Origin: Escherichia phage teqdroes | Sequence record: NC_054932.1 | DNA: 64,000 nucleotides | Direction: 5' to 3' (one strand) | Shown here: positions 1 through 64,000 of the stretch, piece by piece | How positions within the stretch are numbered: the first letter of the stretch is position 1 | Layout of the letters: each line of letters begins with the position of its first letter | Program-made: the position numbers and the translations under genes | Notes under the pieces: model-generated | The model's input: the letters and a program-made list of their open reading frames with translations, nothing else | What the model was told of the DNA's origin: nothing | The model's database searches: none

Positions 1-1
1 T

Positions 2-112
2 GTTCGCCAAAATGATGATTCTCGAGCACATATTGTCACATTTACCAAAGACGAAGCTATTGCGCTAAAGATTTATCTTGATTCTGTTATTCCAACTATG
101 ATTTCAAAGTGA
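2..112 (+). CDS. 3' end of an upstream hypothetical gene (partial)
   Basis: Open frame from window edge to TGA at 110-112; next gene starts 7 nt later. Confidence 0.4.
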   Translation, partial: VRQNDDSRAHIVTFTKDEAIALKIYLDSVIPTMISK

Positions 113-118
113 GGAAAT

Positions 119-640
119 ATGTTTATTTCAAGTGGAAGTGGTTTAATTCGTGTTGAATTTAAAAATGACATCTTTCTTATTCAAGGAGATGATATTATTA
201 AAATGAGTTATGACGAAATCAAGAAAATTTGTCATGCTCTTGAAAGTCATGGAAAAGTGAACGCTGTTATTGATATTGGCGATTTATGGGTGACACTTTA
301 TGAAGTATCCGAAGGATTTAACATTGAAGATGAAAATAACATTTTAGCTATTGATAAAAGAACTGATTTGTTTGATGTATTAAAAGTTTATGAACAGTCA
401 AATGGCGGAAGAAAAGCTGTATTGATTTATCAAAAACCGCATTCATGTGGAACTGCTTCAATCATTTCAAATATTGAAGGCGAAGTTGATACTTATATGT
501 GTGTTTTAAAAGCTGGTGGTGACCGTCATCCGGATTTTATTTCTATTCGTCAAAACAATGGAGAAATTTCATTGTCAAAATCAGAAGCTGAAGCTATGAT
601 TAAGTATTTAACAACCGTTACGCCTTCAATGAAAGGATGA
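119..640 (+). CDS. hypothetical protein, 173 aa
   Basis: ORF track; GAGG Shine-Dalgarno 6 nt upstream of ATG. Confidence 0.6.
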   Translation: MFISSGSGLIRVEFKNDIFLIQGDDIIKMSYDEIKKICHALESHGKVNAVIDIGDLWVTLYEVSEGFNIEDENNILAIDKRTDLFDVLKVYEQSNGGRKAVLIYQKPHSCGTASIISNIEGEVDTYMCVLKAGGDRHPDFISIRQNNGEISLSKSEAEAMIKYLTTVTPSMKG

Positions 641-1095
641 TTATAATTATGATTATTAATGAAAACTCTTGGCACGTTCGTATGCATGATTTCTTTTACT
701 GGCAGCGTCCGAATTCTTTGTGTAAATATTTCTGGAAAATGGCGTGGACGTTCTTAGTTATCGGTGTTATTTGCGCATCGGGGCTATTAGGTAGTTGGGT
801 GGTAGGACAAGCTATTTTAAGTCAATTTGGTGTTACAGGATTCTGGCTTCTACACGCAGGTGGAACCGTATTTGGTGTACTGATATTTGCTACGATTGTC
901 GTTATTGCAGTAGGTATAGCATATATTGTAGCTAAGATTTCAGGTTTATGGGAAAGAGTCAGGTATGATAGAGCGTGGAAGCGTCAACAAGACGAAGAAA
1001 ACGGTATTGAACATCCTAAGAGTGTAATCGTTGAATACCTTAAAGCTAGTAAATCTAAAATCTGCCCTATGATAGAATTTAAGGATGTTAAATGA
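637..1095 (+). CDS. hypothetical membrane protein, 152 aa
   Basis: ORF track; two long hydrophobic stretches; ATGA overlap with upstream gene. Confidence 0.55.
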   Translation: MIIIMIINENSWHVRMHDFFYWQRPNSLCKYFWKMAWTFLVIGVICASGLLGSWVVGQAILSQFGVTGFWLLHAGGTVFGVLIFATIVVIAVGIAYIVAKISGLWERVRYDRAWKRQQDEENGIEHPKSVIVEYLKASKSKICPMIEFKDVK

Positions 1096-2102
1096 AAACA
1101 GTAATGAAAAGCTATTTTGGTAGTCATCTTTATGGAACTTCTACTCCAGAATCGGATGTAGATTTTAAAGAAATTTTTGTTCCTCCTGCTCGTGATATTC
1201 TTATCGGAAACGTTAAAGAGCATATGAGTAAAAACACTAACAACACATCATCTAAAAACACTAAAGATGATATTGACCATGAACTATACAGTCTTAAATA
1301 TTTCTTTAAATTAGCAGCAGATGGTGAAACTGTAGCATTGGATATGCTTCACACTCCACCTGAACTAGTGGTTAAATCTGATTTGCCTGATGTGTGGAAG
1401 TTTATTCAAGACAACCGTTCTCGTTTTTATACGACTAACATGAAATCCTATTTAGGATATGTCCGCAAGCAAGCTTCTAAATACGGTGTCAAGGGTTCTC
1501 GTTTGGCTGCATTACGTGATGTATTGAAAGTAGTTAATCAAATCCCTGAGCAGTGGATTGATTACCAAGAAGATGGTTCTATTAAGCAGCGTCGCACTAA
1601 AGTTGAAGATATTAAGCATCGTCTTCCAGAAAACGAATTCTGTGAATGGGTGTTCCATAATCATGAGAAAACAGGCCCACAAACGTTCTACGCTGTGTTG
1701 GGTCGTAAATATCAGACAACGCTTTCTCTTATTGAGCTTAAGCAGTCACTGAACAAATTAGATGCTGAATATGGTGAACGTGCTCGTAAGGCCGAAGCCA
1801 ATGAAGGTATTGACTGGAAAGCTCTGAGTCATGCTTGTCGTGGTGGACTTCAACTATTGGAAATTTACAAAACTGGTGACTTGGTTTATCCACTCCAAGA
1901 TGCTCCATTTATTCTCGACGTGAAGTTGGGTAAACATCCATTTAAAACAGTTCAAGAGTTTTTGGAAGATGTGGTCGATCAAGTAGAAGCAGCATCTACT
2001 GAAGCTTCTAAGAACGGTATGCCTAAAACAGTAGACATGAGTTTCTGGGATGACTTCCTTGAGAAGGTCTATCTTGAAAACCACCGAAGTTATTATAAAT
2101 GA
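1092..2102 (+). CDS. Pol-beta superfamily nucleotidyltransferase-like protein, 336 aa
   Basis: Motif G-S-x10-D-V-D-F near N-terminus plus downstream ALDMLH acidic residue; position matches T4 nrdC.11 by ORF count. Confidence 0.65.
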   Translation: MKTVMKSYFGSHLYGTSTPESDVDFKEIFVPPARDILIGNVKEHMSKNTNNTSSKNTKDDIDHELYSLKYFFKLAADGETVALDMLHTPPELVVKSDLPDVWKFIQDNRSRFYTTNMKSYLGYVRKQASKYGVKGSRLAALRDVLKVVNQIPEQWIDYQEDGSIKQRRTKVEDIKHRLPENEFCEWVFHNHEKTGPQTFYAVLGRKYQTTLSLIELKQSLNKLDAEYGERARKAEANEGIDWKALSHACRGGLQLLEIYKTGDLVYPLQDAPFILDVKLGKHPFKTVQEFLEDVVDQVEAASTEASKNGMPKTVDMSFWDDFLEKVYLENHRSYYK

Positions 2103-2104
2103 TA

Positions 2105-2131
2105 GGGAGCCTTCGGGCTCCCTTTTTTTTA
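2105..2131 (+). terminator. intrinsic terminator, UUCG tetraloop hairpin plus T-run
   Basis: GGGAGCC-TTCG-GGCTCCC followed by TTTTTTTT. Confidence 0.6.
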
Positions 2132-2154
2132 TTTCAAAAATTTTTCATAAAACG

Positions 2155-2184
2155 GTTTACATGGTCTGTAGTTGTTGATACTAT
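2155..2184 (+). promoter_or_regulatory. T4-type early sigma70 promoter
   Basis: GTTTAC, 18-bp spacer, TACTAT; A/T-rich UP element upstream. Confidence 0.55.
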
Positions 2185-2222
2185 AGACCTATCAAAACAA
2201 ATGAGTAAATTGGAGATACAAA

Positions 2223-2423
2223 ATGACTACTTTGAATAAACGTTTCGGTAAAGCTAAATCTGGTTGTGCAGCTGAACGTCGTTATGTTTTCGCTCAGTTA
2301 GAAGATGTAGAGTATCAGATTAATCAAGTTCACATTACAGGTATCGAGCCTATGTGTGGCCTTGAAGCTCTTCGTGAAGTTCGTGACGGGTATCGTCGTG
2401 ACATCGAAGAAATGTCAAAATAA
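2223..2423 (+). CDS. hypothetical protein, 66 aa
   Basis: ORF track; lies between two promoter-like elements. Confidence 0.45.
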   Translation: MTTLNKRFGKAKSGCAAERRYVFAQLEDVEYQINQVHITGIEPMCGLEALREVRDGYRRDIEEMSK

Positions 2424-2453
2424 GTATACAAACTGATAGGACTATGTTATAGT
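2424..2453 (+). promoter_or_regulatory. promoter-like element overlapping an 11-bp inverted repeat
   Basis: GTATAC, 18-bp spacer, TATAGT; inverted repeat TGATAGGACTA/TAGTCCTATCA at 2434-2463. Confidence 0.4.
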
Positions 2454-2480
2454 AGTCCTATCAAATCAAAGGAGAATAAA

Positions 2481-3449
2481 ATGAAAACTGTAACTATCAA
2501 TAAGGGTATCTACTTCGGTAAAGAAATCTCTGGAACTTTTGAGCTCTTAGGCGAATGGTTCCCAGATAATGCTCCGGTAGATGCACAAGGAGATGGTAAA
2601 GTTTTTGTTGAAATTGACGGTAAACGTCGCGGTGTTTGGGTTTACAAATCAGACATTTCATATGATGGTGTAAAAGTTGAAGAAGTTAAAGAATCGTATG
2701 AAGATATGAAAACCCGCATTAATAAAAGATTTAATGTTATGGGAATGATGACGAATGGTATTATTAATGGAAACATTCGTTCATTAATTATCTCGGGAGC
2801 AGCAGGTATTGGTAAAACGTATTCTTTAGATAAAGCTTTAAATAAAGCAAATGATATTGGATACATTGAGTATAAAAGCATTAATGGTAAAATCTCTGGT
2901 ATCGGTCTTTATGAACAGCTTTGGAATAATCGTGAAGAGAATTCTGTCCTTTTGATTGATGATGTGGATGTTTTCTCTGATATGGACATTCTTAATCTTC
3001 TGAAAGCTGCTCTGGACACTGGAGAAACCCGTAAAGTCTGCTGGAGCACTGCATCTTCTTACTTAGAAGAAAAAGGCATTGAGCGCGAGTTTGAATTTAA
3101 AGGAACGATTGTTTTTATCACAAACGTTGACATTGACCGCGAATTAGACCGTGGTACTAAACTTGCTCCACATTTACAAGCATTAGTGTCCCGCTCAGTT
3201 TATTTGGATTTGGGTGTTCACACTAATGAAGAAATTATGGTCAGGGTTGAAGATGTTATTCTTTCAACTGACATGATGCAAAAGCGCGGTCTTTCTGATG
3301 AAGAAACTTATAAAGCATTATCATGGATGAAAGTCAATGTTAATCGTTTACGCAATGTTTCACTGCGTACTGCGCTTTATCTTGCTGACTTTATTATGAC
3401 CGACAAAAACGGTTGGGAAGAAATCGCTGAGGTTACTCTTCTGAAATAA
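2481..3449 (+). CDS. P-loop NTPase (Walker A and B), 322 aa
   Basis: SGAAGIGKT Walker A and LLIDDVD Walker B; position matches T4 nrdC.10. Confidence 0.65.
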   Translation: MKTVTINKGIYFGKEISGTFELLGEWFPDNAPVDAQGDGKVFVEIDGKRRGVWVYKSDISYDGVKVEEVKESYEDMKTRINKRFNVMGMMTNGIINGNIRSLIISGAAGIGKTYSLDKALNKANDIGYIEYKSINGKISGIGLYEQLWNNREENSVLLIDDVDVFSDMDILNLLKAALDTGETRKVCWSTASSYLEEKGIEREFEFKGTIVFITNVDIDRELDRGTKLAPHLQALVSRSVYLDLGVHTNEEIMVRVEDVILSTDMMQKRGLSDEETYKALSWMKVNVNRLRNVSLRTALYLADFIMTDKNGWEEIAEVTLLK

Positions 3450-3538
3450 TTCATAAGAGGATTTCTATGACAAAAAGGCAGTTCAGAAATAGATTATATG
3501 GACTGCCATCAAAAAGATGACTAGAATTAAACTGGTAA

Positions 3539-3853
3539 ATGGAGGTAATGATGTTATACTCAAAGGCTCGTGAAATTTACGAAACTAAAATTAAAGAAGC
3601 AGTATTTCAGTTCGCAACGACAATGCGTTGGACAAATGACTGGGAATACTCCAAGAATCATAAGAAGCCCTTGGTGACAAGAAAGGCTCATATGTTAGTG
3701 TTAATAGACCGTGAGCAGATTAAAGCCCGAGAAGCTCTCCAGAATCATAAAAAGGCTGCCTTTGAATGGTTTATGGATAACACTGCTCCTGAGACTAAGA
3801 AAGCAGTGAGCGCTTGGTTCAGTGGAAAAAATTGTGAAAGAAGTTTCTTTTAG
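3539..3853 (+). CDS. hypothetical protein, 104 aa
   Basis: ORF track. Confidence 0.5.
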   Translation: MEVMMLYSKAREIYETKIKEAVFQFATTMRWTNDWEYSKNHKKPLVTRKAHMLVLIDREQIKAREALQNHKKAAFEWFMDNTAPETKKAVSAWFSGKNCERSFF

Positions 3854-3855
3854 TT

Positions 3856-3885
3856 GTTTACAAGACTGTTCCTCTGTGGTATTAT
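3856..3885 (+). promoter_or_regulatory. T4-type early promoter
   Basis: GTTTAC, 18-bp spacer, TGG-TATTAT. Confidence 0.55.
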
Positions 3886-3910
3886 ACAACTAACTACGGA
3901 GGAACAGAAA

Positions 3911-4438
3911 ATGAATGCTAAAGATATTTTCAACTTGGTAAACTACAATGATGGTAAATTTAAATCTGAAGCTCAAAGCAAGTTCTTTAATGATGTCTCA
4001 ATCGGTGGTGAAATCACGGTTGATGGAGGACAAATTTACAAATCCCGTTGGAATTGGATCGTTATTATCGATGAGATTGGTATTGTAGAAATTTACAAGA
4101 ATACGAATAAAAATCGTACATTACACTGGTCTCGTGATACTAACGAACAGTACAAAAAGGATAAAGCATCTAAATTATCTCGTGTAACTCAAGAAGATAT
4201 TGAGTTCATCAAGAAAGATATTTTGATGTATGATAACTTAATTGCTGAAGAGCAAGCTGTTATTGATAAATTTGACGAGATTAAAGCTTCTCGTGAAATT
4301 CCTGATTTTATGAAAGAATCAGTAAATGAACGATACACTCTCATTTCAGAGCGTATTGAAACTTACAAAAAGCAAAGAGCTGAACGCCAGAACACTCTTC
4401 GGAAGTTTGAAGAACGGTTAAAGACGGTACTCGCATAA
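3911..4438 (+). CDS. hypothetical protein, 175 aa
   Basis: ATG after GGAGG Shine-Dalgarno; the ORF-track start at 3854 lies inside the promoter. Confidence 0.55.
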   Translation: MNAKDIFNLVNYNDGKFKSEAQSKFFNDVSIGGEITVDGGQIYKSRWNWIVIIDEIGIVEIYKNTNKNRTLHWSRDTNEQYKKDKASKLSRVTQEDIEFIKKDILMYDNLIAEEQAVIDKFDEIKASREIPDFMKESVNERYTLISERIETYKKQRAERQNTLRKFEERLKTVLA

Positions 4439-4440
4439 CC

Positions 4441-4464
4441 GCTTTATACCAAGGATGGTATAAT
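4441..4464 (+). promoter_or_regulatory. promoter, MotA-box-like GCTTTA plus extended -10 TGGTATAAT
   Basis: GCTTTA 10 bp upstream of TGGTATAAT. Confidence 0.4.
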
Positions 4465-4493
4465 GGTTCTAAGCCCTTTTAATTGAGATTATT

Positions 4494-4901
4494 ATGAAAC
4501 AGTTGATAATTAAAAGATTGAATTTATTGATATGTTGTTTATGCGTAGTAGTTGCATATAGTTATTACGCAATTAATGATTATATGCATTATAAAGATTA
4601 TGATGTTACTGTAGTTAATACCTTTACAGGAACTCAAGGAAAGGGGTCTAGTTTATCGTTTATTGCTGTATATGAACTCAAAGACGGTTATAGATTTAGC
4701 GAATATATTTCACCAGAGATGTATTCATCAATAGAAAAAGGCGATAATATTACTGTAAGTTTACGTCCTTTCGACGTAAAACAGACATTGTTTGATAATA
4801 TTGTTTGGTTCTTTGGAATGGTATTAGTTCAATCTGTGTGTGGTGCTTATATAGTCTGTTCCATCTTATTCTGTATATTTAGTAAAATTGAAATTGAGTG
4901 A
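4494..4901 (+). CDS. hypothetical membrane protein, 135 aa
   Basis: ORF track; hydrophobic N- and C-terminal segments. Confidence 0.5.
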   Translation: MKQLIIKRLNLLICCLCVVVAYSYYAINDYMHYKDYDVTVVNTFTGTQGKGSSLSFIAVYELKDGYRFSEYISPEMYSSIEKGDNITVSLRPFDVKQTLFDNIVWFFGMVLVQSVCGAYIVCSILFCIFSKIEIE

Positions 4902-4908
4902 GGAAAAT

Positions 4909-5796
4909 ATGTCAGTAGTAATTAATAATGTCAATGCAGTAATTAAATCTTTAGTTAATAAAAAATTGAATGAATGGACTATACTTCGTCGTGGAGAGCC
5001 AGATAAATTTTTTCATAGATTTAACCCAACTTTGGATTTGAATGTTATTGACAGAGATGTTCATGCTGAAATTTTAGATAAATTTAAAGTTGATATTGGG
5101 TTTGGATTAGATAAACATTTACAACGAACAAACGGGTCTGGAATGGGTTTATCTAATCGCATCATGAAAGCCCTTAATAAAATTGGAGCGTTGTCTCGTA
5201 TTAACGCGAGTGAAATCCTTCGCAATTATAATAAAGGATATGACCTTTATGGTCGACTAATGCCGAAATTATCATTCGATCAAATGATTGCGGATTTGTG
5301 GGAAAATCAACGACGATTATTAGCATTAGGCGCTCGATTAGCTAAAGGTCTAGATAAACAAATGATTTTTAAGACCAATAATACAGAAGACCTTAAATGC
5401 TTTAAATTTAGTATTCGCGGCGATGATTATTACGTCAGAGCTCGCTCTACAGATTATGTTAATATGGGGCATCATCTCTGTTTAGCTTTTGAAGTTTTAA
5501 AAGAAGCCGGAACATTAGAATATGTGTCTGGTGCTAAATGCCCGATTGGTTCAAGTTGTATTTTAATTTATCGCCCGGATGAATCCAGTTTAACTAAATT
5601 GCCTACAAAACCTGTACCAGTTCGCAGTAATGAAAAACATTCTGAGCAAATTGATTATTTTAATAAGCAAATTGAAGAGCTGAATATTTCTATTCAACAG
5701 TATGACGATGAAATTTTCAGACTATCTGGATTGAGTAGTAAAGCTAAATCTGAGCGTGAAAAATTAATTAAAATTGTTGATTTACTTAAATCTTAA
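4909..5796 (+). CDS. hypothetical protein with C-terminal coiled-coil tail (family member A)
   Basis: ATG at 4909 after GAGGAAA; C-terminal roughly 45 aa are heptad-like and E/K/L-rich. Confidence 0.55.
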   Translation: MSVVINNVNAVIKSLVNKKLNEWTILRRGEPDKFFHRFNPTLDLNVIDRDVHAEILDKFKVDIGFGLDKHLQRTNGSGMGLSNRIMKALNKIGALSRINASEILRNYNKGYDLYGRLMPKLSFDQMIADLWENQRRLLALGARLAKGLDKQMIFKTNNTEDLKCFKFSIRGDDYYVRARSTDYVNMGHHLCLAFEVLKEAGTLEYVSGAKCPIGSSCILIYRPDESSLTKLPTKPVPVRSNEKHSEQIDYFNKQIEELNISIQQYDDEIFRLSGLSSKAKSEREKLIKIVDLLKS

Positions 5797-5804
5797 GGAA
5801 CACC

Positions 5805-6824
5805 ATGAAAACTCGTTCTCAAATTGAAGATATGGTTCGTAATGCCAGCTATACCCGTAATGTTATGACATTTTTGTGCCAAAATAATTTAGACCCTGAT
5901 AAAGTTAATCGTGATATTCACTTTAAGTATATGAATAGCAGTGAATGGTTACGTCATTTTAGTAAAGCGGGATATATTACACAAATGACTGCTCGTGAGC
6001 AGCTCACCGATTTCTGTAAAACTATTGATTATAAAAATCCTCTATTTGTTCAAGGCGTTGGTCAGAGTAAGGTTGATTTATCAACAGGATTTTTTAATCC
6101 AAATCATTATCGTATTGAATGGAGATTTATTGCTCTATTTCGTAAACAATTAAAGCAAATTTTGTCTACTGCTAGTCGATTAAAAGGCTCTGATATTAAC
6201 TTAAAGAATCTGAAATTTGATGGTTATACTCTTCAGATGGAAGTAAGACCGTTAAAAGAAAATAATAGAACTGCACGAATTAGCTTTAAACCTAATACAA
6301 AAAATTCTCTTTCAATTTGTGAATGCCTTAAATCACAGTTGACAGAAGCATTTAAGTATATGGATGTTGTTGCCGCTGTTCAGTCTAAGATTTTACCTCG
6401 TTTTGAGCGAAATTGGGAACATACAACAACATATGAACTTGATATGATCGTTTCATTTAAATATGATTTTTTGAGAAAAGACGAAGTCACGCAAGAGAAA
6501 AAGCAGGAAGTGCAAGATAACTTAAATTTATCTAATTGCTCATCAAACGATCCTAAATTTTGGATGTATAGCTCAGGTAATAAAGATGCATGGAAATTTA
6601 ATAAAGCGAATTTTCTTCCTATTGAAAATCCGAGTCTTAAACCTGTTGAAAAATGGCACGCGGATGCGATTGAGAAGTCTCTTAAGGCAGTAGATGATGA
6701 ACTCGTTAAAGCGACCAATGAAGTGTTAGAAGCTGAAAAGATGCTAGAAAAAGCACAAGAAAAAGTCAAAAATCTCACGAAGCAACGTTCTAAACTGAAC
6801 AACGCACTAAATGCACTAAACTAG
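5805..6824 (+). CDS. hypothetical protein with C-terminal coiled-coil tail (family member B), 339 aa
   Basis: ORF track; C-terminus EKMLEKAQEKVKNLTKQRSKLNNALNALN. Confidence 0.6.
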   Translation: MKTRSQIEDMVRNASYTRNVMTFLCQNNLDPDKVNRDIHFKYMNSSEWLRHFSKAGYITQMTAREQLTDFCKTIDYKNPLFVQGVGQSKVDLSTGFFNPNHYRIEWRFIALFRKQLKQILSTASRLKGSDINLKNLKFDGYTLQMEVRPLKENNRTARISFKPNTKNSLSICECLKSQLTEAFKYMDVVAAVQSKILPRFERNWEHTTTYELDMIVSFKYDFLRKDEVTQEKKQEVQDNLNLSNCSSNDPKFWMYSSGNKDAWKFNKANFLPIENPSLKPVEKWHADAIEKSLKAVDDELVKATNEVLEAEKMLEKAQEKVKNLTKQRSKLNNALNALN

Positions 6825-6853
6825 TTTACTTCGCCACAAGGATGTGGTATAAT
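6824..6853 (+). promoter_or_regulatory. T4-type early promoter
   Basis: GTTTAC, 18-bp spacer, TGG-TATAAT. Confidence 0.55.
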
Positions 6854-6881
6854 GTTCTTACTTTCTACTGAGGAGATTAAT

Positions 6882-7883
6882 ATGACTCGCAACGAATATA
6901 TTAAATCGTTCAACAGCGTTATTGATGATAAAGCTATACCGATGTTTGGTCAAAATATCGTTCTTTCTATTATCAATCAATGGCTCAATAGTGTTGATGC
7001 AAGTATTGTTTCTTCCGGCAAATTTATTCATGAAGTTCGTGAAATTTCTAGCCGTGTAGATAAAGATGTTATCAAAAAAACTTTTAAAGAGTCTCGTCTT
7101 CTTTCATATTTGGTTAATCGGGATATTCTTGGTAATTTTGGGAAAGAAATTAAACGAACCAAAGATGTAGTAGGATATAATTGGTTCGGTGATGTTAATT
7201 CTTATCATCTTAATAATAAAGAAGACCCTGAGAATATTTTTACTCGTCGTTGGATTAGTAATTTCAGACTTTTCAAAGGACAAATTTTAAAATCAGCTTC
7301 TAAATTATGTTATGGCGATTATCGTCAAATTCATCCTTTGGCTTCTGATATGATTATCGTAAAAGAATATGAGCTTGATGAAAATAAAGTAGCTATTTTT
7401 GTGAATTATGGATTTTTTACACCAAACGCTAACCAAAAGAATATTAATAAATTTTTCTCAATTGCTAGCACTATAACTCGTCAGTTAGAGACTGCATTAC
7501 TTTGTATGGAAACAGTAGAAAATATTCATACATATCCTTTTAAGAATATATGCGGATGGGAAGGATATAAAATTGTAATTAGTCTTCGTGAAGTGAAATG
7601 TGCTTATTCACTTACTGATAAAGAAATTTATCAACAAAAATGTGAGGAAATTGTGAATACTTCTAAAGAAGAAACTACCCTTGAGGAACTAATGGATAAT
7701 CTTGATGATTCGCCTGAACCGGCAGAAATTCGTCCAGAAGTTATTGCATTAGAAAAAGCTTATAAAGAAGTTCTAGAAATTTCTAATAAAGCGCAGAAAG
7801 AATATGAGAAGGCTAAAAGGATTTGGGAAGAATCTGTTAATCGCCTTGATCGTTTGGAACAAGCTTTACAGTTAATTAAGTAA
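6882..7883 (+). CDS. hypothetical protein with C-terminal coiled-coil tail (family member C)
   Basis: ATG at 6882 after GAGGAG; C-terminus EKAKRIWEESVNRLDRLEQALQLIK. Confidence 0.55.
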   Translation: MTRNEYIKSFNSVIDDKAIPMFGQNIVLSIINQWLNSVDASIVSSGKFIHEVREISSRVDKDVIKKTFKESRLLSYLVNRDILGNFGKEIKRTKDVVGYNWFGDVNSYHLNNKEDPENIFTRRWISNFRLFKGQILKSASKLCYGDYRQIHPLASDMIIVKEYELDENKVAIFVNYGFFTPNANQKNINKFFSIASTITRQLETALLCMETVENIHTYPFKNICGWEGYKIVISLREVKCAYSLTDKEIYQQKCEEIVNTSKEETTLEELMDNLDDSPEPAEIRPEVIALEKAYKEVLEISNKAQKEYEKAKRIWEESVNRLDRLEQALQLIK

Positions 7884-7935
7884 TTTAAAGCCAAGGATGG
7901 CTCGGAGTATAAATCATTAACCAAGTGAGAAGAAC

Positions 7936-8865
7936 ATGAAAACTCGTAAACATTATATTGATTATTTTGACAGTCTTATTACTAAACACCGTAATTATCA
8001 GATCGGACACAGAGCAGTAATCAATAATATTCTTCGTGATTTCCTTCAATATGTTGGCCAGGAAAATCATATCTGTAAAGATACTCAAAACGCTTATTCT
8101 CATTCGTTGGGCAATTTGCTTCAATGGTTTAAACGTTCTCGTATGTTATCTTCTACTGTAGCTCGCGATAACATTAAAAACTTTATGAAGCCGAGCTTTA
8201 TTAAATCTGAGACATCTATAACTGATTTGGTTGAATTTACTATTGTTAATGATGTTAAAAAGACCCATTTGGCTGATTGGTTATCTACCATTCCTGAAAC
8301 TAAATTTGCTGATAAGTTCGCTTGTCAATTCAATGACCAAGTGAATATGCTTTTTAAGCATGCTCGTAAACTATTTACCGCGGGCGATGACCGTACAAAT
8401 ACAGTTCATGTTAAGGATTGGGTTATTGCTGATGAAGTAACACACAAGCCAGGTGGTTCATCAGTATTAATTAATATCCAGGTTCCTTATTATTACTCAC
8501 GTAATCTCGGCACCATGACAGCTAAAGAAATTAATAAGCACAACAAAACTATTCGTTCGTTGTCTTATAAACTCCGCATGATGTTAAAAATCATGGACGT
8601 AGTAGAAATGTATGACGAAACCGAAGATAATGGTTCAATGTTATACAGTTCACGCATTTTAATTAAACTGAAGAACCCTAATACATATAAGACAGTTGTA
8701 AAAGAGCCTAAAGTAGAAAAGATTGATAACTTGAGCGAAGAACGTGAATACCTCAAATCTCGACTAGTTGAAGTTGAAGCTCAGATTGCCGAACACACTA
8801 AATTGTTAAAAGCTCTTAATGCAAAAGCAAATGGTTTACGTAATGCTATTGAGGTATTGAAATGA
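7936..8865 (+). CDS. hypothetical protein with C-terminal coiled-coil tail (family member D), 309 aa
   Basis: ORF track; C-terminus [33 protein letters not shown]. Confidence 0.6.
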   Translation: MKTRKHYIDYFDSLITKHRNYQIGHRAVINNILRDFLQYVGQENHICKDTQNAYSHSLGNLLQWFKRSRMLSSTVARDNIKNFMKPSFIKSETSITDLVEFTIVNDVKKTHLADWLSTIPETKFADKFACQFNDQVNMLFKHARKLFTAGDDRTNTVHVKDWVIADEVTHKPGGSSVLINIQVPYYYSRNLGTMTAKEINKHNKTIRSLSYKLRMMLKIMDVVEMYDETEDNGSMLYSSRILIKLKNPNTYKTVVKEPKVEKIDNLSEEREYLKSRLVEVEAQIAEHTKLLKALNAKANGLRNAIEVLK

Positions 8866-9251
8866 AAAAGCGTCTATTAGAAGATATTGCAGCTTCAAGT
8901 AATTCCAGTCTAATTAAAATTATTATGGCTGGTGAAGAAGACGATCTGGAAATGCGCGGAAAGATTCATGGTTGTGATGATTTAGATTTTAAACCTCCAG
9001 CCTGGGATGCTATTATGGTTATGGTTGAACGTCGCGAAAGGGCTTCTAAAAACGTTCCTAATTGTCCTGAATGCGGTACTGAACAAGTTCAATTGATTAA
9101 CTGGCGTAAACCGGAACTTGAATATAAATGCCGTCATTGCAAACATAAATTTAGTAAGCATGCTCCGGAAATGGTTAAATTACCTGACTCTACTGAGTTC
9201 TTTAAAGAACTTGCGAGTGTTCAACCAATGCCTAATAATATTTTGGATTAA
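8862..9251 (+). CDS. zinc-ribbon protein, 129 aa
   Basis: CPECG ... CRHCKH four-cysteine motif. Confidence 0.55.
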
Positions 9252-9252
9252 A

Positions 9253-9495
9253 ATGACAAAGCGTAAAGAATATATGGAGACTGCTGAAAAGGCAGTCCGT
9301 GAATTAGCAATAGCGTATTATAATGAACACGGTAAATTTCCTGATAGATACAGCGTGCTTAAATCTGCTGTAACTCGTTCATACAAAAATATGCTATCAG
9401 AAGTAAGTGATATTATATACAAACATAAAGAACAAACGGGCCAAAGTCTTGATTACGACGAGACTTTTAAACAAGTACTAGGAATTAAGGAATAA
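9253..9495 (+). CDS. hypothetical protein, 80 aa
   Basis: First ATG after upstream stop; ORF-track longer form overlaps the previous gene. Confidence 0.5.
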
Positions 9496-9496
9496 T

Positions 9497-9760
9497 ATGT
9501 TTAAAGTATATGGTTATGATAGCAACATCCATAAATGTGTGTATTGCGATAATGCAAAACGTCTTTTGACTGTGAAGAAACAGCCGTTTGAATTTATCAA
9601 CATTATGCCGGAAAAAGGTGTTTTTGATGATGAGAAAATTGCTGAGCTTCTGACGAAACTAGGTCGTGATACTCAAATCGGCTTGACAATGCCTCAGGTA
9701 TTTGCTCCTGATGGAAGTCATATTGGTGGATTTGACCAACTGCGAGAATATTTTAAATGA
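9497..9760 (+). CDS. nrdC: thioredoxin/glutaredoxin NrdC
   Basis: 87 aa, CVYC active site; matches T4 NrdC as I recall it. Confidence 0.9.
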   Translation: MFKVYGYDSNIHKCVYCDNAKRLLTVKKQPFEFINIMPEKGVFDDEKIAELLTKLGRDTQIGLTMPQVFAPDGSHIGGFDQLREYFK

Positions 9761-9972
9761 TGCTCGAAGGAACTGACTATATTCATGATTACCGCGGAAG
9801 CGCGGTATATGTAGGTGATGAAGTTGCAGTTTATTATGGGTATGGAACTTTGATGACAGCCAAGGTTATTCAAATTAAAAATAATCGTGCTAAACTTGAA
9901 GTTTATTATTCTAATGGTGAAAAGTCTATTTCTAAGTGGAAATACGGCGATTGTATGGTCAAACTGGGGTAA
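9757..9972 (+). CDS. hypothetical protein, 71 aa
   Basis: ORF track; ATGA coupling to nrdC. Confidence 0.5.
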   Translation: MMLEGTDYIHDYRGSAVYVGDEVAVYYGYGTLMTAKVIQIKNNRAKLEVYYSNGEKSISKWKYGDCMVKLG

Positions 9973-9974
9973 AT

Positions 9975-10145
9975 ATGATTTACGATATTAATGTAGCAAG
10001 AGCTCCGTCAATGGTTACTATTCCTGCTGAAGAACTAGATCGTCTTCATAAAATTGAAGAACTTCTTTGGGAAATTGAATGTGACCTGCCATCAGGACTA
10101 GAATCCTGGATTGATGATGAAGAACTTAATAAATTGCGAAATTAA
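9975..10145 (+). CDS. hypothetical protein, 56 aa
   Basis: Internal ATG immediately after upstream stop. Confidence 0.4.
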   Translation: MIYDINVARAPSMVTIPAEELDRLHKIEELLWEIECDLPSGLESWIDDEELNKLRN

Positions 10146-10155
10146 TTGGTGAAAA

Positions 10156-10476
10156 ATGACTATTGAAAATAAATTAGATGTTGATGCAGTTCTGAGCGAA
10201 ATCATTGAAGACCATGATGCATTTTCGGAAAACTATGATTTCGATTTTTCCGATTATCTTAAACCTATCGAAATAGAAGACTGGGTGCAAGATGGTAAAT
10301 GCCAATATCGTCAGTGTGTTTACTTTAGTCCAAAACATAATGTACATGTAGCGGTAAATGAATCTCGGTCAGGTTCTTATCATTCTGACTGGTATTATGC
10401 AGTTCCGACTGTTGAACTAGTCGAGCCCCGTGAACGTGTAGTAACTCAGATAGTACGAGAATGGATTACGCTATAA
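10156..10476 (+). CDS. hypothetical acidic protein, 106 aa
   Basis: ORF track. Confidence 0.5.
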   Translation: MTIENKLDVDAVLSEIIEDHDAFSENYDFDFSDYLKPIEIEDWVQDGKCQYRQCVYFSPKHNVHVAVNESRSGSYHSDWYYAVPTVELVEPRERVVTQIVREWITL

Positions 10477-10599
10477 AACCTTGGTGGGCGGCTAGATGGG
10501 AAACTGTAGAGCCAGAGCCGGAAGAACCGGTTTACACTGATGAAGAAACAGTATATAATGAACCAACGATAAATGACTTAATTGATATGGAGATGGGAC

Positions 10600-11085
10600 A
10601 TGATTACAGTAGATAAGTGGTTTAGAATTAATCGTGCTGATACAGGGCTGTGTAATTACTGGCCGGAACTTAGTGCAGGTACTGTCTTTAAAGTTCGTGA
10701 ACTTGCAAAAGAATGTGAAGATGATATAGAGCCTGATACTGGAATTATTGAAATTGAACTTTCCGACGGAAAGATTATTAATATCTATGATAAGCCAATT
10801 ACGTATTGGTGCTTATGGAATACTGAATCCGTTGAAAATGGCGAAATTGAAGAAGTTGTAGAGCGAACTAATCAAGTTGTTCAGAAGCCTAAAGCCGATT
10901 TTCAAGGTGAACGTATTTCATACGCATTAGCTAAATTAGCTGCACAAGAAAATAACGATGGCTATGAAGGAAATTTGATGCAAGCTGCGGCAGAATATAT
11001 TGAATGGCTTGAAACCCAAATTTCTTTTTCTGACCAAAAGATTCGGCAATATAAGCGATTGAATCAAATGTTTTACAATACTTGA
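10600..11085 (+). CDS. hypothetical protein, 161 aa; possible Pin (Lon protease inhibitor) by position and size
   Basis: ATG after GGAG; lies between nrdC region and gene 49, where T4 pin (161 aa) sits. Confidence 0.45.
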   Translation: MITVDKWFRINRADTGLCNYWPELSAGTVFKVRELAKECEDDIEPDTGIIEIELSDGKIINIYDKPITYWCLWNTESVENGEIEEVVERTNQVVQKPKADFQGERISYALAKLAAQENNDGYEGNLMQAAAEYIEWLETQISFSDQKIRQYKRLNQMFYNT

Positions 11086-11126
11086 AAATAATAAATACCC
11101 TTATCTATTTAAGGTAAGGGTTTATT

Positions 11127-11600
11127 ATGTTATTGACTGGCAAATTATATAAAGAAGAAAAACAGAAATTTTATGATGCGCAAAACGGTAAATGCTTAAT
11201 TTGCCAACGAGAACTAAATCCTGATGTTCAAGCTAATCACCTCGATCATGACCATGAATTAAATGGACCAAAAGCAGGAAAGGTACGTGGATTGCTTTGT
11301 AATCTCTGCAATGCTGCAGAAGGTCAAATGAAGCACAAATTTAATCGTTCTGGCTTAAAGGGACAAGGTGTTGATTATCTTGAATGGTTAGAAAATTTAC
11401 TTACTTATTTAAAATCCGATTACACCCAAAATAATATTCACCCTAACTTTGTTGGAGATAAATCAAAGGAATTTTCTCGTTTAGGAAAAGAGGAAATGAT
11501 GGCCGAGATGCTTCAAAGAGGATTTGAATATAATGAATCTGACACCAAAACACAGTTAATAGCTTCATTTAAGAAGCAGCTTAGAAAGAGTTTAAAATGA
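11127..11600 (+). CDS. 49: endonuclease VII (Holliday junction resolvase)
   Basis: 157 aa; zinc-binding CLICQ and HLDHDH motifs; matches T4 gp49 as recalled. Confidence 0.9.
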   Translation: MLLTGKLYKEEKQKFYDAQNGKCLICQRELNPDVQANHLDHDHELNGPKAGKVRGLLCNLCNAAEGQMKHKFNRSGLKGQGVDYLEWLENLLTYLKSDYTQNNIHPNFVGDKSKEFSRLGKEEMMAEMLQRGFEYNESDTKTQLIASFKKQLRKSLK

Positions 11601-13414
11601 CAATTGAAAAAGAAATTGAAGGATTGATTCATAAAACTAATAAAGACCTTTTAAACGAGAATGCTAATAAAGATTCTCGTGTTTTTCCAACTCAACGGGA
11701 CCTTATGGCTGGTATTGTGTCTAAACACATTGCCAAAAATATGGTCCCGTCTTTTATTATGAAAGCGCATGAAAGCGGAATTATTCATTTCCACGATATT
11801 GATTATTCCCCTGCTCTTCCATTTACTAATTGTTGTTTAGTAGATTTAAAAGGAATGCTTGAGAATGGATTTAAGCTTGGTAATGCGCAGATTGAAACTC
11901 CTAAATCAATTGGAGTTGCTACTGCAATTATGGCACAAATTACTGCACAGGTTGCTTCCCATCAATACGGCGGAACGACTTTTGCTAATGTAGATAAAGT
12001 ACTTTCTCCTTATGTTAAACGCACCTATGCAAAACATATTGAGGATGCAGAAAAATGGCAAATCGCCGATGCACTGAATTATGCTCAATCTAAAACAGAA
12101 AAAGATGTATACGATGCATTCCAAGCTTATGAATATGAAGTAAATACTCTCTTTAGTTCAAACGGACAAACGCCTTTTGTAACAATTACATTTGGTACGG
12201 GAACTGACTGGACTGAACGAATGATTCAGAAAGCAATTCTGAAAAATCGTATTAAAGGTCTTGGTCGTGATGGGATAACTCCTATTTTCCCTAAGCTTGT
12301 TATGTTTGTTGAAGAAGGTGTTAATCTTTATAAAGACGATCCGAACTATGATATTAAACAGCTTGCTCTAGAGTGCGCAAGCAAAAGGATGTATCCTGAT
12401 ATTATTTCAGCTAAGAACAATAAAGCTATCACTGGTTCATCTGTTCCTGTTTCTCCGATGGGTTGCCGTAGTTTCTTGAGCGTATGGAAAGATTCGACTG
12501 GTAATGAAATTCTTGATGGACGTAATAATCTTGGTGTTGTAACACTGAATCTTCCTCGTATCGCATTAGATTCTTATATTGGAACACAGTTCAATGAACA
12601 GAAATTTATCGAATTGTTCAATGAGCGAATGGATTTGTGTTTTGAAGCTTTGATGTGTAGAATTAGTTCCTTAAAAGGAGTTAAAGCAACTGTTGCTCCT
12701 ATTCTTTACCAAGAAGGTGCATTCGGGGTTCGTCTTAAACCTGATGACGATATAATTGAGTTATTTAAAAATGGCAGAAGTTCAGTGTCTCTAGGATACA
12801 TTGGTATTCACGAATTGAATATTCTTGTAGGTCGTGATATTGGACGAGAAATTTTAACTAAAATGAATGCTCGTCTTAAACAGTGGACTGAAAGAACTGG
12901 GTTTGCTTTTAGTTTGTATTCTACTCCTGCTGAAAACCTTTGTTATCGCTTCTGTAAACTTGATACAGAAAAATATGGAAGTGTAAAAGATGTTACCGAT
13001 AAAGGCTGGTACACTAACAGTTTCCACGTTTCAGTAGAAGAAAATATTACTCCGTTTGAAAAGATTTCTCGTGAAGCGCCATATCATTTCATTGCGACAG
13101 GTGGTCACATTTCTTATGTTGAACTTCCTGATATGAAAAATAACTTAAAGGGTCTTGAGGCTGTATGGGATTATGCTGCACAACATTTAGATTATTTTGG
13201 TGTTAATATGCCAGTAGATAAATGTTTTACATGTGGAAGTACCCATGAAATGACTCCTACTGAAAACGGATTTGTTTGTTCTATTTGTGGAGAAACTGAT
13301 CCTAAAAAGATGAACACAATAAGAAGAACATGTGGTTATTTGGGAAATCCGAACGAACGCGGATTTAATCTCGGTAAAAATAAAGAAATCATGCATAGGG
13401 TTAAACACCAATGA
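11597..13414 (+). CDS. nrdD: anaerobic ribonucleoside-triphosphate reductase NrdD, uninterrupted
   Basis: 605 aa; C-terminal glycyl-radical region RRTCGYLG and zinc ribbon CFTCGS...CSICG; single continuous ORF. Confidence 0.92.
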   Translation: MTIEKEIEGLIHKTNKDLLNENANKDSRVFPTQRDLMAGIVSKHIAKNMVPSFIMKAHESGIIHFHDIDYSPALPFTNCCLVDLKGMLENGFKLGNAQIETPKSIGVATAIMAQITAQVASHQYGGTTFANVDKVLSPYVKRTYAKHIEDAEKWQIADALNYAQSKTEKDVYDAFQAYEYEVNTLFSSNGQTPFVTITFGTGTDWTERMIQKAILKNRIKGLGRDGITPIFPKLVMFVEEGVNLYKDDPNYDIKQLALECASKRMYPDIISAKNNKAITGSSVPVSPMGCRSFLSVWKDSTGNEILDGRNNLGVVTLNLPRIALDSYIGTQFNEQKFIELFNERMDLCFEALMCRISSLKGVKATVAPILYQEGAFGVRLKPDDDIIELFKNGRSSVSLGYIGIHELNILVGRDIGREILTKMNARLKQWTERTGFAFSLYSTPAENLCYRFCKLDTEKYGSVKDVTDKGWYTNSFHVSVEENITPFEKISREAPYHFIATGGHISYVELPDMKNNLKGLEAVWDYAAQHLDYFGVNMPVDKCFTCGSTHEMTPTENGFVCSICGETDPKKMNTIRRTCGYLGNPNERGFNLGKNKEIMHRVKHQ

Positions 13415-13881
13415 ATTACGATAGATTTTATCCCTGTGATTTTGTGAATGGTCCTGGATGCAGGGTCGTTCTTTTCGTTACAGGTTGTTTGCATAAATGC
13501 GAAGGGTGTTATAATAAATCAACATGGAATGCTAGAAATGGTGTTCCATTCACTGGTGAAACACTAGAACAATTAATTGAATGTTTGAATAATGATTATA
13601 TAGAAGGATTGACTATAACCGGAGGTGACCCTCTTTATCCTGATAACAGAGACGTGATTCACTCTGTGGTTCAAACAGTAAAAAATCTTTATCCCAATAA
13701 AAGCATTTGGTTGTGGACAGGATATAAGTTTGAAGATATTAAACAACTAGAAATGCTTAAATATGTTGATGTTATTATTGATGGGAAGTATGAGAAAAAT
13801 CTTCCGACTAAAAAGCTGTGGCGAGGATCAGATAATCAGCGACTTTGGTCAAATACCGATGGGGTGTGGAAACATGATTAA
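13411..13881 (+). CDS. nrdG: anaerobic RNR activating enzyme NrdG (radical SAM)
   Basis: 156 aa; cysteine motif CLHKCEGCYN. Confidence 0.9.
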   Translation: MNYDRFYPCDFVNGPGCRVVLFVTGCLHKCEGCYNKSTWNARNGVPFTGETLEQLIECLNNDYIEGLTITGGDPLYPDNRDVIHSVVQTVKNLYPNKSIWLWTGYKFEDIKQLEMLKYVDVIIDGKYEKNLPTKKLWRGSDNQRLWSNTDGVWKHD

Positions 13882-13996
13882 ATTGAATTATATTATGGAC
13901 ACTATAAATGATATGATTTTTCATTTTGGTCCAGAATTTTATTCGCAATATAGTTTAGTGCTTATCAATGCTTGGTTAATCAATTAAGGGTAAAAT

Positions 13997-14212
13997 ATGT
14001 ATAAATTTCGTAAAGGTTTAGCTGATTTTCTTACAACTGTAACATTCTTTCTGTTTATGGCAGTTGGAGCTATTTTCCTTATTCCTTTTATTGCTATATT
14101 TTTCGTGATTAGTTTAATTTCTCCAGAAAAGGGCTTATCTTCTAGTGAGTTCAATGAGCGTCTGGATAAAATTACTAACAAGCTGAATGCGGTTCTTGAT
14201 AAAAAGGATTAA
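13997..14212 (+). CDS. small membrane protein, 71 aa
   Basis: ORF track; central hydrophobic helix. Confidence 0.5.
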   Translation: MYKFRKGLADFLTTVTFFLFMAVGAIFLIPFIAIFFVISLISPEKGLSSSEFNERLDKITNKLNAVLDKKD

Positions 14213-14214
14213 TT

Positions 14215-14526
14215 ATGATTAGTTTTGAGCGGTATGTAGTAGAGAGTTGGAATGGTTTTGATATGTTCGGTAATGACTATTATTTCTATGAATGTAGTCT
14301 GAACCCAAGCTTCTGGGCTGGACGTGAACAAGACCTCGAAGAAATCAACGCTCGTGCCGATTTGTTAGGTGAACTGCCTACGGTTTATTTTACCTTTGAT
14401 GAATCCGGCTTCGTTATCCAGGTTTATTTTCCTGAAGAAAACTCTGGTGAGGATTCTGTTAATCCTCCTTATTGGACTTACCAAGGAATTATTTCTCGTG
14501 GAACAAAACTCGAACTTAAAGAATAA
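14215..14526 (+). CDS. hypothetical protein, 103 aa
   Basis: ORF track. Confidence 0.55.
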   Translation: MISFERYVVESWNGFDMFGNDYYFYECSLNPSFWAGREQDLEEINARADLLGELPTVYFTFDESGFVIQVYFPEENSGEDSVNPPYWTYQGIISRGTKLELKE

Positions 14527-14821
14527 GATTGAAGTCTATGGAATTCCAGATGAAGTAGGTCGTTGTCCTGGATGTCAATCAGTTACAAAACTTCTAAAGG
14601 AGCTCAATGTTCCTTTTACTTTTTATAAAGTTCTTACTAATAATGGTAAGATTGAGTATGATCGTCAACTGATTGTATCTCTTGCTAAACGCGCTGGATT
14701 CACATCTCTTAACATTCGTTATCCAGTCATTTTCATTAATGATTCCAGACAAAATAACATTAAACACTTCAAAGAAACTCTCATTTCACTTGGATATGAT
14801 AGAGATATCATAGAAGACTAA
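14498..14821 (+). CDS. nrdH: glutaredoxin-like protein, NrdH-type, with GTG start
   Basis: CPGC motif; no in-frame ATG anywhere in the domain; GTG at 14498 preceded by AAGGA at 10 nt spacing. Confidence 0.6.
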   Translation: MEQNSNLKNKIEVYGIPDEVGRCPGCQSVTKLLKELNVPFTFYKVLTNNGKIEYDRQLIVSLAKRAGFTSLNIRYPVIFINDSRQNNIKHFKETLISLGYDRDIIED

Positions 14822-14824
14822 GAT

Positions 14825-14846
14825 GGGCCCTCTGGGCCTTTCTTTC
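14825..14846 (+). terminator. weak hairpin terminator
   Basis: GGCCC-TCT-GGGCC followed by T-rich tract. Confidence 0.35.
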
Positions 14847-14919
14847 TTACATTCTGTATATTACCATTCTAAGCTATCGTTCCTTTCTTATCATTCCCTG
14901 AAATATTTTTCACAAAGTT

Positions 14920-14949
14920 GTTTACAACAAGTTCAAACCGTGGTATTAT
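14920..14949 (+). promoter_or_regulatory. T4-type early promoter
   Basis: GTTTAC, 18-bp spacer, TGG-TATTAT. Confidence 0.55.
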
Positions 14950-14979
14950 TAACATATGAATTACCTTTGAGGAATTGAT

Positions 14980-15162
14980 ATGGTTATGGTTGATAAAGAA
15001 ATTAAAAAGGGACAGTATTATCTCATTAATGGTAATGCTGTTCGTGTTACTCATGTAAATAGTTTTGAAGTTTGCTATATTATACTCAAGTTACATAAAC
15101 GCATGATTTGCGATCGTGCTGCATTTAGTTCAGTTGCTAAGGAAATTAAACTCCATGGGTAA
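14980..15162 (+). CDS. hypothetical protein, 60 aa
   Basis: ORF track. Confidence 0.45.
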   Translation: MVMVDKEIKKGQYYLINGNAVRVTHVNSFEVCYIILKLHKRMICDRAAFSSVAKEIKLHG

Positions 15163-15448
15163 AACGTATCGTCGTAAAGACTTAAAAGTGCGTGATTATG
15201 ACTATTTCGGAAAGCGTAAAGCTCCTGATGGGGTAAGTCATAAAGATATGGTTGAAAACATTTTTCGCTCAGATAAATGGCGTAGAATGAAAGGTATTGA
15301 TTCAGAAGTTAAAGATGAGCTAAATCGCCAATTACGTGGTGAAGTAAGAAAGTTGAAAAAATCAGTTTACATTGACGATGATTTTGATTATAATACTTCT
15401 CAACGAGTTGCTAAACGTAAATCAAACGAGTGTTATCGTTACAGCTGA
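15155..15448 (+). CDS. hypothetical basic protein, 97 aa
   Basis: ATG overlapping upstream stop. Confidence 0.5.
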   Translation: MGKTYRRKDLKVRDYDYFGKRKAPDGVSHKDMVENIFRSDKWRRMKGIDSEVKDELNRQLRGEVRKLKKSVYIDDDFDYNTSQRVAKRKSNECYRYS

Positions 15449-15455
15449 GGAAATT

Positions 15456-15587
15456 ATGAATATCAAACGAATGCTTTTTAAGCAGGGGTTATACACTTTA
15501 AATGTTACTCCAAAAGGTGATACAACTAAGTGGTCAGTAAATGACTGGATTAAATTTATTGATGAAAACGGTAACTGGAAAATTTAA
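15456..15587 (+). CDS. small hypothetical protein, 43 aa
   Basis: ATG after GAGG; ORF-track longer form overlaps the previous gene. Confidence 0.35.
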   Translation: MNIKRMLFKQGLYTLNVTPKGDTTKWSVNDWIKFIDENGNWKI

Positions 15588-15788
15588 ATGAATCCTGAAT
15601 CTAAATTATCACAACGAATTGCCGAATCTCGTCGTCAGTTCTTTGAAAATATGATAGCCCAAGGTATTGATGATGAAGTTTTTCTAAACTGGTTTTGGAA
15701 TCACAAATATTCAAGTTGCTCAGGAGCAATATTAATATCAGCCGCAATGATGTATGAAGGCTGGAAGGGTGCCAAAAAGTTTAGCTAA
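15588..15788 (+). CDS. hypothetical protein, 66 aa
   Basis: ORF track; followed by a terminator. Confidence 0.5.
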   Translation: MNPESKLSQRIAESRRQFFENMIAQGIDDEVFLNWFWNHKYSSCSGAILISAAMMYEGWKGAKKFS

Positions 15789-15805
15789 GGGCTTCGGCCC
15801 TTTTT
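15787..15805 (+). terminator. UUCG-tetraloop terminator
   Basis: AAGGGC-TTCG-GCCCTT plus T-run. Confidence 0.6.
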
Positions 15806-15840
15806 GGATAATAAAATTTTAACGTAATTGAGGATAATGT

Positions 15841-16167
15841 ATGACTATTCAAATTAAAAACGTCATTAATTCTTACGCATATGATAAAGTAGTTTCTTTG
15901 CTAGAAAAAGGCGATATTGTAACTCCTCAAATTTTGGATAAATGGGAAAAAGAGCTTCATCAGACGATGAAACAGAATGATCAGAAGATTGGACGCAATA
16001 CTGTCCGTGAATTGTTGGTTCAATATATCTTGTCAGAATTTGATGTTAAAGCTTTTGGTGTAGAATCTAAAGCTTATCAAAAGCATGAAATTTCCGATAA
16101 AACTATTCGTCGCATGAAAAATCAACGCAAGAAAAAATTTGCAGACCTGAAAATTACTAAGGTATAA
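15841..16167 (+). CDS. hypothetical protein, 108 aa
   Basis: ORF track. Confidence 0.5.
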   Translation: MTIQIKNVINSYAYDKVVSLLEKGDIVTPQILDKWEKELHQTMKQNDQKIGRNTVRELLVQYILSEFDVKAFGVESKAYQKHEISDKTIRRMKNQRKKKFADLKITKV

Positions 16168-16169
16168 TT

Positions 16170-16385
16170 ATGAACGAAGCTCTTATTAACGATTTGCGTC
16201 TTGCCGGATATGAAGTAAATACAAACGGCAATGGTTTAACTCAAATTGAAGGAAATGGATTCATCCTTGAGTATGAATTTAGCCAATGGTGGTTATATGC
16301 CAATTATGGCGAATTGATTGAATATGTTGACCAATTTGATTCACTAGATGCAGCTCTTGAAGCGGCTAAGTTGATGAATGTATGA
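16170..16385 (+). CDS. hypothetical protein, 71 aa
   Basis: ORF track. Confidence 0.5.
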   Translation: MNEALINDLRLAGYEVNTNGNGLTQIEGNGFILEYEFSQWWLYANYGELIEYVDQFDSLDAALEAAKLMNV

Positions 16386-16651
16386 AATTTATTAATATTT
16401 CTATTACTATTGAAAATTATGGCATTTTCTATGTTGACCAATACATGAAAATTTCATTTTTCCCAAATAAGACTGGTGTTGGATATTGGGAAAGCCATGT
16501 TTCTGAATTAAATGAAAGTGAATATGTTAGTACACATGAAAAGTTTTTAGACTTTTTATATCATGCTGATTTAACTAGTCATTATATAGATATTCATGAA
16601 TTTAAAAAGATGATGGAAAAAGTATTCCAAGCATACTGTTTACTTAGATAA
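16382..16651 (+). CDS. hypothetical protein, 89 aa
   Basis: ORF track. Confidence 0.5.
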   Translation: MKFINISITIENYGIFYVDQYMKISFFPNKTGVGYWESHVSELNESEYVSTHEKFLDFLYHADLTSHYIDIHEFKKMMEKVFQAYCLLR

Positions 16652-16729
16652 CTGATATCCTCTATGCTTTAAGATAGATCTTCAAATATTATGATATAAT
16701 AGATCTATGAATTGAGCTAAGAGGTGAAA

Positions 16730-17287
16730 ATGTCAGAAACTAAGCCTAAATATAATTACGTAAACAATAAAGAGCTTTTACAAGCTATTATTGATTGGAA
16801 AACAGAATTAGCAAATAATAAAGACCCAAATAAAGTAGTTCGTCAGAATGATACTATCGGATTAGCCATTATGCTTATTGCAGAAGGCTTATCTAAACGT
16901 TTCAACTTTTCAGGATACACCCAGTCTTGGAAACAAGAAATGATTGCAGATGGTATAGAAGCTTCTATTAAGGGGCTTCATAATTTTGATGAAACGAAAT
17001 ATAAAAACCCACATGCGTATATAACTCAAGCTTGTTTTAATGCATTCGTCCAGCGTATTAAAAAAGAACGTAAGGAAGTTGCAAAGAAATATAGTTACTT
17101 CGTTCACAATGTCTATGACAGTCGTGACGACGATATGGTTGCGTTAGTAGATGAAACTTTTATTCAAGACATCTACGATAAAATGACGCATTACGAAGAA
17201 TCAACCTATAGAACACCGGGGGCTGAAAAGAAAAGTGTTGTAGACGATTCTCCTAGTTTGGATTTTTTATATGAGGCTAACGATTAA
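16730..17287 (+). CDS. 55: late-transcription sigma factor gp55
   Basis: 185 aa starting [20 protein letters not shown], matching T4 gp55 as recalled. Confidence 0.92.
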
Positions 17288-17489
17288 CCTCTCCGGATTC
17301 TTGGAAGAAATACCTGAAGTTGAAGCTATTCCCTATTTACTTAAAATGTATCTCAGGGAAGTTTTAGCTCTTGACATTGATATTGATCCAGAAAATCCGT
17401 ATGATACCGCTTTTAAATCTAATGGTGTAGAATTAAATTACAGGTATCATTTAACAGATGATGATTTTTATTTTATATTAGAGAAATAA
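17271..17489 (+). CDS. hypothetical protein, 72 aa
   Basis: ORF track; 17-nt overlap with gene 55. Confidence 0.45.
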
Positions 17490-17490
17490 T

Positions 17491-17808
17491 ATGACTGATA
17501 AACCCGAAATTAATGATGAAGTGGAAAAGCTTATTTCTTCTATTGAAGAAAAGAACCGTCTTGAAGCAGAAAGAAAAGCAAATAAGTTATTGTCTAAAAA
17601 CAAACGCGAACTGAATCGTCTTTATAAGCACGCTCAGATTGCAGCTGAAAACAATAATTTTGCTCAATACGAATATGCTATCAAGAAAAGTCGGGATATT
17701 CTAAAACAGCCATATAACGATGAACTCATCAGTATTCTTTGGAAGACTACTAGATCGCAAATTGAGGATATGATTGATGCTTACACACGTAAAATTCAAG
17801 CGTCTTAA
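17491..17808 (+). CDS. hypothetical coiled-coil protein, 105 aa
   Basis: ORF track. Confidence 0.5.
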   Translation: MTDKPEINDEVEKLISSIEEKNRLEAERKANKLLSKNKRELNRLYKHAQIAAENNNFAQYEYAIKKSRDILKQPYNDELISILWKTTRSQIEDMIDAYTRKIQAS

Positions 17809-17980
17809 AATTAATGCAGGATTTACTGAATCTTTGAATGGTCATCTTTGTGTGAAAATTTCTGAAAAAGAATACCATGATAGTTCAATTAAAGAAGTTA
17901 ATCCTCCTATTGTAAGAGCAGACCCTAATATGAAAGTGTGGGTTGATTCTTATCAAGTCAAAAAATGGTGGCAGTTATGA
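17774..17980 (+). CDS. hypothetical protein, 68 aa
   Basis: ORF track. Confidence 0.45.
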   Translation: MMLTHVKFKRLKINAGFTESLNGHLCVKISEKEYHDSSIKEVNPPIVRADPNMKVWVDSYQVKKWWQL

Positions 17981-18154
17981 AAGATGAACACCCAGACTTC
18001 TGAAATAGATTATAATAAAATTCGTTCCTCTAAAGAGGAAATGATGAGACTCTTTAAAGCGTCTCATGATAAAGCTAAAGCAGAAGGAACTATAAAATAT
18101 AAGCGCATAAAATTTAAAAGTTCTAACGAGCCTCTGTATGGCGTATTATGTAGA

Positions 18155-18172
18155 TAGGAGCTTCGGCTCCTA
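18155..18172 (+). terminator. UUCG-tetraloop hairpin
   Basis: TAGGAGC-TTCG-GCTCCTA. Confidence 0.5.
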
Positions 18173-18174
18173 TA

Positions 18175-18199
18175 TTGCTTTATAAATTTTTGGTAAAAT
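18175..18199 (+). promoter_or_regulatory. MotA-dependent middle promoter for alpha-gt
   Basis: MotA box TTGCTTTA, 11 bp, TAAAAT. Confidence 0.5.
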
Positions 18200-18223
18200 A
18201 AACCAAAACAAAGAGGATATTAA

Positions 18224-19426
18224 ATGAAAGTATGTATTTTTATGGCTCGAGGTCTTGAAGGTTGTGGTGTAACTAAATTTTCTCTTGAGCAACGTGATTG
18301 GTTTATTAAGAATGGTCATGAAGTAACTTTGGTTTATGCTAAAGATAAATCATTTACTCGTAATTGCGCGCATGATTATAAATCATTTTCAATTCCGGTT
18401 TTATTGGCAAAAGAATATGATAAAACACTTAAGCTGGTAAATGATTGTGATATTCTAATTATCAATTCAGTTCCTGCTACTTCGGTTGAAGAAGACACTA
18501 TTAATAACTATAAAAAAATTATTGATAACATTAAACCTTCTGTTCGTGTTGTAGTTTATCAACATGACCATTCTTCTCTTTCTTTGCGCCGAAATTTGGG
18601 ATTAGAAGAAACTGTTCGTCGAGCTGATGTTATTTTTAGCCATTCTGATAATGGTGATTTTAATAAAGTTCTGATGAAAGAATGGTATCCTGAAACAGTT
18701 TCTCTGTTTGATGATATTGAAGAAGCACCGACAGTATATAACTTTCAGCCTCCTATGGATATTGCGAAGGTTCGGTCAACCTACTGGAAAGATGTTTCTG
18801 AAATTAACATGAATATCAACCGTTGGATTGGTCGTACGACTACATGGAAAGGTTTTTATCAGATGTTTGATTTTCATGAAAAACATCTTAAACCTGCAGG
18901 ACTAAGTACTATTATGGAAGGTCTGGAACGTTCTCCAGCATTCATTCCTATTAAAGAAAAAGGAATTCCATACGAGTATTATCGTCTTCATCAAGTAGAC
19001 CAAATTAAAATTGCTCCTAATTTACCAACGCAAATTCTCGATCGTTATGTAAATAGCGAAATGCTTGAACGTATGAGTAAATCCGGATTTGGTTATCAGT
19101 TGAGTAAGTTGGATAAAAAATATCTACAGCGCTCTTTAGAATATACTCATCTCGAGCTTGGTGCATGTGGAACAATTCCGGTATTTTGGAAATCTACTGG
19201 CGAAAATTTAAAATTCCGTGTTGATAATACTCCTTTGACCTCGCATGATAGCGGTATCATTTGGTTTGATGAAAATGATATGGAATCAACATTTGAACGT
19301 ATTAAAGAACTGTCATCTGACCGAACTCTTTATGACCGCGAACGCGAAAAAGCTTATGAATTTTTGTATCAGCATCAAGATTCAAGCTTCTGCTTTAAAG
19401 AACAGTTTGACATTATTACAAAATAA
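18224..19426 (+). CDS. agt: DNA alpha-glucosyltransferase
   Basis: 400 aa; N-terminus CIFMARGLEGCGVTKFS and length match T4 alpha-gt as recalled. Confidence 0.9.
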   Translation: MKVCIFMARGLEGCGVTKFSLEQRDWFIKNGHEVTLVYAKDKSFTRNCAHDYKSFSIPVLLAKEYDKTLKLVNDCDILIINSVPATSVEEDTINNYKKIIDNIKPSVRVVVYQHDHSSLSLRRNLGLEETVRRADVIFSHSDNGDFNKVLMKEWYPETVSLFDDIEEAPTVYNFQPPMDIAKVRSTYWKDVSEINMNINRWIGRTTTWKGFYQMFDFHEKHLKPAGLSTIMEGLERSPAFIPIKEKGIPYEYYRLHQVDQIKIAPNLPTQILDRYVNSEMLERMSKSGFGYQLSKLDKKYLQRSLEYTHLELGACGTIPVFWKSTGENLKFRVDNTPLTSHDSGIIWFDENDMESTFERIKELSSDRTLYDREREKAYEFLYQHQDSSFCFKEQFDIITK

Positions 19427-19443
19427 AGGGCTTCGGCCCTTTA
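19426..19443 (+). terminator. UUCG-tetraloop terminator
   Basis: AAGGGC-TTCG-GCCCTT. Confidence 0.6.
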
Positions 19444-19467
19444 GCTTTATACGGAGTTTGATATAAT
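19442..19467 (+). promoter_or_regulatory. middle-promoter-like element directly after the terminator
   Basis: AGCTTTA box, about 11 bp, TATAAT. Confidence 0.4.
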
Positions 19468-19606
19468 GATATTTCTTGAATATGTGATACTTTTTCTTGC
19501 ATTTTATCTATTCACTAAAGCATGTTGGATTGGGTTCTTTAGCACACCAGATGGGTTTATTTCAATAATTTTATTTTGCATTTCAATGACGGTTCTTGAT
19601 ATATGA
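19466..19606 (+). CDS. small hydrophobic peptide, 46 aa
   Basis: Not in ORF track; ATG to TGA read by hand; overlaps gene 47 start by 4 nt. Confidence 0.3.
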   Translation: MIFLEYVILFLAFYLFTKACWIGFFSTPDGFISIILFCISMTVLDI

Positions 19607-20622
19607 AAATTTTAAATTTAGGTGATTGGCATTTAGGCGTTAAAGCCGATGATGAGTGGGTTCAATCCATTCAGTTGGATGGAATTAAACAAGCAATAGA
19701 ATATTCTAAGAAAAATGGAATTACTACATGGATTCAATACGGCGATATTTTTGATGTGCGAAAAGCAATCACGCATAAAACTATGGAGTTCGCTCGTGAA
19801 ATAGTTCAAATGCTTGATGATGCTGGTATTACCCTACATACTGTTGTAGGAAACCATGATATGCACTTTAAAAATACTTTAACTCCAAATGCCTCTACTG
19901 AGCTTTTGGCTAAATATCCTAATGTTAAAGTATATGATAAGCCTACTACAGTAGATTTTGACGGATGTTTAATTGATTTAATTCCTTGGATGTGTGAAGA
20001 AAATACTGGTGAAATTCTTGAACACATCAAAACTTCATCTGCTTCTTTTTGCGTTGGTCACTGGGAACTGAACGGATTTTATTTTTATAAAGGAATGAAA
20101 TCTCATGGTCTTGAACCTGATTTCCTTAAGACTTATAAAGAAGTGTGGTCTGGTCACTTCCATACTATCTCTGAGGCTGCTAACGTCAGATATATTGGGA
20201 CACCATGGACACTAACTGCAGGTGACGAGAATGACCCTCGCGGGTTCTGGATGTTTGATACAGAAACAGAACGAATGGAATTTATTCCAAACAATACTAC
20301 CTGGCATCGTAGAATTCATTATCCATTTAAAGGAAAAATTGACTATAAAGATTTTACAAATCTATCAGTACGTGTTATAGTAACTGAAGTAGACAAAAAT
20401 CTGACGAAGTTTGAATCTGAACTAGAGAAAGTTGTGCATTCATTACGAGTTGTGTCAAAGATTGATAACTCTGTCGAGTCAGATGACAGTGAAGAAGTTG
20501 AAGTCCAATCGCTTCAGACATTAATGGAAGAGTATATTAATGCAATTCCAGACATCACTGATTCTGACCGTGAAGCACTTATTCAATATGCAAATCAGCT
20601 ATATGTAGAGGCAACACAATGA
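19603..20622 (+). CDS. 47: recombination nuclease subunit gp47 (Mre11-like)
   Basis: 339 aa; phosphoesterase motifs DWHLG, GDIFD, GNHD. Confidence 0.9.
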   Translation: MKILNLGDWHLGVKADDEWVQSIQLDGIKQAIEYSKKNGITTWIQYGDIFDVRKAITHKTMEFAREIVQMLDDAGITLHTVVGNHDMHFKNTLTPNASTELLAKYPNVKVYDKPTTVDFDGCLIDLIPWMCEENTGEILEHIKTSSASFCVGHWELNGFYFYKGMKSHGLEPDFLKTYKEVWSGHFHTISEAANVRYIGTPWTLTAGDENDPRGFWMFDTETERMEFIPNNTTWHRRIHYPFKGKIDYKDFTNLSVRVIVTEVDKNLTKFESELEKVVHSLRVVSKIDNSVESDDSEEVEVQSLQTLMEEYINAIPDITDSDREALIQYANQLYVEATQ

Positions 20623-20882
20623 CTTTTGATGAATTTAAAAATGTTATGATGAGTCAGCATTTTGAATGCGAAGTAAAAGATGATATTGGGCATAAAGAAA
20701 TTATTGAATATTGGTTTGAACCGTTAGAGGTTGAAGATAATTGTATTAAAAAGGTTACAGTCTGCACTGACTGGGCTGTATCTTTTAACTTCAACATTTT
20801 AGATAATGACACACCTAAATCATTACGAGATATGGCTGTATCTTGTATTAAGGATGCATACTGTGAAGTTTTCGACATTTGA
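20619..20882 (+). CDS. hypothetical protein, 87 aa
   Basis: ORF track; ATGA coupling. Confidence 0.5.
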   Translation: MTFDEFKNVMMSQHFECEVKDDIGHKEIIEYWFEPLEVEDNCIKKVTVCTDWAVSFNFNILDNDTPKSLRDMAVSCIKDAYCEVFDI

Positions 20883-21069
20883 CATTAATGATGAATTCAT
20901 AGCAAATATTGATTATACCGAAGAAGATTCTAGATATGTTGGAATAATTTATATCACATCAAAAGCAGCACAAGGCGTTGTTTGCATGGCTGAATTTGAT
21001 GAATACTTTTTAGATTATGATGATATGATAGAATGGTCTAAAAGATACATTAAAAGGAATCTTTTGTGA
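20863..21069 (+). CDS. hypothetical protein; start uncertain (GTG 20863 or upstream)
   Basis: ORF track frame 20806-21069; AAGGA precedes GTG at 20863. Confidence 0.4.
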   Translation: MKFSTFDINDEFIANIDYTEEDSRYVGIIYITSKAAQGVVCMAEFDEYFLDYDDMIEWSKRYIKRNLL

Positions 21070-22748
21070 AGAATTTTAAACTAAACCGAGTTAGGTATCA
21101 AAATATAATGTCAGTAGGTGGAAATCCTATTGACATTCAACTAGATAAGGTTCAAAAAACTCTTATTACTGGACGAAATGGCGGTGGTAAGTCTACTATG
21201 TTAGAAGCCATCACATTTGGGCTTTTTGGCAAACCATTTCGTGATGTAAAGAAAGGTCAATTAATAAACAGCACAAATAAGAAAGAACTTTTAGTTGAAC
21301 TGTGGATGGAATATGATGAGAAAAAGTACTATATCAAAAGAGGACAAAAACCAAACGTTTTCGAAATCACCGTTAACGGTACACGTCTTAATGAATCTGC
21401 CAGCAGTAAAGATTTCCAAGCAGAATTTGAACAGCTTATCGGAATGTCATATGCCAGTTTCAAGCAGATTGTTGTCCTTGGTACAGCAGGGTATACCCCT
21501 TTCATGGGTTTGTCGACCCCTGCGCGAAGAAAGCTTGTGGAAGACCTGCTTGAGGTAGGAACATTAGCTGAAATGGATAAGCTTAATAAAGCACTAATAC
21601 GTGAATTAAATTCACAAAACCAAGTGCTTGATGTTAAAAAAGATAGTATTATCCAACAAATTAAAATATATAATGATAACGTTGAACGCCAGAAAAAATT
21701 AACGGGTGACAACCTTACTCGTCTACAAAATATGTATGATGATTTGGCAAAAGAAGCTAGAACGCTAAAATCGGAAATAGAAGAAGCTAACGAAAGATTA
21801 GTTAATATTGTTTTGGATGAAGACCCTACTGATGCATTTAATAAAATCGGTCAAGAAGCAGTTTTAATTAAATCAAAAATTGACTCATATAATAAAGTCA
21901 TTAATATGTATCACGAAGGTGGATTATGTCCAACCTGTTTGTCACAATTGAGTTCCGGTGATAAAGTTGTTTCTAAAATTAAAGATAAAGTTTCTGAATG
22001 TACGCATTCGTTTGAACAGCTTTCAACGCATCGTGATAATTTAAAAGTTCTTGTTGATGAATACCGAGATAATATTAAAACCCAACAGTCGTTGGCAAAT
22101 GATATTCGCAATAAAAAGCAATCTCTAATCACGACGGTAGATAAAGCTAAAAAAGTTAAAGCGGCTATAGAAAAAGCATCTTCTGAGTTTATTGACCATG
22201 CTGATGAAATAGCACTGCTTCAAGAAGAACTTGATAAAATTGTTAAGACAAAAACTAATTTAGTAATGGAAAAATACCACCGAGGAATTTTGACTGATAT
22301 GCTCAAAGATTCTGGTATTAAAGGTGCTATTATTAAAAAGTACATTCCATTATTTAATAAGCAGATTAACCATTATCTTAAAATAATGGAAGCGGATTAT
22401 GTGTTTACATTAGATGAAGAATTTAATGAGACAATTAAATCCCGTGGTCGTGAAGATTTTAGTTATGCTTCATTCAGTCAAGGTGAAAAAGCACGAATTG
22501 ATATTGCTCTTTTATTTACTTGGCGTGATATTGCTGAAAAAGTTTCAGGTGTTAAAATAAACACACTAATTCTTGATGAAGTTTTTGATTCAGCGACCGA
22601 CGTTGAAGGTGTAAAAGCTATTTCAACTATTTTAGATAGTTTAAAAAATACTAATGTTTTTGTTATTTCACATAGAGACCATGACCCGCAAGCATACGGT
22701 CAGCATCTTCAAATGAAGAAAGTTGGTCGATTTACTGTAATGGTTTAA
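21066..22748 (+). CDS. 46: recombination nuclease subunit gp46 (Rad50/SbcC-like ATPase), GTG start
   Basis: 560 aa; Walker A GRNGGGKST, zinc hook CPTC, Walker B LILDEV. Confidence 0.9.
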   Translation: MKNFKLNRVRYQNIMSVGGNPIDIQLDKVQKTLITGRNGGGKSTMLEAITFGLFGKPFRDVKKGQLINSTNKKELLVELWMEYDEKKYYIKRGQKPNVFEITVNGTRLNESASSKDFQAEFEQLIGMSYASFKQIVVLGTAGYTPFMGLSTPARRKLVEDLLEVGTLAEMDKLNKALIRELNSQNQVLDVKKDSIIQQIKIYNDNVERQKKLTGDNLTRLQNMYDDLAKEARTLKSEIEEANERLVNIVLDEDPTDAFNKIGQEAVLIKSKIDSYNKVINMYHEGGLCPTCLSQLSSGDKVVSKIKDKVSECTHSFEQLSTHRDNLKVLVDEYRDNIKTQQSLANDIRNKKQSLITTVDKAKKVKAAIEKASSEFIDHADEIALLQEELDKIVKTKTNLVMEKYHRGILTDMLKDSGIKGAIIKKYIPLFNKQINHYLKIMEADYVFTLDEEFNETIKSRGREDFSYASFSQGEKARIDIALLFTWRDIAEKVSGVKINTLILDEVFDSATDVEGVKAISTILDSLKNTNVFVISHRDHDPQAYGQHLQMKKVGRFTVMV

Positions 22749-22761
22749 TTTATAAGAGATT

Positions 22762-22786
22762 ATGCTTTAATTTATTAGAGTATAAT
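22762..22786 (+). promoter_or_regulatory. MotA-dependent middle promoter
   Basis: ATGCTTTA box, 11 bp, TATAAT; flanked by 9-bp inverted repeat. Confidence 0.4.
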
Positions 22787-22803
22787 CTCTATGGAGGAAA
22801 AAC

Positions 22804-22992
22804 ATGGAATATTCAACTGGACAGCATCTATTAACTTTTCCTGAAATAAAACGATATATTCTGAGAAATAATTTTTCTAATGAAGAGCATATAGTTACTG
22901 AATCTATGCTTAGGAATGCATTTAAAGCAGAATATACAAAAATAATGTCCAATAGAAATGAAGCTTGGACTGTTACTGATTATTATGACTAA
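22804..22992 (+). CDS. hypothetical protein, 62 aa
   Basis: ORF track; GGAGG Shine-Dalgarno. Confidence 0.5.
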   Translation: MEYSTGQHLLTFPEIKRYILRNNFSNEEHIVTESMLRNAFKAEYTKIMSNRNEAWTVTDYYD

Positions 22993-23001
22993 AGGTGTAT
23001 T

Positions 23002-23391
23002 ATGACTAAAATTACTGTGAATTATACTGTTGATGTAAAAGATATTCAGCCAAAACACGTGCGTTCTGACTCAAATCCGCAAAACCAAAATAAAATTCGT
23101 CGAGCATGGGTTTTGTCTCTTTCTGATAACGCAATGGAAGTTATTCAGAACAAAATTAAATCTGCACCTGCTCGTCATGCGTATTATGAAGCTATCGATC
23201 GTGAAGTAAGTAATAAATGGATTGAACTAATGCGCAAACATACTACAGAATCCCTAAACGCCGGTGCTAAATTTATTATGACTTCATGTGGTGAACGCCT
23301 TGAAGATGATTATTGTGGTAATGCAGATGAACGTCTAATTGTTGCTGCTCAAATTGTTGCGGAAACAATTGCGGCTGATTTTAATCGTTAA
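23002..23391 (+). CDS. rpbA: RNA polymerase-binding protein RpbA
   Basis: 129 aa; position between 46 and 45 and length as in T4. Confidence 0.8.
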
Positions 23392-23417
23392 TTGCTTTAT
23401 TAAATTAGTTATAAAAT
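23392..23417 (+). promoter_or_regulatory. MotA-dependent middle promoter for gene 45
   Basis: MotA box TTGCTTTA, 12 bp, TAAAAT. Confidence 0.55.
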
Positions 23418-23446
23418 TAAATCTCATTTGAATTGAAGGAAATTAC

Positions 23447-24133
23447 ATGAAACTGTCTAAAGATACTACTGCTCTGCTTAAAAATTTCGCTACTATTAAC
23501 TCCGGTATTATGCTTAAATCCGGTCAATTTATTATGACTCGCGCAGTTAATGGTACAACTTATGCGGAAGCAAATATTTCTGACGTTATTGATTTTGATG
23601 TAGCAATTTACGATTTGAACGGTTTTCTCGGTATTCTGTCTTTAGTTAATGATGATGCAGAAATTTCCCAGTCAGAAGATGGAAATATTAAAATTGCTGA
23701 TGCCCGCTCAACAATTTTTTGGCCAGCAGCCGATCCGAGTACAGTAGTTGCTCCTAATAAACCAATTCCATTCCCGGTAGCATCTGTTGTTACTGAAATT
23801 AAAGCTGAAGACCTTCAACAGCTGTTGCGTGTATCTCGTGGTCTGCAAATTGATACAATTGCTATCACGGTAAAAGAAGGTAAAATCGTAATTAACGGTT
23901 TTAATAAAGTAGAAGATTCTGCTCTGACCCGTGTTAAATATTCTTTGACTCTTGGTGATTATGATGGTGAAAATACATTTAATTTCATTATCAATATGGC
24001 AAATATGAAAATGCAACCAGGAAATTATAAACTTCTGCTCTGGGCAAAAGGTAAACAAGGTGCTGCTAAATTTGAAGGTGAACATGCGAATTATGTGGTA
24101 GCTCTTGAAGCTGATTCTACCCACGATTTTTAA
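23447..24133 (+). CDS. 45: sliding clamp gp45
   Basis: 228 aa; N-terminus MKLSKDTTALLKNFATINSGIML matches T4 gp45. Confidence 0.92.
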   Translation: MKLSKDTTALLKNFATINSGIMLKSGQFIMTRAVNGTTYAEANISDVIDFDVAIYDLNGFLGILSLVNDDAEISQSEDGNIKIADARSTIFWPAADPSTVVAPNKPIPFPVASVVTEIKAEDLQQLLRVSRGLQIDTIAITVKEGKIVINGFNKVEDSALTRVKYSLTLGDYDGENTFNFIINMANMKMQPGNYKLLLWAKGKQGAAKFEGEHANYVVALEADSTHDF

Positions 24134-24135
24134 TA

Positions 24136-24153
24136 AAGGGCTTCGGCCCTTTA
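24136..24153 (+). terminator. UUCG-tetraloop terminator
   Basis: AAGGGC-TTCG-GCCCTT. Confidence 0.6.
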
Positions 24154-24184
24154 TAATTTACACTAAAACTTGAATGAGGAAATT

Positions 24185-25144
24185 ATGATTACAGTAAATG
24201 AAAAAGAACACATTCTTGAACAGAAATATCGTCCATCTACTATCGATGAATGTATTCTTCCCGCCTTTGATAAAGAAACCTTTAAATCTATTACAAGTAA
24301 AGGTAAGATTCCACATATTATTCTTCATTCTCCTTCTCCAGGAACAGGTAAAACAACTGTAGCAAAAGCATTGTGTCATGATGTAAATGCTGATATGATG
24401 TTTGTGAATGGGTCAGATTGTAAAATTGATTTCGTTCGTGGTCCTTTAACTAATTTTGCCAGCGCCGCTTCATTTGATGGTCGTCAAAAAGTAATCGTTA
24501 TTGATGAATTTGACCGCTCAGGATTAGCAGAGTCTCAGCGACATCTTCGTTCCTTTATGGAAGCTTATAGTTCAAACTGTAGTATTATTATTACTGCTAA
24601 CAATATTGATGGTATTATTAAACCGCTTCAGTCACGCTGCCGAGTTATTACGTTCGGTCAACCGACCGATGAAGATAAAATTGAAATGATGAAGCAGATG
24701 ATTCGTCGATTGACTGAAATCTGCAAGCATGAAGGAATTGCTATAGCTGATATGAAAGTTGTAGCAGCTTTGGTTAAAAAGAATTTTCCTGATTTTCGTA
24801 AAACTATTGGCGAGCTCGATAGTTATTCATCTAAAGGTGTTTTGGATGCTGGTATTTTATCACTGGTTACTAACGATCGTGGTGCTATTGATGATGTTCT
24901 TGAGTCTCTCAAAAATAAAGATGTTAAACAACTCAGAGCTTTAGCACCAAAATATGCAGCCGATTATTCGTGGTTCGTAGGTAAACTTGCCGAAGAAATC
25001 TATTCACGTGTAACTCCACAGAGTATTATTCGTATGTACGAAATTGTCGGCGAAAATAATCAGTATCATGGTATTGCAGCTAATACTGAATTGCATTTAG
25101 CTTATCTTTTCATTCAATTAGCATGTGAAATGCAGTGGAAGTGA
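24185..25144 (+). CDS. 44: clamp loader large subunit gp44
   Basis: 319 aa from ATG 24185; Walker A SPGTGKTT and SRC motif. Confidence 0.92.
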
Positions 25145-25145
25145 T

Positions 25146-25709
25146 ATGAGCTTATTTGAAGATGATATTCAATTAAACGAGCATCAAGTTGCTTGGTATT
25201 CTAAAGATTGGACAGCTGTCCAATCTGCTGCTGATACTTTTAAAGAAAAAGCTGAAAATGAATTTTTTGAAATAATTGGAGCTATTAATAATAAAACTAA
25301 ATGCTCTATTGCTCAAAAAGATTATTCAAAATTCATGGTTGAAAATGCATTATCACAATTTCCAGAGTGCATGCCAGCTGTATATGCTATGAATTTAATT
25401 GGATCAGGTTTAAGCGATGAAGCTCATTTTAATTATCTAATGGCTGCAGTTCCTCGTGGTAAAAGATATGGTAAATGGGCAAAACTAGTTGAAGATTCCA
25501 CCGAAGTATTGATTATTAAGTTACTTGCTAAGCGGTATCAAGTTAATACAAATGATGCAATTAACTATAAATCAATTCTTACTAAAAATGGAAAACTGCC
25601 TTTAGTATTAAAAGAACTTAAAGGATTAGTCACGGATGATTTTTTGAAAGAAGTGACTAAGAACGTAAAAGAACAGAAACAACTCAAAAAACTAGCATTG
25701 GAATGGTAA
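25146..25709 (+). CDS. 62: clamp loader small subunit gp62
   Basis: 187 aa from MSLFEDDIQ; start abuts gene 44 stop. Confidence 0.9.
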
Positions 25710-25710
25710 A

Positions 25711-26079
25711 ATGATTGAAATTACTCTTAAAAAACCTGAAGATTTTCTGAAAGTAAAAGAAACTTTGACTCGTATGGGAATTGCTAATAATAAAGATAAA
25801 GTTCTGTATCAGTCCTGTCATATTCTTCAGAAAAAAGGACTATACTATATCGTTCATTTTAAAGAAATGCTTCGTATGGATGGCCGTCAAGTTGAAATGA
25901 CAGAAGAAGATGAAGTTCGTCGTGATTCGATTGCATGGCTGTTAGAAGATTGGGGACTGATTGAAATCGTTCCTGGTCAAAGAACTTTTATGAAAGATTT
26001 AACTAATAACTTCCGAGTTATTTCTTTTAAACAAAAACATGAATGGAAACTCGTTCCTAAATATACGATTGGTAATTAA
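25711..26079 (+). CDS. regA: translational repressor RegA
   Basis: 122 aa; N-terminus MIEITLKKPEDFLKVKETLTRMGIANN. Confidence 0.9.
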   Translation: MIEITLKKPEDFLKVKETLTRMGIANNKDKVLYQSCHILQKKGLYYIVHFKEMLRMDGRQVEMTEEDEVRRDSIAWLLEDWGLIEIVPGQRTFMKDLTNNFRVISFKQKHEWKLVPKYTIGN

Positions 26080-26089
26080 GGTAAATTAT

Positions 26090-26326
26090 ATGACACAATC
26101 AGAGATTCAGTTTACCGAAGCTTTTCTAATATTCGAAAATCTAAAACAAACATATGGTCTGTCTTCTACCCAACTGGTTTTTGACCTCCCGGAAGATAAA
26201 CAAATAGAATTCCAAAAAGAATTCCAACGATTAGTTTACCCACGCCAACGCGCATTTCATGCGATTATCAAAACCACAAATAAAGATGGCAAGTCCGTTA
26301 TATCGCGTTGTACAGTAGAAATTTAA
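26090..26326 (+). CDS. hypothetical protein, 78 aa
   Basis: ATG after regA stop; ORF-track longer form overlaps regA. Confidence 0.5.
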   Translation: MTQSEIQFTEAFLIFENLKQTYGLSSTQLVFDLPEDKQIEFQKEFQRLVYPRQRAFHAIIKTTNKDGKSVISRCTVEI

Positions 26327-26330
26327 AGCA

Positions 26331-26351
26331 AAGGGGCTTCGGCCCCTTATT
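26331..26351 (+). terminator. UUCG-tetraloop terminator
   Basis: AAGGGGC-TTCG-GCCCCTT. Confidence 0.6.
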
Positions 26352-26370
26352 TGGAGTATAATATATCAAG

Positions 26371-26388
26371 AGCCTAATAACTCGGGCT
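26371..26388 (+). promoter_or_regulatory. gene 43 translational operator hairpin
   Basis: Stem AGCC/GGCU with 8-nt loop AAUAACUC about 20 nt upstream of the gene 43 ATG; this loop is the classic gp43 RNA-binding site. Confidence 0.6.
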
Positions 26389-26406
26389 ATAAACTAAGGA
26401 ATATCT

Positions 26407-29103
26407 ATGAAAGAATTTTATATCTCTATTGAAACAGTCGGAAATAACATTGTTGAACGTTATATTGATGAAAACGGAAAGGAACGTACGCGTGAAGTAG
26501 AATATCTTCCAACTATGTTTAGGCATTGTAAGGAAGAGTCAAAGTACAAAGACATCTATGGTAAAAACTGCGCTCCTCAAAAATTTCCATCAATGAAAGA
26601 TGCTCGAGATTGGATGAAACGAATGGAAGACATCGGTCTCGAAGCTCTCGGTATGAACGATTTTAAACTCGCTTATATCAGTGATACATACGGTTCAGAA
26701 ATTGTTTATGACCGAAAATTTGTTCGTGTAGCTAACTGTGACATTGAGGTTACTGGTGATAAATTTCCTGACCCAATGAAAGCTGAATATGAAATTGATG
26801 CTATCACTCATTATGATTCAATTGACGACCGCTTTTACGTCTTTGATTTGTTGAATTCAATGTATGGTTCAGTATCAAAATGGGATGCAAAATTAGCTGC
26901 TAAGCTTGACTGTGAAGGTGGTGATGAAGTTCCTCAAGAAATTCTTGACCGAGTAATTTATATGCCATTTGATAATGAGCGTGATATGCTCATGGAATAT
27001 ATTAATCTCTGGGAACAGAAACGACCTGCTATTTTTACTGGTTGGAATATTGAGGGGTTTGACGTTCCATATATCATGAATCGTGTTAAAATGGTTCTCG
27101 GTGAACGTAGTATGAAACGCTTCTCTCCAATCGGTCGGGTAAAATCTAAACTAATTCAAAATATGTACGGTAGCAAAGAAATTTATTCTATTGATGGCGT
27201 ATCTATTCTTGATTATTTAGATTTGTATAAGAAATTCGCGTTTACTAATTTGCCATCATTCTCTTTGGAATCAGTTGCTCAACATGAAACCAAAAAGGGT
27301 AAATTACCATACGACGGTCCTATTAATAAACTTCGTGAGACTAATCATCAACGATACATTAGTTATAACATCATTGACGTAGAATCAGTTCAAGCAATTG
27401 ATAAAATTCGCGGGTTTATCGATCTAGTTTTAAGTATGTCTTATTACGCTAAAATGCCTTTTTCTGGTGTAATGAGTCCTATTAAAACTTGGGATGCTAT
27501 TATTTTTAACTCATTGAAAGGTGAACACAAGGTTATTCCTCAACAAGGTTCGCACGTTAAACAAAGTTTTCCGGGTGCATTTGTATTTGAACCTAAACCA
27601 ATTGCTCGTCGATATATTATGAGTTTTGACTTGACGTCTCTGTATCCGAGCATTATTCGTCAGGTTAACATTAGTCCTGAGACTATTCGTGGTCAGTTTA
27701 AAGTTCATCCAATTCATGAATATATCGCAGGAACAGCTCCTAAACCGAGTGATGAATATTCTTGTTCTCCGAATGGATGGATGTATGATAAGCATCAAGA
27801 AGGTATCATTCCAAAGGAAATCGCTAAAGTATTTTTCCAGCGTAAAGATTGGAAAAAGAAAATGTTCGCTGAAGAAATGAATGCCGAAGCTATTAAAAAG
27901 ATTATTATGAAAGGCGCAGGGTCTTGTTCAACTAAACCTGAAGTTGAACGATATGTTAAGTTCAGTGATGATTTCTTAAATGAACTATCGAATTATACTG
28001 AATCTGTTCTCAATAGTTTGATTGAAGAATGTGAAAAAGCGGCTACACTTGCTAATACAAATCAGCTGAACCGTAAAATTCTTATTAACAGTCTTTATGG
28101 TGCTCTTGGTAATATTCATTTCCGTTACTATGATTTGCGAAATGCTACTGCTATCACAATTTTCGGCCAAGTTGGTATTCAGTGGATTGCTCGTAAAATT
28201 AATGAATATCTGAATAAAGTATGCGGAACTAATGGCGAAGATTTCATTGCAGCAGGTGATACTGATTCGGTATATGTTTGTGTAGATAAAGTTATTGAAA
28301 AAGTTGGTCTTGACCGATTCAAAGAGCAGAACGATTTAGTTGAATTCATGAATCAGTTCGGTAAGAAAAAGATGGAACCTATGATTGATGTTGCATATCG
28401 TGAGTTATGTGATTATATGAATAACCGCGAGCATCTGATGCATATGGACCGTGAAGCTATTTCTTGCCCTCCACTTGGTTCAAAGGGCGTTGGTGGATTT
28501 TGGAAAGCGAAAAAGCGTTATGCTCTGAACGTATATGATATGGAAGATAAGCGTTTTGCTGAACCGCATCTAAAAATCATGGGTATGGAAACTCAGCAGA
28601 GTTCAACGCCTAAAGCGGTTCAAGAAGCTCTCGAAGAAAGTATTCGTCGTATTCTTCAGGAAGGTGAAGAGTCTGTCCAAGAATATTACAAGAACTTCGA
28701 GAAAGAATATCGTCAACTTGACTATAAAGTTATTGCTGAAGTAAAAACTGCGAACGATATAGCGAAATATGATGATAAAGGTTGGCCAGGATTTAAATGC
28801 CCGTTCCATATTCGTGGTGTGCTAACTTATCGTCGAGCTGTTAGCGGTTTAGGTGTAGCTCCAATTTTGGATGGAAATAAAGTAATGGTTCTTCCATTAC
28901 GTGAAGGAAATCCATTTGGTGACAAATGCATTGCTTGGCCGTCGGGTACAGAACTTCCAAAAGAAATTCGTTCTGACGTACTGTCTTGGATTGACTACTC
29001 AACTTTGTTCCAAAAATCGTTTGTTAAACCGCTTGCAGGCATGTGTGAATCGGCTGGTATGGACTATGAAGAAAAAGCTTCGTTAGACTTCCTGTTTGGC
29101 TGA
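26407..29103 (+). CDS. 43: DNA polymerase gp43
   Basis: 898 aa; exonuclease motifs and family B polymerase motifs SLYPS, YGDTDS. Confidence 0.95.
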   Translation: MKEFYISIETVGNNIVERYIDENGKERTREVEYLPTMFRHCKEESKYKDIYGKNCAPQKFPSMKDARDWMKRMEDIGLEALGMNDFKLAYISDTYGSEIVYDRKFVRVANCDIEVTGDKFPDPMKAEYEIDAITHYDSIDDRFYVFDLLNSMYGSVSKWDAKLAAKLDCEGGDEVPQEILDRVIYMPFDNERDMLMEYINLWEQKRPAIFTGWNIEGFDVPYIMNRVKMVLGERSMKRFSPIGRVKSKLIQNMYGSKEIYSIDGVSILDYLDLYKKFAFTNLPSFSLESVAQHETKKGKLPYDGPINKLRETNHQRYISYNIIDVESVQAIDKIRGFIDLVLSMSYYAKMPFSGVMSPIKTWDAIIFNSLKGEHKVIPQQGSHVKQSFPGAFVFEPKPIARRYIMSFDLTSLYPSIIRQVNISPETIRGQFKVHPIHEYIAGTAPKPSDEYSCSPNGWMYDKHQEGIIPKEIAKVFFQRKDWKKKMFAEEMNAEAIKKIIMKGAGSCSTKPEVERYVKFSDDFLNELSNYTESVLNSLIEECEKAATLANTNQLNRKILINSLYGALGNIHFRYYDLRNATAITIFGQVGIQWIARKINEYLNKVCGTNGEDFIAAGDTDSVYVCVDKVIEKVGLDRFKEQNDLVEFMNQFGKKKMEPMIDVAYRELCDYMNNREHLMHMDREAISCPPLGSKGVGGFWKAKKRYALNVYDMEDKRFAEPHLKIMGMETQQSSTPKAVQEALEESIRRILQEGEESVQEYYKNFEKEYRQLDYKVIAEVKTANDIAKYDDKGWPGFKCPFHIRGVLTYRRAVSGLGVAPILDGNKVMVLPLREGNPFGDKCIAWPSGTELPKEIRSDVLSWIDYSTLFQKSFVKPLAGMCESAGMDYEEKASLDFLFG

Positions 29104-29116
29104 TAGAATAAATCTA

Positions 29117-29137
29117 GGGACCTCCGGGTCCCTTTTT
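29117..29137 (+). terminator. intrinsic terminator
   Basis: GGGACC-TCCG-GGTCCC plus TTTTT. Confidence 0.6.
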
Positions 29138-29218
29138 CATACAAGTAATATAAATCTATACTTATGAAAAACAGATGATTCTGGATCTTTAGAATTCCCT
29201 AAAAATTTTCACAAAACT

Positions 29219-29248
29219 GTTTACAAGACTGTTCTTCCATGGTACTAT
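29219..29248 (+). promoter_or_regulatory. T4-type early promoter
   Basis: GTTTAC, 18-bp spacer, TGG-TACTAT; A/T UP element. Confidence 0.6.
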
Positions 29249-29273
29249 ACAACTATCAACTACTGATACAGAT

Positions 29274-29522
29274 TTGGAGAATAAAATGAAAATTGTTATG
29301 GGATGCTTAGCAGTTTGTTTAGTTGCATTAGTAGCAGTTCCATTTGTTAGTGTTGAAAATGATACTCAACCTGTGATTAAATCTAGCACCGTTATTCACA
29401 CTAATGGTAAAATATCAGTTAAAATTGATGATAATCTTCATGTGAATACAAATGGATCTTTAGGTGTGCAAATGGGTAATACCTGCATAAGCACTACTGG
29501 AGTAATTACTACTTGCATTTGA
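29274..29522 (+). CDS. small secreted protein with signal peptide, 82 aa
   Basis: ORF track; N-terminal hydrophobic signal-like segment. Confidence 0.5.
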   Translation: MENKMKIVMGCLAVCLVALVAVPFVSVENDTQPVIKSSTVIHTNGKISVKIDDNLHVNTNGSLGVQMGNTCISTTGVITTCI

Positions 29523-29532
29523 GGAAATTATT

Positions 29533-29913
29533 ATGAAAATCGCTATTTTGGTTATTGCATTAGGTCTTACTGGTTGTGTAGCTCAAGGACCGGTAGTAAA
29601 TCAGTCTGATGCAGGAAAAATTGTAAACTGTTCAAGCAAATTTTATAATCCTAATGTCAAGTGTTATAAAGAAGCTCCAAAGCAAACAGTCGAACAAATG
29701 CAGGCGAATTTTGACGAAGCTATTCGTCCAGATGAATCTGCTCAAGCATATCGTAATTCTGATGTAATTACACGCGAAGAAAAAATTGAAAACTACTGCG
29801 CCGAGCTTTGGGCTAATTGGGCCAATAATTACCAATGGCGTACTGGTAAAAATGCTCCGATGGAGTATGTAGTGAATTCTTATAATTCATGCGTAAAAAA
29901 TTTGACTAAGTGA
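29533..29913 (+). CDS. putative lipoprotein, 126 aa
   Basis: Signal peptide with lipobox LTGC. Confidence 0.55.
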   Translation: MKIAILVIALGLTGCVAQGPVVNQSDAGKIVNCSSKFYNPNVKCYKEAPKQTVEQMQANFDEAIRPDESAQAYRNSDVITREEKIENYCAELWANWANNYQWRTGKNAPMEYVVNSYNSCVKNLTK

Positions 29914-29920
29914 GGAAAAT

Positions 29921-30172
29921 ATGGAAACTTTAGTAGCAGGTTCAATTTTTATGGTTTTAGTTTCAGGTGTGTTGGCTATTATTATATACATGCTTCCATG
30001 GTTTATTGCTTTGATGCGTGGGTCAAAATCGACAGTAGGAATCTTTTTCACATCTTTACTGTTTAACTGGTCAATTATTGGTTGGTTTATTACATTTATT
30101 TGGTCAATTGCGGGTGAAACTAAAAAGTCTGCACAACCAAATCAGGTAATTATCATCAGAGAGAAGGAATGA
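29921..30172 (+). CDS. imm: immunity (superinfection exclusion) membrane protein Imm
   Basis: 83 aa with two transmembrane helices, upstream of gene 42 as in T4. Confidence 0.7.
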   Translation: METLVAGSIFMVLVSGVLAIIIYMLPWFIALMRGSKSTVGIFFTSLLFNWSIIGWFITFIWSIAGETKKSAQPNQVIIIREKE

Positions 30173-30318
30173 AAAGCAAAATTATAACAGTGTTGCTTTT
30201 AATCTTGATGATTATAATAAGTATATACTATAGTGTAACGGTTCCTCTTATGATTCCAACTATTATTTTAGGTTGGGGTTTATTACTGTTACAAGTTAAA
30301 TATGAATGTATCAATTGA
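30169..30318 (+). CDS. small membrane peptide, 49 aa
   Basis: Not in ORF track; ATGA overlap with imm; fully hydrophobic. Confidence 0.4.
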   Translation: MKSKIITVLLLILMIIISIYYSVTVPLMIPTIILGWGLLLLQVKYECIN

Positions 30319-30325
30319 GGTTTAA

Positions 30326-31066
30326 ATGATTAGTGACTCTATGACAGTTGAAGAAATCCGTCTTCATTTGGGGCTTGCATTAAAAGAAAAAGATTTCGTA
30401 GTTGATAAAACTGGTGTTAAAACTATTGAAATTATTGGCGCATCATTTGTAGCAGATGAACCGTTTATTTTTGGTGCTCTTAATGATGAATACATTCAGC
30501 GCGAACTTGAATGGTATAAATCTAAGAGCTTGTTTGTTAAAGATATTCCAGGTGAAACACCAAAGATTTGGCAGCAGGTAGCATCTTCTAAAGGCGAAAT
30601 TAACTCGAATTATGGTTGGGCTATTTGGTCAGAAGATAACTATGCCCAGTATGATATGTGTTTAGCTGAACTTGGTCAAAATCCTGATTCTCGACGTGGT
30701 ATCATGATTTATACTCGTCCATCCATGCAATTTGACTACAATAAAGATGGTATGTCAGATTTCATGTGTACTAATACAGTACAGTACCTGATTCGTGATA
30801 AGAAAGTCAATGCAGTAGTAAGCATGCGCTCAAATGACGTGGTCTTCGGATTCCGTAATGATTATGCATGGCAAAAATACGTATTAGATAAATTAGTATC
30901 TGATTTGAATGCCGGCGATTCATCTCGTCAGTATAAAGCAGGTTCTATTATATGGAATGTCGGAAGTCTTCATGTATATTCTCGTCATTTTTACTTGGTT
31001 GATCATTGGTGGAATACTGGCGAAACTCATATTGTGAAAAAAGACTATAAAGGTGAGTGGAAATGA
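30326..31066 (+). CDS. 42: dCMP hydroxymethylase gp42
   Basis: 246 aa; thymidylate-synthase-like fold motifs; matches T4 gp42 length. Confidence 0.92.
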   Translation: MISDSMTVEEIRLHLGLALKEKDFVVDKTGVKTIEIIGASFVADEPFIFGALNDEYIQRELEWYKSKSLFVKDIPGETPKIWQQVASSKGEINSNYGWAIWSEDNYAQYDMCLAELGQNPDSRRGIMIYTRPSMQFDYNKDGMSDFMCTNTVQYLIRDKKVNAVVSMRSNDVVFGFRNDYAWQKYVLDKLVSDLNAGDSSRQYKAGSIIWNVGSLHVYSRHFYLVDHWWNTGETHIVKKDYKGEWK

Positions 31067-31905
31067 TTCAATTCGTAATTCCAAGTTATCAGCGTGTCAG
31101 GGCAGTTTCTGCCCTTGATATGTTTCCGACTGATTATGAACCGCATATTGTAGTGCGTGAACATGAAGAAAAAGCTTATCATGACGCTTATGGGTCTAGA
31201 GCTAAAATTATAACTATTCCTGATGATGTAAACGGAATTGCCGGTACTCGTAAAGCAATTACCGATATATATGCAGGTCAACGAATCTGGATGATTGACG
31301 ATGATACTACTATTCGTATGAGTTCAATGCGAAAAAGAGATGACCGTCGTTGTGTAGATAAAGTCAATCAATTAACCCGTGAACAGTTCTATGAATTGAT
31401 TCAATACGTTGAAGATGCCATGGATTGCGGGTATTATCATGGTCATGCTCGCCTACCAATTTTTAAAATTACTTCATCTTGGGGTAATTATCGTGAAAAT
31501 TCATATGGATTCACGAATACATGGTATGACCTTGGAAAACTTACGACAGAACAAATTGGGTATGGAAAAATTGATTTGTGCGAAGATATGTATGCATTTC
31601 TCAATTTAATTAATCAAGGTTATCCGCATTTGGCCTTGTTCAAATATCTGGTTGTATCTGGAAAAGCACAAGCTCCTGGCGGGTGCAGTTCAATTCGTAG
31701 TAATTCTAAACATAATAGAGCGCTTGAGCAAATCAATAGAGAGTTTCCAGAGCAAGCTCGTTGGAAAACTTCTAATATTGAAAAACGAAAATCGTTGGGT
31801 GAAGAAGACGAACCATTAAAGGTTCTTCGCATGTGCGTTTCACGTAAAGAAAAATCAGAAGCATTTCATAAGTTTAATGCTATTCATCCAATAGCAGTTG
31901 ATTAA
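31063..31905 (+). CDS. putative GT-A-fold glycosyltransferase occupying the beta-gt slot
   Basis: N-terminal FVIPSYQR and IWMIDDD (DxD) motifs; sits between 42 and uvsX; does not resemble T4 beta-gt as I recall it. Confidence 0.6.
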   Translation: MIQFVIPSYQRVRAVSALDMFPTDYEPHIVVREHEEKAYHDAYGSRAKIITIPDDVNGIAGTRKAITDIYAGQRIWMIDDDTTIRMSSMRKRDDRRCVDKVNQLTREQFYELIQYVEDAMDCGYYHGHARLPIFKITSSWGNYRENSYGFTNTWYDLGKLTTEQIGYGKIDLCEDMYAFLNLINQGYPHLALFKYLVVSGKAQAPGGCSSIRSNSKHNRALEQINREFPEQARWKTSNIEKRKSLGEEDEPLKVLRMCVSRKEKSEAFHKFNAIHPIAVD

Positions 31906-31929
31906 TGCCTAAATTTATTGTGTTATAAT
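31901..31929 (+). promoter_or_regulatory. promoter with extended -10 TGTTATAAT
   Basis: TGTTATAAT at 31921-31929; weak -35. Confidence 0.4.
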
Positions 31930-31960
31930 TACTCTATCTTTAACCAGTGAGGAAAATATA

Positions 31961-32017
31961 ATGATGCCTATGGAAAAAATGAATGTCTATTGCAGATTTA
32001 AAATCCCGTTTGATTAA
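31961..32017 (+). CDS. possible 18-aa upstream ORF overlapping the uvsX start
   Basis: ATGATGCCTATG after strong GAGGAAA; out of frame with uvsX. Confidence 0.25.
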   Translation: MMPMEKMNVYCRFKIPFD

Positions 32018-33164
32018 AGCTTCCACTTCTAAAATGACTGCTGAACTGACTACATCTAAATTCTTTAATGAAAAGGATGTAATTCGTACAAAAATTCCAA
32101 TGCTTAATATTGCTATTTCTGGTGCGATTGATGGCGGTATGCAGTCTGGTTTAACTATTTTCGCAGGGCCTTCTAAACACTTTAAATCAAATATGTCTTT
32201 GACTATGGTTGCGGCATATTTGAACAAATATCCTGACGCGGTTTGTCTATTCTATGATAGCGAATTTGGTATTACTCCAGCTTATTTGCGATCCATGGGA
32301 GTTGACCCGGAACGAGTAATTCATACGCCAATCCAGTCAGTTGAACAGCTGAAAATTGATATGGTGAATCAGCTTGAAGCTATTGAGCGCGGTGAAAAAG
32401 TTATTGTATTCATCGACTCAATCGGTAATATGGCTTCTAAGAAAGAAACTGAAGATGCCTTGAATGAAAAATCTGTGGCAGATATGACTCGTGCTAAATC
32501 GCTGAAGTCATTATTCCGTATTGTTACTCCTTACTTTAGCATTAAAAATATTCCATGCGTTGCGGTTAACCATACAATTGAAACAATTGAAATGTTTAGT
32601 AAAACCGTGATGACAGGTGGTACAGGCGTAATGTATTCGGCTGATACTGTATTCATTATCGGTAAACGCCAGATTAAAGATGGTTCTGATCTTCAGGGGT
32701 ATCAATTTGTTCTAAATGTAGAAAAATCTCGTACCGTTAAAGAAAAAAGTAAATTCTTTATTGATGTTAAATTTGACGGTGGCATCGATCCTTATTCTGG
32801 ATTGTTAGATATGGCTCTTGAATTAGGATTTGTAGTAAAACCTAAAAATGGTTGGTATGCTCGTGAATTTCTTGATGAAGAAACCGGCGAGATGATTCGC
32901 GAAGAAAAATCTTGGCGTGCAAAAGATACCAACTGCACTACATTCTGGGGTCCTTTATTTAAGCATCAACCATTCCGTGATGCTATTAAGCGTGCTTATC
33001 AGTTAGGTGCTATTGATAGTAATGAAATTGTTGAAGCGGAAGTTGATGAATTAATTAACTTAAAGGTTGAAAAATTTAAATCTCCAGAAAGTAAAAGTAA
33101 ATCAGCTGCTGATTTAGAAACTGACCTAGATCAGCTAAGTGATATGGAAGAATTTAATGAATAA
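31983..33164 (+). CDS. uvsX: RecA-like recombinase UvsX
   Basis: 393 aa; Walker A GPSKHFKS and strong overall match to T4 UvsX. Confidence 0.92.
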   Translation: MSIADLKSRLIKASTSKMTAELTTSKFFNEKDVIRTKIPMLNIAISGAIDGGMQSGLTIFAGPSKHFKSNMSLTMVAAYLNKYPDAVCLFYDSEFGITPAYLRSMGVDPERVIHTPIQSVEQLKIDMVNQLEAIERGEKVIVFIDSIGNMASKKETEDALNEKSVADMTRAKSLKSLFRIVTPYFSIKNIPCVAVNHTIETIEMFSKTVMTGGTGVMYSADTVFIIGKRQIKDGSDLQGYQFVLNVEKSRTVKEKSKFFIDVKFDGGIDPYSGLLDMALELGFVVKPKNGWYAREFLDEETGEMIREEKSWRAKDTNCTTFWGPLFKHQPFRDAIKRAYQLGAIDSNEIVEAEVDELINLKVEKFKSPESKSKSAADLETDLDQLSDMEEFNE

Positions 33165-33501
33165 AGATGATTTAGATTTAGATCTAGAAATTATCGATGA
33201 ATCCCCCTCTTCGGAGGGGGAAGAAGAAAGAAAAGAACGTCTTTTTAATGAATCTCTTAAGATAATTAAATCTGCCATGGAAAATGTTATCCAGGAGATT
33301 GTCATTAAACTAGAAGATGGTTCTACACACATTGTGTATGTGACAAAATTAGATTGGGTTGATGGAAAAGTCGTAATGGACTTTGCTGTTCTTGACCAAG
33401 AAAGAAAAGCTGAGTTAGCTCCTCATGTAGAAAAATGTATTACAATGCAATTACAAGATGCATTTAATAAAAGGTCAAAGAAAAAATTTAAATTCTTTTA
33501 A
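33157..33501 (+). CDS. 40: gp40-like protein (head vertex assembly), 114 aa
   Basis: ATG at 33157 after GGAAG; position between uvsX and 41 as in T4. Confidence 0.6.
   Translation: MNKDDLDLDLEIIDESPSSEGEEERKERLFNESLKIIKSAMENVIQEIVIKLEDGSTHIVYVTKLDWVDGKVVMDFAVLDQERKAELAPHVEKCITMQLQDAFNKRSKKKFKFF
33203..33220 (+). other. intragenic GC-rich UUCG-tetraloop hairpin inside gene 40
   Basis: CCCCCTC-TTCG-GAGGGGG perfect 7-bp stem; no T-run follows. Confidence 0.5.
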
Positions 33502-33510
33502 GGAGTAAGT

Positions 33511-34938
33511 GTGGTAGAAATTATTCTTTCTCATCTCATATTTGATCAAGCTTATTTTTCAAAAGTTTGGCCATATATGGATTCAGAATATTTTGAAAGT
33601 GGTCCAGCTAAAAATACATTCAAATTAATTAAATCTCATGTCAACGAGTATCATAGCGTTCCATCTATTAATGCGTTAAATGTTGCATTAGAAAATAGTT
33701 CATTTACTGAAACAGAATATTCTGGTGTAAAAACACTTATTTCAAAACTGGCTGATTCTCCGGAAGACCACAGCTGGTTAGTAAAAGAAACAGAAAAATA
33801 TGTTCAGCAAAGGGCGATGTTTAATGCTACGTCTAAAATAATCGAAATTCAAACTAATGCTGAGCTTCCTCCGGAAAAACGAAATAAGAAAATGCCGGAT
33901 GTTGGTGCTATTCCTGACATCATGCGACAAGCATTATCAATTTCATTTGATAGCTACGTTGGCCATGATTGGATGGATGACTACGAAGCACGTTGGCTAT
34001 CTTATATGAATAAAGCTCGTAAGGTTCCATTTAAACTCAGAATTCTGAACAAAATTACTAAAGGCGGAGCTGAGACTGGAACACTGAACGTTTTAATGGC
34101 TGGCGTTAACGTTGGTAAATCATTAGGATTGTGTTCATTAGCAGCAGATTATTTACAGCTCGGACATAATGTTCTTTACATTTCCATGGAAATGGCAGAA
34201 GAAGTCTGTGCTAAGCGTATTGACGCTAACATGCTTGATGTTTCTCTTGATGACATTGATGATGGGCATATTTCTTACGCTGAATATAAAGGAAAAATGG
34301 AAAAATGGCGTGAGAAATCTACCCTTGGTCGTTTAATCGTTAAACAGTATCCTACTGGTGGAGCAGATGCTAATACATTTCGATCACTTTTAAACGAATT
34401 GAAGCTCAAGAAGAATTTTGTTCCAACAATCATTATTGTCGACTATCTAGGTATTTGTAAATCTTGCCGCATTAGAGTTTATTCAGAAAATAGTTACACA
34501 ACTGTTAAAGCTATCGCAGAGGAATTGCGTGCTCTGGCTGTTGAAACCGAAACTGTTCTTTGGACTGCAGCACAGGTTGGTAAACAAGCTTGGGATTCTT
34601 CTGATGTTAACATGAGTGATATCGCAGAATCTGCTGGTCTTCCAGCGACAGCCGATTTTATGCTTGCGGTCATTGAAACCGAGGAGCTAGCAGCTGCTGA
34701 ACAACAACTCATTAAGCAAATCAAATCACGATATGGCGATAAGAACAAATGGAATAAGTTTTTGATGGGCGTTCAAAAAGGAAATCAGAAATGGGTAGAA
34801 ATTGAACAAGATTCTACTCCAACTGAAGTGAGTGAGGTAGCAGGTTCACAACAGATACAAGCTGAGCAGAATCGCTATCAAAGAAATGAATCCACTCGAG
34901 CTCAGTTAGATGCTTTGGCAAATGAATTAAAATTTTAG
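33511..34938 (+). CDS. 41: replicative DNA helicase gp41, GTG start
   Basis: 475 aa; Walker A GVNVGKS; N-terminus MVEIILSHLIFDQAYF. Confidence 0.92.
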   Translation: MVEIILSHLIFDQAYFSKVWPYMDSEYFESGPAKNTFKLIKSHVNEYHSVPSINALNVALENSSFTETEYSGVKTLISKLADSPEDHSWLVKETEKYVQQRAMFNATSKIIEIQTNAELPPEKRNKKMPDVGAIPDIMRQALSISFDSYVGHDWMDDYEARWLSYMNKARKVPFKLRILNKITKGGAETGTLNVLMAGVNVGKSLGLCSLAADYLQLGHNVLYISMEMAEEVCAKRIDANMLDVSLDDIDDGHISYAEYKGKMEKWREKSTLGRLIVKQYPTGGADANTFRSLLNELKLKKNFVPTIIIVDYLGICKSCRIRVYSENSYTTVKAIAEELRALAVETETVLWTAAQVGKQAWDSSDVNMSDIAESAGLPATADFMLAVIETEELAAAEQQLIKQIKSRYGDKNKWNKFLMGVQKGNQKWVEIEQDSTPTEVSEVAGSQQIQAEQNRYQRNESTRAQLDALANELKF

Positions 34939-34967
34939 TTTACAAGCTGACAAGACTATGGTATAGT
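34938..34967 (+). promoter_or_regulatory. T4-type early promoter
   Basis: GTTTAC, 18-bp spacer, TGG-TATAGT. Confidence 0.55.
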
Positions 34968-34996
34968 AGTCTTGTTGGTTAAATGAGGAGATTGTT

Positions 34997-35179
34997 ATGG
35001 AATTGGTAAAGGTAGTTTTTATGGGGTGGTTTAAGAATGAAAGCATGTTTACTAAAGAAATCACAATGATGAAAGATGACGTTCAATGGGCTACTACTCA
35101 ATATGCTGAAGTTAATAAAGCATTAGTTAAAGCTTTCATTGATGACAAGAAAGTGTGCGAAGTGGATTGCCGAGGATAA
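34997..35179 (+). CDS. dmd: Dmd, antitoxin against host RnlA/LsoA
   Basis: 60 aa; sequence MELVKVVFMGWFKNESMF and position next to 41 match T4 Dmd as recalled. Confidence 0.85.
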   Translation: MELVKVVFMGWFKNESMFTKEITMMKDDVQWATTQYAEVNKALVKAFIDDKKVCEVDCRG

Positions 35180-35180
35180 T

Positions 35181-35438
35181 ATGCATATTGTTTTATTTAA
35201 ACCTACTCCGTATAACGTCAGGAAAAATACTCAATTCAAAGCACTTATTGCAGATACGTGGGAATTGGTGTTAGATATTCCAACAGAAGAAAGTCCTCCA
35301 TTTGGTCGAGTGGAATTTATTAAGTTTGCTGTACGTCCTACGAAGAGGCAGATTCGTCAGTATAAAAGGTATTTTCGTAAAATCGTTAAGCTAGAGAAAC
35401 AGTTTGTAACATGTGATTACGCAGAAGTTTTAAAATAG
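35181..35438 (+). CDS. hypothetical protein at the T4 61.4 position, 85 aa
   Basis: ATG after GAGGA, directly after dmd stop. Confidence 0.5.
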   Translation: MHIVLFKPTPYNVRKNTQFKALIADTWELVLDIPTEESPPFGRVEFIKFAVRPTKRQIRQYKRYFRKIVKLEKQFVTCDYAEVLK

Positions 35439-35440
35439 CT

Positions 35441-35470
35441 GTTTACTTTTGTTGGAAATTGAGATACTAT
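35441..35470 (+). promoter_or_regulatory. T4-type early promoter
   Basis: GTTTAC, 18-bp spacer, TACTAT. Confidence 0.55.
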
Positions 35471-35498
35471 ATAAACATAAACTACTGAGGAGATTATC

Positions 35499-35792
35499 AT
35501 GAAAAAATTTATTTTTGCTACAATTTTTACTTTGGCTTCTTGTGCTGCTCAGCCTGCTATGGCAGGATATGATAAAGATTTGTGTGAATGGTCTATGACT
35601 GCAGATCAGACTGAAGTTGAAACTCAAATTGAAGCGGATATTATGAATATCGTTGAGCGCGATCGTCCTGAAATGAAAGCTGAAGTGCAAAAACAACTTA
35701 AGTCTGGTGGTGTAATGCAGTATAATTATGTTCTGTATTGCGATAAAAACTTTAATAACAAAAATATCGTAACCGAAATCACAGGCGAATAA
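35499..35792 (+). CDS. sp: Spackle, periplasmic superinfection exclusion protein
   Basis: 97 aa with signal peptide; position as T4 sp. Confidence 0.8.
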   Translation: MKKFIFATIFTLASCAAQPAMAGYDKDLCEWSMTADQTEVETQIEADIMNIVERDRPEMKAEVQKQLKSGGVMQYNYVLYCDKNFNNKNIVTEITGE

Positions 35793-35793
35793 T

Positions 35794-36426
35794 ATGATTT
35801 ATTATATGCACAAAAATCCACCGTTTAAATACGGTAAATTTCCTGATGCACAATGTTATAATATAACGCCTGATGAAAATAACCGTGGATATCTTATTGG
35901 CACAATTTTTGTAATTGTTAAAGATAACGAAATCGTTGCCTGGGCAGATTTTAAAGGTACAACATATGATGTTAATCCGGTGCCTTTCACATATTACAAT
36001 TTAATGGATTTGGCATACGATTATAATTGGTTTAATCATGACACTTTGGCTCATATTGAAGGTGTAGGATTTGATATTTCATATTCGGAATACACTTTAA
36101 GCCCTATGAGTCGAGCCCATAAAGAACCTGAATATTTTTCATTTAGGAAACGTGTAAACTTTAAACGCAGCACAGAGTATGTCGGTGGAATCTTTGTTAA
36201 AGATAATCGAATTATTCGTATTAATTATCCTTTGAGCGTTAGTCAAAAAGATATTGATGTTGATTTAGATTTCACTGAAAATAATATTAATAATATTGCT
36301 TCTGTGTATTTTGGTATCGATCACAAAATTGTAATATGTGGATATGAATTACCGTTTGAAGAACAGCCTAAAGTAAAAGTTTCTATTGACGATCAAATTT
36401 TTAATGCTTTTATGAATAAAGGTTAA
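35794..36426 (+). CDS. hypothetical protein at the T4 61.2 position, 210 aa
   Basis: ORF track; C-terminal tail SIDDQIFNAFMNKG. Confidence 0.55.
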   Translation: MIYYMHKNPPFKYGKFPDAQCYNITPDENNRGYLIGTIFVIVKDNEIVAWADFKGTTYDVNPVPFTYYNLMDLAYDYNWFNHDTLAHIEGVGFDISYSEYTLSPMSRAHKEPEYFSFRKRVNFKRSTEYVGGIFVKDNRIIRINYPLSVSQKDIDVDLDFTENNINNIASVYFGIDHKIVICGYELPFEEQPKVKVSIDDQIFNAFMNKG

Positions 36427-36430
36427 TATG
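36382..36430 (+). repeat. direct repeat copy 1 (49 bp)
   Basis: 46 of 49 nt identical to 36740-36788. Confidence 0.8.
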
Positions 36431-36784
36431 TATAGTTCTGAATTTTCATATTTAAAAATGGAAAAAATTTCATACGATTTTATAGATGAAAAGGTTTATT
36501 ACAGTTTCCATGAACCGCGTTTTAATAGTGAGGTTGGGTTTATTGTAGTAAAAGACAATTTCATTTTAAAGATATATTCGGCATTAAAGGATTTTCACTA
36601 CGAAAATATTAACCTAAAATTTGATAAAGAAAACGTTCGTAATTGTGCAGTAACAATTACAGGAAATAAAGGTACATGTGTTATGCTATCTGATGAAATT
36701 AATGATTTACTAAATGATGCAGAAAATATTACTGCGCCATCTATTGATGACCAAATTTTTAATGCTTTTATGAATAGAGGTTAA
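36428..36784 (+). CDS. hypothetical protein at the T4 61.1 position, 118 aa
   Basis: ORF track; C-terminal tail SIDDQIFNAFMNRG. Confidence 0.55.
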   Translation: MYSSEFSYLKMEKISYDFIDEKVYYSFHEPRFNSEVGFIVVKDNFILKIYSALKDFHYENINLKFDKENVRNCAVTITGNKGTCVMLSDEINDLLNDAENITAPSIDDQIFNAFMNRG

Positions 36785-36788
36785 TATG
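36740..36788 (+). repeat. direct repeat copy 2 (49 bp)
   Basis: 46 of 49 nt identical to 36382-36430. Confidence 0.8.
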
Positions 36789-36950
36789 AAAACATATAAA
36801 GAATTTATTAAAGAAGATATGGTCGCTGGAGATTCAGGTGGTAATCCTGAAAATATCTCTACTGGAACAACGTCAGGCGCTGTAGTAAATAAAGGTCCTG
36901 AGCAGATTCCTAAAAAGAAAAAAGAGGAATCTAAAGAAAAAGAAGAGTAA
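36786..36950 (+). CDS. small K/E-rich hypothetical protein, 54 aa
   Basis: Not in ORF track; ATG within the repeat copy; fills gap before gene 61. Confidence 0.35.
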   Translation: MKTYKEFIKEDMVAGDSGGNPENISTGTTSGAVVNKGPEQIPKKKKEESKEKEE

Positions 36951-36952
36951 AA

Positions 36953-37981
36953 ATGTCATCAATACCTTGGATTGATAATGAGTTTGCATACCGTGCATTA
37001 GCTCATTTACCTAAATTCACACAAGTAAATAATAGTTCAACTTTTAAATTGCGGTTTAGATGTCCAGTTTGTGGAGATTCAAAAACCGACCAGAATAAAG
37101 CTCGTGGATGGTATTATGGTGATAATAATGAAGGAAATATTCATTGTTATAACTGTAATTATCATGCACCAATCGGAATATATTTAAAGGAGTTTGAACC
37201 TGATTTATATCGTGAGTATATCTTTGAAATAAGAAAAGAAAAAGGTAAAAGTCGTCCAGTAGAAAAACCTAAAGAACTTCCTAAGCAACCTGAGAAGAAA
37301 ATAATTAAATCTCTTCCGTCATGTGTTAGATTAGATAAACTGGCGGAAGACCATCCAATTATAAAATATGTAAAAGCTCGTTGTATTCCAAAGGATAAAT
37401 GGAAATATCTTTGGTTTACAACCGAATGGCCTAAATTAGTTAATAGCATAGCACCGGGAACATATAAAAAGGAAATACCTGAGCCTCGTCTTGTTATTCC
37501 AATTTATAATGCTAATGGAAAAGCTGAGTCTTTTCAAGGACGTGCATTAAAGAAAGATGCTCCCCAAAAATATATCACCATCAAAGCTTATCCTGAAGCA
37601 ACAAAAATTTACGGTGTTGAACGAGTTAAAGATGGTGATGTATATGTTCTAGAAGGACCCATCGATTCACTTTTTATTGAAAATGGTATAGCTATTACAG
37701 GTGGTCAATTAGACCTAGAAGTTGTTCCATTTAAAGATAGACGAGTGTGGGTTTTAGATAATGAACCTCGTCACCCTGACACTATCAAACGAATGACTAA
37801 ATTAGTTGATGCAGGAGAAAGGGTTATGTTTTGGGATAAATCTCCCTGGAAATCAAAAGATGTCAATGATATGATTAGAAAGGAAGGTGCAACCCCTGAA
37901 CAAATTATGGAATATATGAAAAATAATATTACCCAGGGGTTGATGGCTAAAATGCGGCTATCTAAATATGCTAAGATTTAA
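36953..37981 (+). CDS. 61: DNA primase gp61
   Basis: 342 aa; zinc ribbon CPVCGDS...CYNC and TOPRIM region. Confidence 0.92.
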   Translation: MSSIPWIDNEFAYRALAHLPKFTQVNNSSTFKLRFRCPVCGDSKTDQNKARGWYYGDNNEGNIHCYNCNYHAPIGIYLKEFEPDLYREYIFEIRKEKGKSRPVEKPKELPKQPEKKIIKSLPSCVRLDKLAEDHPIIKYVKARCIPKDKWKYLWFTTEWPKLVNSIAPGTYKKEIPEPRLVIPIYNANGKAESFQGRALKKDAPQKYITIKAYPEATKIYGVERVKDGDVYVLEGPIDSLFIENGIAITGGQLDLEVVPFKDRRVWVLDNEPRHPDTIKRMTKLVDAGERVMFWDKSPWKSKDVNDMIRKEGATPEQIMEYMKNNITQGLMAKMRLSKYAKI

Positions 37982-38178
37982 ATCAACCCAACTAAAGCAA
38001 ATGCTAAATCTACAAATGTATCAAGAGTAACTACTGGAATATTAACACCATGAGCAATAGCAATTGGTGATAAAACAAAATTCCAGAGTAAAATTCCTAT
38101 CATAGCAGAAATAGTAAAAGCTATACGTTTTTTATTACCTTTTATGGCATTAACAAGTGCCATTAATTTTTGTACCAT
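37978..38178 (-). CDS. antisense small membrane protein, 66 aa
   Basis: ORF track; AAGGAGG 4 nt before ATG on minus strand; two hydrophobic helices. Confidence 0.4.
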   Translation of the reverse strand: MVQKLMALVNAIKGNKKRIAFTISAMIGILLWNFVLSPIAIAHGVNIPVVTLDTFVDLAFALVGLI

Positions 38179-38190
38179 GTGTCCTCCTTA

Positions 38191-38215
38191 TTGCTTTATA
38201 TATTTATTGTATAAT
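38191..38215 (+). promoter_or_regulatory. MotA-dependent middle promoter for gene 56
   Basis: MotA box TTGCTTTA, 11 bp, TATAAT. Confidence 0.5.
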
Positions 38216-38249
38216 TAATCTACTAACCCATGAATTGAAAGGAAAAATA

Positions 38250-38768
38250 ATGGCATACTTTAATGAATGTTCACAACTGATTGAAGGCGCTGATAAAGCT
38301 CAAAATGAATACTGGGATATTCTCGGTGATGAAAAAGACCCGCTGCAGGTTATGCTTGATATGCAGAAATCTTTGCAGGTTCGTTTAGCTAAAGATAAAC
38401 CTGAATATAACCGTCATCCTGATGATTTGGCTACTGCCGGTGAAGTTGTTGATTGGCTACGTAATCAGAAAGACTATATTGATGATGAATTCCGTGAACT
38501 TCTGACTTCTCTTGGTGGTATGAGCAATGGCGAAAAAGATGCATCTGCTGTATGGAAACCTTGGAAGTCGCAACATGGTGAACGCCGTGAAACTCTGATT
38601 ACTGATTTGTCTCCGCAAGACCAGCTGGAAATTAAATTTGAAATGATTGATATTCTTCATTTCGTTCTGAATATGTTCCAAGGTCTTGGTCTTACTGCTG
38701 AAGAAATCTTTAAACTTTATTATCTGAAAAATGCAGAAAATTTCGCACGTCAAGACAGAGGTTATTAA
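38250..38768 (+). CDS. 56: dCTP pyrophosphatase gp56 (MazG-like)
   Basis: 172 aa from internal ATG; the ORF-track start at 38157 lies inside the promoter. Confidence 0.85.
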   Translation: MAYFNECSQLIEGADKAQNEYWDILGDEKDPLQVMLDMQKSLQVRLAKDKPEYNRHPDDLATAGEVVDWLRNQKDYIDDEFRELLTSLGGMSNGEKDASAVWKPWKSQHGERRETLITDLSPQDQLEIKFEMIDILHFVLNMFQGLGLTAEEIFKLYYLKNAENFARQDRGY

Positions 38769-39175
38769 TGGCTCGTTTAAATAAACGCCAGCTTAAGAAA
38801 GCCCGCAAGAAACGTATTGACCAGCTATTTAAAGATTATGACAAGGGGCTCGTATGTGAGCTCTTAACTAATCAGCTTCGTATGGTTGATTGGGTTGTAA
38901 AAGAAGGTCCTGACGAAATTTTTGTCAGTGAAGAAGCCTTAAAAATTAATTATAGAGCATTCAAAATGAAATTTGATTTTTATGCATGGCAAAAAGCCGG
39001 GAGACCGGCTAGTAGAGCATTTGGTTCTGATGGATATAATATTAGAGCCCATTGGAAATTTAATGCTCCAGAAGATTATTCTCCGGTAATTATTAACGGT
39101 GATGTTGTTATATTAACTAAAATTGGGTATTTTAACGTTCCGCGAGAATTTATTATAAATAGTCATGTAATTTAA
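38768..39175 (+). CDS. hypothetical protein with basic N-terminus, 135 aa
   Basis: ORF track; N-terminus MARLNKRQLKKARKKR. Confidence 0.55.
   Translation: MARLNKRQLKKARKKRIDQLFKDYDKGLVCELLTNQLRMVDWVVKEGPDEIFVSEEALKINYRAFKMKFDFYAWQKAGRPASRAFGSDGYNIRAHWKFNAPEDYSPVIINGDVVILTKIGYFNVPREFIINSHVI
39154..39161 (+). promoter_or_regulatory. late promoter TATAAATA for soc
   Basis: Exact TATAAATA about 30 nt upstream of the soc ATG. Confidence 0.6.
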
Positions 39176-39191
39176 ATAAAAGGAGAATTAC

Positions 39192-39437
39192 ATGGCTAGT
39201 ACTCGCGGTTATGTTAATATCAAAACATTTGAGCAGAAATTAGATGGAAATAAGAAAATTGAAGGAAAGGAAATTTCCGTAGCTTTCCCTCTTTATTCTG
39301 ACGTTCACAAAATTTCTGGTGCTCATTATCAGACATTCCCTTCAGAAAAAGCAGCATATTCTACAGTATATGAAGAAAATCAATGTACTGAATGGATTGC
39401 TGCAAATGAAGATTTGTGGAAAGTAACTGGTGAATAA
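39192..39437 (+). CDS. soc: small outer capsid protein Soc
   Basis: 81 aa; MASTRGYVNIKTFEQKLDGNKKIEGKEISVAF matches T4 Soc. Confidence 0.88.
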   Translation: MASTRGYVNIKTFEQKLDGNKKIEGKEISVAFPLYSDVHKISGAHYQTFPSEKAAYSTVYEENQCTEWIAANEDLWKVTGE

Positions 39438-39443
39438 ATTCAA

Positions 39444-39467
39444 GGACTCCTTCGGGAGTCCTTTTTT
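39444..39467 (+). terminator. intrinsic terminator
   Basis: GGACTCC-TTCG-GGAGTCC plus TTTTTT. Confidence 0.65.
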
Positions 39468-39477
39468 CATTTAAATG

Positions 39478-39507
39478 GTTTACTTTCCAAAATGAGTATG
39501 GTATAAT
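39478..39507 (+). promoter_or_regulatory. T4-type early promoter
   Basis: GTTTAC, 18-bp spacer, TGG-TATAAT. Confidence 0.55.
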
Positions 39508-39533
39508 AAAATTATCTTATAGAGGAGAGCACT

Positions 39534-39740
39534 ATGTTAAATCGCTGGATTAAACCAAATGAAGATTTAGATATTATCATTTCACGACATGTAATGAAGA
39601 AATATGAACTACAGCCATGGTCTACAGAAGTTGTTGTGCATTCATTTATGATGTACGCAGATGGTTCTGTCGAATTTAATGCAGAGATTCGATATGATTA
39701 TGGCGAGAAGCAAGTCGAATTTAAGAGAGGCTTTTTGTAA
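39534..39740 (+). CDS. hypothetical protein, 68 aa
   Basis: ORF track. Confidence 0.5.
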   Translation: MLNRWIKPNEDLDIIISRHVMKKYELQPWSTEVVVHSFMMYADGSVEFNAEIRYDYGEKQVEFKRGFL

Positions 39741-40081
39741 TGTTTATCTTTAATTGGTTTAAAAGTTTCTTTACAGATTTTTTCTCTACGACTCCTGGAG
39801 AAGGTGTAGTTCCTATTTCAAATGACTACCTTCCTTTAACTGTAGTTGAGTATGTTTATATGGGAGATGGAACAGTAGAAGCAGTTACTATGACTTATGA
39901 AGAAGCCCAAGAATATTATAAAAATCCTTGGCGCTGGTCAACACCTACTGCATCATCTAACACACAGAATACACAGTCTAGTTCTGATTCATATGACACC
40001 AATGTTCCTGTTCATGTATGGACGGGCGATTCATGTGGAAGTTCTTGTGATTCTAGTTGTTCATCTACATCTTGCGATTGA
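39740..40081 (+). CDS. hypothetical protein with Cys/Ser-rich C-terminal tail, 113 aa
   Basis: C-terminus [19 protein letters not shown]. Confidence 0.5.
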
Positions 40082-40089
40082 GGAAAATT

Positions 40090-40575
40090 ATGGAAGCAAT
40101 TTTGTTTGAAATGTCTATCAATAGTATTAGTATGGCGTTTGTCAAGGATGTTCCAATTACCGTAGCAGTAATGATTGATAAAAGATATGACAATGACATG
40201 TATCTAGTAGAAGATTTTATTTCAATGCCAATTCCAGAAGATGTTGAAATAAAACTTAAAAAGATCGGAATTATTGAAAATGTACAAAATTCTCCATTTA
40301 TGGCAATTCAAGCATTTACTAAATCTAACTATATTGATGTTGCTGAAGCATATTATAATAATAAACCGCTGCCATTATATTCATATGATTCAATATATGA
40401 CTGGAAAATAGATAAGGGAAATAAATTTATAATTACGGAAGAAAATGCGCTATCATATTTTATTACCTCTTTATGGAATAATTTAAATCCAAAATTGCTA
40501 AAAATTCATGAATTTGACGATGCTCCTACTATTGTTTTAGGTAAAATAAATGAAAGTTCTGAAGAAAATGCTTGA
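40090..40575 (+). CDS. hypothetical protein, 161 aa
   Basis: ATG after GAGGAAA; ORF-track longer form overlaps the previous gene. Confidence 0.5.
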
Positions 40576-40753
40576 ATGGTTCAATAGACCAAACTCAATG
40601 TATATTGATGATGGTTGGGTTGAACAGGCAAATAAAGAAATGCAGAACGAATCGGAAGAATGGATGAAATCAATGATTAGTGCTGAGAAAGAAAAGAAAT
40701 TAGAACGCTCAGCACTTAAATTGATGAGAGACATCTATGGGGATAAATCATGA
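40568..40753 (+). CDS. hypothetical protein; start 40550 or 40568
   Basis: ORF track 40550-40753; second ATG overlaps upstream stop. Confidence 0.4.
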
Positions 40754-40914
40754 ACAAGAACATGACGTTAGAAGAGGCTAAAGCTAAAGCAAATGAAGCA
40801 CTGGATTTGCTTCTTAAAATCGGTAGTAAAATGATGGAAGAAAATGAGAAATATATCCAGGAAAACAAAATTCCCGATGATCCATTAGTAGGCAAAAGGA
40901 AATCACATGATTGA
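40750..40914 (+). CDS. small hypothetical protein, 54 aa
   Basis: Not in ORF track; ATGA overlap upstream and downstream. Confidence 0.35.
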
Positions 40915-41377
40915 AGTAGCAAAACATTATTCAATAGAATTTATGTCTAAAGAAGGTAAATCAGTAAATACACTTGATAAAAAATGCTCGTTAATTATTC
41001 CTTTAGCAGAAAATCCGGATTTTTTAATTAAAGATATAAAAGAAAGAAAATATCCAGAAAATGTTATTCTAATTATAAAGCATACTGAAGATATTTTGCA
41101 GAATACAGATTCACCATTTTCTTCTTCTGAAGCTTTAACTATTAAAGGCTATAAAAGAGCTCATGAATATGGTCTTTTTGACTTGTTTGAAGATGATAAA
41201 GTTAAATTAGTGAGTCAGCCTTCTAAAAGTAAAACATTCATTATTGAAGATATTAAAGACATAAATGCATTTGTTAAGATGGTCTGGGCTCATTTTGATG
41301 TTGGACTACGCTGGAGAATGTCCGAAGAAGAAAGAAAGATCATTGAAACTAATCGTCAATTTGGTTTTTATCGCTAG
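40907..41377 (+). CDS. hypothetical protein, 156 aa
   Basis: ORF track. Confidence 0.5.
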
Positions 41378-41385
41378 GAATTAGT

Positions 41386-41568
41386 ATGGATTTATTTGAG
41401 ATGTTAGAAGATAATCATTCTACGAATATCCAGAATGATTCTAGTGATTATAAGAAAGAATACCGTATAGTATTACAGAATTATGGAATTGAAGCCCCAG
41501 ATGCTCTTCTAGAAGAACTGGCTTCATACCATCTTGACCCTCCGCCTTGGGCTCCCTGGGCAAAATAA
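41386..41568 (+). CDS. hypothetical acidic protein, 60 aa
   Basis: ORF track. Confidence 0.45.
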   Translation: MDLFEMLEDNHSTNIQNDSSDYKKEYRIVLQNYGIEAPDALLEELASYHLDPPPWAPWAK

Positions 41569-41579
41569 TTTAAAAAGTT

Positions 41580-41609
41580 GTTTACTTTCCTTTCTAACGA
41601 TGATATGAT
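41580..41609 (+). promoter_or_regulatory. T4-type early promoter
   Basis: GTTTAC, 18-bp spacer, TATGAT. Confidence 0.5.
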
Positions 41610-41635
41610 AGCTTCTGAAGTATACGGAGGCTATC

Positions 41636-42259
41636 ATGATTATTAATCCAGCAGATGTTGAACAGTTATCTATAAAAGCTGAAAGTGTTGATTTTCAATA
41701 TGATATGTATAAAAAGGTCTGTGAAAAATTTACTGACTTTGAGCAGTCAATTCTTTGGCAATGTATGGAAGCTAAAAAGAATGAAGCTCTTCATCGGCAG
41801 TTGAATAAAATCGTTAAAAAGCATTTAACTAAATCGCCTTATCAGTTATATCGTGGTATATCAAAATCAACAAAAGAACTCATTAAAGATTTACAAGTTG
41901 GAGAAGTGTTTTCAACGAACAGGGTAGATTCATTTACTACTAGTTTGCATACAGCATGCTCTTTTTCTTATGCTGAATATTTCACTGAAATAATATTTCG
42001 CTTAAAAACTGATAAAGCTTTTAATTATTCTGACCATATCAGCGATATTATACTTTCTTCTCCAAATACTGAGTTCAAGTATACATATGAAGATACTGAT
42101 GGATTAGATTCAGAACGTACTGATAACTTAATGATGATTGTACATGAACAAGAATGGATGATTCCAATTGGAAAGTATAGAATAACTTCTATTTCAAAAG
42201 AAAAATTACACGATTCGTTTGGAACATTTAAAGTTTATGATATTGAGGTAGTTGAATGA
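41636..42259 (+). CDS. modB: ADP-ribosyltransferase ModB
   Basis: 207 aa; R (LYRGIS), S-T-S and EQE motifs; paralogue of the downstream gene. Confidence 0.75.
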   Translation: MIINPADVEQLSIKAESVDFQYDMYKKVCEKFTDFEQSILWQCMEAKKNEALHRQLNKIVKKHLTKSPYQLYRGISKSTKELIKDLQVGEVFSTNRVDSFTTSLHTACSFSYAEYFTEIIFRLKTDKAFNYSDHISDIILSSPNTEFKYTYEDTDGLDSERTDNLMMIVHEQEWMIPIGKYRITSISKEKLHDSFGTFKVYDIEVVE

Positions 42260-42858
42260 AATATTCAGCAATGCAATTAAATGATTTTAAAATCAAATCA
42301 ATGGATGCATCGGTGCGTGCTTCTATTCGTGAAGAATTACTTTCTGAAGGGTTTAATTTATCCGAAATTGAACTTTTAATTCATTGTATTACTAATAAGC
42401 CAGATGACCATACTTGGTTAAATGAAATAATCAAATCTCGTTTGGTTCCAAACGATAAACCTCTTTGGAGAGGTGTTCCAGCTGAGACTAAACAAGTATT
42501 AAATCAAGGAATTGATATTATTACATTTGATAAAGTAGTATCAGCTTCATATGATAAAAATATAGCTCTACATTTTGCTTCTGGTTTAGAATATAACACA
42601 CAAGTTATTTTTGAATTCAAAGCTCCCATGGTATTCAATTTCCAGGAGTATGCTATAAAAGCTCTACGATGTAAAGAATATAATCCAAGCTTTAAATTTC
42701 CGGATAGCCATCGCTATCGTAATATGGAATTAGTTTCAGATGAACAGGAAGTAATGATACCAGCTGGAAGTGTATTTAGAATTGCAGATAGATATGAGTA
42801 TAAAAAGTATTCAACATACACTATCTATACTCTTGATTTTGAAGGATTTAATCTATAA
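42256..42858 (+). CDS. modA: ADP-ribosyltransferase ModA
   Basis: 200 aa; R (LWRGVP), S-A-S and EQE motifs. Confidence 0.75.
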   Translation: MKYSAMQLNDFKIKSMDASVRASIREELLSEGFNLSEIELLIHCITNKPDDHTWLNEIIKSRLVPNDKPLWRGVPAETKQVLNQGIDIITFDKVVSASYDKNIALHFASGLEYNTQVIFEFKAPMVFNFQEYAIKALRCKEYNPSFKFPDSHRYRNMELVSDEQEVMIPAGSVFRIADRYEYKKYSTYTIYTLDFEGFNL

Positions 42859-42915
42859 TGGAAGGACTTAGATTCATTATACCACGAAAGTTTTAAAGCA
42901 TTTTTACATAAAGTT

Positions 42916-42945
42916 GTTTACAAGCTAAGGTAAAAATGTTATAGT
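42916..42945 (+). promoter_or_regulatory. T4-type early promoter
   Basis: GTTTAC, 18-bp spacer, TATAGT. Confidence 0.55.
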
Positions 42946-42981
42946 ATAAGTAGTTAACCGTCCGTAAGATGTGAGAAAAAT

Positions 42982-43737
42982 ATGAAACTGCATAATATGT
43001 CTAATAATCAAATTCGTAAAATTAAACGTCGTTTAGAGCATACTCAGGCATCTGCAAAAAGACGTTCTAAAGATTTTAACTTAGACTTCAATTACATTAA
43101 GAACATTTTAGATCAGAAAGTTTGTGCTTACTCGGGAGAACCTTTTGATAATCGTATTGAAGGAGAGAAATTATCATTAGAACGTTTTGATAATAACGTT
43201 GGATATATTAAAGGGAATGTTATTGCAGTAAAGAAAAAGTATAATACATTTCGTTCTGATTATACTTTAGAGGAGTTGATTGAAAAGCGTGATTTATTTG
43301 CTTTGCGAATTGGTCGTTCATCTGCGAAAAAAGTTCATAAACTAAATTTAGATGAAAAGAAATGGGCTAAAATCAAAAAGACTTATAATCAAATTAAAGC
43401 TATACAGAAAAAACGTGAAAACCGAATTGAACACGTTTCTCAGCTTTCTAAATCAAAACAGACCTCTGACATTAAGCTAAGAATTATAGCACTTAAAGCT
43501 CGTATTGATGGTTCTCGCATAGCTGAAGGCGCTGAAGTTGTTAAATTGAACGTTCTTCTTAAAGGCTCGGATTGGAAAATTGTGAAAAAGTTGTCAGAAG
43601 CAGAAATGCAATATGATATGTGTGATAAAATTATTCAAGGTGTAGAGCGGTATCAAAACTTGTCTTTTATTGATAAACTTAAACTGAAAAGAGGATATCC
43701 GCTAAATTGTTCAATTTTTAAACTTATCCGAGGATAA
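42982..43737 (+). CDS. srd: Srd-like protein, 251 aa
   Basis: Position upstream of dda as in T4; basic helical protein. Confidence 0.6.
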   Translation: MKLHNMSNNQIRKIKRRLEHTQASAKRRSKDFNLDFNYIKNILDQKVCAYSGEPFDNRIEGEKLSLERFDNNVGYIKGNVIAVKKKYNTFRSDYTLEELIEKRDLFALRIGRSSAKKVHKLNLDEKKWAKIKKTYNQIKAIQKKRENRIEHVSQLSKSKQTSDIKLRIIALKARIDGSRIAEGAEVVKLNVLLKGSDWKIVKKLSEAEMQYDMCDKIIQGVERYQNLSFIDKLKLKRGYPLNCSIFKLIRG

Positions 43738-43738
43738 T

Positions 43739-44050
43739 ATGGTTTATGTATACGCGATAGTTTACCGAGACAAAGACGGATTTACGGCGCCAGTTCCGCT
43801 TGATGAACATCGTCCTGCTGTATTTTTTGAATGGAAGATTGCTGATAAAGTATTTACCACTCTTAAAGAGCAGTATCAACTAGCTTTAGGTAAGGGAATT
43901 CCAAGATTAGTTGAGACTCCACGTAAATTTTGGTTTAATAAAATAGAAGTTAAACATGTTAAGCCTGACGTAGACACACAAAGATTATATCAGCGAATTT
44001 TAGATACTGGGCGTATTGTTAGTATACCAATTGCAGGGAATTTACGATGA
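43739..44050 (+). CDS. hypothetical protein, 103 aa
   Basis: ORF track. Confidence 0.5.
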   Translation: MVYVYAIVYRDKDGFTAPVPLDEHRPAVFFEWKIADKVFTTLKEQYQLALGKGIPRLVETPRKFWFNKIEVKHVKPDVDTQRLYQRILDTGRIVSIPIAGNLR

Positions 44051-45366
44051 CATTTGATGATTTGACCGAAGGCCAGAAAAATGCCTTTAACATCGTTATG
44101 AAGGCTATTAAAGAAAAGAAACATCATGTAACTATTAATGGACCTGCTGGTACCGGTAAGACTACTCTTACCAAATTCATCATTGAAGCCCTAATATCTA
44201 CGGGTGAAACTGGTATTATTTTAGCAGCTCCTACGCATGCGGCTAAAAAGATTCTTTCAAAACTATCAGGGAAAGAAGCGAGTACTATTCATAGTATTCT
44301 TAAAATTAACCCAGTAACATATGAAGAAAACGTTCTTTTTGAACAGAAGGAAGTACCAGATTTAGCTAAATGCAGGGTATTAATCTGCGACGAAGTGTCA
44401 ATGTATGATAGAAAGCTATTTAAAATTTTGCTTTCAACTATTCCACCTTGGTGTACTATAATTGGAATAGGTGATAATAAGCAAATTAGACCTGTTGACC
44501 CAGGAGAAAATACTGCTTATATCAGTCCATTCTTTACACACAAAGATTTTTATCAGTGTGAACTTACTGAAGTTAAACGCAGTAATGCTCCTATTATTGA
44601 TGTAGCTACTGATGTTCGTAACGGTAAGTGGATTTATGATAAAGTTGTTGACGGGCATGGAGTACGTGGATTTACTGGTGATACCGCTTTACGCGATTTT
44701 ATGGTAAATTATTTTTCAATCGTCAAATCTTTAGATGATTTGTTTGAAAATCGCGTAATGGCATTTACGAATAAATCTGTTGACAAGTTAAATAGCATTA
44801 TTCGTAAAAAGATTTTTGAAACTGATAAAGATTTTATTGTTGGTGAAATTATTGTAATGCAGGAACCATTAATTAAAACATATAAAATTGATGGAAAGCC
44901 TGTGTCAGAAATTATTTTTAATAACGGACAATTAGTTCGTATTATAGAAGCAGAGTATACATCAACGTTTGTTAAAGCTCGTGGTGTTCCTGGAGAATAC
45001 TTAATTCGTCATTGGGATTTAACAGTAGAAACTTACGGCGATGATGAATATTATCGTGAAAAGATTAAAATAATTTCATCTGATGAAGAATTGTATAAGT
45101 TTAACCTATTTTTAGGTAAAACGGCAGAAACTTATAAAAATTGGAACAAAGGCGGAAAAGCTCCATGGAGTGATTTTTGGGATGCTAAATCACAGTTTAG
45201 TAAAGTGAAAGCACTTCCTGCATCAACATTCCATAAAGCTCAGGGTATGTCTGTAGACCGTGCTTTCATTTATACGCCTTGTATTCATTATGCAGATGCT
45301 GAATTGGCCCAACAACTTCTTTATGTTGGTGTTACCCGTGGTCGTTATGATGTGTTTTATGTGTGA
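44047..45366 (+). CDS. dda: Dda DNA helicase (SF1B)
   Basis: 439 aa; Walker A GPAGTGKT; N-terminus MTFDDLTEGQKNAFNIV. Confidence 0.92.
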   Translation: MTFDDLTEGQKNAFNIVMKAIKEKKHHVTINGPAGTGKTTLTKFIIEALISTGETGIILAAPTHAAKKILSKLSGKEASTIHSILKINPVTYEENVLFEQKEVPDLAKCRVLICDEVSMYDRKLFKILLSTIPPWCTIIGIGDNKQIRPVDPGENTAYISPFFTHKDFYQCELTEVKRSNAPIIDVATDVRNGKWIYDKVVDGHGVRGFTGDTALRDFMVNYFSIVKSLDDLFENRVMAFTNKSVDKLNSIIRKKIFETDKDFIVGEIIVMQEPLIKTYKIDGKPVSEIIFNNGQLVRIIEAEYTSTFVKARGVPGEYLIRHWDLTVETYGDDEYYREKIKIISSDEELYKFNLFLGKTAETYKNWNKGGKAPWSDFWDAKSQFSKVKALPASTFHKAQGMSVDRAFIYTPCIHYADAELAQQLLYVGVTRGRYDVFYV

Positions 45367-45372
45367 GGCTAT

Positions 45373-45633
45373 ATGATTAACATCAATTCAAAATATTTAA
45401 ATCGTCTAATAGATGGTATAAGGAAGCATACTAATAAGCAAGATAATCTTAATGTTATGGTAACAGGAGCTGAGCTCCTTCATAAGCTTTATCTTATAAG
45501 TGATACTATATTAGCAATTAAACGAATTGAAAAACAATCATATCACAGTAATACAGATACGGTAATTACACTAGATGAAAGTGTCTGTAAATTACTAATT
45601 AAATTTGAGGAAGCTATTCGTGGAAATAACTAA
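45373..45633 (+). CDS. hypothetical protein, 86 aa (paralogue set 1 of 3)
   Basis: ORF track. Confidence 0.5.
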   Translation: MININSKYLNRLIDGIRKHTNKQDNLNVMVTGAELLHKLYLISDTILAIKRIEKQSYHSNTDTVITLDESVCKLLIKFEEAIRGNN

Positions 45634-45865
45634 AGATCAGTTTTATCTTCTTCAGGATAAAGTTAGCGAAATTTATGAAATTGCTCATGGTAAAAATCGT
45701 GAAACTGTAAAAATTGAATCTAGTAAGTTGATGCTTCAATTAGAAGAAATTGAACGAGATTTAATTGCGTTAGAATTCTTTTGTGGTGAAGTGAAAACTG
45801 TTACGATCAATGATTACGTTTTAGGCGAAATTAGCTATCTTTATGAGGCGATTATTAATGATTGA
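45605..45865 (+). CDS. hypothetical protein (paralogue set 2 of 3), TTG start, uncertain
   Basis: ORF track; first codon is TTG. Confidence 0.4.
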   Translation: MRKLFVEITKDQFYLLQDKVSEIYEIAHGKNRETVKIESSKLMLQLEEIERDLIALEFFCGEVKTVTINDYVLGEISYLYEAIIND

Positions 45866-46100
45866 GTTGAGTTGGTACCAATTTAAATCTCTTATGACAA
45901 ATGTTAAAGCTGTCATTGAAGAAAATCAGGGTCCTGAAAATATTACTATTCGCGAAAAAGCTTTAAAGATAGTATACAGTCTTGAAGAAATACAAAAAGA
46001 CATTGAATCTATGGCAAAATTTATTGATGAGCCTATCAATAAAGTTTATATTCAAGACTATACTGTAGGTCAAATTCGTGATTTAGCGAGGAAAATTTAA
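45858..46100 (+). CDS. hypothetical protein, 80 aa (paralogue set 3 of 3)
   Basis: ATG after GAGG; shares LEEI.KD and DYxxGxI motifs with the previous ORF. Confidence 0.45.
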   Translation: MIELSWYQFKSLMTNVKAVIEENQGPENITIREKALKIVYSLEEIQKDIESMAKFIDEPINKVYIQDYTVGQIRDLARKI

Positions 46101-46783
46101 TGTTTGATTTTATTATAGATTTTGAAACAATGGGAAGCGGTGAAAAAGCAGCTGTTATTGATTTGGCTGTAATTGCTTTTGACCCTAACCCAGAAGTAGT
46201 TGAAACATTTGATGAATTAGTTTCACGTGGCATTAAAATCAAATTTGATTTAAAAAGCCAAAAAGGACATCGTCTTTTTACTAAAAGCACTATCGAATGG
46301 TGGAAAAATCAGTCTCCTGAAGCTCGAAAAAATATTGCACCATCCGATGAAGATGTAAGCACTATCGATGGTATTGCAAAATTTAATGATTACATCAATG
46401 CACATAATATCGATCCTTGGAAATCTCAAGGTTGGTGCCGTGGAATGTCGTTTGATTTTCCAATTTTAGTCGATCTCATTCGCGATATTCAACGTCTTAA
46501 CGGCGTTTCCGAGAATGAGCTTGATACGTTTAAGTTAGAACCTTGTAAATTCTGGAATCAGCGTGATATTCGTACCAGAATTGAAGCACTTCTGCTTGTT
46601 CGTGATATGACCACATGTCCTCTTCCAAAGGGAACTTTAGATGGATTCGTTGCACATGATTCTATTCATGACTGTGCGAAAGACATCCTGATGATGAAGT
46701 ATGCTTTGCGCTATGCTATGGGTCTTGAAGATGCTCCGTCAGAGGAAGAGTGCGATCCTCTATCTCTTCCAACAAAACGATAA
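46100..46783 (+). CDS. dexA: exonuclease A DexA (DEDD 3'-5' exonuclease)
   Basis: 227 aa; N-terminus MFDFIIDFETMG; length as in T4. Confidence 0.88.
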   Translation: MFDFIIDFETMGSGEKAAVIDLAVIAFDPNPEVVETFDELVSRGIKIKFDLKSQKGHRLFTKSTIEWWKNQSPEARKNIAPSDEDVSTIDGIAKFNDYINAHNIDPWKSQGWCRGMSFDFPILVDLIRDIQRLNGVSENELDTFKLEPCKFWNQRDIRTRIEALLLVRDMTTCPLPKGTLDGFVAHDSIHDCAKDILMMKYALRYAMGLEDAPSEEECDPLSLPTKR

Positions 46784-46789
46784 AAAGTT

Positions 46790-46819
46790 GTTTACTTCCT
46801 CGGTTAGTTGTGGTATTAT
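46790..46819 (+). promoter_or_regulatory. T4-type early promoter
   Basis: GTTTAC, 18-bp spacer, TGG-TATTAT. Confidence 0.55.
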
Positions 46820-46846
46820 AACACCATAGCTACTGAGGATAATAAA

Positions 46847-47350
46847 ATGAAAATTTATCGTGTTGAATCATCATTTAGTATTCTTAATTATGAAGATGCT
46901 ATAACAATACGTCGAGATCTTTGTGTTCAAATAACGCCGTACAGGAGTATAATGGATTCATGGAGCGAAGAGTGGTTATTACACGTAGGTTATGACAGAC
47001 CTAATTTTATGCATCATAGTAATGATAATAAAAGAATTCCTCTTCCGCACGAAGACAAACTATTAGTTAAAAATGCTAATATAGCAATTAATACTAATTT
47101 TGAGAAAGAAGAATATGTAGGCGTAGATCACTATATTCCAGGATGGTTTATAGCTCTTTATCATTTTGCTTTTGCTAGTGAATATGATATGATGAGATGG
47201 TTCACACGAGAAGAGCGTGAAGAATTAGCTTCTAAAGGATTTTATCTCGCTGTATACGAAGTACCTGAAGATAAAGTTATCATTGGTGGGCATCAAGTAA
47301 TGTTCCGCAAGTCACATGCCGAATTAAAAGGCTTTATTACCTTAGATTAA
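46847..47350 (+). CDS. hypothetical protein, 167 aa
   Basis: ATG after GAGGA; the ORF-track start lies in the promoter. Confidence 0.5.
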   Translation: MKIYRVESSFSILNYEDAITIRRDLCVQITPYRSIMDSWSEEWLLHVGYDRPNFMHHSNDNKRIPLPHEDKLLVKNANIAINTNFEKEEYVGVDHYIPGWFIALYHFAFASEYDMMRWFTREEREELASKGFYLAVYEVPEDKVIIGGHQVMFRKSHAELKGFITLD

Positions 47351-47360
47351 AGAGAAAATT

Positions 47361-47798
47361 ATGATTAAAAATAATGCTGTTTATCAATTGAAAAAATTTG
47401 ATGAAATTAAGAATTTTTCGGTACTGTCTAATACAGCTCATAATAAGTTTTGTGAACTTCTTGGTTTAACTGGCGGATATCCTTTTACTGTTATTAGTGT
47501 TAATAGCGGAATTCTTATCGGTATGATGTATATTGAAATTAGAAACTATTATGGAATGGTATCACCGCTTATTATTTATGAAAAAGATTTTAGTCTATTG
47601 ACAGAAATTGAAAAACCTGAAGATCCAACTGATCTACTGTGTAAGGCAGTTTATATTCGTCGTCCATTCGCGAATCCTGTGGGTGGATGGGTGACTGATC
47701 AGTGGATTGAAGATGGTGTTGAACTTCTGAACGTAGTTCATGCTGGAGAGTACTCTGTAGTTCCTCGCAGCGCAGTGATTAATGTTCGTGTAAGCTAG
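47361..47798 (+). CDS. hypothetical protein, 145 aa (tandem paralogue 1)
   Basis: C-terminal motif TDQWIEDGVEL shared with 47872 ORF. Confidence 0.5.
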   Translation: MIKNNAVYQLKKFDEIKNFSVLSNTAHNKFCELLGLTGGYPFTVISVNSGILIGMMYIEIRNYYGMVSPLIIYEKDFSLLTEIEKPEDPTDLLCKAVYIRRPFANPVGGWVTDQWIEDGVELLNVVHAGEYSVVPRSAVINVRVS

Positions 47799-47827
47799 TT
47801 TACAAACTCTTGGGACCAGAGTATAAT
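47798..47827 (+). promoter_or_regulatory. T4-type early promoter
   Basis: GTTTAC, 18-bp spacer, TATAAT. Confidence 0.55.
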
Positions 47828-47871
47828 GGTCCCGTGGAGTATAAAATCTTTTTAACAAGTGAGAGATAACT

Positions 47872-48363
47872 ATGATTATTAATATTGGTGAATTAGCTCG
47901 TGTATCTGATAAATCCCGCTCTAAAGCGGCAGGAAAATTGGTCGAAGTTGTAAGCATTCAGCTTAAACACGGTGTTAAAGATGAAGATTCTGAAGTAAAA
48001 GTGCGTATCATTCCTAAAGATGGAAAGTCTAAACCTCAGTTTGGCTATGTTCGTGCGAAATTTCTTGAATCTGCGTTTTTGAAAGCTGTTCCTGCTAAAG
48101 GAATTGAAACGATTGATACTTCGCATGTAGGTGTAGACTTTAAGTGGAAACTCGGTCAGGCTATTAAGTTCGTTGCTCCTTATGAGTTTGAATTTACTGA
48201 AGGTGAGGAAGGTGTTGTTAACCGTACTCGCGCTATGTGTGCATACATTACTGATCAATGGGTAGAAGATGGCGTTAAGTTATACAACGCGGTATTTTTA
48301 GGAACATACAAAGTCATTCCTGAAAGTTGGATTAAACACTATAGCAAAGCTCGCTATGCATAA
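47872..48363 (+). CDS. hypothetical protein, 163 aa (tandem paralogue 2)
   Basis: C-terminal motif TDQWVEDGVKL. Confidence 0.5.
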   Translation: MIINIGELARVSDKSRSKAAGKLVEVVSIQLKHGVKDEDSEVKVRIIPKDGKSKPQFGYVRAKFLESAFLKAVPAKGIETIDTSHVGVDFKWKLGQAIKFVAPYEFEFTEGEEGVVNRTRAMCAYITDQWVEDGVKLYNAVFLGTYKVIPESWIKHYSKARYA

Positions 48364-48386
48364 AGTTTAAAATTTTTTCATAAAAC

Positions 48387-48417
48387 TATATACATCAGTA
48401 GTTGATTATGGTACTAT
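48387..48417 (+). promoter_or_regulatory. early-promoter-like element
   Basis: UP element AAAATTTTTTCATAAAAC, degenerate -35, TGG-TACTAT. Confidence 0.4.
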
Positions 48418-48460
48418 ATCAATATCAACTACTGATACAGAAAACAACTTGGAGAATAAA

Positions 48461-48730
48461 ATGGAAAATTTAATTATCATCGAGCAATCTTTCAATGATT
48501 ATGGTATGGCTTACGGTTATCGTGCGATAATGGAAGATTCTCGTGGATGTGTTATCGATATTGCTGAATGTAAAGATTTACTGCAGCTTTTGAAGATTGT
48601 TCGCAAAAATTGGGATTGTGAAAACATTAAAGCTCGTGTTGTAACGGAAGAAGAAACTGTTTTTCATGATGTAAAATTTGCCAAAGGTGCTGCTACTCTT
48701 CTGAAACGCATCGCTCCACTGTTCAATTAA
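48461..48730 (+). CDS. hypothetical protein, 89 aa
   Basis: ORF track frame; second ATG chosen downstream of promoter. Confidence 0.45.
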   Translation: MENLIIIEQSFNDYGMAYGYRAIMEDSRGCVIDIAECKDLLQLLKIVRKNWDCENIKARVVTEEETVFHDVKFAKGAATLLKRIAPLFN

Positions 48731-48743
48731 TGAGGAAATTGTA

Positions 48744-48959
48744 ATGAAACGTAAAATTGTTCAGAACTGCACTAATGACGAATTTGAAGATGTATTATTC
48801 GATCCAAATTTGGTAGTAGTTCAAAAGGAACACACCATCAAGTTTACTCACTTGACTTCGGTTTATGTGTATGAAAAGGTTGGTGATAAACAACCGATTT
48901 ACGGTGTATTCCGTGAAATCACTGAAGACGGTACAACTTACTGGAAGGAAATTTATTAA
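48744..48959 (+). CDS. hypothetical protein, 71 aa
   Basis: ORF track; GAGGAAA Shine-Dalgarno. Confidence 0.5.
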
Positions 48960-49384
48960 TGGCTATTAGATTTGAAGTTAATAAATGGTATCAATTTAAA
49001 AATAAACAAGCTCAAGAAGCTTTTATTAAAGACCATACTGAAAACGGAATTTATGCACGACGTTTAGGTATGGAACCTTTTAAAGTTATAGATATTGACT
49101 ATCTTGGTCGTCCAACTAAAATTATGTCATCTACTGGAAGATTGGCATTATCCTCCGGTAAAGATATTTTGGATGAAGATTTTATTTGGCTTTCTACTAG
49201 CGAAGCTGAATTCTTTGATGAAGTTGAAAATCCATACCAGGCAGCTGAAGAGCAAGAGCAGGAAGAGAAAGAGCAAGAACAAATAGAAGATTTCACAGAA
49301 TTCCCGGTCATGAAAGTTACTATTGAAAATAATGAACATGCATGGTCCTTGTATCAGATGTTGAAAGCACATTTTAAGGAATAA
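48959..49384 (+). CDS. hypothetical protein with acidic low-complexity stretch, 141 aa
   Basis: ORF track; [12 protein letters not shown] run. Confidence 0.5.
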
Positions 49385-49386
49385 TT

Positions 49387-49563
49387 ATGCCAATGTATGA
49401 TTATAAATGCCAATCCGAAGATTGCGGGCATGAATATGAAAAAATTAAAAAGATTTCTGAACGAGAAAATGATGTTTGCCCTAAATGTCATCGTTTGTCT
49501 ACTCGTCGGCCTTCTGCTCCTAAGCATGTGAATGGTGGTTTTTACGACTTACTTAAAGGGTAA
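49387..49563 (+). CDS. FmdB-like zinc-ribbon protein, 58 aa
   Basis: Not in ORF track; MPMYDYKCQSEDCGHEYE...CPKCH motif. Confidence 0.45.
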   Translation: MPMYDYKCQSEDCGHEYEKIKKISERENDVCPKCHRLSTRRPSAPKHVNGGFYDLLKG

Positions 49564-49565
49564 TT

Positions 49566-49937
49566 ATGTTTAAAATCGGTAAGAAATATTGCATTCGTGA
49601 AGGTGAAGAACAGAAATATCTACTTTCTGCTAGTAATAGGAATAGTTCTATTAATGTTGTAATATTGACTAGTGAATTTATCGTTGAAGATATGAAAGGT
49701 CATAATGTTATAATGATTAGTACAGCATCTGGAAATGATGGAAAAATTCTTCATAGTTGTCAGAGTAATGTTCTAATTTATGATGAAGAATTTGACTTCT
49801 TCGAAGAAGTCACAGAAGATTTTGATTTTGAATGCACTATTACTATGAAATCTGGCGACCCTCTTTCTTTTACAGTTAAAGATGAAAGAAGCCGTTTAAG
49901 AATTATTAGTCTCCTTCAAGCCATTAAATTTAAGTGA
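49566..49937 (+). CDS. hypothetical protein, 123 aa
   Basis: ORF track. Confidence 0.5.
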   Translation: MFKIGKKYCIREGEEQKYLLSASNRNSSINVVILTSEFIVEDMKGHNVIMISTASGNDGKILHSCQSNVLIYDEEFDFFEEVTEDFDFECTITMKSGDPLSFTVKDERSRLRIISLLQAIKFK

Positions 49938-50203
49938 AAATTATGAAATATGTTAATCGTTCTATCGCAGCATTAGTATTAGCAGTATCTTTAGTAGGAT
50001 GCACTGATGCTGATAATGCAACTAAAATTTTATCATCAAGTGGTTTTACGAATATTGAAATCACTGGATATAACTGGTTCGGTTGCTCTGAAAATGATTT
50101 CCAACATACTGGATTTCGTGCTGTTGGACCTACTGGGCAGAAAGTAGAAGGAACAGTATGTTCTGGGCTGTTCTTTAAGGATTCAACTATTCGTTTTAAA
50201 TAA
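49934..50203 (+). CDS. putative lipoprotein, 89 aa
   Basis: Signal peptide with lipobox LVGC. Confidence 0.55.
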   Translation: MKIMKYVNRSIAALVLAVSLVGCTDADNATKILSSSGFTNIEITGYNWFGCSENDFQHTGFRAVGPTGQKVEGTVCSGLFFKDSTIRFK

Positions 50204-50220
50204 AAGGCCTTCGGGCCTTT
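50203..50220 (+). terminator. UUCG-tetraloop terminator
   Basis: AAAGGCC-TTCG-GGCCTTT. Confidence 0.6.
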
Positions 50221-50245
50221 AGCTTTATGATTACCGGAGTATAAT
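50221..50245 (+). promoter_or_regulatory. middle-promoter-like element for gene 39
   Basis: AGCTTTA box, 11 bp, TATAAT. Confidence 0.4.
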
Positions 50246-50272
50246 ATTCCCGAAACCAAACGAGGATAAGTG

Positions 50273-52090
50273 ATGATTAAGAATGAAATTAAAATTCTGA
50301 GCGATATTGAACATATCAAAAAGCGTAGCGGCATGTATATTGGCTCTTCTGCTAATGAAATGCATGAGCGCTTTCTGTTTGGTAAATGGGAAAGTGTTCA
50401 GTATGTACCTGGTCTTGTTAAGCTTATTGATGAAATTATCGATAACTCAGTAGATGAAGGTATTCGTACTAAGTTTAAATTCGCAAATAAAATTAATGTT
50501 ACTATCAAAAACAATCAAGTAACAGTTGAAGATAACGGTCGTGGTATTCCACAAGCGATGGTTAAAACACCTACCGGTGAAGAAATTCCTGGTCCAGTTG
50601 CTGCTTGGACTATTCCAAAAGCGGGTGGTAACTTTGGTGATGATAAAGAACGTGTCACCGGTGGTATGAATGGTGTTGGTTCTAGTTTAACTAACATTTT
50701 TTCTGTGATGTTTGTCGGTGAAACTGGCGATGGTCAAAATAATATTGTAGTTCGTTGTTCAAATGGCATGGAAAATAAATCCTGGGAAACTATTCCTGGA
50801 AAATGGAAAGGAACTCGTGTTACTTTCATTCCAGATTTTATGTCATTTGAAACTAATGAGCTGTCCCAAGTTTATCTTGACATTACACTGGATCGTCTCC
50901 AGACACTTGCAGTAGTTTATCCTGATATTCAATTTACCTTTAATGGTAAAAAGGTTCAGGGTAATTTTAAGAAATATGCACGACAGTATGATGAACATGC
51001 TATTGTTCAAGAACAAGAAAATTGTTCTATTGCGGTTGGTCGTTCACCGGATGGATTTCGCCAATTAACTTATGTGAATAACATTCACACTAAGAATGGT
51101 GGCCATCACATTGACTGTGTTATGGATGATATTTGTGAAGACCTTATTCCACAAATCAAACGTAAGTTCAAAATTGATGTAACTAAAGCACGTGTCAAAG
51201 AATGTTTGACTATCGTTATGTTTGTCCGTGATATGAAAAACATGCGATTTGATTCTCAAACTAAAGAGCGTTTGACTTCTCCATTTGGTGAAATCCGTAG
51301 TCATATTCAACTTGACGCTAAAAAGATTTCACGCGCTATTCTAAATAATGAAGCAATTCTGATGCCAATTATTGAAGCTGCACTAGCTCGTAAATTGGCA
51401 GCAGAAAAAGCAGCTGAAACTAAAGCAGCTAAAAAGGCTTCTAAAGCTAAAGTTCATAAACATATCAAAGCGAATCTTTGCGGTAAAGATGCTGATACTA
51501 CTCTTTTCTTGACTGAGGGTGATTCTGCTATCGGATATCTTATTGATGTTCGTGATAAAGAACTTCATGGTGGTTATCCATTGCGTGGTAAAGTTCTCAA
51601 CAGTTGGGGTATGTCATATGCTGATATGCTTAAAAACAAAGAACTATTTGATATTTGCGCAATCACTGGATTAGTTCTTGGTGAAAAAGCTGAAAACTTG
51701 AATTATCATAATATTGCTATTATGACTGATGCTGACCATGATGGTCTAGGAAGCATTTATCCTTCTCTTCTTGGATTTTTTAGTAATTGGCCAGAACTGT
51801 TTGAGCAAGGACGAATTCGCTTTGTCAAAACTCCTGTAATCATCGCTCAGGTCGGTAAAAAACAAGAATGGTTTTATACAGTCGCTGAATATGAGAGTGC
51901 CAAAGATGCTCTACCTAAACATAGCATCCGTTATATTAAAGGACTTGGCTCTTTGGAAAAATCTGAATATCGTGAGATGATTCAAAATCCAGTATATGAT
52001 GTTGTTAAACTTCCTGAGAACTGGAAAGAGCTTTTTGAAATGCTCATGGGAGATAATGCTGACCTTCGCAAAGAATGGATGAGCCAGTAG
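50273..52090 (+). CDS. 39: DNA topoisomerase II large subunit, fused gene 39 plus gene 60 equivalent
   Basis: 605 aa; GyrB-like ATPase and TOPRIM; C-terminal part TDADHDGLGSIYPS... corresponds to T4 gp60 read continuously. Confidence 0.92.
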   Translation: MIKNEIKILSDIEHIKKRSGMYIGSSANEMHERFLFGKWESVQYVPGLVKLIDEIIDNSVDEGIRTKFKFANKINVTIKNNQVTVEDNGRGIPQAMVKTPTGEEIPGPVAAWTIPKAGGNFGDDKERVTGGMNGVGSSLTNIFSVMFVGETGDGQNNIVVRCSNGMENKSWETIPGKWKGTRVTFIPDFMSFETNELSQVYLDITLDRLQTLAVVYPDIQFTFNGKKVQGNFKKYARQYDEHAIVQEQENCSIAVGRSPDGFRQLTYVNNIHTKNGGHHIDCVMDDICEDLIPQIKRKFKIDVTKARVKECLTIVMFVRDMKNMRFDSQTKERLTSPFGEIRSHIQLDAKKISRAILNNEAILMPIIEAALARKLAAEKAAETKAAKKASKAKVHKHIKANLCGKDADTTLFLTEGDSAIGYLIDVRDKELHGGYPLRGKVLNSWGMSYADMLKNKELFDICAITGLVLGEKAENLNYHNIAIMTDADHDGLGSIYPSLLGFFSNWPELFEQGRIRFVKTPVIIAQVGKKQEWFYTVAEYESAKDALPKHSIRYIKGLGSLEKSEYREMIQNPVYDVVKLPENWKELFEMLMGDNADLRKEWMSQ

Positions 52091-52119
52091 TTTACTTTAC
52101 CACAAGGATGTGGTATAAT
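52090..52119 (+). promoter_or_regulatory. T4-type early promoter
   Basis: GTTTAC, 18-bp spacer, TGG-TATAAT. Confidence 0.55.
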
Positions 52120-52144
52120 TAATTGGGCAAATGAGGATATTGGA

Positions 52145-52348
52145 ATGAAATCATATAAAGTAAATTTAGAACTTTTTGATAAAGCAGTTCATCGAGAATA
52201 TAGAATCATTCAACGCTTTTTCGATATGGGAGAAGCCGAAGAATTTAAAAACCGCTTTAAAGATATTAGAGATAAAATTCAATCCGACACCGCAACTAAA
52301 GACGAACTACTAGAAGTTGCTGAAGTTATTAAACGCAATATGAATTAA
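52145..52348 (+). CDS. hypothetical protein, 67 aa
   Basis: ORF track; position of T4 rIIA.1. Confidence 0.5.
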
Positions 52349-52358
52349 TGAGGAAATT

Positions 52359-54536
52359 ATGATTATCACCACTGAAAAAGAAACTATTCTTGGCAATGGT
52401 TCTAAATCAAAAGCATTTAGCATCACAGCATCTCCTAAAGTATTTAAAATTCTGTCATCTGATTTGTATACAAACAAAATTCGCGCAGTAGTCCGTGAAT
52501 TGATTACCAACATGATTGATGCCCATGCTCTCAATGGAAATCCTGAAAAATTTATCATTCAAGTTCCTGGACGTTTAGATCCACGATTTGTTTGCCGAGA
52601 TTTTGGTCCGGGTATGAGTGATTTTGATATTCAGGGTGATGATAATTCTCCTGGTTTGTATAATTCATACTTCAGTTCATCTAAGGCTGAATCTAACGAT
52701 TTCATTGGCGGATTTGGTTTAGGTTCTAAATCTCCGTTTAGTTATACTGATACATTTAGTATTACTTCGTATCATAAAGGCGAAATTCGTGGTTATGTAG
52801 CTTACATGGATGGCGATGGTCCACAAATTAAACCTACATTCGTGAAAGAAATGGGTCCAGATGATAAAACTGGTATTGAAATCGTAGTTCCAGTTGAAGA
52901 AAAAGACTTTAGAAACTTTGCTTATGAAGTTTCTTATATCATGCGACCGTTCAAAGATTTGGCTATCATTAATGGTCTTGACCGCGAAATTGATTATTTT
53001 CCGGATTTTGATGACTATTACGGTGTAAATCCAGAAAGATACTGGCCTGATCGTGGTGGATTATATGCTATCTATGGTGGTATTGTTTATCCTATCGATG
53101 GTGTTATTAGAGACCGTAACTGGCTAAGCATTCGTAATGAAGTGAATTACATTAAATTTCCAATGGGTTCACTTGATATTGCTCCATCACGTGAAGCTCT
53201 TTCATTAGATGATCGCACTCGTAAAAATATTATTGAACGAGTTAAAGAGCTTAGTGAGAAAGCATTTAATGAAGATGTAAAACGATTTAAAGAATCTACA
53301 TCTCCTCGTCACACATATCGTGAATTGATGAAGATGGGGTATTCTGCTCGAGATTATATGATTAGTAATTCAGTCAAATTCACGACTAAAAATCTGTCAT
53401 ATAAGAAAATGCAGAGCATGTTTGAACCTGACAGTAAGTTATGTAATGCAGGAGTTGTGTATGAAGTAAATCTTGACCCTCGACTGAAGCGCATTAAGCA
53501 AAGTCATGAAACATCAGCCGTTGCGTCAAGTTATCGTCTGTTTGGTATTAATACAACAAAAATTAATATCGTTATTGATAATATTAAAAATCGTGTTAAT
53601 ATTGTCCGTGGATTAGCACATGCGCTAGATGATAGTGAATTTAATAACACTTTAAATATTCATCACAATGAGCGTCTTCTGTTTATTAATCCGGAAGTAG
53701 AATCGCAGATTGATTTACTACCTGATATTATGGCAATGTTTGAAAGTGATGAAGTTAACATTCATTATTTGTCAGAAATTGAAGCTTTAGTTAAAAGCTA
53801 TATTCCAAAGGTAGTTAAAAGTAAAGCTCCTCGTCCTAAAGCTGCTACAGCATTTAAATTTGAAATTAAAGATGGACGATGGGAAAAAGAGGAACTATTT
53901 ACACTTACGTCAGAAGCAGATGAAATTACTGGTTATGTAGCGTATATGCATCGTTCTGATATTTTCTCTATGGATGGTACTACATCTCTTTGTCATCCAT
54001 CTATGAATATTTTGATTCGTATGGCTAATCTTATTGGCATTAATGAATTTTATGTTATTCGTCCGCTTTTACAGAAAAAGGTAAAAGAACTCGGTCAGTG
54101 CCAATGTATTTTTGAAGCTTTGCGTGATTTATATGTAGATGCTTTTGATGATGTAGATTATGATAAGTACGTAGGTTATTCAAGTTCAGCTCAACGATAT
54201 ATTGATAAAATTATCAAGTATCCTGAACTAGATTTTATGATGAAGTACTTCAGTACAGATGAAGTTTCTGAAGAATATACACGACTCGCTAATATAGTTA
54301 GTTCATTGCGCGGCGTATATTTTAATGGTGGAAAAGATACCATCGGTCATGACATCTGGACAGTAACTAATCTTTTTGATGTATTATCAAATAATGCTTC
54401 AAAAAACAGTGATAAAATGGTTGCTGAGTTTACCAAGAAATTCCGTATTGTTTCCGACTTCATCGGATATCGCAACTCTTTAAGTGATGATGAAGTTTCC
54501 CAAATCGCCAAAACTATGAAGGCCCTTGCGGCCTAA
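52359..54536 (+). CDS. rIIA: rIIA, membrane-associated lysis inhibition/exclusion protein
   Basis: 725 aa; N-terminus [20 protein letters not shown] and length match T4 rIIA. Confidence 0.95.
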
Positions 54537-54547
54537 TAAGGAAAATT

Positions 54548-55486
54548 ATGTACAATATTAAATGCCTGACCAAAAACGAACAAGCTGAAATTGTTAAACT
54601 GTATTCAAGTGGTAATTACACTCAGCAGGAATTAGCTTATTGGAAGGATGTATCGGTTGACACAATCCGTCGTGTTTTGAAAAATGCTGAAGAAGCTAAA
54701 CGCCCTAAAGTTACTATTAGTGGTGATATTACAGTTAAAGTTAATAGCGATGCAGTTATTGCTCCAGTTGCTAAATCTGACATTATTTGGAATGCATCTA
54801 AAAAATTCATTTCAATTACTGTTGACGGTGTAACTTATAACGCAACTCCTAATACTCATTCAAACTTCCAGGAAATTCTTAATCTGCTTGTAGCGGATAA
54901 GCTGGAAGAAGCGGCACAAAAAATTAATGTTCGTCGTGCTGTTGAAAAATATATTTCCGGCGATGTTCGAATTGAAGGTGGAAGCTTGTTCTATCAAAAT
55001 ATTGAATTGCGGTCTGGTTTGGTTGATCGTATTCTTGACTCGATGGAAAAAGGCGAAAACTTTGAATTTTATTTTCCGTTCTTGGAAAATCTGCTGGAAA
55101 ACCCAAGCCAAAAAGCGGTATCTCGACTCTTTGATTTCTTGGTAGCAAACGATATTGAAATTACAGAAGATGGTTACTTCTATGCTTGGAAAGTAGTTCG
55201 CAGTAATTACTTTGACTGTCACTCAAATACCTTTGATAACAGTCCTGGTAAAGTAGTTAAAATGCCACGTACTCGTGTGAACGACGATGATACACAAACT
55301 TGTTCTCGTGGTCTGCATGTGTGTTCTAAATCTTATATTCGTCACTTTGGCAGTTCAACCAGTCGAGTCGTAAAAGTTAAAGTACATCCTCGCGATGTAG
55401 TATCAATTCCGATTGATTACAACGACGCTAAAATGCGTACCTGCCAATACGAAGTAGTTGAAGACGTTACTGAACAATTTAAATAA
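54548..55486 (+). CDS. rIIB: rIIB
   Basis: 312 aa; N-terminus MYNIKCLTKNEQAEIVKLYSSG; follows rIIA. Confidence 0.92.
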   Translation: MYNIKCLTKNEQAEIVKLYSSGNYTQQELAYWKDVSVDTIRRVLKNAEEAKRPKVTISGDITVKVNSDAVIAPVAKSDIIWNASKKFISITVDGVTYNATPNTHSNFQEILNLLVADKLEEAAQKINVRRAVEKYISGDVRIEGGSLFYQNIELRSGLVDRILDSMEKGENFEFYFPFLENLLENPSQKAVSRLFDFLVANDIEITEDGYFYAWKVVRSNYFDCHSNTFDNSPGKVVKMPRTRVNDDDTQTCSRGLHVCSKSYIRHFGSSTSRVVKVKVHPRDVVSIPIDYNDAKMRTCQYEVVEDVTEQFK

Positions 55487-55500
55487 GGGCTTCGGCCCTT
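55485..55500 (+). terminator. UUCG-tetraloop hairpin
   Basis: AAGGGC-TTCG-GCCCTT. Confidence 0.55.
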
Positions 55501-55514
55501 AACTAAGGAAAATT

Positions 55515-55709
55515 ATGTTAGGTTATCAAGCACGAGTAAAAGAAGAATACGATCAATTAATGCTCAAAATTAATGCACTGAGTAAATTTTTAGAAAGCGC
55601 AAAGTTTCTAACAGTTAGTGCAGTTGAGCAAGAACTGCTACTTTCACAGTTCATCTCAATGAAATCTTATGCTGAATGTCTAGAGAAAAGAATTGCACAA
55701 TTCAAGTAA
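55515..55709 (+). CDS. hypothetical helical protein, 64 aa
   Basis: ORF track; bracketed by two terminator hairpins. Confidence 0.5.
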   Translation: MLGYQARVKEEYDQLMLKINALSKFLESAKFLTVSAVEQELLLSQFISMKSYAECLEKRIAQFK

Positions 55710-55714
55710 AACAA

Positions 55715-55738
55715 AAGGGCTTCGGCCCTTTTGTTTTA
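55715..55738 (+). terminator. UUCG-tetraloop terminator
   Basis: AAAGGGC-TTCG-GCCCTTT plus T-rich tract. Confidence 0.6.
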
Positions 55739-55748
55739 AGGAAAAATT

Positions 55749-56078
55749 ATGATTTATTGTATGAATATCGGTGATTCCGACATAAAAGAGATTAAACTGC
55801 ACGGAAATCATCACGCTAATATTGTGTACTGTAATAAATTTGAGTTTGGTCACGAAAAACTTGGGTTTCTTTACTGTAATGATGTTATAGTCATGGATAA
55901 AAAGGAGCTCGATGAACTTGACCGCGAGTCTTTAGATGAAAATGACCGAATTTATTATGGCACTCTTAAAGTATATAACGCCTATCTCAGTGGTAAAAAG
56001 GAAAGTCTAAATGCAGAAAACGAATCCGGGTTTACAGAGACTATTTCAGATTCCGACATTTACCCTATCGAACAGTGA
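55749..56078 (+). CDS. hypothetical protein, 109 aa
   Basis: ORF track; 68-nt overlap with next gene. Confidence 0.45.
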   Translation: MIYCMNIGDSDIKEIKLHGNHHANIVYCNKFEFGHEKLGFLYCNDVIVMDKKELDELDRESLDENDRIYYGTLKVYNAYLSGKKESLNAENESGFTETISDSDIYPIEQ

Positions 56079-56568
56079 CTTGACTAGTGAAATGAAGGTC
56101 AAAATTGCTGATACAGCAAGATACTCTTTAAAACAAAACCCGAACCAGGATAAAGCAGAAGTTATTGAAAGATGTCGTATCGCTGTGTACGCAGAATTTT
56201 TTGTAGCAGATTGGTTAAGCGGGTATGTTAATAAAGGCCAAGAGGATGTTAATGACCCGTATACATACGCATGGGATGTATTGGCGCATCCAAGATACTG
56301 CGGGCTTCGTGTAGAAGTTAAGACACACCAAACTGACTCACGTTGGATTTCTGTAACAACAGGATGCAGCGGAGAGTATCCATACGGTTCTGGAATAAAT
56401 CTAGGGCCCATTCTAAATCATCAAGTCGCTGACTGTATAATTATATTCAACACTAAAGAAATTCATCCAGGTGTCATCCAGTACACTCCGAAGTTCATCG
56501 GTGACAGAGAAGACCTTCGTAAGGTTGTAAGAAAAAGCAACTACAACGGATGGTATCTTTCCATTTAA
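56011..56568 (+). CDS. denB: endonuclease IV DenB
   Basis: 185 aa, same length as T4 DenB; downstream of rIIB; AAAAAGGAAAG before ATG. Confidence 0.7.
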   Translation: MQKTNPGLQRLFQIPTFTLSNSDLTSEMKVKIADTARYSLKQNPNQDKAEVIERCRIAVYAEFFVADWLSGYVNKGQEDVNDPYTYAWDVLAHPRYCGLRVEVKTHQTDSRWISVTTGCSGEYPYGSGINLGPILNHQVADCIIIFNTKEIHPGVIQYTPKFIGDREDLRKVVRKSNYNGWYLSI

Positions 56569-56586
56569 AAAAAATTTCACAAAATG

Positions 56587-56616
56587 GTTTACATACCACA
56601 AGGACCGTGGTACTAT
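56587..56616 (+). promoter_or_regulatory. T4-type early promoter
   Basis: GTTTAC, 18-bp spacer, TGG-TACTAT; UP element. Confidence 0.6.
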
Positions 56617-56643
56617 ACAACTATCAGCTACGGAGGAGTAAAA

Positions 56644-56907
56644 ATGAAATTTAAATTTTATTACGCTAAACATAAAATTACCGGTGAATTTATTGCATTT
56701 ACGACTTCAACTACAGGTGAAGGAGATATTTTTACTGCAGTATTTTTATCAAAATGGGAATCAGATCAACCTTACTTATCATCACGTGAAGATCTCCAAC
56801 GATTAGTTAATGGAGAATATAATGATTCATGGTCATATTTAGTCCATGATTGTGTTAAAAAGGCAATAAAACAAAAACACCTGGAAATCATTGAGATTGA
56901 ACTATGA
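56644..56907 (+). CDS. hypothetical protein, 87 aa
   Basis: ATG after GGAGGAG; the ORF-track start lies in the promoter. Confidence 0.5.
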   Translation: MKFKFYYAKHKITGEFIAFTTSTTGEGDIFTAVFLSKWESDQPYLSSREDLQRLVNGEYNDSWSYLVHDCVKKAIKQKHLEIIEIEL

Positions 56908-56990
56908 GTTCATTATGGTGGTGTTTTGTTTGGTTAATTAGTATTCCATTAATTTGTTTAACATTTACTTTTGTGATGAGGTTATTATGA
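56904..56990 (+). CDS. hydrophobic micropeptide, 28 aa
   Basis: Not in ORF track; ATGA overlap; MSSLWWCFVWLISIPLICL. Confidence 0.3.
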   Translation: MSSLWWCFVWLISIPLICLTFTFVMRLL

Positions 56991-57085
56991 AAATTTTGAA
57001 TTCTGTACTTATTGCTTGTGCGTGGTGGGTTGCACAGGTTTCAGCGGTAGTAGTTGGTATTCACATTTATTACGAATATTTTTAA
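56987..57085 (+). CDS. hydrophobic micropeptide, 32 aa
   Basis: Not in ORF track; ATGA overlap. Confidence 0.3.
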   Translation: MKILNSVLIACAWWVAQVSAVVVGIHIYYEYF

Positions 57086-57092
57086 AAAAGTT

Positions 57093-57122
57093 GTTTACAA
57101 GACTGTTCTTCCGTGGTACTAT
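57093..57122 (+). promoter_or_regulatory. T4-type early promoter
   Basis: GTTTAC, 18-bp spacer, TGG-TACTAT. Confidence 0.6.
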
Positions 57123-57150
57123 TACCCTATCAACTACGGAGGAACAGAAA

Positions 57151-57264
57151 ATGAAAAAGATTGTTAAAGCTATATGGAATGTAGTTATAATACTAATAGT
57201 TTTGAGTATATTCCCAATCGTTTTAATGATTGATGTATTAAACGTTTACTTTGGATTTATGTGA
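57151..57264 (+). CDS. hydrophobic micropeptide, 37 aa
   Basis: Not in ORF track; GGAGGAACAGAAA before ATG. Confidence 0.35.
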   Translation: MKKIVKAIWNVVIILIVLSIFPIVLMIDVLNVYFGFM

Positions 57265-57271
57265 GGAAAAT

Positions 57272-57469
57272 ATGAAGCGTAAACGCAGTGCTTTTACATT
57301 TATTGAATGGTTTTTCGATAATATTTTTCCGGCTTTATTCATTTTCATGCTGATTTTTGCCTTGGGTTCAGTTGTAGTTGGAATCTATTTGATGACAGTA
57401 GTCGGAATTGATATTCATCAAAATGGTTTAAAATCTGTGGTTGAAACAATTTGGAATGGTGTAAAATAA
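57272..57469 (+). CDS. small membrane protein, 65 aa
   Basis: ATG after GAGGAAAA; ORF-track start is TTG at 57251. Confidence 0.4.
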   Translation: MKRKRSAFTFIEWFFDNIFPALFIFMLIFALGSVVVGIYLMTVVGIDIHQNGLKSVVETIWNGVK

Positions 57470-57576
57470 TGAATTTACTAAACATTTGGTTTTATATTCT
57501 TATGTTTTACATTGGTGCAAATTTTCCATATTGGATGGGATGGTCAACAACTGCATTCGGATTTTATACTCCTTGA
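57469..57576 (+). CDS. hydrophobic micropeptide, 35 aa
   Basis: Not in ORF track; TAATG overlap. Confidence 0.3.
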   Translation: MNLLNIWFYILMFYIGANFPYWMGWSTTAFGFYTP

Positions 57577-57584
57577 GGTGAATT

Positions 57585-57800
57585 ATGAAAATTTTTAAAG
57601 ATGTAAAAGTTGGTGAAATTTTTTGTTTAGATAATGGTGATCAGTTAATTCGCATTTCACCTCTTAAGAGCACTAGCGAAAAAATGACAGTTAATGCTAC
57701 TTTAGCAAACAATAGTAATGAACGTTTCTGTATTGAAAATGATACTGAAACTTATACCGTAGAAGAGTTTTGGGAATTGAGCGTCGACTGCGACGATTAA
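57585..57800 (+). CDS. hypothetical protein, 71 aa
   Basis: ORF track. Confidence 0.5.
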   Translation: MKIFKDVKVGEIFCLDNGDQLIRISPLKSTSEKMTVNATLANNSNERFCIENDTETYTVEEFWELSVDCDD

Positions 57801-57806
57801 TTTAAT

Positions 57807-57828
57807 GGCCGCGTGTATTCATGCGGCC
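57807..57828 (+). terminator. weak hairpin (6-bp stem, 10-nt loop)
   Basis: GGCCGC ... GCGGCC; only TT follows. Confidence 0.3.
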
Positions 57829-57860
57829 TTGGAGTAGAAAATAATTTAGAGGAAATTAAT

Positions 57861-58319
57861 ATGAAATACATGACTGTTACTGATCTGAACAATGCAGGCG
57901 CAACTGTTATTGGTACAATCAAGGGCGGTGAATGGTTTTTGGGAACTCCGCACAAAGACATTTTGTCTAAACCTGGATTTTACTTTTTAGTAAGTAAATT
58001 AGATGGTCGTCCATTTAGTAATCCATGTGTGTCTGCACGATTTTATGTAGGTAATCAGCGTTCTAAGCAAGGATTCAGTGCAGTTCTAAGTCATATTCGT
58101 CAACGCCGGTCTCAGCTTGCACGTACTATTGCAAATAACAATGTTCCATACACAGTATTTTATCTGCCTGCTTCTAAGATGAAACCTCTGACGACGGGAT
58201 TTGGAAAAGGTCAGTTAGCTTTAGCGTTTACTCGTAATCATCATTCTGAGTATCAAACACTTGAAGAAATGAACCGTATGTTGGCTGATAATTTTAAATT
58301 CGTTTTGCAGGCATATTAA
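57861..58319 (+). CDS. hypothetical protein, 152 aa; candidate Ndd (nucleoid disruption) by position and size
   Basis: ATG after GGAGGAAA; immediately upstream of stp as ndd is in T4. Confidence 0.5.
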
Positions 58320-58399
58320 TGAGTAATTTCCACAACGAACACGTGATGCAGTTCTATCGTAATAATCTTAAAACTAAAGGCGTCTTCGGACGCCAGTGA
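58319..58399 (+). CDS. stp: Stp peptide, 26 aa
   Basis: [26 protein letters not shown], matching T4 Stp as I recall it. Confidence 0.6.
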
Positions 58400-58406
58400 G
58401 GAAAAT

Positions 58407-58562
58407 ATGAATATCGCAAAATTATTAGGAGTTATTTCATTTATTTGTTGGATAGTAGCATGTGTTTTAACTATCTGTATCGATGCCAGCAGTGTGTTTT
58501 CGCAAGCTTTAGCTCAGGGTATGTGTGCATATTTAACATTTGTGTTGTTATCTAATGATTAA
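58407..58562 (+). CDS. small membrane protein, 51 aa; candidate Ac
   Basis: Not in ORF track; GAGGAAAAT before ATG; position between stp and 52. Confidence 0.45.
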   Translation: MNIAKLLGVISFICWIVACVLTICIDASSVFSQALAQGMCAYLTFVLLSND

Positions 58563-58695
58563 GAAAATCTTGGGCTATTCATTAGCCCTTGCTATTTTAT
58601 TGATAGCGTTATATTACGGAATAATGTTCGGATTAATTCAAGTCGTGCTTTTCATTTCTGATGTTATTATGGCACTACATTCACTAGTATGGTAA
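58555..58695 (+). CDS. small membrane peptide, 46 aa
   Basis: Not in ORF track; hydrophobic. Confidence 0.3.
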   Translation: MIKKILGYSLALAILLIALYYGIMFGLIQVVLFISDVIMALHSLVW

Positions 58696-58699
58696 ATTT

Positions 58700-60028
58700 A
58701 TGCAACTGAATAATCGCGATTTAAAAAGTATCATTGATAATGAAGCATTGGCTTATGCTATGTACACGGTTGAAAATCGTGCTATCCCAAATATGATTGA
58801 TGGATTTAAGCCAGTTCAACGATTTGTTATTGCTCGAGCTCTTGATTTGGCACGAGGAAATAAAGATAAGTTTCATAAGCTCGCTTCTATCGCAGGTGGT
58901 GTAGCGGACCTTGGATATCACCATGGCGAAAACTCTGCGCAAGATGCGGGAGCTTTGATGGCTAACACTTGGAATAATAACTTTCCTCTGTTAGATGGTC
59001 AAGGAAACTTTGGTTCTCGTACCGTTCAAAAGGCAGCGGCGAGTCGTTATATTTTTGCTCGTATAAGTAAAAATTTCTATAACGTGTATAAAGATACTGA
59101 ATATGCTCCGGTACATCAAGATAAAGAACACATTCCGCCTGCTTTCTATTTGCCTATTATTCCTACTGTTCTTCTTAATGGCGTTTCCGGTATTGCAACT
59201 GGTTATGCAACTTACATTCTTCCTCATAGTGTTTCTTCTGTCAAGAAAGCTGTACTGCAAGCTATTCAAGGAAAGAAAGTAACTAAACCGAAGGTAGAAT
59301 TCCCAGAATTTCGTGGTGAAGTCGTTGAGATTGACGGTCAATATGAAATTCGTGGAACGTACAAGTTTACTTCACGAACTCAAATGAATATCACTGAGAT
59401 TCCGTATAAGTATGATCGTGAAACTTATGTGAGTAAAATCTTAGACCCACTTGAAGATAAAGGCTTCATTACATGGGATGATGCTTGTGGTGAGCATGGC
59501 TTTGGCTTCAAAGTTAAATTCCGTAAAGAATATTCTTTGAGCGATAACGAAGAAGAACGCCATGCAAAAATTATGAAAGACTTTGGGTTGATTGAGCGTC
59601 GTTCTCAGAATATTACGGTTATTAATGAGAAAGGAAAACTGCAAGTTTACGATAACGTAGTTGATTTAATCAAAGACTTCGTCGAAGTTCGTAAAACTTA
59701 TGTCCAAAAACGAATTGATAACAAAATTAAAGAAACTGAGTCAGCTTTTCGTTTAGCCTTTGCCAAGGCGCATTTCATTAAGAAAGTAATTTCAGGTGAA
59801 ATTGTTGTACAGGGTAAAACTCGTAAAGAACTGACCGAAGAACTTTCTAAAATTGAGATGTATTCTTCTTATGTTGATAAACTAGTTGGTATGAATATTT
59901 TTCATATGACTTCTGATGAAGCAAAGAAACTTGCTGAAGAAGCTAAAGCTAAAAAAGAAGAAAACGAATATTGGAAAACTACTGATGTAGTTACAGAATA
60001 CACCAAAGATTTAGAGGAAATCAAATGA
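58700..60028 (+). CDS. 52: DNA topoisomerase II medium subunit gp52 (GyrA-like)
   Basis: 442 aa; N-terminus MQLNNRDLKSIIDNEALAYAMYTVENRAIP. Confidence 0.92.
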   Translation: MQLNNRDLKSIIDNEALAYAMYTVENRAIPNMIDGFKPVQRFVIARALDLARGNKDKFHKLASIAGGVADLGYHHGENSAQDAGALMANTWNNNFPLLDGQGNFGSRTVQKAAASRYIFARISKNFYNVYKDTEYAPVHQDKEHIPPAFYLPIIPTVLLNGVSGIATGYATYILPHSVSSVKKAVLQAIQGKKVTKPKVEFPEFRGEVVEIDGQYEIRGTYKFTSRTQMNITEIPYKYDRETYVSKILDPLEDKGFITWDDACGEHGFGFKVKFRKEYSLSDNEEERHAKIMKDFGLIERRSQNITVINEKGKLQVYDNVVDLIKDFVEVRKTYVQKRIDNKIKETESAFRLAFAKAHFIKKVISGEIVVQGKTRKELTEELSKIEMYSSYVDKLVGMNIFHMTSDEAKKLAEEAKAKKEENEYWKTTDVVTEYTKDLEEIK

Positions 60029-60174
60029 GTCCATTCATAGGTATTACAAGCGCTGCATTAGTATCCGGTAGCATTTTACTGGCGGGTTTAGGTGTTGTTC
60101 CAGCCGTAGCAGGAGGTCTTCTTGCGTTCGGCATTCAACGTGTTATCATGACAGTTATCACAGTCATGCAGTAA
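60025..60174 (+). CDS. small glycine-rich membrane peptide, 49 aa
   Basis: Not in ORF track; ATGA overlap with gene 52. Confidence 0.35.
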   Translation: MSPFIGITSAALVSGSILLAGLGVVPAVAGGLLAFGIQRVIMTVITVMQ

Positions 60175-60179
60175 TTTTA

Positions 60180-60207
60180 GGGAGAGCCGAGGCTCTCCCT
60201 TTTTTTA
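60180..60207 (+). terminator. intrinsic terminator
   Basis: GGAGAGCC ... GGCTCTCC plus TTTTTTT. Confidence 0.65.
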
Positions 60208-60231
60208 TTTCAAAAATTTTTTCACAAAACG

Positions 60232-60261
60232 GTTTACAACCAAAGCATACTGTGGTACTAT
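60232..60261 (+). promoter_or_regulatory. T4-type early promoter for motA
   Basis: UP element, GTTTAC, 18-bp spacer, TGG-TACTAT. Confidence 0.6.
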
Positions 60262-60302
60262 ACAACTATCAACTACTGATACAGAATTACGGAGATTAGA
60301 AA

Positions 60303-60938
60303 ATGTCTAAAGTAACTTACATCATCAAAGCTTCTAACGATGTTCTGAATGAAAAAACCGCTGCGATTTTAATTACCATTGCTAAGAAAGATTTCATTAC
60401 AGCTGCAGAAGTTCGTGAGGTGCATCCAGATTTAGGTAACGCAGTAGTTAATAGTAATATTGGGGTATTAATTAAAAAAGGCCTGGTAGAGAAATCAGGT
60501 GATGGATTAATCATCACGGGTGAAGCACAAGATATTATTTCAAATGCAGCAACTTTATATGCACAGGAAAATGCTCCAGAACTTCTGAAAAAACGAGCAA
60601 CTCGTAAAGCTCGTGAGATTACTTCTGATATGGAAGAAGATAAAGACCTCATGTTAAAACTGCTAGATGAAAATGGATTTGTTCTTAAAAAGGTTGAAAC
60701 TTATCGTAGTAATTATCTTGCCATTTTAGAAAAACGTACACATGGAATTCGCAATTTTGAAATTAACAACAATGGAAATATGCGAATTTTTGGATACAAA
60801 ATGATGGAACATCATATTCAGAAATTTACTGATATCGGAATGTCATGTAAAATCGCTAAAAACGGTAATGTGTATCTTGACATTAAACGCTCAGCAGAAA
60901 ACATTGAAGCAGTAATCACTGTAGCATCTGAACTGTGA
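60303..60938 (+). CDS. motA: middle-transcription activator MotA
   Basis: 211 aa; N-terminus MSKVTYIIKASNDVLNEKTAAILITIAKKDFITAAEV. Confidence 0.9.
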   Translation: MSKVTYIIKASNDVLNEKTAAILITIAKKDFITAAEVREVHPDLGNAVVNSNIGVLIKKGLVEKSGDGLIITGEAQDIISNAATLYAQENAPELLKKRATRKAREITSDMEEDKDLMLKLLDENGFVLKKVETYRSNYLAILEKRTHGIRNFEINNNGNMRIFGYKMMEHHIQKFTDIGMSCKIAKNGNVYLDIKRSAENIEAVITVASEL

Positions 60939-60948
60939 GGAATAAATA

Positions 60949-61278
60949 ATGAACAAGTTAGAAATTGTTAATGAACTTCGTCGTTGTGCAGAACCTACAC
61001 AAGAGGGTTGGGACATCTGGTATCATGGAGCTTATCTTGGAACTATCGTAAAGATTAAGACTGGTAAATACATGATTATTCGTGAAAGTAAAGATGCTCC
61101 AGTAGGTATTCGTAATAATTTTATGGCAGCGATAAGTTCATTTACGGATGCAGCTTACGAAATTTACCTTGCTGATTATAAAGAATTCCAGGAATCTCAA
61201 CCGGTTATTCGTTCAATTGGTGTTAACAGAGCTCAGCAGAAAACTTTGTGGCAACGTATTAAAGGATGGTTTAAATGA
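60949..61278 (+). CDS. hypothetical protein, 109 aa
   Basis: ORF track. Confidence 0.5.
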
Positions 61279-61736
61279 ACCCATTTATCAATCGTTTAAA
61301 AATGCTGAATGTTCCTTTATCTCGTGAAACTCCAGAAAGTCTTGTTGAAAAATTTAAAACGCATGGTTATAAATGCACAGAAGAAGATATTCTGAAAGAA
61401 GTTCCTGAAATCTGTTGGCAGACTGCGTACTGGGATGAAAACCAAAAGTATCAACGACGAATTGTCTGTGCAGCCAACCGTTTTAAATTAAAAGATGGAC
61501 GAACTCTTATTATTCCAGGTGCTCGTCATTATTCTAAAGATATGGCCGAAGTTTTAGATGTAGTTAAACCTCAATTAGTTACTCAACAAGTTTGTGATGA
61601 TGACCAAGGGTTTATTGACCAATACAGTAATTATTGGACACGTGAAGAAGCAATGATTATTGCAACTTACGCTGGACAAGTACGTATTGAACGTGGTGGT
61701 AGTGAAAAAGAACTTTACTCTGAGGACCTTTACTAA
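61275..61736 (+). CDS. hypothetical protein, 153 aa
   Basis: ORF track. Confidence 0.5.
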
Positions 61737-62032
61737 TGAATATTAAAAAGTTTCAAATCGATGGAATTATGAATCAAATCCAGGCACTGGAATATGCCAA
61801 TAAAATGATGTCAACTAATTGGGGAATTTATGCGAATGAGCCGGCATTTAAATTTTGTGATATGGAATTTGCCAAAAAGCTTGTAGGAAAAGATTATGTA
61901 TGTCCATTTAGTTCTCCAGTAAATGGAATGCTAAAACCTGCTTTACGCGATCTTTATATTGCGATGAACGAAGAAATGATAAAAGAATTAAAACGTCAAC
62001 TGAAGGTGATTCAATTTGGCCAGGGAAATTAA
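61736..62032 (+). CDS. hypothetical protein, 98 aa
   Basis: ORF track. Confidence 0.5.
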   Translation: MNIKKFQIDGIMNQIQALEYANKMMSTNWGIYANEPAFKFCDMEFAKKLVGKDYVCPFSSPVNGMLKPALRDLYIAMNEEMIKELKRQLKVIQFGQGN

Positions 62033-62234
62033 TTCAAAATCTGATTATTTTAATTCTCTCAATGATAAAGATAAAAATCTAATACGGCATTTTATTGTTG
62101 AGATGGGATATACCGATACACGCGATTTAAGAGAACATATATTTGAATGCGGTGTAGCTAAAAAGTTTTCATTCACATGCAAATGTTTGAGAGAGGTAAT
62201 TCAGCACTATGAACAATTTAGTCGCAAAACATAA
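62016..62234 (+). CDS. hypothetical protein, start uncertain (TTG)
   Basis: ORF track; first codon TTG preceded by AAGGTGA. Confidence 0.35.
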   Translation: MAREINSKSDYFNSLNDKDKNLIRHFIVEMGYTDTRDLREHIFECGVAKKFSFTCKCLREVIQHYEQFSRKT

Positions 62235-62317
62235 TTTCAATAAAGCTTCTGTTCATAAGGATAAGAAGAAAGCGTTTAAAGAATCTAATCGCAAACAGAA
62301 ACATAAGGGGAAGGTCT

Positions 62318-62596
62318 ATGATTATTGATTCTCAGTCTGTGGTTCAATACACAATCAAAATTGATATTCTAGAAAAGCTATATAAGTTTCTACCAAATTT
62401 ATACCACTCAATTGTTAATGAATTAGTTGAAGAACTACATCTTGAGAATAATGATTTCTTGATTGGAACTTATAAAGACCTCTCAAAAGCAGGGTATTTT
62501 TACGTAATTCCAGCTCCAGGAAAAAGTATTGATGATGTATTAAAAACTATAATGATTTATGTCCATGATTATGAAATTGAAGATTATTTCGAATGA
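62318..62596 (+). CDS. arn: Arn, inhibitor of McrBC restriction
   Basis: 92 aa; position next to asiA as in T4. Confidence 0.75.
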   Translation: MIIDSQSVVQYTIKIDILEKLYKFLPNLYHSIVNELVEELHLENNDFLIGTYKDLSKAGYFYVIPAPGKSIDDVLKTIMIYVHDYEIEDYFE

Positions 62597-62745
62597 GTCA
62601 TAATCTTGAAAAGGTAATCGAGCATAATGTAGCTCAGGAACGTAAGTCGTTCAAGGAATTCGTAGAAAAAATTTTTGAAGAAAATAACACAGACCAGTTT
62701 ACAAATCAAGCGTCTGATGATATTATAACAAAGTCAACTAATTGA
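62593..62745 (+). CDS. small hypothetical protein, 50 aa
   Basis: Not in ORF track; ATGA overlap with arn. Confidence 0.35.
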   Translation: MSHNLEKVIEHNVAQERKSFKEFVEKIFEENNTDQFTNQASDDIITKSTN

Positions 62746-62757
62746 GTGGTATAGTTA

Positions 62758-63030
62758 ATGAATAAAAACATTGATACAGTTCGTGAAATTATTACTGTTG
62801 CGTCTATTTTGATTAAATTTTCCAGAGAAGATATTGTTGAAAATCGTGCTAATTTTATTGCATTTCTGAATGAGATTGGAGTAACGCATGAAGGTAGAAA
62901 ATTAAATCAGAATTCATTCCGTAAAATTGTTTCTGAATTAACTCAAGAAGATAAGAAAACCCTCATCGACGAATTCAACGAGGGTTTTGAGGGTGTATAT
63001 CGATATCTAGAGATGTATACGAACAAATAA
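62758..63030 (+). CDS. asiA: anti-sigma70 factor AsiA
   Basis: 90 aa; MNKNIDTVREIITVASILIKFSREDIVENRANFIAFLNEIG matches T4 AsiA. Confidence 0.9.
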   Translation: MNKNIDTVREIITVASILIKFSREDIVENRANFIAFLNEIGVTHEGRKLNQNSFRKIVSELTQEDKKTLIDEFNEGFEGVYRYLEMYTNK

Positions 63031-63687
63031 TTATTTAGCCCTTCCTAATATTCTGGCCGCCTGAGCACATATTGATTCAAGGCGGTCATTACTTATATGA
63101 TCATTTCTATACCAGTACATGGTTATCGTTCCAGCATAGATATTATCCAAATTAAAATATGGACAACTGTACATGTAGTTTATTTCGGGAGTAGGCTTTT
63201 TAGTTGGTAAAAAAGCAAATTTTGAGTCAGAATAATAATGACGTCCATTTAAATGAACTGTATATTCATCCATAGTTTTATCAACAGGATATCCTCCAAG
63301 TGATTTTTCAGTTATTGTTGAAGGTAATCTTCCTTCGTATGCTATAATATCAACAAAATAGTTTAAGTTTTTAGGGCGGAAAGAATACACCGCACTAAAG
63401 TCTGCCTCAGATGATATATGAACTATCTGGAGTTGTTCCAGGGCGACAGATTCAAAGCGTGCATTTCTTTCCTTTTCAATAATTTCACTGTATGTTTCAT
63501 ACTTTGATTGCTTATAGTACTCAAAGAAACTATCTCCCCTATACCAAACAATCGCCATCATAAATAAAAGAATTACGACAGCTACCCGGGAAGCAAGAAC
63601 CTTCCCAGTAGCGTTATCTTTGAACAAGCGATCTAGAACACCAAACAGAATATCAGAGGGCGAAAATGATATTCTAGGTGCTGCCAT
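63031..63687 (-). CDS. t: holin T
   Basis: 218 aa; MAAPRISFSPSDILFGVLDRLFKDNATGKVLASRVAVVILLF matches T4 holin. Confidence 0.92.
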   Translation of the reverse strand: MAAPRISFSPSDILFGVLDRLFKDNATGKVLASRVAVVILLFMMAIVWYRGDSFFEYYKQSKYETYSEIIEKERNARFESVALEQLQIVHISSEADFSAVYSFRPKNLNYFVDIIAYEGRLPSTITEKSLGGYPVDKTMDEYTVHLNGRHYYSDSKFAFLPTKKPTPEINYMYSCPYFNLDNIYAGTITMYWYRNDHISNDRLESICAQAARILGRAK

Positions 63688-63704
63688 AGACCCTCCTTTT
63701 AAGA

Positions 63705-63712
63705 TATTTATA
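63705..63712 (-). promoter_or_regulatory. late promoter TATAAATA for gene t
   Basis: Exact TATAAATA on the minus strand about 17 nt upstream of the t ATG, overlapping the stop of the upstream gene. Confidence 0.6.
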
Positions 63713-64000
63713 CGTAATGCTTGAATAAACGCTTATACCAAGGTTTCCGTTCTTTTTCAGGCCATGAAGGGAATTCACCACCTAAATGCTCATGCTTTTC
63801 TAAAAGAGCAAAGAACCGCTTAAGGTTTTTATAATAAAATTTTTCCTTTTTATTGGCGACAGAAGCTTCAATCATATTATTTAAAACTTGGAACTCTTTA
63901 TATAATTCTTCAATTTTTCTATTACGAATTAAAACTCGCTTATATGTTTCGTCTTCTTTCCAACCGTCATCAGTCCATATATCAAATTCGCCAGGCTCAT
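63708..64000 (-). CDS. 3' portion of a late gene upstream of t (gene 38 position), partial
   Basis: Open minus-strand frame from window edge to TAA at 63708-63710. Confidence 0.5.
   Translation of the reverse strand, partial: EPGEFDIWTDDGWKEDETYKRVLIRNRKIEELYKEFQVLNNMIEASVANKKEKFYYKNLKRFFALLEKHEHLGGEFPSWPEKERKPWYKRLFKHYV

Follow-up and report, generated by a model that had tools for sequence, protein, structure and literature searches.

The locus examined here raises the question of whether four adjoining genes, whose products are similar in size and in the character of their C-termini, derive from a common ancestor, and of what these products do. The genes lie in tandem on the plus strand of the window (the whole analysed stretch of 64,000 nucleotides) at 4909–5796, 5805–6824, 6882–7883 and 7936–8865, exactly where the original prediction had placed four genes for proteins of 295–339 amino acids, and encode 295, 339, 333 and 309 amino acids, respectively. 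The region shares 98.5% identity with Tequatrovirus genomes, which makes the window a T4-like genome, as the earlier guess of a T-even origin had it, and by sequence comparison the genes are the orthologues of T4 nrdC.6, nrdC.5, nrdC.4 and nrdC.3, in that order. A Shine–Dalgarno-like GAGG is found upstream of the ATG codons at 4909 and 6882, in the latter case at 8 nt. Between nrdC.5 and nrdC.4 lies a T4-early-type promoter-like site (6825–6853, plus strand; GTTTACT, a 17 nt spacer and TGGTATAAT), which in a consensus scan matches 10 of the 12 consensus positions and has the extended -10 TG; an in-frame ATG at 6852 falls within this putative site. Many GenBank records put a thioredoxin/glutaredoxin label on all eight genes that the match covers; for the genes studied here this label was not supported, as no Pfam or NCBIfam thioredoxin match was found, and it seems to have been carried over from the neighbouring nrdC.

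The nrdC.6 product (295 aa) is 95.8% identical to T4 nrdC.6 over residues 1–258 (BLASTP) and is matched over its full length by the phrog_2257 HMM (E 5e-152), and all of its relatives carry a precomputed Pfam PF26899 annotation. In its AlphaFold2 model (m8f3ee927bf3b, pLDDT 74) the core alpha/beta domain (5149–5574, residues 81–222), which includes the shared motifs ALNKIGALSRINASEILRNYNKG and NQRRLLALGARLAKGLD, is predicted to contain helices at residues 81–91, 94–105, 123–132, 134–146 and 186–199 and strands at residues 167–170, 173–176, 204–209 and 217–221. The C-terminal heptad tail (5635–5793, residues 243–295, ending LIKIVDLLKS) is modelled as two helices, 245–271 and 277–294, with a Ser-Gly break between them. 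The nrdC.5 product (339 aa; phrog_2351) is 92.6% identical to T4 nrdC.5 over 340 aa, its gene is flanked by the nrdC.6 and nrdC.4 orthologues, and the DUF7235 (PF23882) HMM matches it at profile positions 1–307 of 307 with 416 bits (E 1.4e-124), the gathering score being 30 bits; in a scan of the four genes the same model matched none of nrdC.6, nrdC.4 and nrdC.3. Its AlphaFold2 model (m47ed4682b486, pLDDT 69) comprises a predicted core alpha/beta domain (5937–6485, residues 45–227; elements from helix 45–52 to helix 220–227), with ten-residue-block mean pLDDT values of 64–93 over residues 61–220 and 46–57 over residues 45–60, a predicted disordered linker (6486–6644, residues 228–280; pLDDT below 50 for residues 228–279), the length of which differs between genera in the alignment, and a C-terminal heptad tail (6645–6821, residues 281–339, ending LNNALNALN) modelled as one helix over residues 281–338 with a pLDDT of about 80–92. 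The nrdC.4 product (333 aa) is 94% identical to T4 nrdC.4 (BLASTP), and the phrog_1435 HMM matches both it (E 2e-167) and its paralogue, the nrdC.3 product (309 aa; E 2e-116), over their full lengths; their heptad tails span 7734–7880 (residues 285–333, ending LEQALQLIK) and 8728–8862 (residues 265–309, ending LRNAIEVLK).

A function has been reported for one of these genes, and it fits the earlier suggestion of host-interaction factors. T4 nrdC.5, described as an early gene, counteracts the Dsr1 sirtuin defence of Escherichia coli ECOR17, and when it is expressed from a plasmid, a deletion mutant regains the ability to plate on cells that carry dsr1 (Srikant, Guegler and Laub 2022, PMC9391042). 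The second gene of the present locus is the orthologue of T4 nrdC.5, in the same position and with a full-length DUF7235, and the other three appear to be remote paralogues of the same architecture; that publication gives the genetic rescue only, without a structure, a mechanism, the relationship to nrdC.6, nrdC.4 and nrdC.3 or the coiled-coil tail. About 7% of the residues differ between the allele in the window and the T4 allele, the one for which Dsr1 rescue is known. Since their paralogue disarms Dsr1, nrdC.6, nrdC.4 and nrdC.3 are good candidates for anti-immunity genes, and we infer anti-defence roles for them. The reading that we consider reasonably probable is that the four genes form a paralogous anti-defence family, in which a variable recognition domain is joined to a conserved oligomerising helix. 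In this shared design, an N-terminal helical segment would be followed by a small two-layer alpha/beta core (in the order helix pair, beta-hairpin, helix, beta-hairpin), a disordered linker whose length varies and an amphipathic helix of 45–59 residues, which would close with a conserved motif at the extreme C-terminus. The genes are non-essential and accessory, and their cluster contains the promoter-like site; their products would inhibit host proteins of anti-phage immunity stoichiometrically. Dsr1 has a sensor built of TPR repeats, which reportedly recognises the major capsid protein (PMC12803255). The nrdC.5 protein, produced ahead of the late proteins, would block this SIR2 NADase with its TPR sensor, so that NAD+ would not be depleted once the phage trigger appears. 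Target specificity would come from the more variable core and N-terminus, and coiled-coil formation by the conserved tail would render the protein oligomeric, which would add avidity or suit an oligomeric target.

As no mechanism of nrdC.5 against Dsr1 is published in the searched literature, direct binding is proposed by analogy with the DSAD1–DSR2 pair. DSAD1, with which SPbeta-type phages inhibit the sirtuin defence DSR2 (PMC10973363, PMC11087589), is likewise encoded by a phage and neutralises a SIR2-NADase defence protein whose C-terminal sensor is large, and its direct binding to the immune protein may be regarded as the nearest mechanistic precedent for nrdC.5; no similarity to DSAD1 in sequence or fold was found. 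A rather unlikely alternative is that the four proteins are auxiliaries outside defence, either adaptors of host machines (RNA polymerase, protease or nucleoid) or minor structural or assembly proteins, with the effect of nrdC.5 on Dsr1 being indirect. The T4 dmd-tifA-adfA 'anti-TA island' (PMC9391042) resembles the proposed anti-defence family in that it also consists of small, non-essential, early and fast-evolving genes, each of which counters one host defence and which are readily lost or amplified. The genes of that island are mutually unrelated, however, whereas nrdC.6–nrdC.3 appear to be paralogues with a common fold and a conserved C-terminal helix.

The heptad-like C-terminal tails of the original prediction were borne out, although they are somewhat longer than the 40–50 residues given there. 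All four comprise 45–59 residues without Pro and with at most one Gly, and run in one unbroken heptad register of 6–8 heptads with hydrophobic residues at 80–88% of the a/d positions and 19–28% elsewhere. The a/d hydrophobic fractions, with P values obtained by shuffling each tail, are 0.80 for nrdC.6 (single register; P 2.5e-4), 0.88 for nrdC.5 (P <5e-5), 0.86 for nrdC.4 (P 1.3e-3) and 0.85 for nrdC.3 (P 5e-3). By the same periodicity statistic, computed over the last 49 residues, the C-termini of the four genes take places 1, 2, 3 and 4 among the 85 non-overlapping ORFs of the window, and with a cruder 28-residue score they rank 1, 3, 5 and 11. The tails thus combine more than four heptads and hydrophobic periodicity with segments that AlphaFold2 predicts to be helical in nrdC.5 and nrdC.6; the heptad pattern is consistent with a coiled coil without being proof of one, and oligomerisation through the tail, which monomer models cannot show, is putative. 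A terminal motif, L-x-x-[ASTIV]-[LIVM]-x-x-[LI]-[KN], lies within one residue of the C-terminus in all four proteins and in no other ORF of the window (4 of 146 ORFs versus 0.04 expected), and it recurs in the homologues from VR7, JS98, JS09 and phiR1-RT, which represent four other genera and were not used in defining it.

These tails could also be read as the means by which the four proteins join in one hetero-oligomeric complex, for example a three- or four-helix bundle to which each paralogue contributes a helix, acting as a single machine instead of as independent inhibitors. We consider this unlikely. The homologous tails of similar length, their common heptad phase from the C-terminus, the shared terminal motif and the adjacent, co-oriented genes would all suit such a complex, but from one family to another the tails differ beyond the last ten or so residues, each being well conserved within its own family, which fits self-association or a family-specific partner. 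The members are, moreover, lost singly (Pinarejo has no nrdC.6, in Manna nrdC.5 is missing together with most of nrdC.4, and other genera have three members at most), nrdC.5 alone on a plasmid sufficed to rescue a mutant with a deletion of uncertain extent (PMC9391042), and nrdC.6 in the reference T4 sequence is encoded without a tail. This last observation suggests that the tail may be dispensable for nrdC.6; alternatively, the truncation may have arisen by mutation in the laboratory or by an error in sequencing.

The paralogy assumed in the anti-defence reading is supported by profile comparison and by the models. The low mutual sequence similarity noted earlier was correct: among the four proteins, BLASTP detected only nrdC.4 against nrdC.3 (26% identity over 284 aa, E 4e-9 with composition-based statistics off and a four-sequence database) and matched neither nrdC.6 nor nrdC.5 to any of the other three. 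With hhalign, significant similarity in the core was found between all member families: nrdC.4 and nrdC.3 match at 97.8%, the nrdC.5 family matches nrdC.4 plus nrdC.3 at 95.3% (P 2e-8, 151 columns, in the core at residues 45–227 of nrdC.5), and the nrdC.6 family matches the pooled profile at 94.6% over the full length (P 7e-8) and at 82% with the tails removed (P 1e-5), the reversed-sequence controls for nrdC.6 giving P values of 0.3–0.6 (0.31 for the core only). The positional orthologue from Jiaodavirus matches nrdC.5 at 94.4%. The AlphaFold2 models of nrdC.6 and nrdC.5 agree in the order of their elements, in the disordered linker and in the C-terminal helix, and when residues are paired as in the hhalign alignment (nrdC.6 residue = nrdC.5 residue + 18), five helices of the models coincide and the beta-hairpins follow in order. 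Three core motifs are common to the families, the C-terminal motif is in the same heptad phase and all of the alignments are collinear. In BFVD, Foldseek matches both models to Mineola A0A2Z4QAR2 (E 2.5e-7 and 9.3e-4) and to PM2 A0A0A0PZG4 (E 1.6e-5 and 1.2e-5). The neighbours common to the two models are uncharacterised proteins of other T4-like phages; a Mineola CDS of 326 aa directly upstream of nrdC.2, in the nrdC.3/4 slot, is taken to be A0A2Z4QAR2, with which it was matched by length. Sequence relatives in the PDB were limited to weak coiled-coil matches, and no enzyme-like fold is indicated on these grounds. The common ancestry that the original prediction had offered as a hypothesis is now supported by profiles and models alike, which point to ancient, very divergent paralogues of one superfamily; nrdC.6 is the weakest link, joined through the pooled profile (82% for the core) and models of moderate confidence (pLDDT 69 and 74). 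That the proteins are unrelated, or that only nrdC.4 and nrdC.3 are related, with convergence in size and charged helical C-terminus and a tandem that is the packing usual for small early genes of T4-like phages, is improbable: such a reading accords with the silence of BLASTP, with a first small-alignment hhalign comparison of nrdC.6 with the others (P 0.06–0.09), with an HMMER search in which the nrdC.4 plus nrdC.3 profile did not reach the nrdC.5 and nrdC.6 families, and with nrdC.8 a short way upstream, which is unrelated yet has a heptad-like end, but it is contradicted by the richer profiles (95% for nrdC.5 in the core, 82–95% for nrdC.6) with clean reversed controls, by the collinear alignments and shared motifs in a common heptad phase, and by two independent models that agree in element order and Foldseek neighbours.

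The family is restricted to T4-like (Straboviridae) phages, and only ten relatives of nrdC.4/3 were found among 1.84 billion representative proteins. Copy number varies, with four members in Tequatrovirus, three in Dhakavirus, Gaprivervirus and Mosigvirus, and at least one recognisable relative in each of the Jiaodavirus, Tegunavirus and Acinetobacter-phage loci (one locus each), and natural deletions and fusions (chimeras) of these genes occur. The genes nrdC.1–6 are deletable in T4 (PMC9825161), and the family is dispensable in laboratory hosts. Divergence between genera is far above that of nrdC.11 (78–82% identical), identity falling to 34–50% for nrdC.6, 20–29% for nrdC.5 and 42–52% for nrdC.4, and the nrdC.3 alleles fall into deeply split classes; that of the window is of a type nearer to Mosigvirus, only 60% identical to the T4 allele, with a dS of about 1.1. 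To this extent the family is diversifying, as had been proposed, but the gene-wide dN/dS values of 0.07–0.30 do not show positive selection, and the tails are the most conserved and not the most variable part. Values of 0.13–0.30 were obtained for nrdC.5, nrdC.4 and nrdC.3 compared with 0–0.1 for most neighbours, although the neighbours nrdC.7 and nrdC.2 reach 0.3–0.4 in single comparisons; nrdC.6, at 0.07–0.10 within Tequatrovirus, evolves like its neighbours. In every comparison between genera the tail is better conserved than the rest of the protein (for nrdC.4, 59–61% identical versus 41–50% for the remainder).

PHROG already groups nrdC.4 with nrdC.3 in phrog_1435 and separates nrdC.5 (phrog_2351) and nrdC.6 (phrog_2257), and these entries, like Pfam PF26897 and PF26899, are annotated as of 'unknown function' and stand as three families with no stated relationship. 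Neither the link between them in a superfamily nor the tail motif that they share appears in the PHROG and Pfam records; the anti-Dsr1 role of nrdC.5 was already known. A more specific mechanism, which we regard as doubtful and propose by analogy, is that the C-terminal helix, with its invariant end motif L-x-x-A-[LI]-x-x-L-K-COOH, does more than oligomerise and docks into the TPR-repeat sensor common to Dsr1, Avs7 and their relatives in defence, much as C-terminal peptides are gripped by other TPR domains. The proposal is prompted by the position of the motif at the extreme C-terminus, by its retention in all four families and by the TPR nature of the Dsr1 sensor (PMC12803255). If it were true, the variable cores would adapt each paralogue to its own member of a sensor family whose effectors include NADase, nuclease and kinase domains, and the nrdC.6–nrdC.3 array would be a phage-encoded family of sensor blockers standing one-to-one with bacterial pattern-recognition receptors.

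The four tandem genes at 4909–8865 are all on the + strand and are the orthologues of T4 nrdC.6 (4909–5796, 295 aa), nrdC.5 (5805–6824, 339 aa), nrdC.4 (6882–7883, 333 aa) and nrdC.3 (7936–8865, 309 aa), with BLASTP identities to the T4 proteins of 95.8, 92.6, 94.0 and 60.0%, respectively. In the annotated T4 genome their counterparts lie upstream of the thioredoxin gene nrdC, in the nrdC–mobD region, and a 4.9 kb stretch here shows 98.5% identity to several Tequatrovirus genomes, with matches in 740 phage records. The ATGs at 4909 and 6882 are each preceded by a GAGG ribosome-binding sequence, and the gap between nrdC.5 and nrdC.4, before the third gene, is occupied by a promoter-like site of the T4 early type (GTTTACT, 17 nt, TGGTATAAT). 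The gap between nrdC.4 and nrdC.3 (7884–7935) contains TATAAAT, which is near the T4 late-promoter consensus, TATAAATA, and is unexpected in a cluster that would otherwise be expected to be early-expressed. Just upstream of the cluster, nrdC.10 (2481–3449, 322 aa) carries the Walker-A motif GAAGIGKT and matches the AAA and STAND-type P-loop NTPase families of Pfam weakly, below the threshold (best E value 6e-5); it is a putative, uncharacterized NTPase. In many deposited T4-like genomes every gene from nrdC.11 through nrdC.1 is labelled 'thioredoxin'. This label was rejected: none of the four proteins, which were the ones checked, gave a thioredoxin match, an NCBIfam search with the four returned no match, and the label looks like an error carried over from the nrdC gene-name prefix.

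The original prediction of tandem genes of the same architecture ending in coiled-coil-type tails proved to be real and statistically solid. The tails of nrdC.6, nrdC.5, nrdC.4 and nrdC.3 comprise 52, 59, 49 and 45 residues, respectively, are free of proline, contain at most one glycine each and keep to a single uninterrupted heptad register, in which 80–88% of the a/d positions are hydrophobic versus 19–28% of the others. Shuffling of the tails reached the observed periodicity with P values of 2.5e-4 (nrdC.6), <5e-5 (nrdC.5), 1.3e-3 (nrdC.4) and 5e-3 (nrdC.3), and the four genes occupy ranks 1–4 of the 85 non-overlapping ORFs of the window for periodicity of the last 49 residues. The motif L-x-x-[ASTIV]-[LIVM]-x-x-[LI]-[KN] stands at the C-terminus of all four proteins, in the same heptad phase and with no more than one residue after it; it occurs in 4 of 146 window ORFs versus 0.04 expected, a rarity that is not independent evidence since the pattern was drawn up from these four proteins. 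The motif was found again in the counterparts of these genes in VR7, JS98, JS09 and phiR1-RT, with one unrelated match in those loci. In every inter-genus comparison, conservation is higher in the tail than in the remainder of the protein (60–70% versus 31–43% identity for nrdC.6, 59–61% versus 41–50% for nrdC.4 and 31–43% versus 21–29% for nrdC.5), which marks the tail as a functional element under constraint and not a spacer. In AlphaFold2 models built from separate family alignments, the nrdC.5 tail is a single helix (residues 281–338) and the nrdC.6 tail consists of two helices (residues 245–271 and 277–294), preceded by low-confidence linkers of 52 and 15 residues, respectively. Compared with window positions 5640–5810, nrdC.6 of the T4 reference (NC_000866) has a 1-nt deletion (GAGCTG-ATATT versus GAGCTGAATATT), which shifts the reading frame so that the protein stops at 275 aa and lacks the coiled-coil tail. 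The codons for the tail are still intact in the next frame, and the complete 295-aa gene is present in another T4 record, OL964735.1; the deletion may be either a sequencing error or a laboratory-strain mutation.

Primary-sequence similarity among the four proteins is as low as had been noted, the sole pairwise link by BLASTP or phmmer being that between nrdC.4 and nrdC.3 (26% identity over 284 aa by BLASTP), which also share one PHROGs family. Common ancestry, previously offered only as a hypothesis, is now supported by profile–profile comparison and by the predicted structures. Using alignments from other genera, the nrdC.5 family matched the merged nrdC.4 and nrdC.3 profile with 95.3% probability (P = 2e-8) over 151 collinear columns in the globular core, outside the tail, and the Jiaodavirus gene directly upstream of nrdC.2 matched nrdC.5 at 94.4% and nrdC.4 and nrdC.3 at 69–86%. 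No link of nrdC.6 to the other three was found by hhalign with small alignments; it emerged only when positional orthologues from Jiaodavirus, Tegunavirus and an Acinetobacter phage were added. Against a profile pooling nrdC.5, nrdC.4, nrdC.3 and the members from these three sources, nrdC.6 scored 94.6% (P = 7e-8, 209 columns), and 82% (P = 1e-5, 128 columns) when both sides were tail-free, with reversed-sequence controls giving P values of 0.3–0.6. Three common motifs can be recognized by eye: h-S/T-x-x-h-A-x-x-x-L-x-N/D-F/Y-x-K, Q-x-x-x-h-L-x-x-A-[SAR]-[RK]-L-x-x-G-x-D, which is present in a Tegunavirus protein as NRLIAQGARLCSGND, and L-x-x-x-h-x-x-M-[DE]-x-V-E. The order of elements is identical in the nrdC.5 and nrdC.6 models: in the hhalign register, in which the nrdC.6 residue equals the nrdC.5 residue plus 18, the helices coincide and the β-hairpins follow in the same order. 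Foldseek searches of viral structure predictions with both models returned uncharacterized T4-like phage proteins of 290–375 aa, with Mineola A0A2Z4QAR2 and Pectobacterium PM2 A0A0A0PZG4 common to the two; the former BFVD entry is taken, on matching length, to be the 326-aa Mineola CDS that is the positional orthologue of nrdC.3/4. The nrdC.4 and nrdC.3 profile, used in an exhaustive HMMER search, gave no bridge to nrdC.5 or nrdC.6. We conclude that all four are paralogues, the membership of nrdC.6 being the least certain.

The product of a neighbouring gene, nrdC.8 (3911–4438, 175 aa), also has a helical, heptad-like end and ranks second in a crude C-terminal score. It was considered as a fifth member on account of this end and a 175-aa BFVD hit, and was ruled out by hhalign P values of at least 0.05, the absence of the terminal motif and its high conservation across genera. 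Its transcript is down-regulated in DRT1-expressing cells, according to a 2026 paper (PMC13275509).

The distribution of the family is narrow. The exhaustive HMMER search found ten proteins among 1.84 billion representatives, word-indexed searches with nrdC.5 and nrdC.6 yielded only sequences that carry the names of T4-like phages, of their enterobacterial hosts or, in one case, of another bacterium, or that are unnamed assembly contigs, and a viral-contig search for related loci gave close relatives only. The comparison of gene number across T4-like genera, which had been proposed as a check, showed that copy number differs: Tequatrovirus has four members, Gaprivervirus and Dhakavirus have nrdC.6–nrdC.5–nrdC.4, Mosigvirus has nrdC.6 with an nrdC.5-like and an nrdC.3-like gene, and at least one recognizable relative is present in each of the single loci examined from Jiaodavirus, Tegunavirus and an Acinetobacter phage. 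Just upstream of the nrdC.4-like gene, Jiaodavirus and Tegunavirus share a conserved gene of about 265 aa (L014:13784–14602 and L015:15559–16350) without a coiled-coil end; as it has no similarity to the nrdC.3–6 family, this slot holds different genes depending on the genus. Rearrangements also occur. In phage Pinarejo nrdC.6 is reduced to its last 47 codons; in Salmonella phage Manna (L012:4215–5252) a DEI/EEI microhomology marks the junction of the nrdC.6 core with the linker and tail of nrdC.4, and nrdC.5 is deleted; the metagenomic protein P0056 is an nrdC.5–nrdC.3 fusion; and nrdC.6 of Shigella phage Sf25 (P0077, 378 aa) contains an internal 83-aa tandem duplication. The two fusions and the duplication may be either functional or assembly artefacts.

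Three allele classes of nrdC.3 are deeply split within Tequatrovirus, and that of the window shows 75–80% identity to the Mosigvirus gene and only about 60% to the T4/T2/T6 class. The dS of nrdC.3 against the T4 class is about 1.1, compared with 0.1–0.2 for the flanking genes, which points to replacement of the allele by inter-genus recombination. The dS of nrdC.2 (8862–9251) is also raised, at 0.4–0.6, and its product has 129 aa here versus 104 aa in T4. Inter-genus identity is 34–50% for nrdC.6, 20–29% for nrdC.5 and 42–52% for nrdC.4, and 78–82% for the neighbour nrdC.11. Within Tequatrovirus, dN/dS is 0.07–0.10 for nrdC.6, 0.13–0.20 for nrdC.5, about 0.20 for nrdC.4 and 0.27–0.30 for nrdC.3, compared with 0–0.1 for most neighbours, and these values indicate relaxed constraint. 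The description of the family as diversifying therefore stands in part: fast inter-genus divergence, copy-number variation and the split nrdC.3 alleles favour it, whereas gene-wide positive selection is unsupported, dN/dS being at most 0.30.

A role in host interaction, one of the functions first envisaged, is supported by the rescue activity of nrdC.5. A T4 mutant in which nrdC.5 lay within a deleted stretch did not plate on E. coli ECOR17 and regained plating upon deletion of the host dsr1; plasmid-borne dsr1 protects MG1655, and expression of T4 nrdC.5 restores infection (PMC9391042). Dsr1 is a SIR2-domain protein with a TPR-repeat sensor that is reported to recognize the phage major capsid protein (PMC12803255), and T4 remains viable after the loss of a large fragment spanning nrdC.1–6 (PMC9825161). 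On the basis of this literature on nrdC.5/Dsr1 and the nrdC.1–6 deletion, the best-supported model is that the four proteins form a family of dispensable inhibitors that are made early and act stoichiometrically on host immune proteins. The variable core would confer target specificity and the conserved C-terminal helix would mediate oligomerization. By analogy, nrdC.5 may act through direct binding; tail-driven oligomerization is likewise suggested, and nrdC.6, nrdC.4 and nrdC.3 may have anti-defence roles of their own. The inhibition of DSR2 by the phage protein DSAD1 provides a mechanistic precedent, although no similarity to a DSAD1-like fold was seen for the nrdC family.

T4 is the best-studied phage, and about half of its genes are without a known function. 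In conclusion, the genes themselves are already known as T4 ORFs, one of them with a published phenotype, and the linking of the four into one superfamily, their domain map and the conserved C-terminal motif appear to be new. nrdC.5 is tied to T4's evasion of a sirtuin-based immune protein, and the common tail, together with the probably shared fold and linker, makes the three other 'hypothetical proteins' specific candidates for further anti-immunity factors. The domain map, which assigns specificity to the core and oligomerization or docking to the tail, can guide experiments, and the differing count and alleles of the four genes offer a partial explanation for the host-range variation of therapeutic T4-like phages.

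Follow-up and report, generated by a model that had tools for sequence, protein, structure and literature searches.

In T4, the slot downstream of gene 42 holds a 351-aa beta-glucosyltransferase gene (beta-gt), followed by segA. In the window analysed here, a stretch of 64,000 nucleotides from Escherichia phage teqdroes (NC_054932.1), the gene in this slot encodes a protein of 280 aa, which raises the question of what enzyme it is and which sugars it would place on the 5hmC of the phage DNA. The features that bear on this question are the following:

30326..31066, + strand: gene 42, dCMP hydroxymethylase; 96.7% amino acid identity to T4 gp42
31051..31066, + strand: translation start region of ba-gt, read from the sequence
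31063..31905, + strand: ba-gt (also ggt or TAGT), assigned as a beta-glucosyl-HMC-alpha-glucosyltransferase; 280 aa, predicted GT-A fold
31983..33164, + strand: uvsX recombinase; 90% amino acid identity to T4 UvsX
18224..19426, + strand: alpha-gt, DNA alpha-glucosyltransferase; 400 aa, full-length match to PDB 1XV5, 1Y8Z and 1Y6F (E ~2e-257)
38250..38768, + strand: gene 56, dCTPase/dUTPase; 172/172 amino acids identical to the syntenic protein of phage Solly

The gene between gene 42 and uvsX

With an ATG at 31063 and a TAA stop at 31903-31905, the ba-gt open reading frame specifies a protein of 280 aa. The earliest possible in-frame start is a GTG at 31057; the ATG at 31063 was taken as the start because the N-terminus M-IQFVIPSY is common to every homologue and because this is the annotated start in T2, Solly, Geo and BGP. 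FVIPSYQR and IWMIDDD occupy residues 4-11 and 75-81 of the product, and the neighbouring genes match T4 gp42 and T4 UvsX at the identities given above; an earlier sequence-only reading, which had described a 280-aa protein with these two motifs between gene 42 and uvsX, was thus accurate on this point. The product of gene 42 also has weak matches to the thymidylate-synthase family, and uvsX, which lies outside the modification pathway, forms the downstream border of the slot.

A Shine-Dalgarno-like site, AGGTGA, is present at 31051-31056, 6 nt 5' of the ba-gt ATG, and this ATG and the gene 42 stop codon TGA share bases in the tetranucleotide ATGA at 31063-31066. Annotations of T2, Solly, Geo and BGP show an identical 4-nt overlap, and the overlap together with the Shine-Dalgarno-like site suggests that gene 42 and ba-gt are probably translationally coupled. 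A promoter/terminator scan predicted 13 promoters around ba-gt, which is no different from the 8.7 +/- 2.5 expected in shuffled sequence. An extended -10-like element, TGTTATAAT, is found at about 31919-31927 in the intergenic region 5' of uvsX. Within the coding sequence, 36 nt from its beginning, is a perfect 7-bp GC-rich hairpin (AGGGCAG-TTT-CTGCCCT, window 31099-31115, +) that is followed by a T-rich stretch and is kept in T6; the private G13R substitution of the window (GGG to AGG) gives an A-T pair at the base of the stem instead of a G-T wobble. This hairpin could affect mRNA stability or translation.

Comparison of the window protein with T2 ba-gt revealed 98.2% identity over the full 280 aa (275/280 residues), and the same T2 protein is encoded by all three T2 records. 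The T6 protein is about 98% identical to that of the window and the T6 locus is 96% identical in nucleotides; the T2 and T6 alleles differ from the window protein by 5-6 residues; the private substitutions of the window relative to these alleles are G13R, Y40H/N and M69I. T2 and T6 ba-gt also resemble the window gene in length (280 aa), in slot, in the 4-nt overlap with gene 42 and in having an alpha-gt partner. The ba-gt of Escherichia phage vB_Eco_Solly (OY720021) shares 277/280 residues with the window protein and differs only by G13R, Y40H and M69I, and the 6 kb around the gene are 98.0% identical between the two phages. R13, H40 and I69 of the window differ from ten other close alleles, and none of them stands at a conserved position. 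The location between gene 42 and uvsX is common to the window, T6, T2, Solly, Geo and BGP.

Family models agree with these comparisons. PHROG 842, "beta-glucosyl-HMC-alpha-glucosyltransferase", matched the window protein with an E value of 1e-87, and the Pfam family PF20691 (TAGT) matched with 42.6 bits against a gathering threshold of 27.5, residues 3-207 aligning end to end with model positions 2-205 of 205; a search of NCBIfam found no model for the protein. The TAGT (TET-associated glycosyltransferase) family takes its name from members encoded beside TET/JBP-type dioxygenases. Unlike these name-giving members, the window has as its source of hydroxymethyl groups the thymidylate-synthase-like gp42, which acts on the nucleotide. 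In 1993, Winkler and Rueger reportedly cloned the T2 and T6 ba-gt genes and determined their sequences.

Altogether, we hold with high confidence that the gene is the T2/T6-type beta-alpha-glucosyltransferase (ba-gt, ggt, TAGT), which extends glucosylated 5hmC by a second glucose. Many Tequatrovirus genomes match the 24 kb around ba-gt with 96-98% identity, and with the ba-gt matches this makes the phage an ordinary T-even-type coliphage with a classical T2/T6 ba-gt. The enzyme is thus an already known one in its usual place, a result that is correct but ordinary and carries little weight as a discovery; its use lies in annotation, in that the gene should be called ba-gt/TAGT.

Predicted fold and distinction from T4 beta-gt

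The sequence-only reading had also held that the protein is unlike T4 beta-gt, and this is upheld by sequence, length and fold. No significant similarity between window ba-gt and T4 beta-gt was found, the best blastp match having an E value of 4.1. Both genes lie in the slot downstream of gene 42, and the two enzymes share UDP-glucose as the donor and the beta stereochemistry of the new bond; however, T4 beta-gt is a two-domain GT-B enzyme of 351 aa with 5hmC as its acceptor, whereas ba-gt is a single-domain GT-A protein of 280 aa with alpha-glucosyl-5hmC as its acceptor. The possibility that a T4-type beta-gt lies elsewhere in the 64 kb was rejected, as tblastn gave no match (E limit 1e-3). 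A match to T4 SegA was likewise not found by tblastn in the 64-kb window, and in contrast to T4, where segA follows beta-gt, there is no segA between ba-gt and uvsX (31906-31982). The arabinosyltransferase ORF003c of RB69, a 366-aa, GT-B-like protein, is described as having two Rossmann-like folds (PMC6024577), and by this description it is unlike the single-domain GT-A model of window ba-gt.

The first search for homologues returned 11 proteins and a profile search 50, and a 48-sequence alignment was built from both. AlphaFold run on the single sequence reached a pLDDT of only 38.6; the model used instead is that from the 48-sequence alignment, with a pLDDT of 92.4 and a pTM of 0.90. In this model ba-gt is a single Rossmann-like alpha/beta/alpha domain matching solved GT-A enzymes, and strand beta-4 (E74-78, RIWMI) is directly followed by D79-D80-D81, which places the DxD motif at its canonical GT-A position. 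Structure prediction had been proposed as a check that might reveal a non-glycosyltransferase fold, and the model agrees instead with the GT-A-like enzyme that had been suggested from the motifs. R11, R63 and D79-D80-D81 are invariant in 48/48 aligned TAGT members and all are present in the window protein, and D175, in a CED motif, is conserved in 42/48.

GT2-type GT-A enzymes (SpsA 1H7L, TarS 5TZE, TarP 6H1J and PcManGT 6YV7) have the same fold as ba-gt and share with it an N-terminal strand-loop P-x-Y motif and a DxD after beta-4, but their sequence identity to it is only 7-16%, and their acceptors are lipids, glycans or proteins rather than a sugar on duplex DNA. Pfam gave no GT2 match to ba-gt at E <= 1, and a PDB sequence search with ba-gt found no solved member of the family, the best hit (E 1.5) being an unrelated PNPOx-like protein. 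As a solved structure is lacking for the whole family, roles are given to individual residues by analogy with GT2 enzymes. The IPSYQR loop after beta-1 resembles the P-x-Y-N/R nucleotide-binding loop of those enzymes; together with the invariant DDD (79-81), this loop would hold UDP-glucose and a divalent metal ion, and D175, whose CED motif recalls the ED motif found in inverting GT2 enzymes, is a candidate catalytic base. From fold and conservation we infer that ba-gt is an inverting, metal-dependent GT-A enzyme. The GT-A fold and the distribution of TAGT have already been reported in a 2026 NAR paper, in which T6 TAGT was independently modelled as a member of the GT-A superfamily and a sister of GT2, alpha-GT and beta-GT being GT-B enzymes (PMC13216743).

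The distribution of the two genes bears on how the slot should be named. Window ba-gt DNA matches 473 phage records at 90-99% nucleotide identity, each over at least 80% of the gene length, and many of these annotate a beta-glucosyl-HMC-alpha-glucosyltransferase or beta-alpha-glucosyltransferase; in addition, the viral contigs of IMG/VR contain 5 ba-gt loci, all 97-99% identical and hence of little added diversity. T4-type beta-gt DNA, by contrast, occurs in just 29 phage records, which belong almost entirely to T4 and its closest relatives. Therefore T4 is the exception, and the "beta-gt slot" is a ba-gt slot in most relatives; the presence of ba-gt in this slot is not unusual, as it is the common occupant and T4-type beta-gt is rare. 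Previous work found alpha-gt and ba-gt together in 12/14 T4-like RB phages (Thomas et al., PMC6024577), and alpha-GT with beta-GT in 6/753 genomes (PMC13216743).

Expected sugars on the phage DNA

The window holds the full set of gp42, gp56, alpha-gt and ba-gt. An alpha-gt at 18224 had been noted previously, and the full-length match of 18224..19426 to 1XV5, the solved T4 DNA alpha-glucosyltransferase, confirms it (E 2e-257). The T2/T6 pathway is established (PMC6024577; PMC11078745; bioRxiv 10.64898/2026.02.25.707755), and in this phage it would run as follows. The hydroxymethylase gp42 would make hydroxymethyl-dCMP, gp56 would remove dCTP and so keep unmodified dCTP out of the phage DNA, and the phage polymerase would incorporate 5hmC. 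Alpha-gt would then place an alpha-linked glucose on about 75% of the 5hmC, and this would be the acceptor for ba-gt, which would transfer a second glucose from UDP-glucose, beta-1,6, onto alpha-glucosyl-5hmC to give gentiobiosyl-5hmC.

This second transfer is supported by genetic evidence in T6 (PMC11078745) and by chemical evidence in Solly-type phages (PMC13390438). T6 without ba-gt carries alpha-glucosyl-5hmC only and is more sensitive to the Brig1 glycosylase (PMC11078745), and its DNA is a substrate for the BapA deglucosylase (bioRxiv 10.64898/2026.02.25.707755). The role of the second sugar is protection from defences that read alpha-glucosyl-5hmC, such as Brig1. The phage is predicted to carry gentiobiosyl-5hmC, in which alpha-glucosyl-5hmC is extended by a beta-1,6 glucose, and this prediction bears on which host defences, and which enzymes used in the laboratory, could attack its DNA, among them Brig1, type IV restriction enzymes of the GmrSD/BrxU type and the BapA deglucosylase.

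The sequence-only reading had favoured a non-T4 sugar pattern, for instance a second sugar as in T2/T6, and had proposed comparison with the T2/T6 enzymes; the near-identity to both alleles supports it. Its further statement that the sugar cannot be read from the sequence proved too cautious, as the sugar can be deduced by homology from near-identical alleles in T2, T6 and Solly, phages with a measured DNA chemistry. How far the second glucosylation goes is a separate matter. T2 has about 5% gentiobiosyl-5hmC and T6 about 72% (PMC6024577); Geo, EL and BGP have 5hmC, glucosyl and gentiobiosyl forms at about 1:2:2, i.e., about 40% gentiobiosyl for Geo and BGP, and LC-MS of Solly and six other phages gave about one third 5hmC and two thirds gentiobiosyl-5hmC with only a trace of the monoglucosyl form (PMC13390438). 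A near-identical ba-gt thus yields about 5% in T2, 72% in T6 and 40% in Geo/BGP, so carrying the gene does not by itself determine the extent, and any extent given for this phage is a prediction. Most likely its DNA would be T6/Solly-like, with about one third bare 5hmC, about two thirds gentiobiosyl-5hmC and little mono-alpha-glucosyl-5hmC, as judged from the three differences from Solly at non-conserved positions, the retention of R11 and P251, the gp56 shared with Solly and the lack of a dam gene. With respect to the last point, no dam-like methyltransferase gene was found in the window, and the interval between the primase gene (gene 61) and gene 56 (37982-38249) is without one, unlike in T4, Geo and BGP, which have a dam-like gene there; it is by its lack of a dam gene that the Solly group is told apart from Geo, EL and BGP (PMC13390438).

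The same enzyme could instead work at a low, T2-like level, which would leave mostly mono-alpha-glucosyl-5hmC with a few percent gentiobiosyl-5hmC. The T2 protein is 98% identical to that of the window and still yields only about 5%, and Geo and BGP reach their intermediate 1:2:2 ratio with an allele about 97% identical; however, the window keeps R11, found in 48/48 family members, and P251, so that the R11H and P251S that distinguish T2 are absent, and with an allele 3 aa from that of Solly, Solly's gp56 and no dam it is unlike the Geo/BGP arrangement. We therefore consider a low level unlikely. A change of specificity, to another sugar donor or to direct action on 5hmC, is suggested by distant TAGT homologues in phages that have neither alpha-GT nor beta-GT, or that carry the gene beside beta-GT (PMC13216743; PMC6024577), so that the family is not limited to one reaction; but the window allele is 98-99% identical to those of phages in which gentiobiosyl-5hmC has been measured, and with alpha-gt also present such a change is very unlikely here.

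An inactive, decaying copy, as may occur in some laboratory T6 stocks, is likewise very unlikely. T6 records with an amber at codon 10 or an Asp deleted from DDD indicate that damage to the gene is apparently compatible with viability, but ba-gt in the window has its full length and an intact start, keeps all invariant residues and contains no frameshift or stop. A more speculative proposal, to which we give a low probability, is that G13R, Y40H and M69I alter how much second glucosylation takes place, or in which sequence context, and give a ratio unlike those of T2, T6, Solly and Geo. On a broader view, minor differences between ba-gt alleles (e.g., T2 R11H at an invariant arginine), and not gene content, may set the classical sugar-pattern differences among T-even phages.

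Alleles in T2, T6, Geo and BGP

All three GenBank T2 records (L002:3283-4125 (-), L006:3295-4137 (-) and L007:3286-4128 (-)) carry R11H, at the arginine that is invariant in 48/48 sequences, and P251S. The corresponding window codons are 31093-31095 (codon 11) and 31813-31815 (codon 251), and R11 and P251 are kept in the window and in ten other close alleles compared. R11H/P251S is a candidate cause of the low gentiobiosyl-5hmC content of T2 DNA (~5%) relative to T6 (~72%).

The T6 records carry two different lesions that, like the T2 substitutions, are absent from window ba-gt. In MH550421 (L001:3138-3980 (-)), codon 10 is changed from CAG to the amber codon TAG, and the protein is annotated from Met20 with 261 aa. 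In AP018814 and its RefSeq copy NC_054907 (L005:3135-3974 (-) and L015:635-1474 (-)), one GAT of GATGATGAT is missing, and this loss of 3 nt leaves DD in place of the invariant DDD; the protein with this deletion, YP_010067197.1 from NC_054907, is the T6 TAGT query and reference in PMC13216743. These lesions may be stock mutations or sequencing errors. The observations may help those who use the T2 and T6 records as wild type, and caution is advised with either T6 record.

The ba-gt genes of Geo and BGP (L013:8869-9711 (-) and L014:11199-12041 (+)) share I50V, M89I, R95K, C97R, V101I, A202S and Q203H relative to Solly, and these seven substitutions might contribute to the lower second glucosylation in those phages. 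Gene 56 also varies: two clearly distinct gp56 alleles are present among phages that are otherwise about 97% identical (window 38250-38768 (+), L013:587-1105 (-) and L004:18217-18735 (+)), and window gp56 is 71% identical to the Geo ORF annotated as dCTP pyrophosphatase. The split between these alleles, with the window and Solly on one side and Geo on the other, matches the reported division of the Durham phages into two groups by DNA modification.

Follow-up and report, generated by a model that had tools for sequence, protein, structure and literature searches.

Escherichia phage teqdroes (NC_054932.1) has a Tequatrovirus (T4-like) genome, and the window analysed here was a stretch of 64,000 nucleotides of this genome. 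Six close-set ORFs, all on the plus strand, were located between the genes of gp41 (33511-34938) and gp61 (36953-37981). The original prediction of six small genes between helicase 41 and primase 61 held, with real ORFs at the predicted coordinates. That the ORFs did not arise by chance was shown by the conservation of the 3-kb stretch, which was at least 95% identical in more than 330 phage records and covered in full in 277 of them. The distance from stop to start codon was 1-2 nt inside each operon, and the locus was syntenic with those of T4, T2, RB69 and a Gaprivervirus. Profile searches produced a Pfam or PHROG family match for all six ORFs. Four of the ORFs had been described before as lacking assignable domains, which is wrong with current libraries, where DUF7279, AdfA (twice) and phrog_1823 were matched. 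The features of the locus are as follows:

33511-34938, plus strand: gp41 replicative helicase, left flank (475-aa ORF, annotated as helicase gp41 in syntenic records)
34939-34967, plus strand: early promoter of the dmd-tifA operon, (G)TTTACA, 17 nt, TG-n-TATAGT (10/12, extended -10 TG)
34997-35179, plus strand: dmd (61.5), 60 aa, antitoxin-like inhibitor of RnlA/LsoA (Pfam Dmd PF17587, 1.6e-46)
35181-35438, plus strand: tifA (61.4), 85 aa, ToxN endoribonuclease inhibitor (82/85 residues identical to T4 gp61.4; Pfam DUF7279)
35441-35470, plus strand: probable second early promoter, ahead of sp, GTTTAC ... TACTAT (8/12 to the sigma-70 consensus)
35499-35792, plus strand: sp (61.3), 97 aa, Spackle, which acts in the periplasm to inhibit the gp5 tail lysozyme of superinfecting phage (Pfam T4_Spackle, 5.8e-45)
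35794-36426, plus strand: adfA (61.2), 210 aa, anti-DarT factor A, Asn167 allele (Pfam AdfA PF23813)
36292-36294, plus strand: AAT codon of Asn167, aligned with R164 of RB69 AdfA and H165 of T4
36382-36430, plus strand: direct repeat D1 copy 1, adfA 3' end and TAA-T-ATG junction (49 nt, 94% identical to copy 2)
36428-36784, plus strand: ORF118, 118 aa, single-domain protein paralogous to the C-terminal half of AdfA (phrog_4122; 31.9 bits to Pfam AdfA with a cut-off of 27)
36740-36788, plus strand: direct repeat D1 copy 2, ORF118 3' end and TAA-T-ATG junction (spacing of 358 nt from copy 1)
36786-36950, plus strand: 61.1, 54 aa, with a decapeptide like a capsid-targeting signal (CTS; 36786-36815), a gp23-like segment and a Lys/Glu-rich tail (sequence comparison)
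36953-37981, plus strand: gp61 primase, right flank, same operon (342-aa ORF, DNA primase in syntenic records)

Both promoter sites were found in intergenic gaps, of which the cluster has only two, and promoter features in the annotation of phage Lutter coincided with the two sites. Early promoters had been predicted at 34938 and 35441. The first was supported, as the site at 34939-34967 was the top plus-strand match of the sigma-70 consensus scan, showed no change in T4 and one change in T2, and is described in the literature as the early promoter from which T4 dmd-61.4 is transcribed (PMC9391042). The second stood on a weak consensus match, scoring under the scan threshold and so absent from its list, yet it was kept in T4 and T2 and its GTTTAC and TGAGGAGATT layout was that of the first site; it is considered a probable second early promoter. 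Consensus matches in this AT-rich region were overall not above chance (17 found against 14.1 expected). The -10 element of the first promoter was overlapped by a perfect inverted repeat with 9-bp arms (34950-34958 and 34967-34975). According to this layout, a first unit starting at the 34939 promoter would comprise dmd and tifA, while a second unit from the promoter near 35441 would comprise sp, adfA, ORF118 and 61.1 and continue into primase gene 61. For T4, early expression has been recorded in both RNA and protein for dmd, 61.4, sp and 61.2, and in RNA for 61.1 (PMC9697503 supplement).

The corresponding region has already been named the "anti-TA island" by Srikant et al. 2022 (PMC9391042). 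The T4 island, with dmd (61.5), tifA (61.4), sp (61.3), adfA (61.2) and 61.1, had the same position, order and strand as in teqdroes and the same two promoters and ribosome-binding sites, and its proteins were 73-100% identical to those of teqdroes. However, teqdroes has an extra gene, ORF118, between adfA and 61.1, its AdfA N-terminal half is RB69-like and not T4-like, and AdfA residue 167 is Asn in place of the His of T4.

Dmd and Spackle, both recognised in the original prediction, were confirmed. Dmd matched its profile over the full length with 156.9 bits (cut-off 27), was identical to T4 Dmd at 60/60 residues (100%) and matched PDB 5HY3_B 'Antitoxin Dmd' (1.8e-37), the T4 protein crystallised with LsoA. 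From the complete identity to the tested T4 protein, we infer that Dmd neutralises RnlA/LsoA toxicity, and it would do so by binding these RNases and blocking them. Spackle showed a full-length match with PF25676 (152.3 bits), 94% identity to T4 Sp and matches with PDB 6X6O/6XC0/7CN6 'Protein spackle' (7.7e-60). A signal peptide was indicated by the mature-form chain 7CN6, which begins at residue 23, and the protein would be exported to the periplasm where it would block the gp5 lysozyme of superinfecting phage.

The 85-aa protein matched DUF7279 (5e-20, 71.6 bits, cut-off 24.5) and its gene directly follows dmd in the same operon as in T4. By sequence identity (96% to T4 gp61.4), it is TifA. 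T4 gp61.4 is TifA, a proven ToxN inhibitor (PMC9391042, PMC10853763), and the ToxIN inhibitor near dmd mentioned in the original prediction was hereby shown to be orthologous. Among the TifA proteins of T4, T2, T6 and RB69 (PMC10853763), the teqdroes protein was also more than 96% identical to the T2/T6-type sequences, and it differed from T4 TifA by three substitutions, A35T, C61Y and I83V. The basic RNA-binding residues K55, R56 and R59 needed for ToxN inhibition (PMC10853763) were all present (...RPTKRQIRQ..., read from the translation). Residue 41 was Phe as in T4, and not the Ser or His of the strong-inhibitor allele; wild-type T4 TifA (F41) needs gene amplification to beat toxIN (PMC9391042, PMC10853763). 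F41 bears on the strength of TifA and not on its family membership, and this residue predicts a weaker ToxN inhibition in teqdroes, as in wild-type T4. TifA would bind ToxN together with RNA to form an inactive ribonucleoprotein trap.

Only two of the six genes are still uncharacterised, ORF118 and the 54-aa gp61.1. For gp61.1, Pfam and PHROG searches produced phrog_1823 as the only family assignment. Its N-terminus, MKTYKEFIKE, was identical at 8/10 positions to MKTYQEFIAE of T4 IPII/IPIII, including Y4, F7, I8 and E10 of the CTS, in which positions 4 and 7 are determinants of targeting and positions 8 and 10 of processing (Mullaney & Black 1996, reviewed in PMC9026906). No other protein in the 64-kb window had a CTS-like N-terminus. 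Residues 2-38 aligned with residues 57-93 of T4 gp23 (E 1e-8, 43% identity over 37 residues), a segment that runs from the propeptide end into the N-terminus of mature gp23*. The gp61.1 family HMM scored 30 bits against gp23 while 2000 shuffles gave at most 6 bits, and the PDB matches of gp61.1 were gp23 chains only. A gp21 protease site (hydrophobic-x-Glu, then the cut) was found at I8-K9-E10/D11, in register with the gp23 maturation site L63-T64-E65/A66, and the hydrophobic-x-Glu motif was present in 17/17 family members. In comparison to IPII/IPIII, gp61.1 is far smaller (54 aa), lies outside the ip loci and has a mature part that resembles gp23 and not an internal protein, while in comparison to gp23 it wholly misses the HK97-type fold and ends with a Lys/Glu-rich tail.

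Unlike the T4 internal proteins, gp61.1 has never been reported in virions; it went undetected in the T4 infection time-course proteome, and a mass-spectrometry paper on the T4 head makes no mention of it. A peptide of 44 residues that is rich in Lys could readily be overlooked. A late promoter for 61.1 was considered and rejected, as the canonical late promoter TATAAATA was not found in the cluster. This absence carries less weight because T4 expression data showed RNA of the early class for ipI, ipII and ipIII as well, and these genes encode IPI, IPII and IPIII, established CTS proteins.

The CTS-like N-terminus together with the gp23 likeness across the cleavage site suggested that gp61.1 is probably a packaged head peptide. 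As a capsid-targeted pro-peptide and not an antitoxin, it would enter proheads by means of its CTS-like N-terminus, and cleavage by the gp21 protease after Glu10 would leave in the head a peptide of 44 residues, which might be injected. A less probable reading, to which we give about one chance in a few, is that gp61.1 is a cytoplasmic, early-made mimic of the gp23 N-terminal region which competes for a host or phage factor that recognises nascent gp23 (a chaperone, EF-Tu, the gp21 protease or a capsid-sensing defence, for example). The significant likeness to gp23 57-93, the location of 61.1 in an early operon adjoining counter-defence genes and the conservation of the core EDMVAGD..GTTSGAVVNKGPEQIP in three genera are consistent with a mimic, but the decapeptide agrees with the CTS at all four mapped positions, which would be superfluous for a cytoplasmic decoy, and the Gol peptide sensed by Lit presumably lies just downstream of the gp23 stretch that gp61.1 resembles. 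Mimicry of the Gol peptide itself as the Lit trigger was not supported since the likeness ends at gp23 residue 93-94, with Gol taken by us to be downstream of that point. The head and cytoplasm readings are compatible, as a peptide carried in the head could exert its effect once injected.

The 210-aa protein is AdfA, as judged from its sequence. PF23813 was matched with 461.7 bits (3e-139) by residues 1-210 on the 211-position profile, and the protein was 73% identical to T4 gp61.2 and 83% to RB69 AdfA. The full-length two-unit architecture, the DDQIFNAFM C-terminal tail and the position between sp and 61 were all found, and the AF2 model (pLDDT 69.6) consisted of two beta5-alpha units and a C-terminal helix. 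AdfA is a proven anti-DarT1 factor that binds DarT1 (PMC11825919), and the anti-DarT factor previously suggested for position 61.2 was shown by the full-length Pfam match and the identity to T4 gp61.2 to have its orthologue here.

Two origins of AdfA were considered and neither was established. An internal tandem duplication was suggestive at most, with an hhalign comparison of the N and C halves giving E 0.003 and only 10% probability. The AF2 secondary structure repeats as beta5-alpha, in line with such a duplication, and a second weak hit was seen between an ORF118-type protein and the AdfA N half (E 0.03). A fusion of 145-aa and 122-aa cassettes, as found in Gaprivervirus EAWsc9, was not adopted as the body of the 145-aa protein had no significant match with the AdfA N half. 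In sequence, only the tail of this EAWsc9 protein matched AdfA; Foldseek linked the folds.

At the position of residue 167, alignments showed Asn in the teqdroes cluster alone, Arg in the RB69-type sequences and His in 13 cluster representatives, T4 among them. Asn167 was a minority allele, present in 37/485 phage records identical over the surrounding 43 aa as counted in a phage genome collection; an IMG/VR scan returned just 2 loci. The R164H change in RB69 AdfA switches on DarT1 binding (PMC11825919), and teqdroes AdfA is without His at this position, the state that allows DarT1 binding and neutralisation. This weakens the case for neutralisation of that DarT1 and not the case for AdfA family membership. 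The teqdroes protein is like the AdfA of RB69 and T4 (LeRoux et al. 2022; PMC11825919) in the full-length Pfam match, locus and C-terminal tail, whereas the tested alleles have Arg (inactive) or His (active) where teqdroes has Asn. Based on homology, AdfA would bind a DarT ADP-ribosyltransferase, and because residue 164/167 is a known specificity switch, the Asn167 form may be adapted to a DarT variant that differs from the E. coli DarT1 examined to date. It could also simply be a weak or inactive allele. In addition, T4 AdfA is dispensable for DarTG1 resistance with AdfN (30.3) as the main factor (PMC11825919), so the contribution of any AdfA allele in a native phage is uncertain.

ORF118 covered AdfA profile positions 113-211 only and was 37% identical to AdfA residues 111-210 (BLASTP, E 6e-11). 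It did not have the full-length two-unit architecture, with nothing corresponding to AdfA residues 1-110, and against the AdfA of RB69 and T4 it corresponded to the C-terminal half and tail only. Since it lacks residues 1-110 and has its own PHROG, ORF118 is best filed as a paralogous single-domain subfamily. Its AF2 model had a pLDDT of 81.4 and a pTM of 0.70, and a Foldseek search produced a 212-aa AdfA-type protein (E 9e-5). The gene was 97% identical to the sole gene at the same slot in T2 and was absent from T4. About 290 records had it intact with at least 90% identity, about 136 T2-type genomes had it as their only AdfA-family member, and its diverged orthologues in other genera were 43-48% identical, 119-125 aa long and had the same tail. 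A family search against 1.84 billion representatives showed just five real relatives, each of them a phage protein 118-210 aa in length; P0024, a coiled-coil protein of 1921 aa, was discarded as a low-complexity false positive. No bacterial ancestor was found in this profile search, and no structural or sequence relatives outside the T4-like phages offered a mechanistic handle.

The T4 adfA 3' end was identical to D1 copy 2 and not to copy 1, and three gene arrangements were found at the adfA/ORF118 slot among relatives, which are explained by the D1 repeat bracketing the 118-aa cassette. ORF118 would be gained or lost as a cassette via recombination between the 49-nt repeats. The DDQIFNAFM tail was invariant in all AdfA/ORF118 paralogues, and in five copies from three genera its core differed at synonymous sites only (GAC/GAT, CAA/CAG, ATT/ATA, GCT/GCA/GCC and TTT/TTC). 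It is unlikely that conservation of the tail reflects a role at the DNA level (a recombination linker or an embedded promoter) instead of a protein motif. The D1 copies were indeed 94% identical as DNA though the gene bodies diverged, the repeat takes in the stop/start junction, the T4 arrangement is the expected product of recombination between the copies, and both copies bear 'promoter' features in the annotation of phage Lutter. However, the synonymous-only variation of the nine core codons in three genera argued for selection on the peptide, the tail was retained in highly diverged 120-145-aa relatives, and the would-be MotA box TGCTTTTA failed the TGCTTNA consensus and was further changed in RB69 and EAWsc9. 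A MotA-dependent middle promoter in D1 was also rejected because this sequence is not TGCTTNA and was absent from the 15 window matches. The consensus motifs for sliding-clamp binding are PIP and QL[SD]LF; QIFNAFM did not fit either, and a clamp-binding role of the tail was dropped as pure speculation.

T2, in which ORF118 is present and adfA absent, is blocked by DarTG1 once adfN is deleted (PMC11825919), which indicates that ORF118 does not neutralise that DarT1 at native levels. ORF118 keeps the predicted switch-residue helix and the invariant C-terminal DDQIFNAFM helix, and it may be a one-domain AdfA-type binder, probably neutralising a different toxin. It is rather improbable that ORF118 has no function of its own and is a left-over or spare adfA module kept by recombination shuffling of the repeated 3' ends. 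Such a spare module would agree with its dispensability (missing from T4 and about 330 other records), with the flanking 49-nt direct repeats that would delete it precisely, and with the DarTG1 sensitivity of T2 described above. Nevertheless, the ORF has stayed intact at a constant length of 118 aa in the records counted above and as the sole family member of the T2-type genomes, its diverged orthologues persist in other genera with the same tail, its predicted fold is compact and confident (pLDDT 81), and a body about 37% identical to AdfA is that of an old gene and not a recent fragment. A role of ORF118 and gp61.1 as replication accessory factors of the 41/61 primosome is very hard to credit, for although both genes are just upstream of gene 61, translationally coupled and co-transcribed with the primase, no similarity to replication proteins was found in profile, sequence and structure searches, their presence varies among phages with near-identical 41 and 61, and their relatives are AdfA and head proteins.

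Overall, the region is quite probably the teqdroes copy of the T4 anti-TA island, two early units of small stoichiometric inhibitors, together with the proposals for Asn167, ORF118 and gp61.1. The defence role originally suggested for the four unassigned ORFs was retained for TifA and AdfA by orthology to proven inhibitors and given up for the 54-aa protein, which looks capsid-targeted and not like an antitoxin; for the 118-aa protein it was left in between, as it is an AdfA paralogue whose 97%-identical T2 copy gave no DarTG1 rescue after adfN deletion (PMC11825919). The locus is a known system with modest new leads, and the island as a whole is textbook-adjacent and contributes nothing new. 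The features which appear new are the Asn167 AdfA, ORF118 as a paralogue of the AdfA C-terminal half, the 49-nt repeat and the CTS likeness of gp61.1.

A broader reading, in which gp61.1 is an overlooked packaged head peptide and AdfA is jointly one of a modular family of 118-216-aa cassettes, is tentative, with somewhat more against it than for it. Here, gp61.1 may have the capsid-targeting signal as its pro-sequence and a stand-alone copy of the mature gp23 N-terminus as its body, the AdfA family may combine a variable beta5-alpha recognition domain with the invariant DDQIFNAFM helix as a warhead or docking motif, and ORF118 and the Asn167 allele may be natural specificity variants against further DarT-type toxins. 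If true, the CTS of internal proteins would be linked evolutionarily to the gp23 propeptide/scaffold-binding segment, a virion-delivered factor would lie inside a counter-defence island, and T2 would not be free of the adfA family, against the published statement.

If gp61.1 is packaged, T4 heads would hold one more processed peptide than listed, and the likeness between the CTS and the end of the gp23 propeptide would be a testable hint on how the CTS docks to the scaffolding core, which is still unresolved in reviews (PMC9958956). The 49-nt repeat would be a concrete mechanism for swaps of counter-defence cassettes between T4-like genomes. Finally, the Asn167 AdfA and ORF118 would serve as natural variants for mapping how small phage proteins recognise DarT-type ADP-ribosyltransferases, and may help to explain why the presence or allele of adfA fails to predict the DarTG sensitivity of T-even phages.

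The stretch between helicase gene 41 and primase gene 61 of this T4-like genome (genus Tequatrovirus) was found to hold six ORFs, all on the plus strand and with exactly the coordinates of the original prediction. The region 34500-37500 was present at ≥95% identity in >330 phage records and showed 99.1% identity to Shigella phage ESh33. The features were as follows:

33511-34938, helicase gene 41, left flank
plus strand, dmd, 60 aa, Pfam Dmd (1.6e-46), identical to T4 Dmd, matches the LsoA-cocrystallised chain 5HY3_B
plus strand, tifA (61.4), 85 aa, 82/85 identity to T4 gp61.4
plus strand, sp, 97 aa, Pfam T4_Spackle, 94% identity to T4, matches PDB 6X6O and 7CN6
35794-36426, plus strand, adfA (61.2), 210 aa, full-length Pfam AdfA (PF23813, 461.7 bits)
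36428-36784, plus strand, ORF118, 118 aa
36786-36950, plus strand, 61.1 (gp61.1), 54 aa
36953-37981, primase gene 61, right flank

The six ORFs formed two groups, each after one of only two intergenic gaps, with a stop-to-start spacing of 1-2 nt (TAA-T-ATG) and a GAGG-type ribosome-binding site at every start within the groups. Dmd and Spackle, both named in the original prediction, were confirmed by Pfam, identity to T4 and PDB matches. The other four ORFs had been called unassigned, without assignable domains. This label was wrong for the 85-aa and 210-aa ORFs, tifA and adfA, which are both experimentally characterised counter-defence factors, and the suggested ToxIN inhibitor near dmd and anti-DarT factor at 61.2 were correct. 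A domain was found in the 85-aa protein (Pfam DUF7279), the 210-aa protein (full-length AdfA) and the 118-aa protein (C-terminal half of AdfA), while gp61.1 is indeed without a Pfam family. The cluster is a known system, correctly described; an "anti-TA island" in the 41-61 stretch was already published in 2022 (PMC9391042), and T4 time-course omics showed dmd, 61.4, sp and 61.2 all to be early in RNA and protein (PMC9697503 supplement). The third unassigned gene, ORF118, is an uncharacterised paralogue of a characterised counter-defence factor, and the fourth, gp61.1, probably belongs to head biology, not toxin neutralisation.

Early promoters had been placed at 34938 and 35441. The first site, at 34939-34967 (TTTACA, 17 nt, TATAGT, TG ahead), was the best plus-strand match of the promoter scan. 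It is unchanged in T4 and matches the early promoter that has been cited for dmd-tifA (PMC9391042). The second (GTTTAC ... TACTAT) has the same layout, is conserved in T4 and T2 and is annotated as a promoter in phage Lutter, but it matched at only 8/12 positions, below the scan threshold. Consensus matches by themselves (17 vs 14.1 expected) were not above chance in this AT-rich DNA; the argument for the promoters is one of position and conservation. At 34950-34958 / 34967-34975, a perfect inverted repeat of 9 bp with an 8-nt loop (ACAAGACTA / TAGTCTTGT) overlaps with the -10 of the dmd promoter; it was identical in T4, with one change in T2. It recalls promoter-stem-loop modules known from T4-type plastic regions. 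Over the whole window, the late-promoter octamer TATAAATA occurred only twice in 64 kb (10.3 expected) and MotA-type middle-promoter patterns (TGCTTNA, 11-13 nt, TANNNT) 15 times (4.5 expected; 11/15 on the plus strand), which fits an early/middle-transcribed genome segment.

Srikant et al. showed gp61.4 to be a protein inhibitor of ToxN, hence renamed TifA (PMC9391042), and Guegler et al. reported that TifA binds both ToxN and RNA, with residue 41 tuning the strength (PMC10853763). Residue 41 of teqdroes TifA is Phe, as in the weaker T4-type state, and K55, R56 and R59 were all kept.

AdfA of teqdroes showed 73% identity to T4 gp61.2 and 83% to RB69 AdfA. DarT1 is bound by AdfA with His at residue 164 (RB69 numbering) and not with Arg (PMC11825919). 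Asn167 of teqdroes fell on RB69 R164 and T4 H165 in alignments that included T4, RB69 and 14 cluster representatives. This switch residue was His in 13 representatives including T4, Arg in RB69-type sequences and Asn only in the cluster holding the teqdroes sequence. The alignments thus indicate a third state, Asn, in teqdroes AdfA, the published tests being of His and Arg. The codon (AAT, 36292-36294) is one base from CAT. The 43 residues around Asn167 were identical in 37/485 AdfA-bearing records of the phage genome collection, and the next-closest group (RB68, wV7) differed by one residue over those 43 and had His. In the AF2 model, the switch residue lies in helix 162-173, after a five-stranded sheet. 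The N-terminal half of AdfA (35794-36100 compared) was near-identical to RB69, of another genus (Mosigvirus), and the C-terminal end was T4-like without the 5-residue insertion of RB69, so adfA is a mosaic.

T4 has no gene between 61.2 and 61.1, T2 has ORF118 at the same slot (97% identity) without 61.2, and teqdroes has both. Judged from sequence, ORF118 is a half-size AdfA paralogue: it showed 37% identity to AdfA residues 111-210 (E 6e-11) and scored above the Pfam AdfA threshold, matching the C-terminal half of that profile. It forms its own PHROG. The AF2 model was confident (pLDDT 81, pTM 0.70), with five strands, helix, strand, helix and then a poorly placed C-terminal helix. A Foldseek search of viral models found relatives in T4-like phages only (118, 157, 212 and 145 aa). 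The AdfA/ORF118 family is very small: clustering at 90% identity gave 16 + 5 clusters, 1.84 billion representatives held five real matches, and no related solved structure was found. According to the literature, with a criterion of >75% of full length, T2 "naturally lacks an adfA homolog" (PMC11825919); this holds for full-length AdfA but not for the family. Since adfN-less T2, which has ORF118, cannot plaque on DarTG1 cells (PMC11825919), native levels of ORF118 do not neutralise that DarT1, and its target, if any, has to be a different one. In public records an ORF118-like gene is annotated as 'DUF2528 domain-containing protein', which looks misleading.

A 49-nt direct repeat (36382-36430 and 36740-36788) comprises the last 45 nt of adfA or ORF118 plus the TAA-T-ATG junction. 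Its copies were 94% identical and spaced by 358 nt, exactly one ORF118 cassette. The T4 adfA 3' end was identical to the ORF118-type copy and not to the teqdroes adfA-type copy, which is the product expected of deletion between the repeats; in the opposite direction, insertion would give the teqdroes layout. Approximate counts were about 330 phage records with adfA only, about 156 with both genes and about 136 with ORF118 only. A Gaprivervirus has two other tail-bearing cassettes at this slot (145 and 122 aa); the 145-aa one of phage EAWsc9 (L005 2062-2869) is annotated 'serine/threonine protein kinase', which looks misleading. The C-terminal tail DDQIFNAFM(N/K)R(G/D) was present in every family member, and its nine core codons had only synonymous differences (five copies, three genera), a sign that the peptide, and not the DNA alone, has been under selection. 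In the AF2 models of AdfA and ORF118, the tail is a helix of low confidence that stands apart from the domain, as would be expected of a motif folding on a partner. Our guess is that the tail is a helix for docking or toxin contact which variable recognition domains have in common.

The RB69 island (L004 3318-6470) is larger: imm and imm.1 separate tifA from sp, two additional small ORFs stand ahead of dmd, and a further two lie between adfA and gp61.1. Downstream of gene 61 (37978-38768), teqdroes has a 66-aa minus-strand ORF followed by a putative dCTPase gp56 ORF, and lacks the dam methyltransferase gene that T4 has there. Phage KRT47 shares this arrangement.

Residues 2-38 of gp61.1 aligned with residues 57-93 of the T4 major capsid protein gp23 (L010 25-1587) at 43% identity (pairwise E 1e-8). 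The family HMM scored 30 bits against gp23, with none of 2000 shuffled copies exceeding 6 bits, and gp23 chains were the only matches in the whole PDB. This resemblance explains why several GenBank and UniRef records name gp61.1 homologues "major capsid (domain-containing) protein", an annotation which looks misleading. The E10-D11 bond of gp61.1 falls on E65-A66 of gp23, the maturation cut of the head protease gp21, since deposited mature gp23* chains start at 66. The first ten residues, MKTYKEFIKE, were 8/10 identical to MKTYQEFIAE of T4 IPII and IPIII (L012 7397-8396). That decapeptide is the capsid-targeting sequence (CTS), which is enough to bring foreign proteins into heads; targeting depends on its positions 4 and 7, and processing on 8 and 10 (PMC9026906). 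All four were identical in gp61.1. Hydrophobic-x-Glu and the core EDMVAGD..GTTSGAVVNKGPEQIP were kept in 17/17 family clusters and across three genera, and among the ORFs of the 64-kb window only gp61.1 had a CTS-like N-terminus. In RB69 gp61.1 (92 aa), the conserved cleavage motif is preceded by an N-terminal extension of 35 residues.

From the likeness to gp23 and the CTS and from this conservation, we infer that gp61.1 is probably a capsid-targeted pro-peptide, which would enter proheads and there be cleaved behind Glu10, leaving a peptide of 44 residues. Early transcription of 61.1 does not speak against this, as ipI, ipII and ipIII belong to the early-RNA class too. Against this reading, gp61.1 was undetected in the T4 time-course proteome (PMC9697503 supplement) and is without mention in a T4 head mass-spectrometry paper; no literature linking 61.1 to the CTS was found. 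After the CTS near-copy, gp61.1 continues as a copy of gp23 66-93 with the gp21 site in register. The gp23 sequence FGSFLTE, cut before Ala, shares with the CTS an aromatic residue (position 4), Phe (7), Leu/Ile (8) and Glu (10); the CTS may thus have arisen from the last part of the gp23 propeptide. Overall, the cluster offers new leads in the Asn167 allele, in ORF118 with its repeat-mediated mobility, in the invariant tail and in the resemblance of gp61.1 to the CTS and gp23; they are incremental but specific and cheap to test.

Follow-up and report, generated by a model that had tools for sequence, protein, structure and literature searches.

The closest described system lies in the same part of the T4 genome. 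The region of adfA, dmd and tifA is regarded as an 'anti-TA island', in which AdfA binds the ADP-ribosyltransferase toxin DarT1 and thereby neutralises it (PMC11257639; 10.1101/2022.04.14.488369). A single residue of RB69 AdfA, position 164, decides DarT1 binding: with Arg at the equivalent site DarT1 is not neutralised, and with His, as in T4, it is (PMC11257639; 10.1101/2022.04.14.488369). This work on AdfA (gp61.2, anti-DarT factor A) is that of LeRoux et al. 2022, and is taken here as it is summarised in those two sources. T4 has also been found, in experiments, to amplify and delete DNA in the dmd-tifA island by short-homology recombination (Srikant et al. 2022, 10.1101/2022.04.14.488369). 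The locus described here lies in the same island, within 1 kb, and resembles the dmd-tifA case in that recombination between direct repeats would alter gene content and leave one copy at the junction. It differs in that the dmd-tifA events used fortuitous microhomologies of 6-10 bp under laboratory selection, whereas the repeat here is 49 bp long and is a coding motif under selection, and in that we are dealing with standing natural polymorphisms, among which no amplified forms were observed.

Boundary repeats that permit gene shuffling in the hyperplastic regions of T4-type phages are also familiar from PeSL (promoter-early stem-loop) elements, mobile regulatory cassettes that, as Arbiol et al. 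2010 reportedly found, mediate modular shuffling in these phages. A PeSL, however, is an intergenic promoter plus stem-loop, whereas the present repeat is coding and runs through TAA-T-ATG into the next gene with no spacer. A PeSL cassette could be ruled out: besides the missing spacer, promoter-like sites are at chance level, terminator-like hairpins are absent, and the predicted RNA structure at its two copies is nothing unusual (fold z=+0.8 and -1.1). An integron-like cassette was likewise ruled out, there being no inverted repeat at the boundaries and no recombinase among helicase, dmd, tifA, sp, 61.1 and primase.

The window, by which we mean the whole 64,000-nucleotide stretch of Escherichia phage teqdroes (NC_054932.1) that was analysed, is from a Tequatrovirus (T4-like) genome, and a 1.7-kb query around the repeat has hits in 663 phage records, at up to 99.5% identity. 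Locally the genes run helicase 41, dmd, 61.4/tifA, sp, a 210-aa ORF, a 118-aa ORF, 61.1 and primase 61. The conserved left flank of the variable segment is sp (spackle, gene 61.3; 35499-35792, + strand; Pfam PF25676, E=6e-45). The 210-aa ORF (35794-36426, + strand) is adfA, T4 gene 61.2 (Pfam PF23813, E=3e-139), and is annotated "anti-DarT factor A" in the near-identical record PV857777. The 118-aa ORF (36428-36784, + strand), an AdfA-like single-domain gene that forms a variable cassette between the two repeat copies, corresponds to PHROG 4122, is named RB32ORF033c in some records and is mislabelled 61.2 in T2. The conserved right flank is the 54-aa gene 61.1 (36786-36950, + strand), the start codon of which is the final triplet of the second repeat copy. 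adfA and the 118-aa gene are thus tandem AdfA-superfamily genes within the T-even 'anti-toxin-antitoxin island' that extends from spackle to primase.

Several features of the island came to light along the way. The window's AdfA carries Asn (N167, 36292-36294) at the site equivalent to R164 of RB69 and to a His in T4 (INNIAS, compared with INRIAS and INHIAS). Among 12 AdfA cluster representatives this site is His in 10, Asn in one and Arg in one, with the Asn cluster (P0006) comprising 94 member sequences; Asn looks like a third, uncharacterised specificity allele. In Dhakavirus/Gaprivervirus-like loci a 73-aa second homolog of TifA/gp61.4 (35-41% identity) directly follows the tail-bearing gene (L008 6417-6638; L014 811-1032; L016 1329-1550; L019 2343-2564; L013 506-727), so the island has paralog expansions in more than one anti-toxin family. 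After this homolog comes a 63-aa gene that is also found downstream of adfA in RB69. In the RefSeq record of KNP5 (L004, NC_055713) the 61.4/tifA homolog (382-639) is called 'DNA polymerase' and the 54-aa 61.1 homolog (1004-1168) 'major capsid protein'; in several further records 61.1 is likewise given as a capsid protein, and these are evidently annotation errors propagated between records.

The sequence-only reading had described a 49-bp direct repeat at the 3' ends of the two genes, and repeat finding and a pattern search allowing three mismatches both bear this out. The 49-mer occurs in exactly two copies, at 36382-36430 and 36740-36788 (both + strand), 358 nt apart and identical at 46 of 49 nt. 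Chance or low complexity as its origin can be ruled out, as none of 100 dinucleotide shuffles contained two matches in the same three-mismatch search. Each copy consists of an ORF's final 14 codons, TAA, a single T and the ATG of the next ORF. In copy 1 these are the last codons of adfA (36382-36423), its stop codon (36424-36426) and the start of the 118-aa gene (36428-36430); in copy 2 they are the last codons of the 118-aa gene (36740-36781), its stop codon (36782-36784) and the start of 61.1 (36786-36788). The two proteins therefore share a C-terminal 14-residue peptide, as the same reading had stated: AdfA ends in SIDDQIFNAFMNKG and the 118-aa protein in SIDDQIFNAFMNRG. The three mismatches fall at repeat positions 9, 12 and 38 (GAC/GAT, GAT/GAC and AAA/AGA).

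This peptide is by no means private to the window. Homolog queries with single proteins were shallow, returning five and 16 matches, and a profile search with mixed families raised this to 71 proteins, of three size classes (~210, 116-125 and 143-148 aa), that share the tail motif (S)(I/V)DDQIFNAFM(N/K)(R/K)(G/D), within which DDQIFNAFM is essentially invariant. At the same locus other Tevenvirinae genera carry the 143-148-aa family (PHROG 8539), often with a 116-125-aa ortholog of the 118-aa gene, and both kinds of protein end in (S)(I/V)DDQIFNAFM(N/K)R(G/D), followed in the DNA by TAATATG. DDQIFNAFM is kept even in members with barely alignable bodies (P0064, P0067, P0068, P0070, P0071), and the tail peptide is thus the most constrained element of these proteins. 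With the tails trimmed, profile-profile comparisons among the families are weakly positive (P=5e-4 to 6e-3, probabilities of 6-32%), and so speak only weakly for a common ancestor of all the modules. AlphaFold2 models of both AdfA and the 118-aa protein place the tail in a separate C-terminal helix beyond a low-confidence linker (tail pLDDT ~55). This predicted detachment from the domain, together with the variable linker that precedes the tail, suggests that the peptide is most likely a shared interaction motif, retained while the bodies diverge to change specificity.

It had also been claimed that the rest of the two proteins is unrelated, a statement that does not hold, weak though the similarity is. 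By BLASTP the 118-aa protein aligns with AdfA residues 111-210 (E=6e-11), and it scores 31.9 bits against the Pfam AdfA family PF23813, above the gathering cut-off of 27, over profile positions 113-211; PF23813 is also the precomputed Pfam label of cluster representatives P0001-P0005. The AdfA match depends on the tail, without which the 118-aa protein has no Pfam hit at E<=1. Nevertheless, a Smith-Waterman comparison of the tail-less body with AdfA residues 101-196 gives z=6.6, with one of 2000 shuffles attaining the observed score, and the similarity is centred on the motif VG-x-I-x-VKDN-x-I. HHalign of the tail-trimmed family profiles is marginal (P=0.006, probability 6.5%), and body identity between the two genes is ~30% at the amino-acid level and 44% at the nucleotide level, against 93% at the nucleotide level in the tail. 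AlphaFold2 predicts a common beta5-alpha topology: the 118-aa protein has one such module plus helices (mean pLDDT 82), and AdfA has two, with a tethered helix at its C-terminus (mean pLDDT 72). No fold among solved structures could be assigned to the model by sequence search or by Foldseek against the PDB (best E=0.024, TM<0.4).

The 118-aa protein thus resembles AdfA in passing the Pfam threshold, in aligning with its C-terminal half, in the motif G-x-I-x-V-K-D-N-x-I, in the shared C-terminal tail and in its place in the same island. It differs in having one domain rather than two, and so lacks the two-module ~210-aa architecture, and in losing its Pfam hit without the tail. We consider the gene an old, remote single-domain paralog of the C-terminal half of AdfA, and would class it as a divergent single-domain relative of AdfA and not as AdfA itself. 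Its tandem position, same orientation and alignment to the C-terminal half could instead be read as a recent partial duplication of the 3' half of adfA, of which the 49 bp would be the sole undiverged part. We find this hardly credible given the body identities just mentioned, the 95-100% conservation of the 118-aa gene across 293 Tequatrovirus records, and the orthologs at 45-47% identity that occupy the same position in other genera, there beside a different tail-bearing gene. Since these orthologs are already in place in other genera, the duplication must be ancient.

T2 is said to 'naturally lack an adfA homolog' (PMC11257639). It does carry the short 118-aa paralog, which is its only AdfA-family member. 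The gene annotated '61.2' in T2 (L003, LC348380; 1501-1857) is this paralog and not an adfA ortholog; the annotated start is the internal Met11, and the full 118-codon frame is intact. In the literature searched we found no mention of RB32ORF033c, the tail peptide, PF23813 or the short paralog.

Why, then, should two such divergent genes end in nearly the same DNA? Where the residues are identical and degenerate, the two genes agree in their codon in 10 of 12 cases in the tail, compared with 10 of 27 in the body (Fisher P=0.014), while the window's own codon usage predicts 6.5 of 12 for the tail (P=0.033 for the observed 10). Peptide conservation and strong codon bias therefore account for most of the nucleotide identity, and the excess over what they predict is so modest that recent conversion is not required for the repeat. 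These same figures favour a reading in which the repeat is a by-product of selection on the peptide and the ribosome-binding site and has no part in recombination. The gene polymorphism described below would then have come about between phages that already differed, by homologous exchange in the long conserved flanks, with sp/tifA to the left and 61.1/primase to the right. It also fits this reading that the tail is just as well conserved in comparisons between genera, among which less recombination is to be expected. Despite these points we regard it as improbable, chiefly on account of the variation within the tails themselves. In L012, which belongs to another genus of the Tevenvirinae, the two paralogous tails share the linked synonymous variants CAG...GCC TTC, a pattern that sits poorly with selection acting alone, and the GACGAT and GATGAC haplotypes are each found in both paralogs. 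The residual excess identity and this mosaic sharing of linked variants together point to what may be occasional gene conversion between tail copies. L012 in this respect resembles the concerted evolution of tandem paralogs by gene conversion, with the difference that the tract here is ~40-50 nt at the extreme 3' end and that its identity is mostly explained without conversion.

The 3' end of the repeat carries a second constraint. Copy 2 contains a Shine-Dalgarno sequence, GAGG (36777-36780), five nt ahead of the 61.1 ATG, and copy 1 has a weakened version, AAGG (36419-36422), ahead of the 118-aa gene. Comparison of the window with L006, L007, L012, L013 and L027 shows a weakened Shine-Dalgarno upstream of the single-domain gene in two genera, as AAGG or, through a terminal Asp codon, as GAGA, with GAGG retained in tails that precede other genes, so that the tail's K/R and G/D polymorphisms also alter a ribosome-binding site. 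One might suppose from this that the whole repeat is kept for a regulatory role at the nucleotide level, be it as RNA structure, promoter, terminator or nuclease site, and not for its peptide, since its last 12-13 nt do hold the Shine-Dalgarno and start context of the next gene and the variants upstream of the 118-aa gene (AAAGG, GAGAT) do weaken GAGG in both genera. The start signal, however, covers just the 3' quarter of the repeat, divergent members change codons yet keep the peptide (GCC/GCT, CAG/CAA, CGA/AGA), and the folding, promoter and terminator results given above run the other way, so that we consider this very unlikely. The main reason for the repeat is instead the conserved, family-wide C-terminal peptide together with the signals for ribosome binding and translation start of the gene that follows. 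Of the earlier proposal of a recombination joint or cassette boundary, what stands is the boundary and joint itself, on the evidence, described below, of the four gene configurations, of the single repeat copy in genomes with adfA only and of the independent assortment of the two halves of the repeat, and what falls is a recent joint as the origin of the repeat.

That the repeat has nonetheless been a site of exchange is suggested by how its variants are distributed. In Tequatrovirus the last three tail codons are AATAGAGGT in all 17 tails that precede 61.1, and all seven tails that precede the 118-aa gene have AATAAAGGT or AATAGAGAT there, so that the 3' codons match the downstream gene in 24 of 24 tails, whichever gene they belong to. 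At repeat positions 9 and 12, by contrast, the GAYGAY haplotype goes with the upstream gene. Among the 24 tails sampled, the four combinations of 5' haplotype and downstream gene are all present (15, 4, 2 and 2). L005 has a hybrid tail, in which a window-type adfA ends in GACGAT...AGAGGT before 61.1, with a 5' end like copy 1 and a 3' end like copy 2, and in L031 a T4-type adfA ends in GATGAC...AAAGGT before the 118-aa gene. With the 3' part of the tail tied to the downstream gene, the 5' part to the upstream gene, and all four combinations present, the four-gamete criterion would call for at least one exchange between repeat positions 12 and 38; it was applied to 24 tails and two synonymous sites, for which recurrent mutation is unlikely. 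Selection without recombination at the repeat does not readily yield either this association or the L005 hybrid.

The left-hand junctions are less tidy. In T2-type and KNP5-type genomes the sp stop codon is followed by a T and then by TAGAGG(T/C)TA(G/A)TATG, corresponding to no more than the repeat's final 14 nt, and the lack of a full repeat copy at these junctions is a further point in favour of exchange in the flanks. Within the 64-kb window this 14-nt remnant is found only at the two tails. A one-step loss of adfA in T2 through microhomology (TGAATA or ATGA) was tried and rejected: the predicted junctions differ by 3-5 nt from the observed GAATAAT|TAGAGGTTAGTATG. Two allelic types also exist for the end of sp and the first third of adfA (window 35750-35830; compare L002 950-1030). 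The window-type allele (ATCGTAACCGAAATCACAGGCGAATAATATGATTTATTA) is similar to that of RB69 as printed in Table 2 of PMC11257639, and the T4-type allele differs, the genes overlapping as TAATG. Each type is found both in genomes that have the 118-aa gene and in genomes that lack it, which makes the locus a mosaic on its left side too.

The sequence-only reading had raised the question of whether the gene at 36428-36784 comes and goes among T-even relatives, and it clearly does, with all four combinations found and relatives by no means always carrying both genes. Both are present in the window, L001, L006, L021, L024, L025 and L031; adfA only in T4, L005, L010, L011 and L020; the 118-aa gene only in T2, L017 and L022; and neither in KNP5 and L023. 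A census with junction-spanning 150-nt queries (megablast, 50,697 phage records) found the adfA-118 junction in 156 records, which carry both genes, and the sp-118 junction in 141 records, including T2, which carry the 118-aa gene only. The junctions to 61.1 scored in 299 records from adfA and in 164 from sp; megablast joins pieces up to ~575 nt apart, so genomes with both genes also score for adfA-61.1 and T2-type genomes for sp-61.1, and the corrected figures of ~143 records with adfA only (including T4) and ~23 with neither gene were obtained by subtraction and are therefore approximate. All counts include RefSeq/GenBank duplicates. Pattern scans of IMG/VR and metagenomes gave 14 and eight loci, useful for other genera and for L031 and too few for a census.

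The direct repeats bracket the 118-aa gene exactly, and genomes with adfA only (T4, L005, L010, L011 and L020; ~143 records) have exactly one repeat copy, running seamlessly into 61.1. The same arrangement, with the single-domain gene likewise present or absent, is seen in a second genus (L019 compared with L013 and L007); in the other Tevenvirinae genera the gene concerned is of 117-122 aa and lies between two tails. Amplification of the intervening gene, which the repeat had been thought able to drive, did not materialise: no tandem forms were found, and the 293 records with the gene body have it at 295 places in all. This absence is also what one would expect if the repeat took no part in recombination. 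Two of the 293 records have two separate matches to the 118-aa body, which could reflect either natural duplication or terminal redundancy of the deposited genome.

Taking these observations together, we think it probable that in the repeat, the shared 3' end of two AdfA-superfamily genes, a motif and start signal kept by selection also serve as a recombination joint. The repeat would have two functions, encoding a C-terminal peptide, predicted to form a short helix on a flexible linker of variable length, and providing the start context of the next gene through the Shine-Dalgarno (GAGG) in its last codons, the TAA, the T and the ATG. Constraint on the peptide, T4 codon bias and constraint on the start signal would hold the copies at ~94% DNA identity, to which occasional gene conversion between them may add. 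T4 is said to recombine efficiently at homologies of ~50 bp (Singer et al. 1982), and 49 bp of homology would be a substrate for homologous recombination, which is very active in the phage, whether inside one genome or between phages that infect the same cell. At the joint the upstream gene body and the downstream gene could then be exchanged, inserted or deleted, and we propose that such exchange gives rise to the natural polymorphism of both genes, adfA only, the 118-aa gene only, or neither; we infer this mechanism, as we do the direction of the events and the role of the peptide.

Given the spread of the tail across divergent families, it is tempting to speculate further that it is a portable helix for docking a partner or neutralising a toxin, and that it defines a wider T-even anti-toxin superfamily made up of the two-domain AdfA and the 116-125-aa and 143-148-aa proteins, in which the bodies set target specificity and modules are mixed at the joint. 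We offer this as a tentative suggestion that may well prove wrong. If it were true, ~140 T-even phages described as lacking adfA, T2 among them, would carry a cryptic single-domain anti-DarT-like factor, and, as the motif doubles as a DNA repeat with the start signal of the next gene inside it, phages would be able to mix and match specificity modules at the joint. In either case, one invariant C-terminal helix across three divergent families is an obvious target for mutagenesis and binding studies.

The finding reveals no new mechanism, and is a tidy and fairly ordinary instance of modular phage evolution. AdfA is among the few characterised phage inhibitors of DarTG defence, its island is a model for the evolution of counter-defence, and adfA turns out to have an unrecognised half-size paralog in ~290 sequenced T-even phages. 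On the reading we consider probable, the locus would be a concrete natural case in which a protein motif under selection gives rise to a recombination joint and thereby makes anti-defence genes modular.
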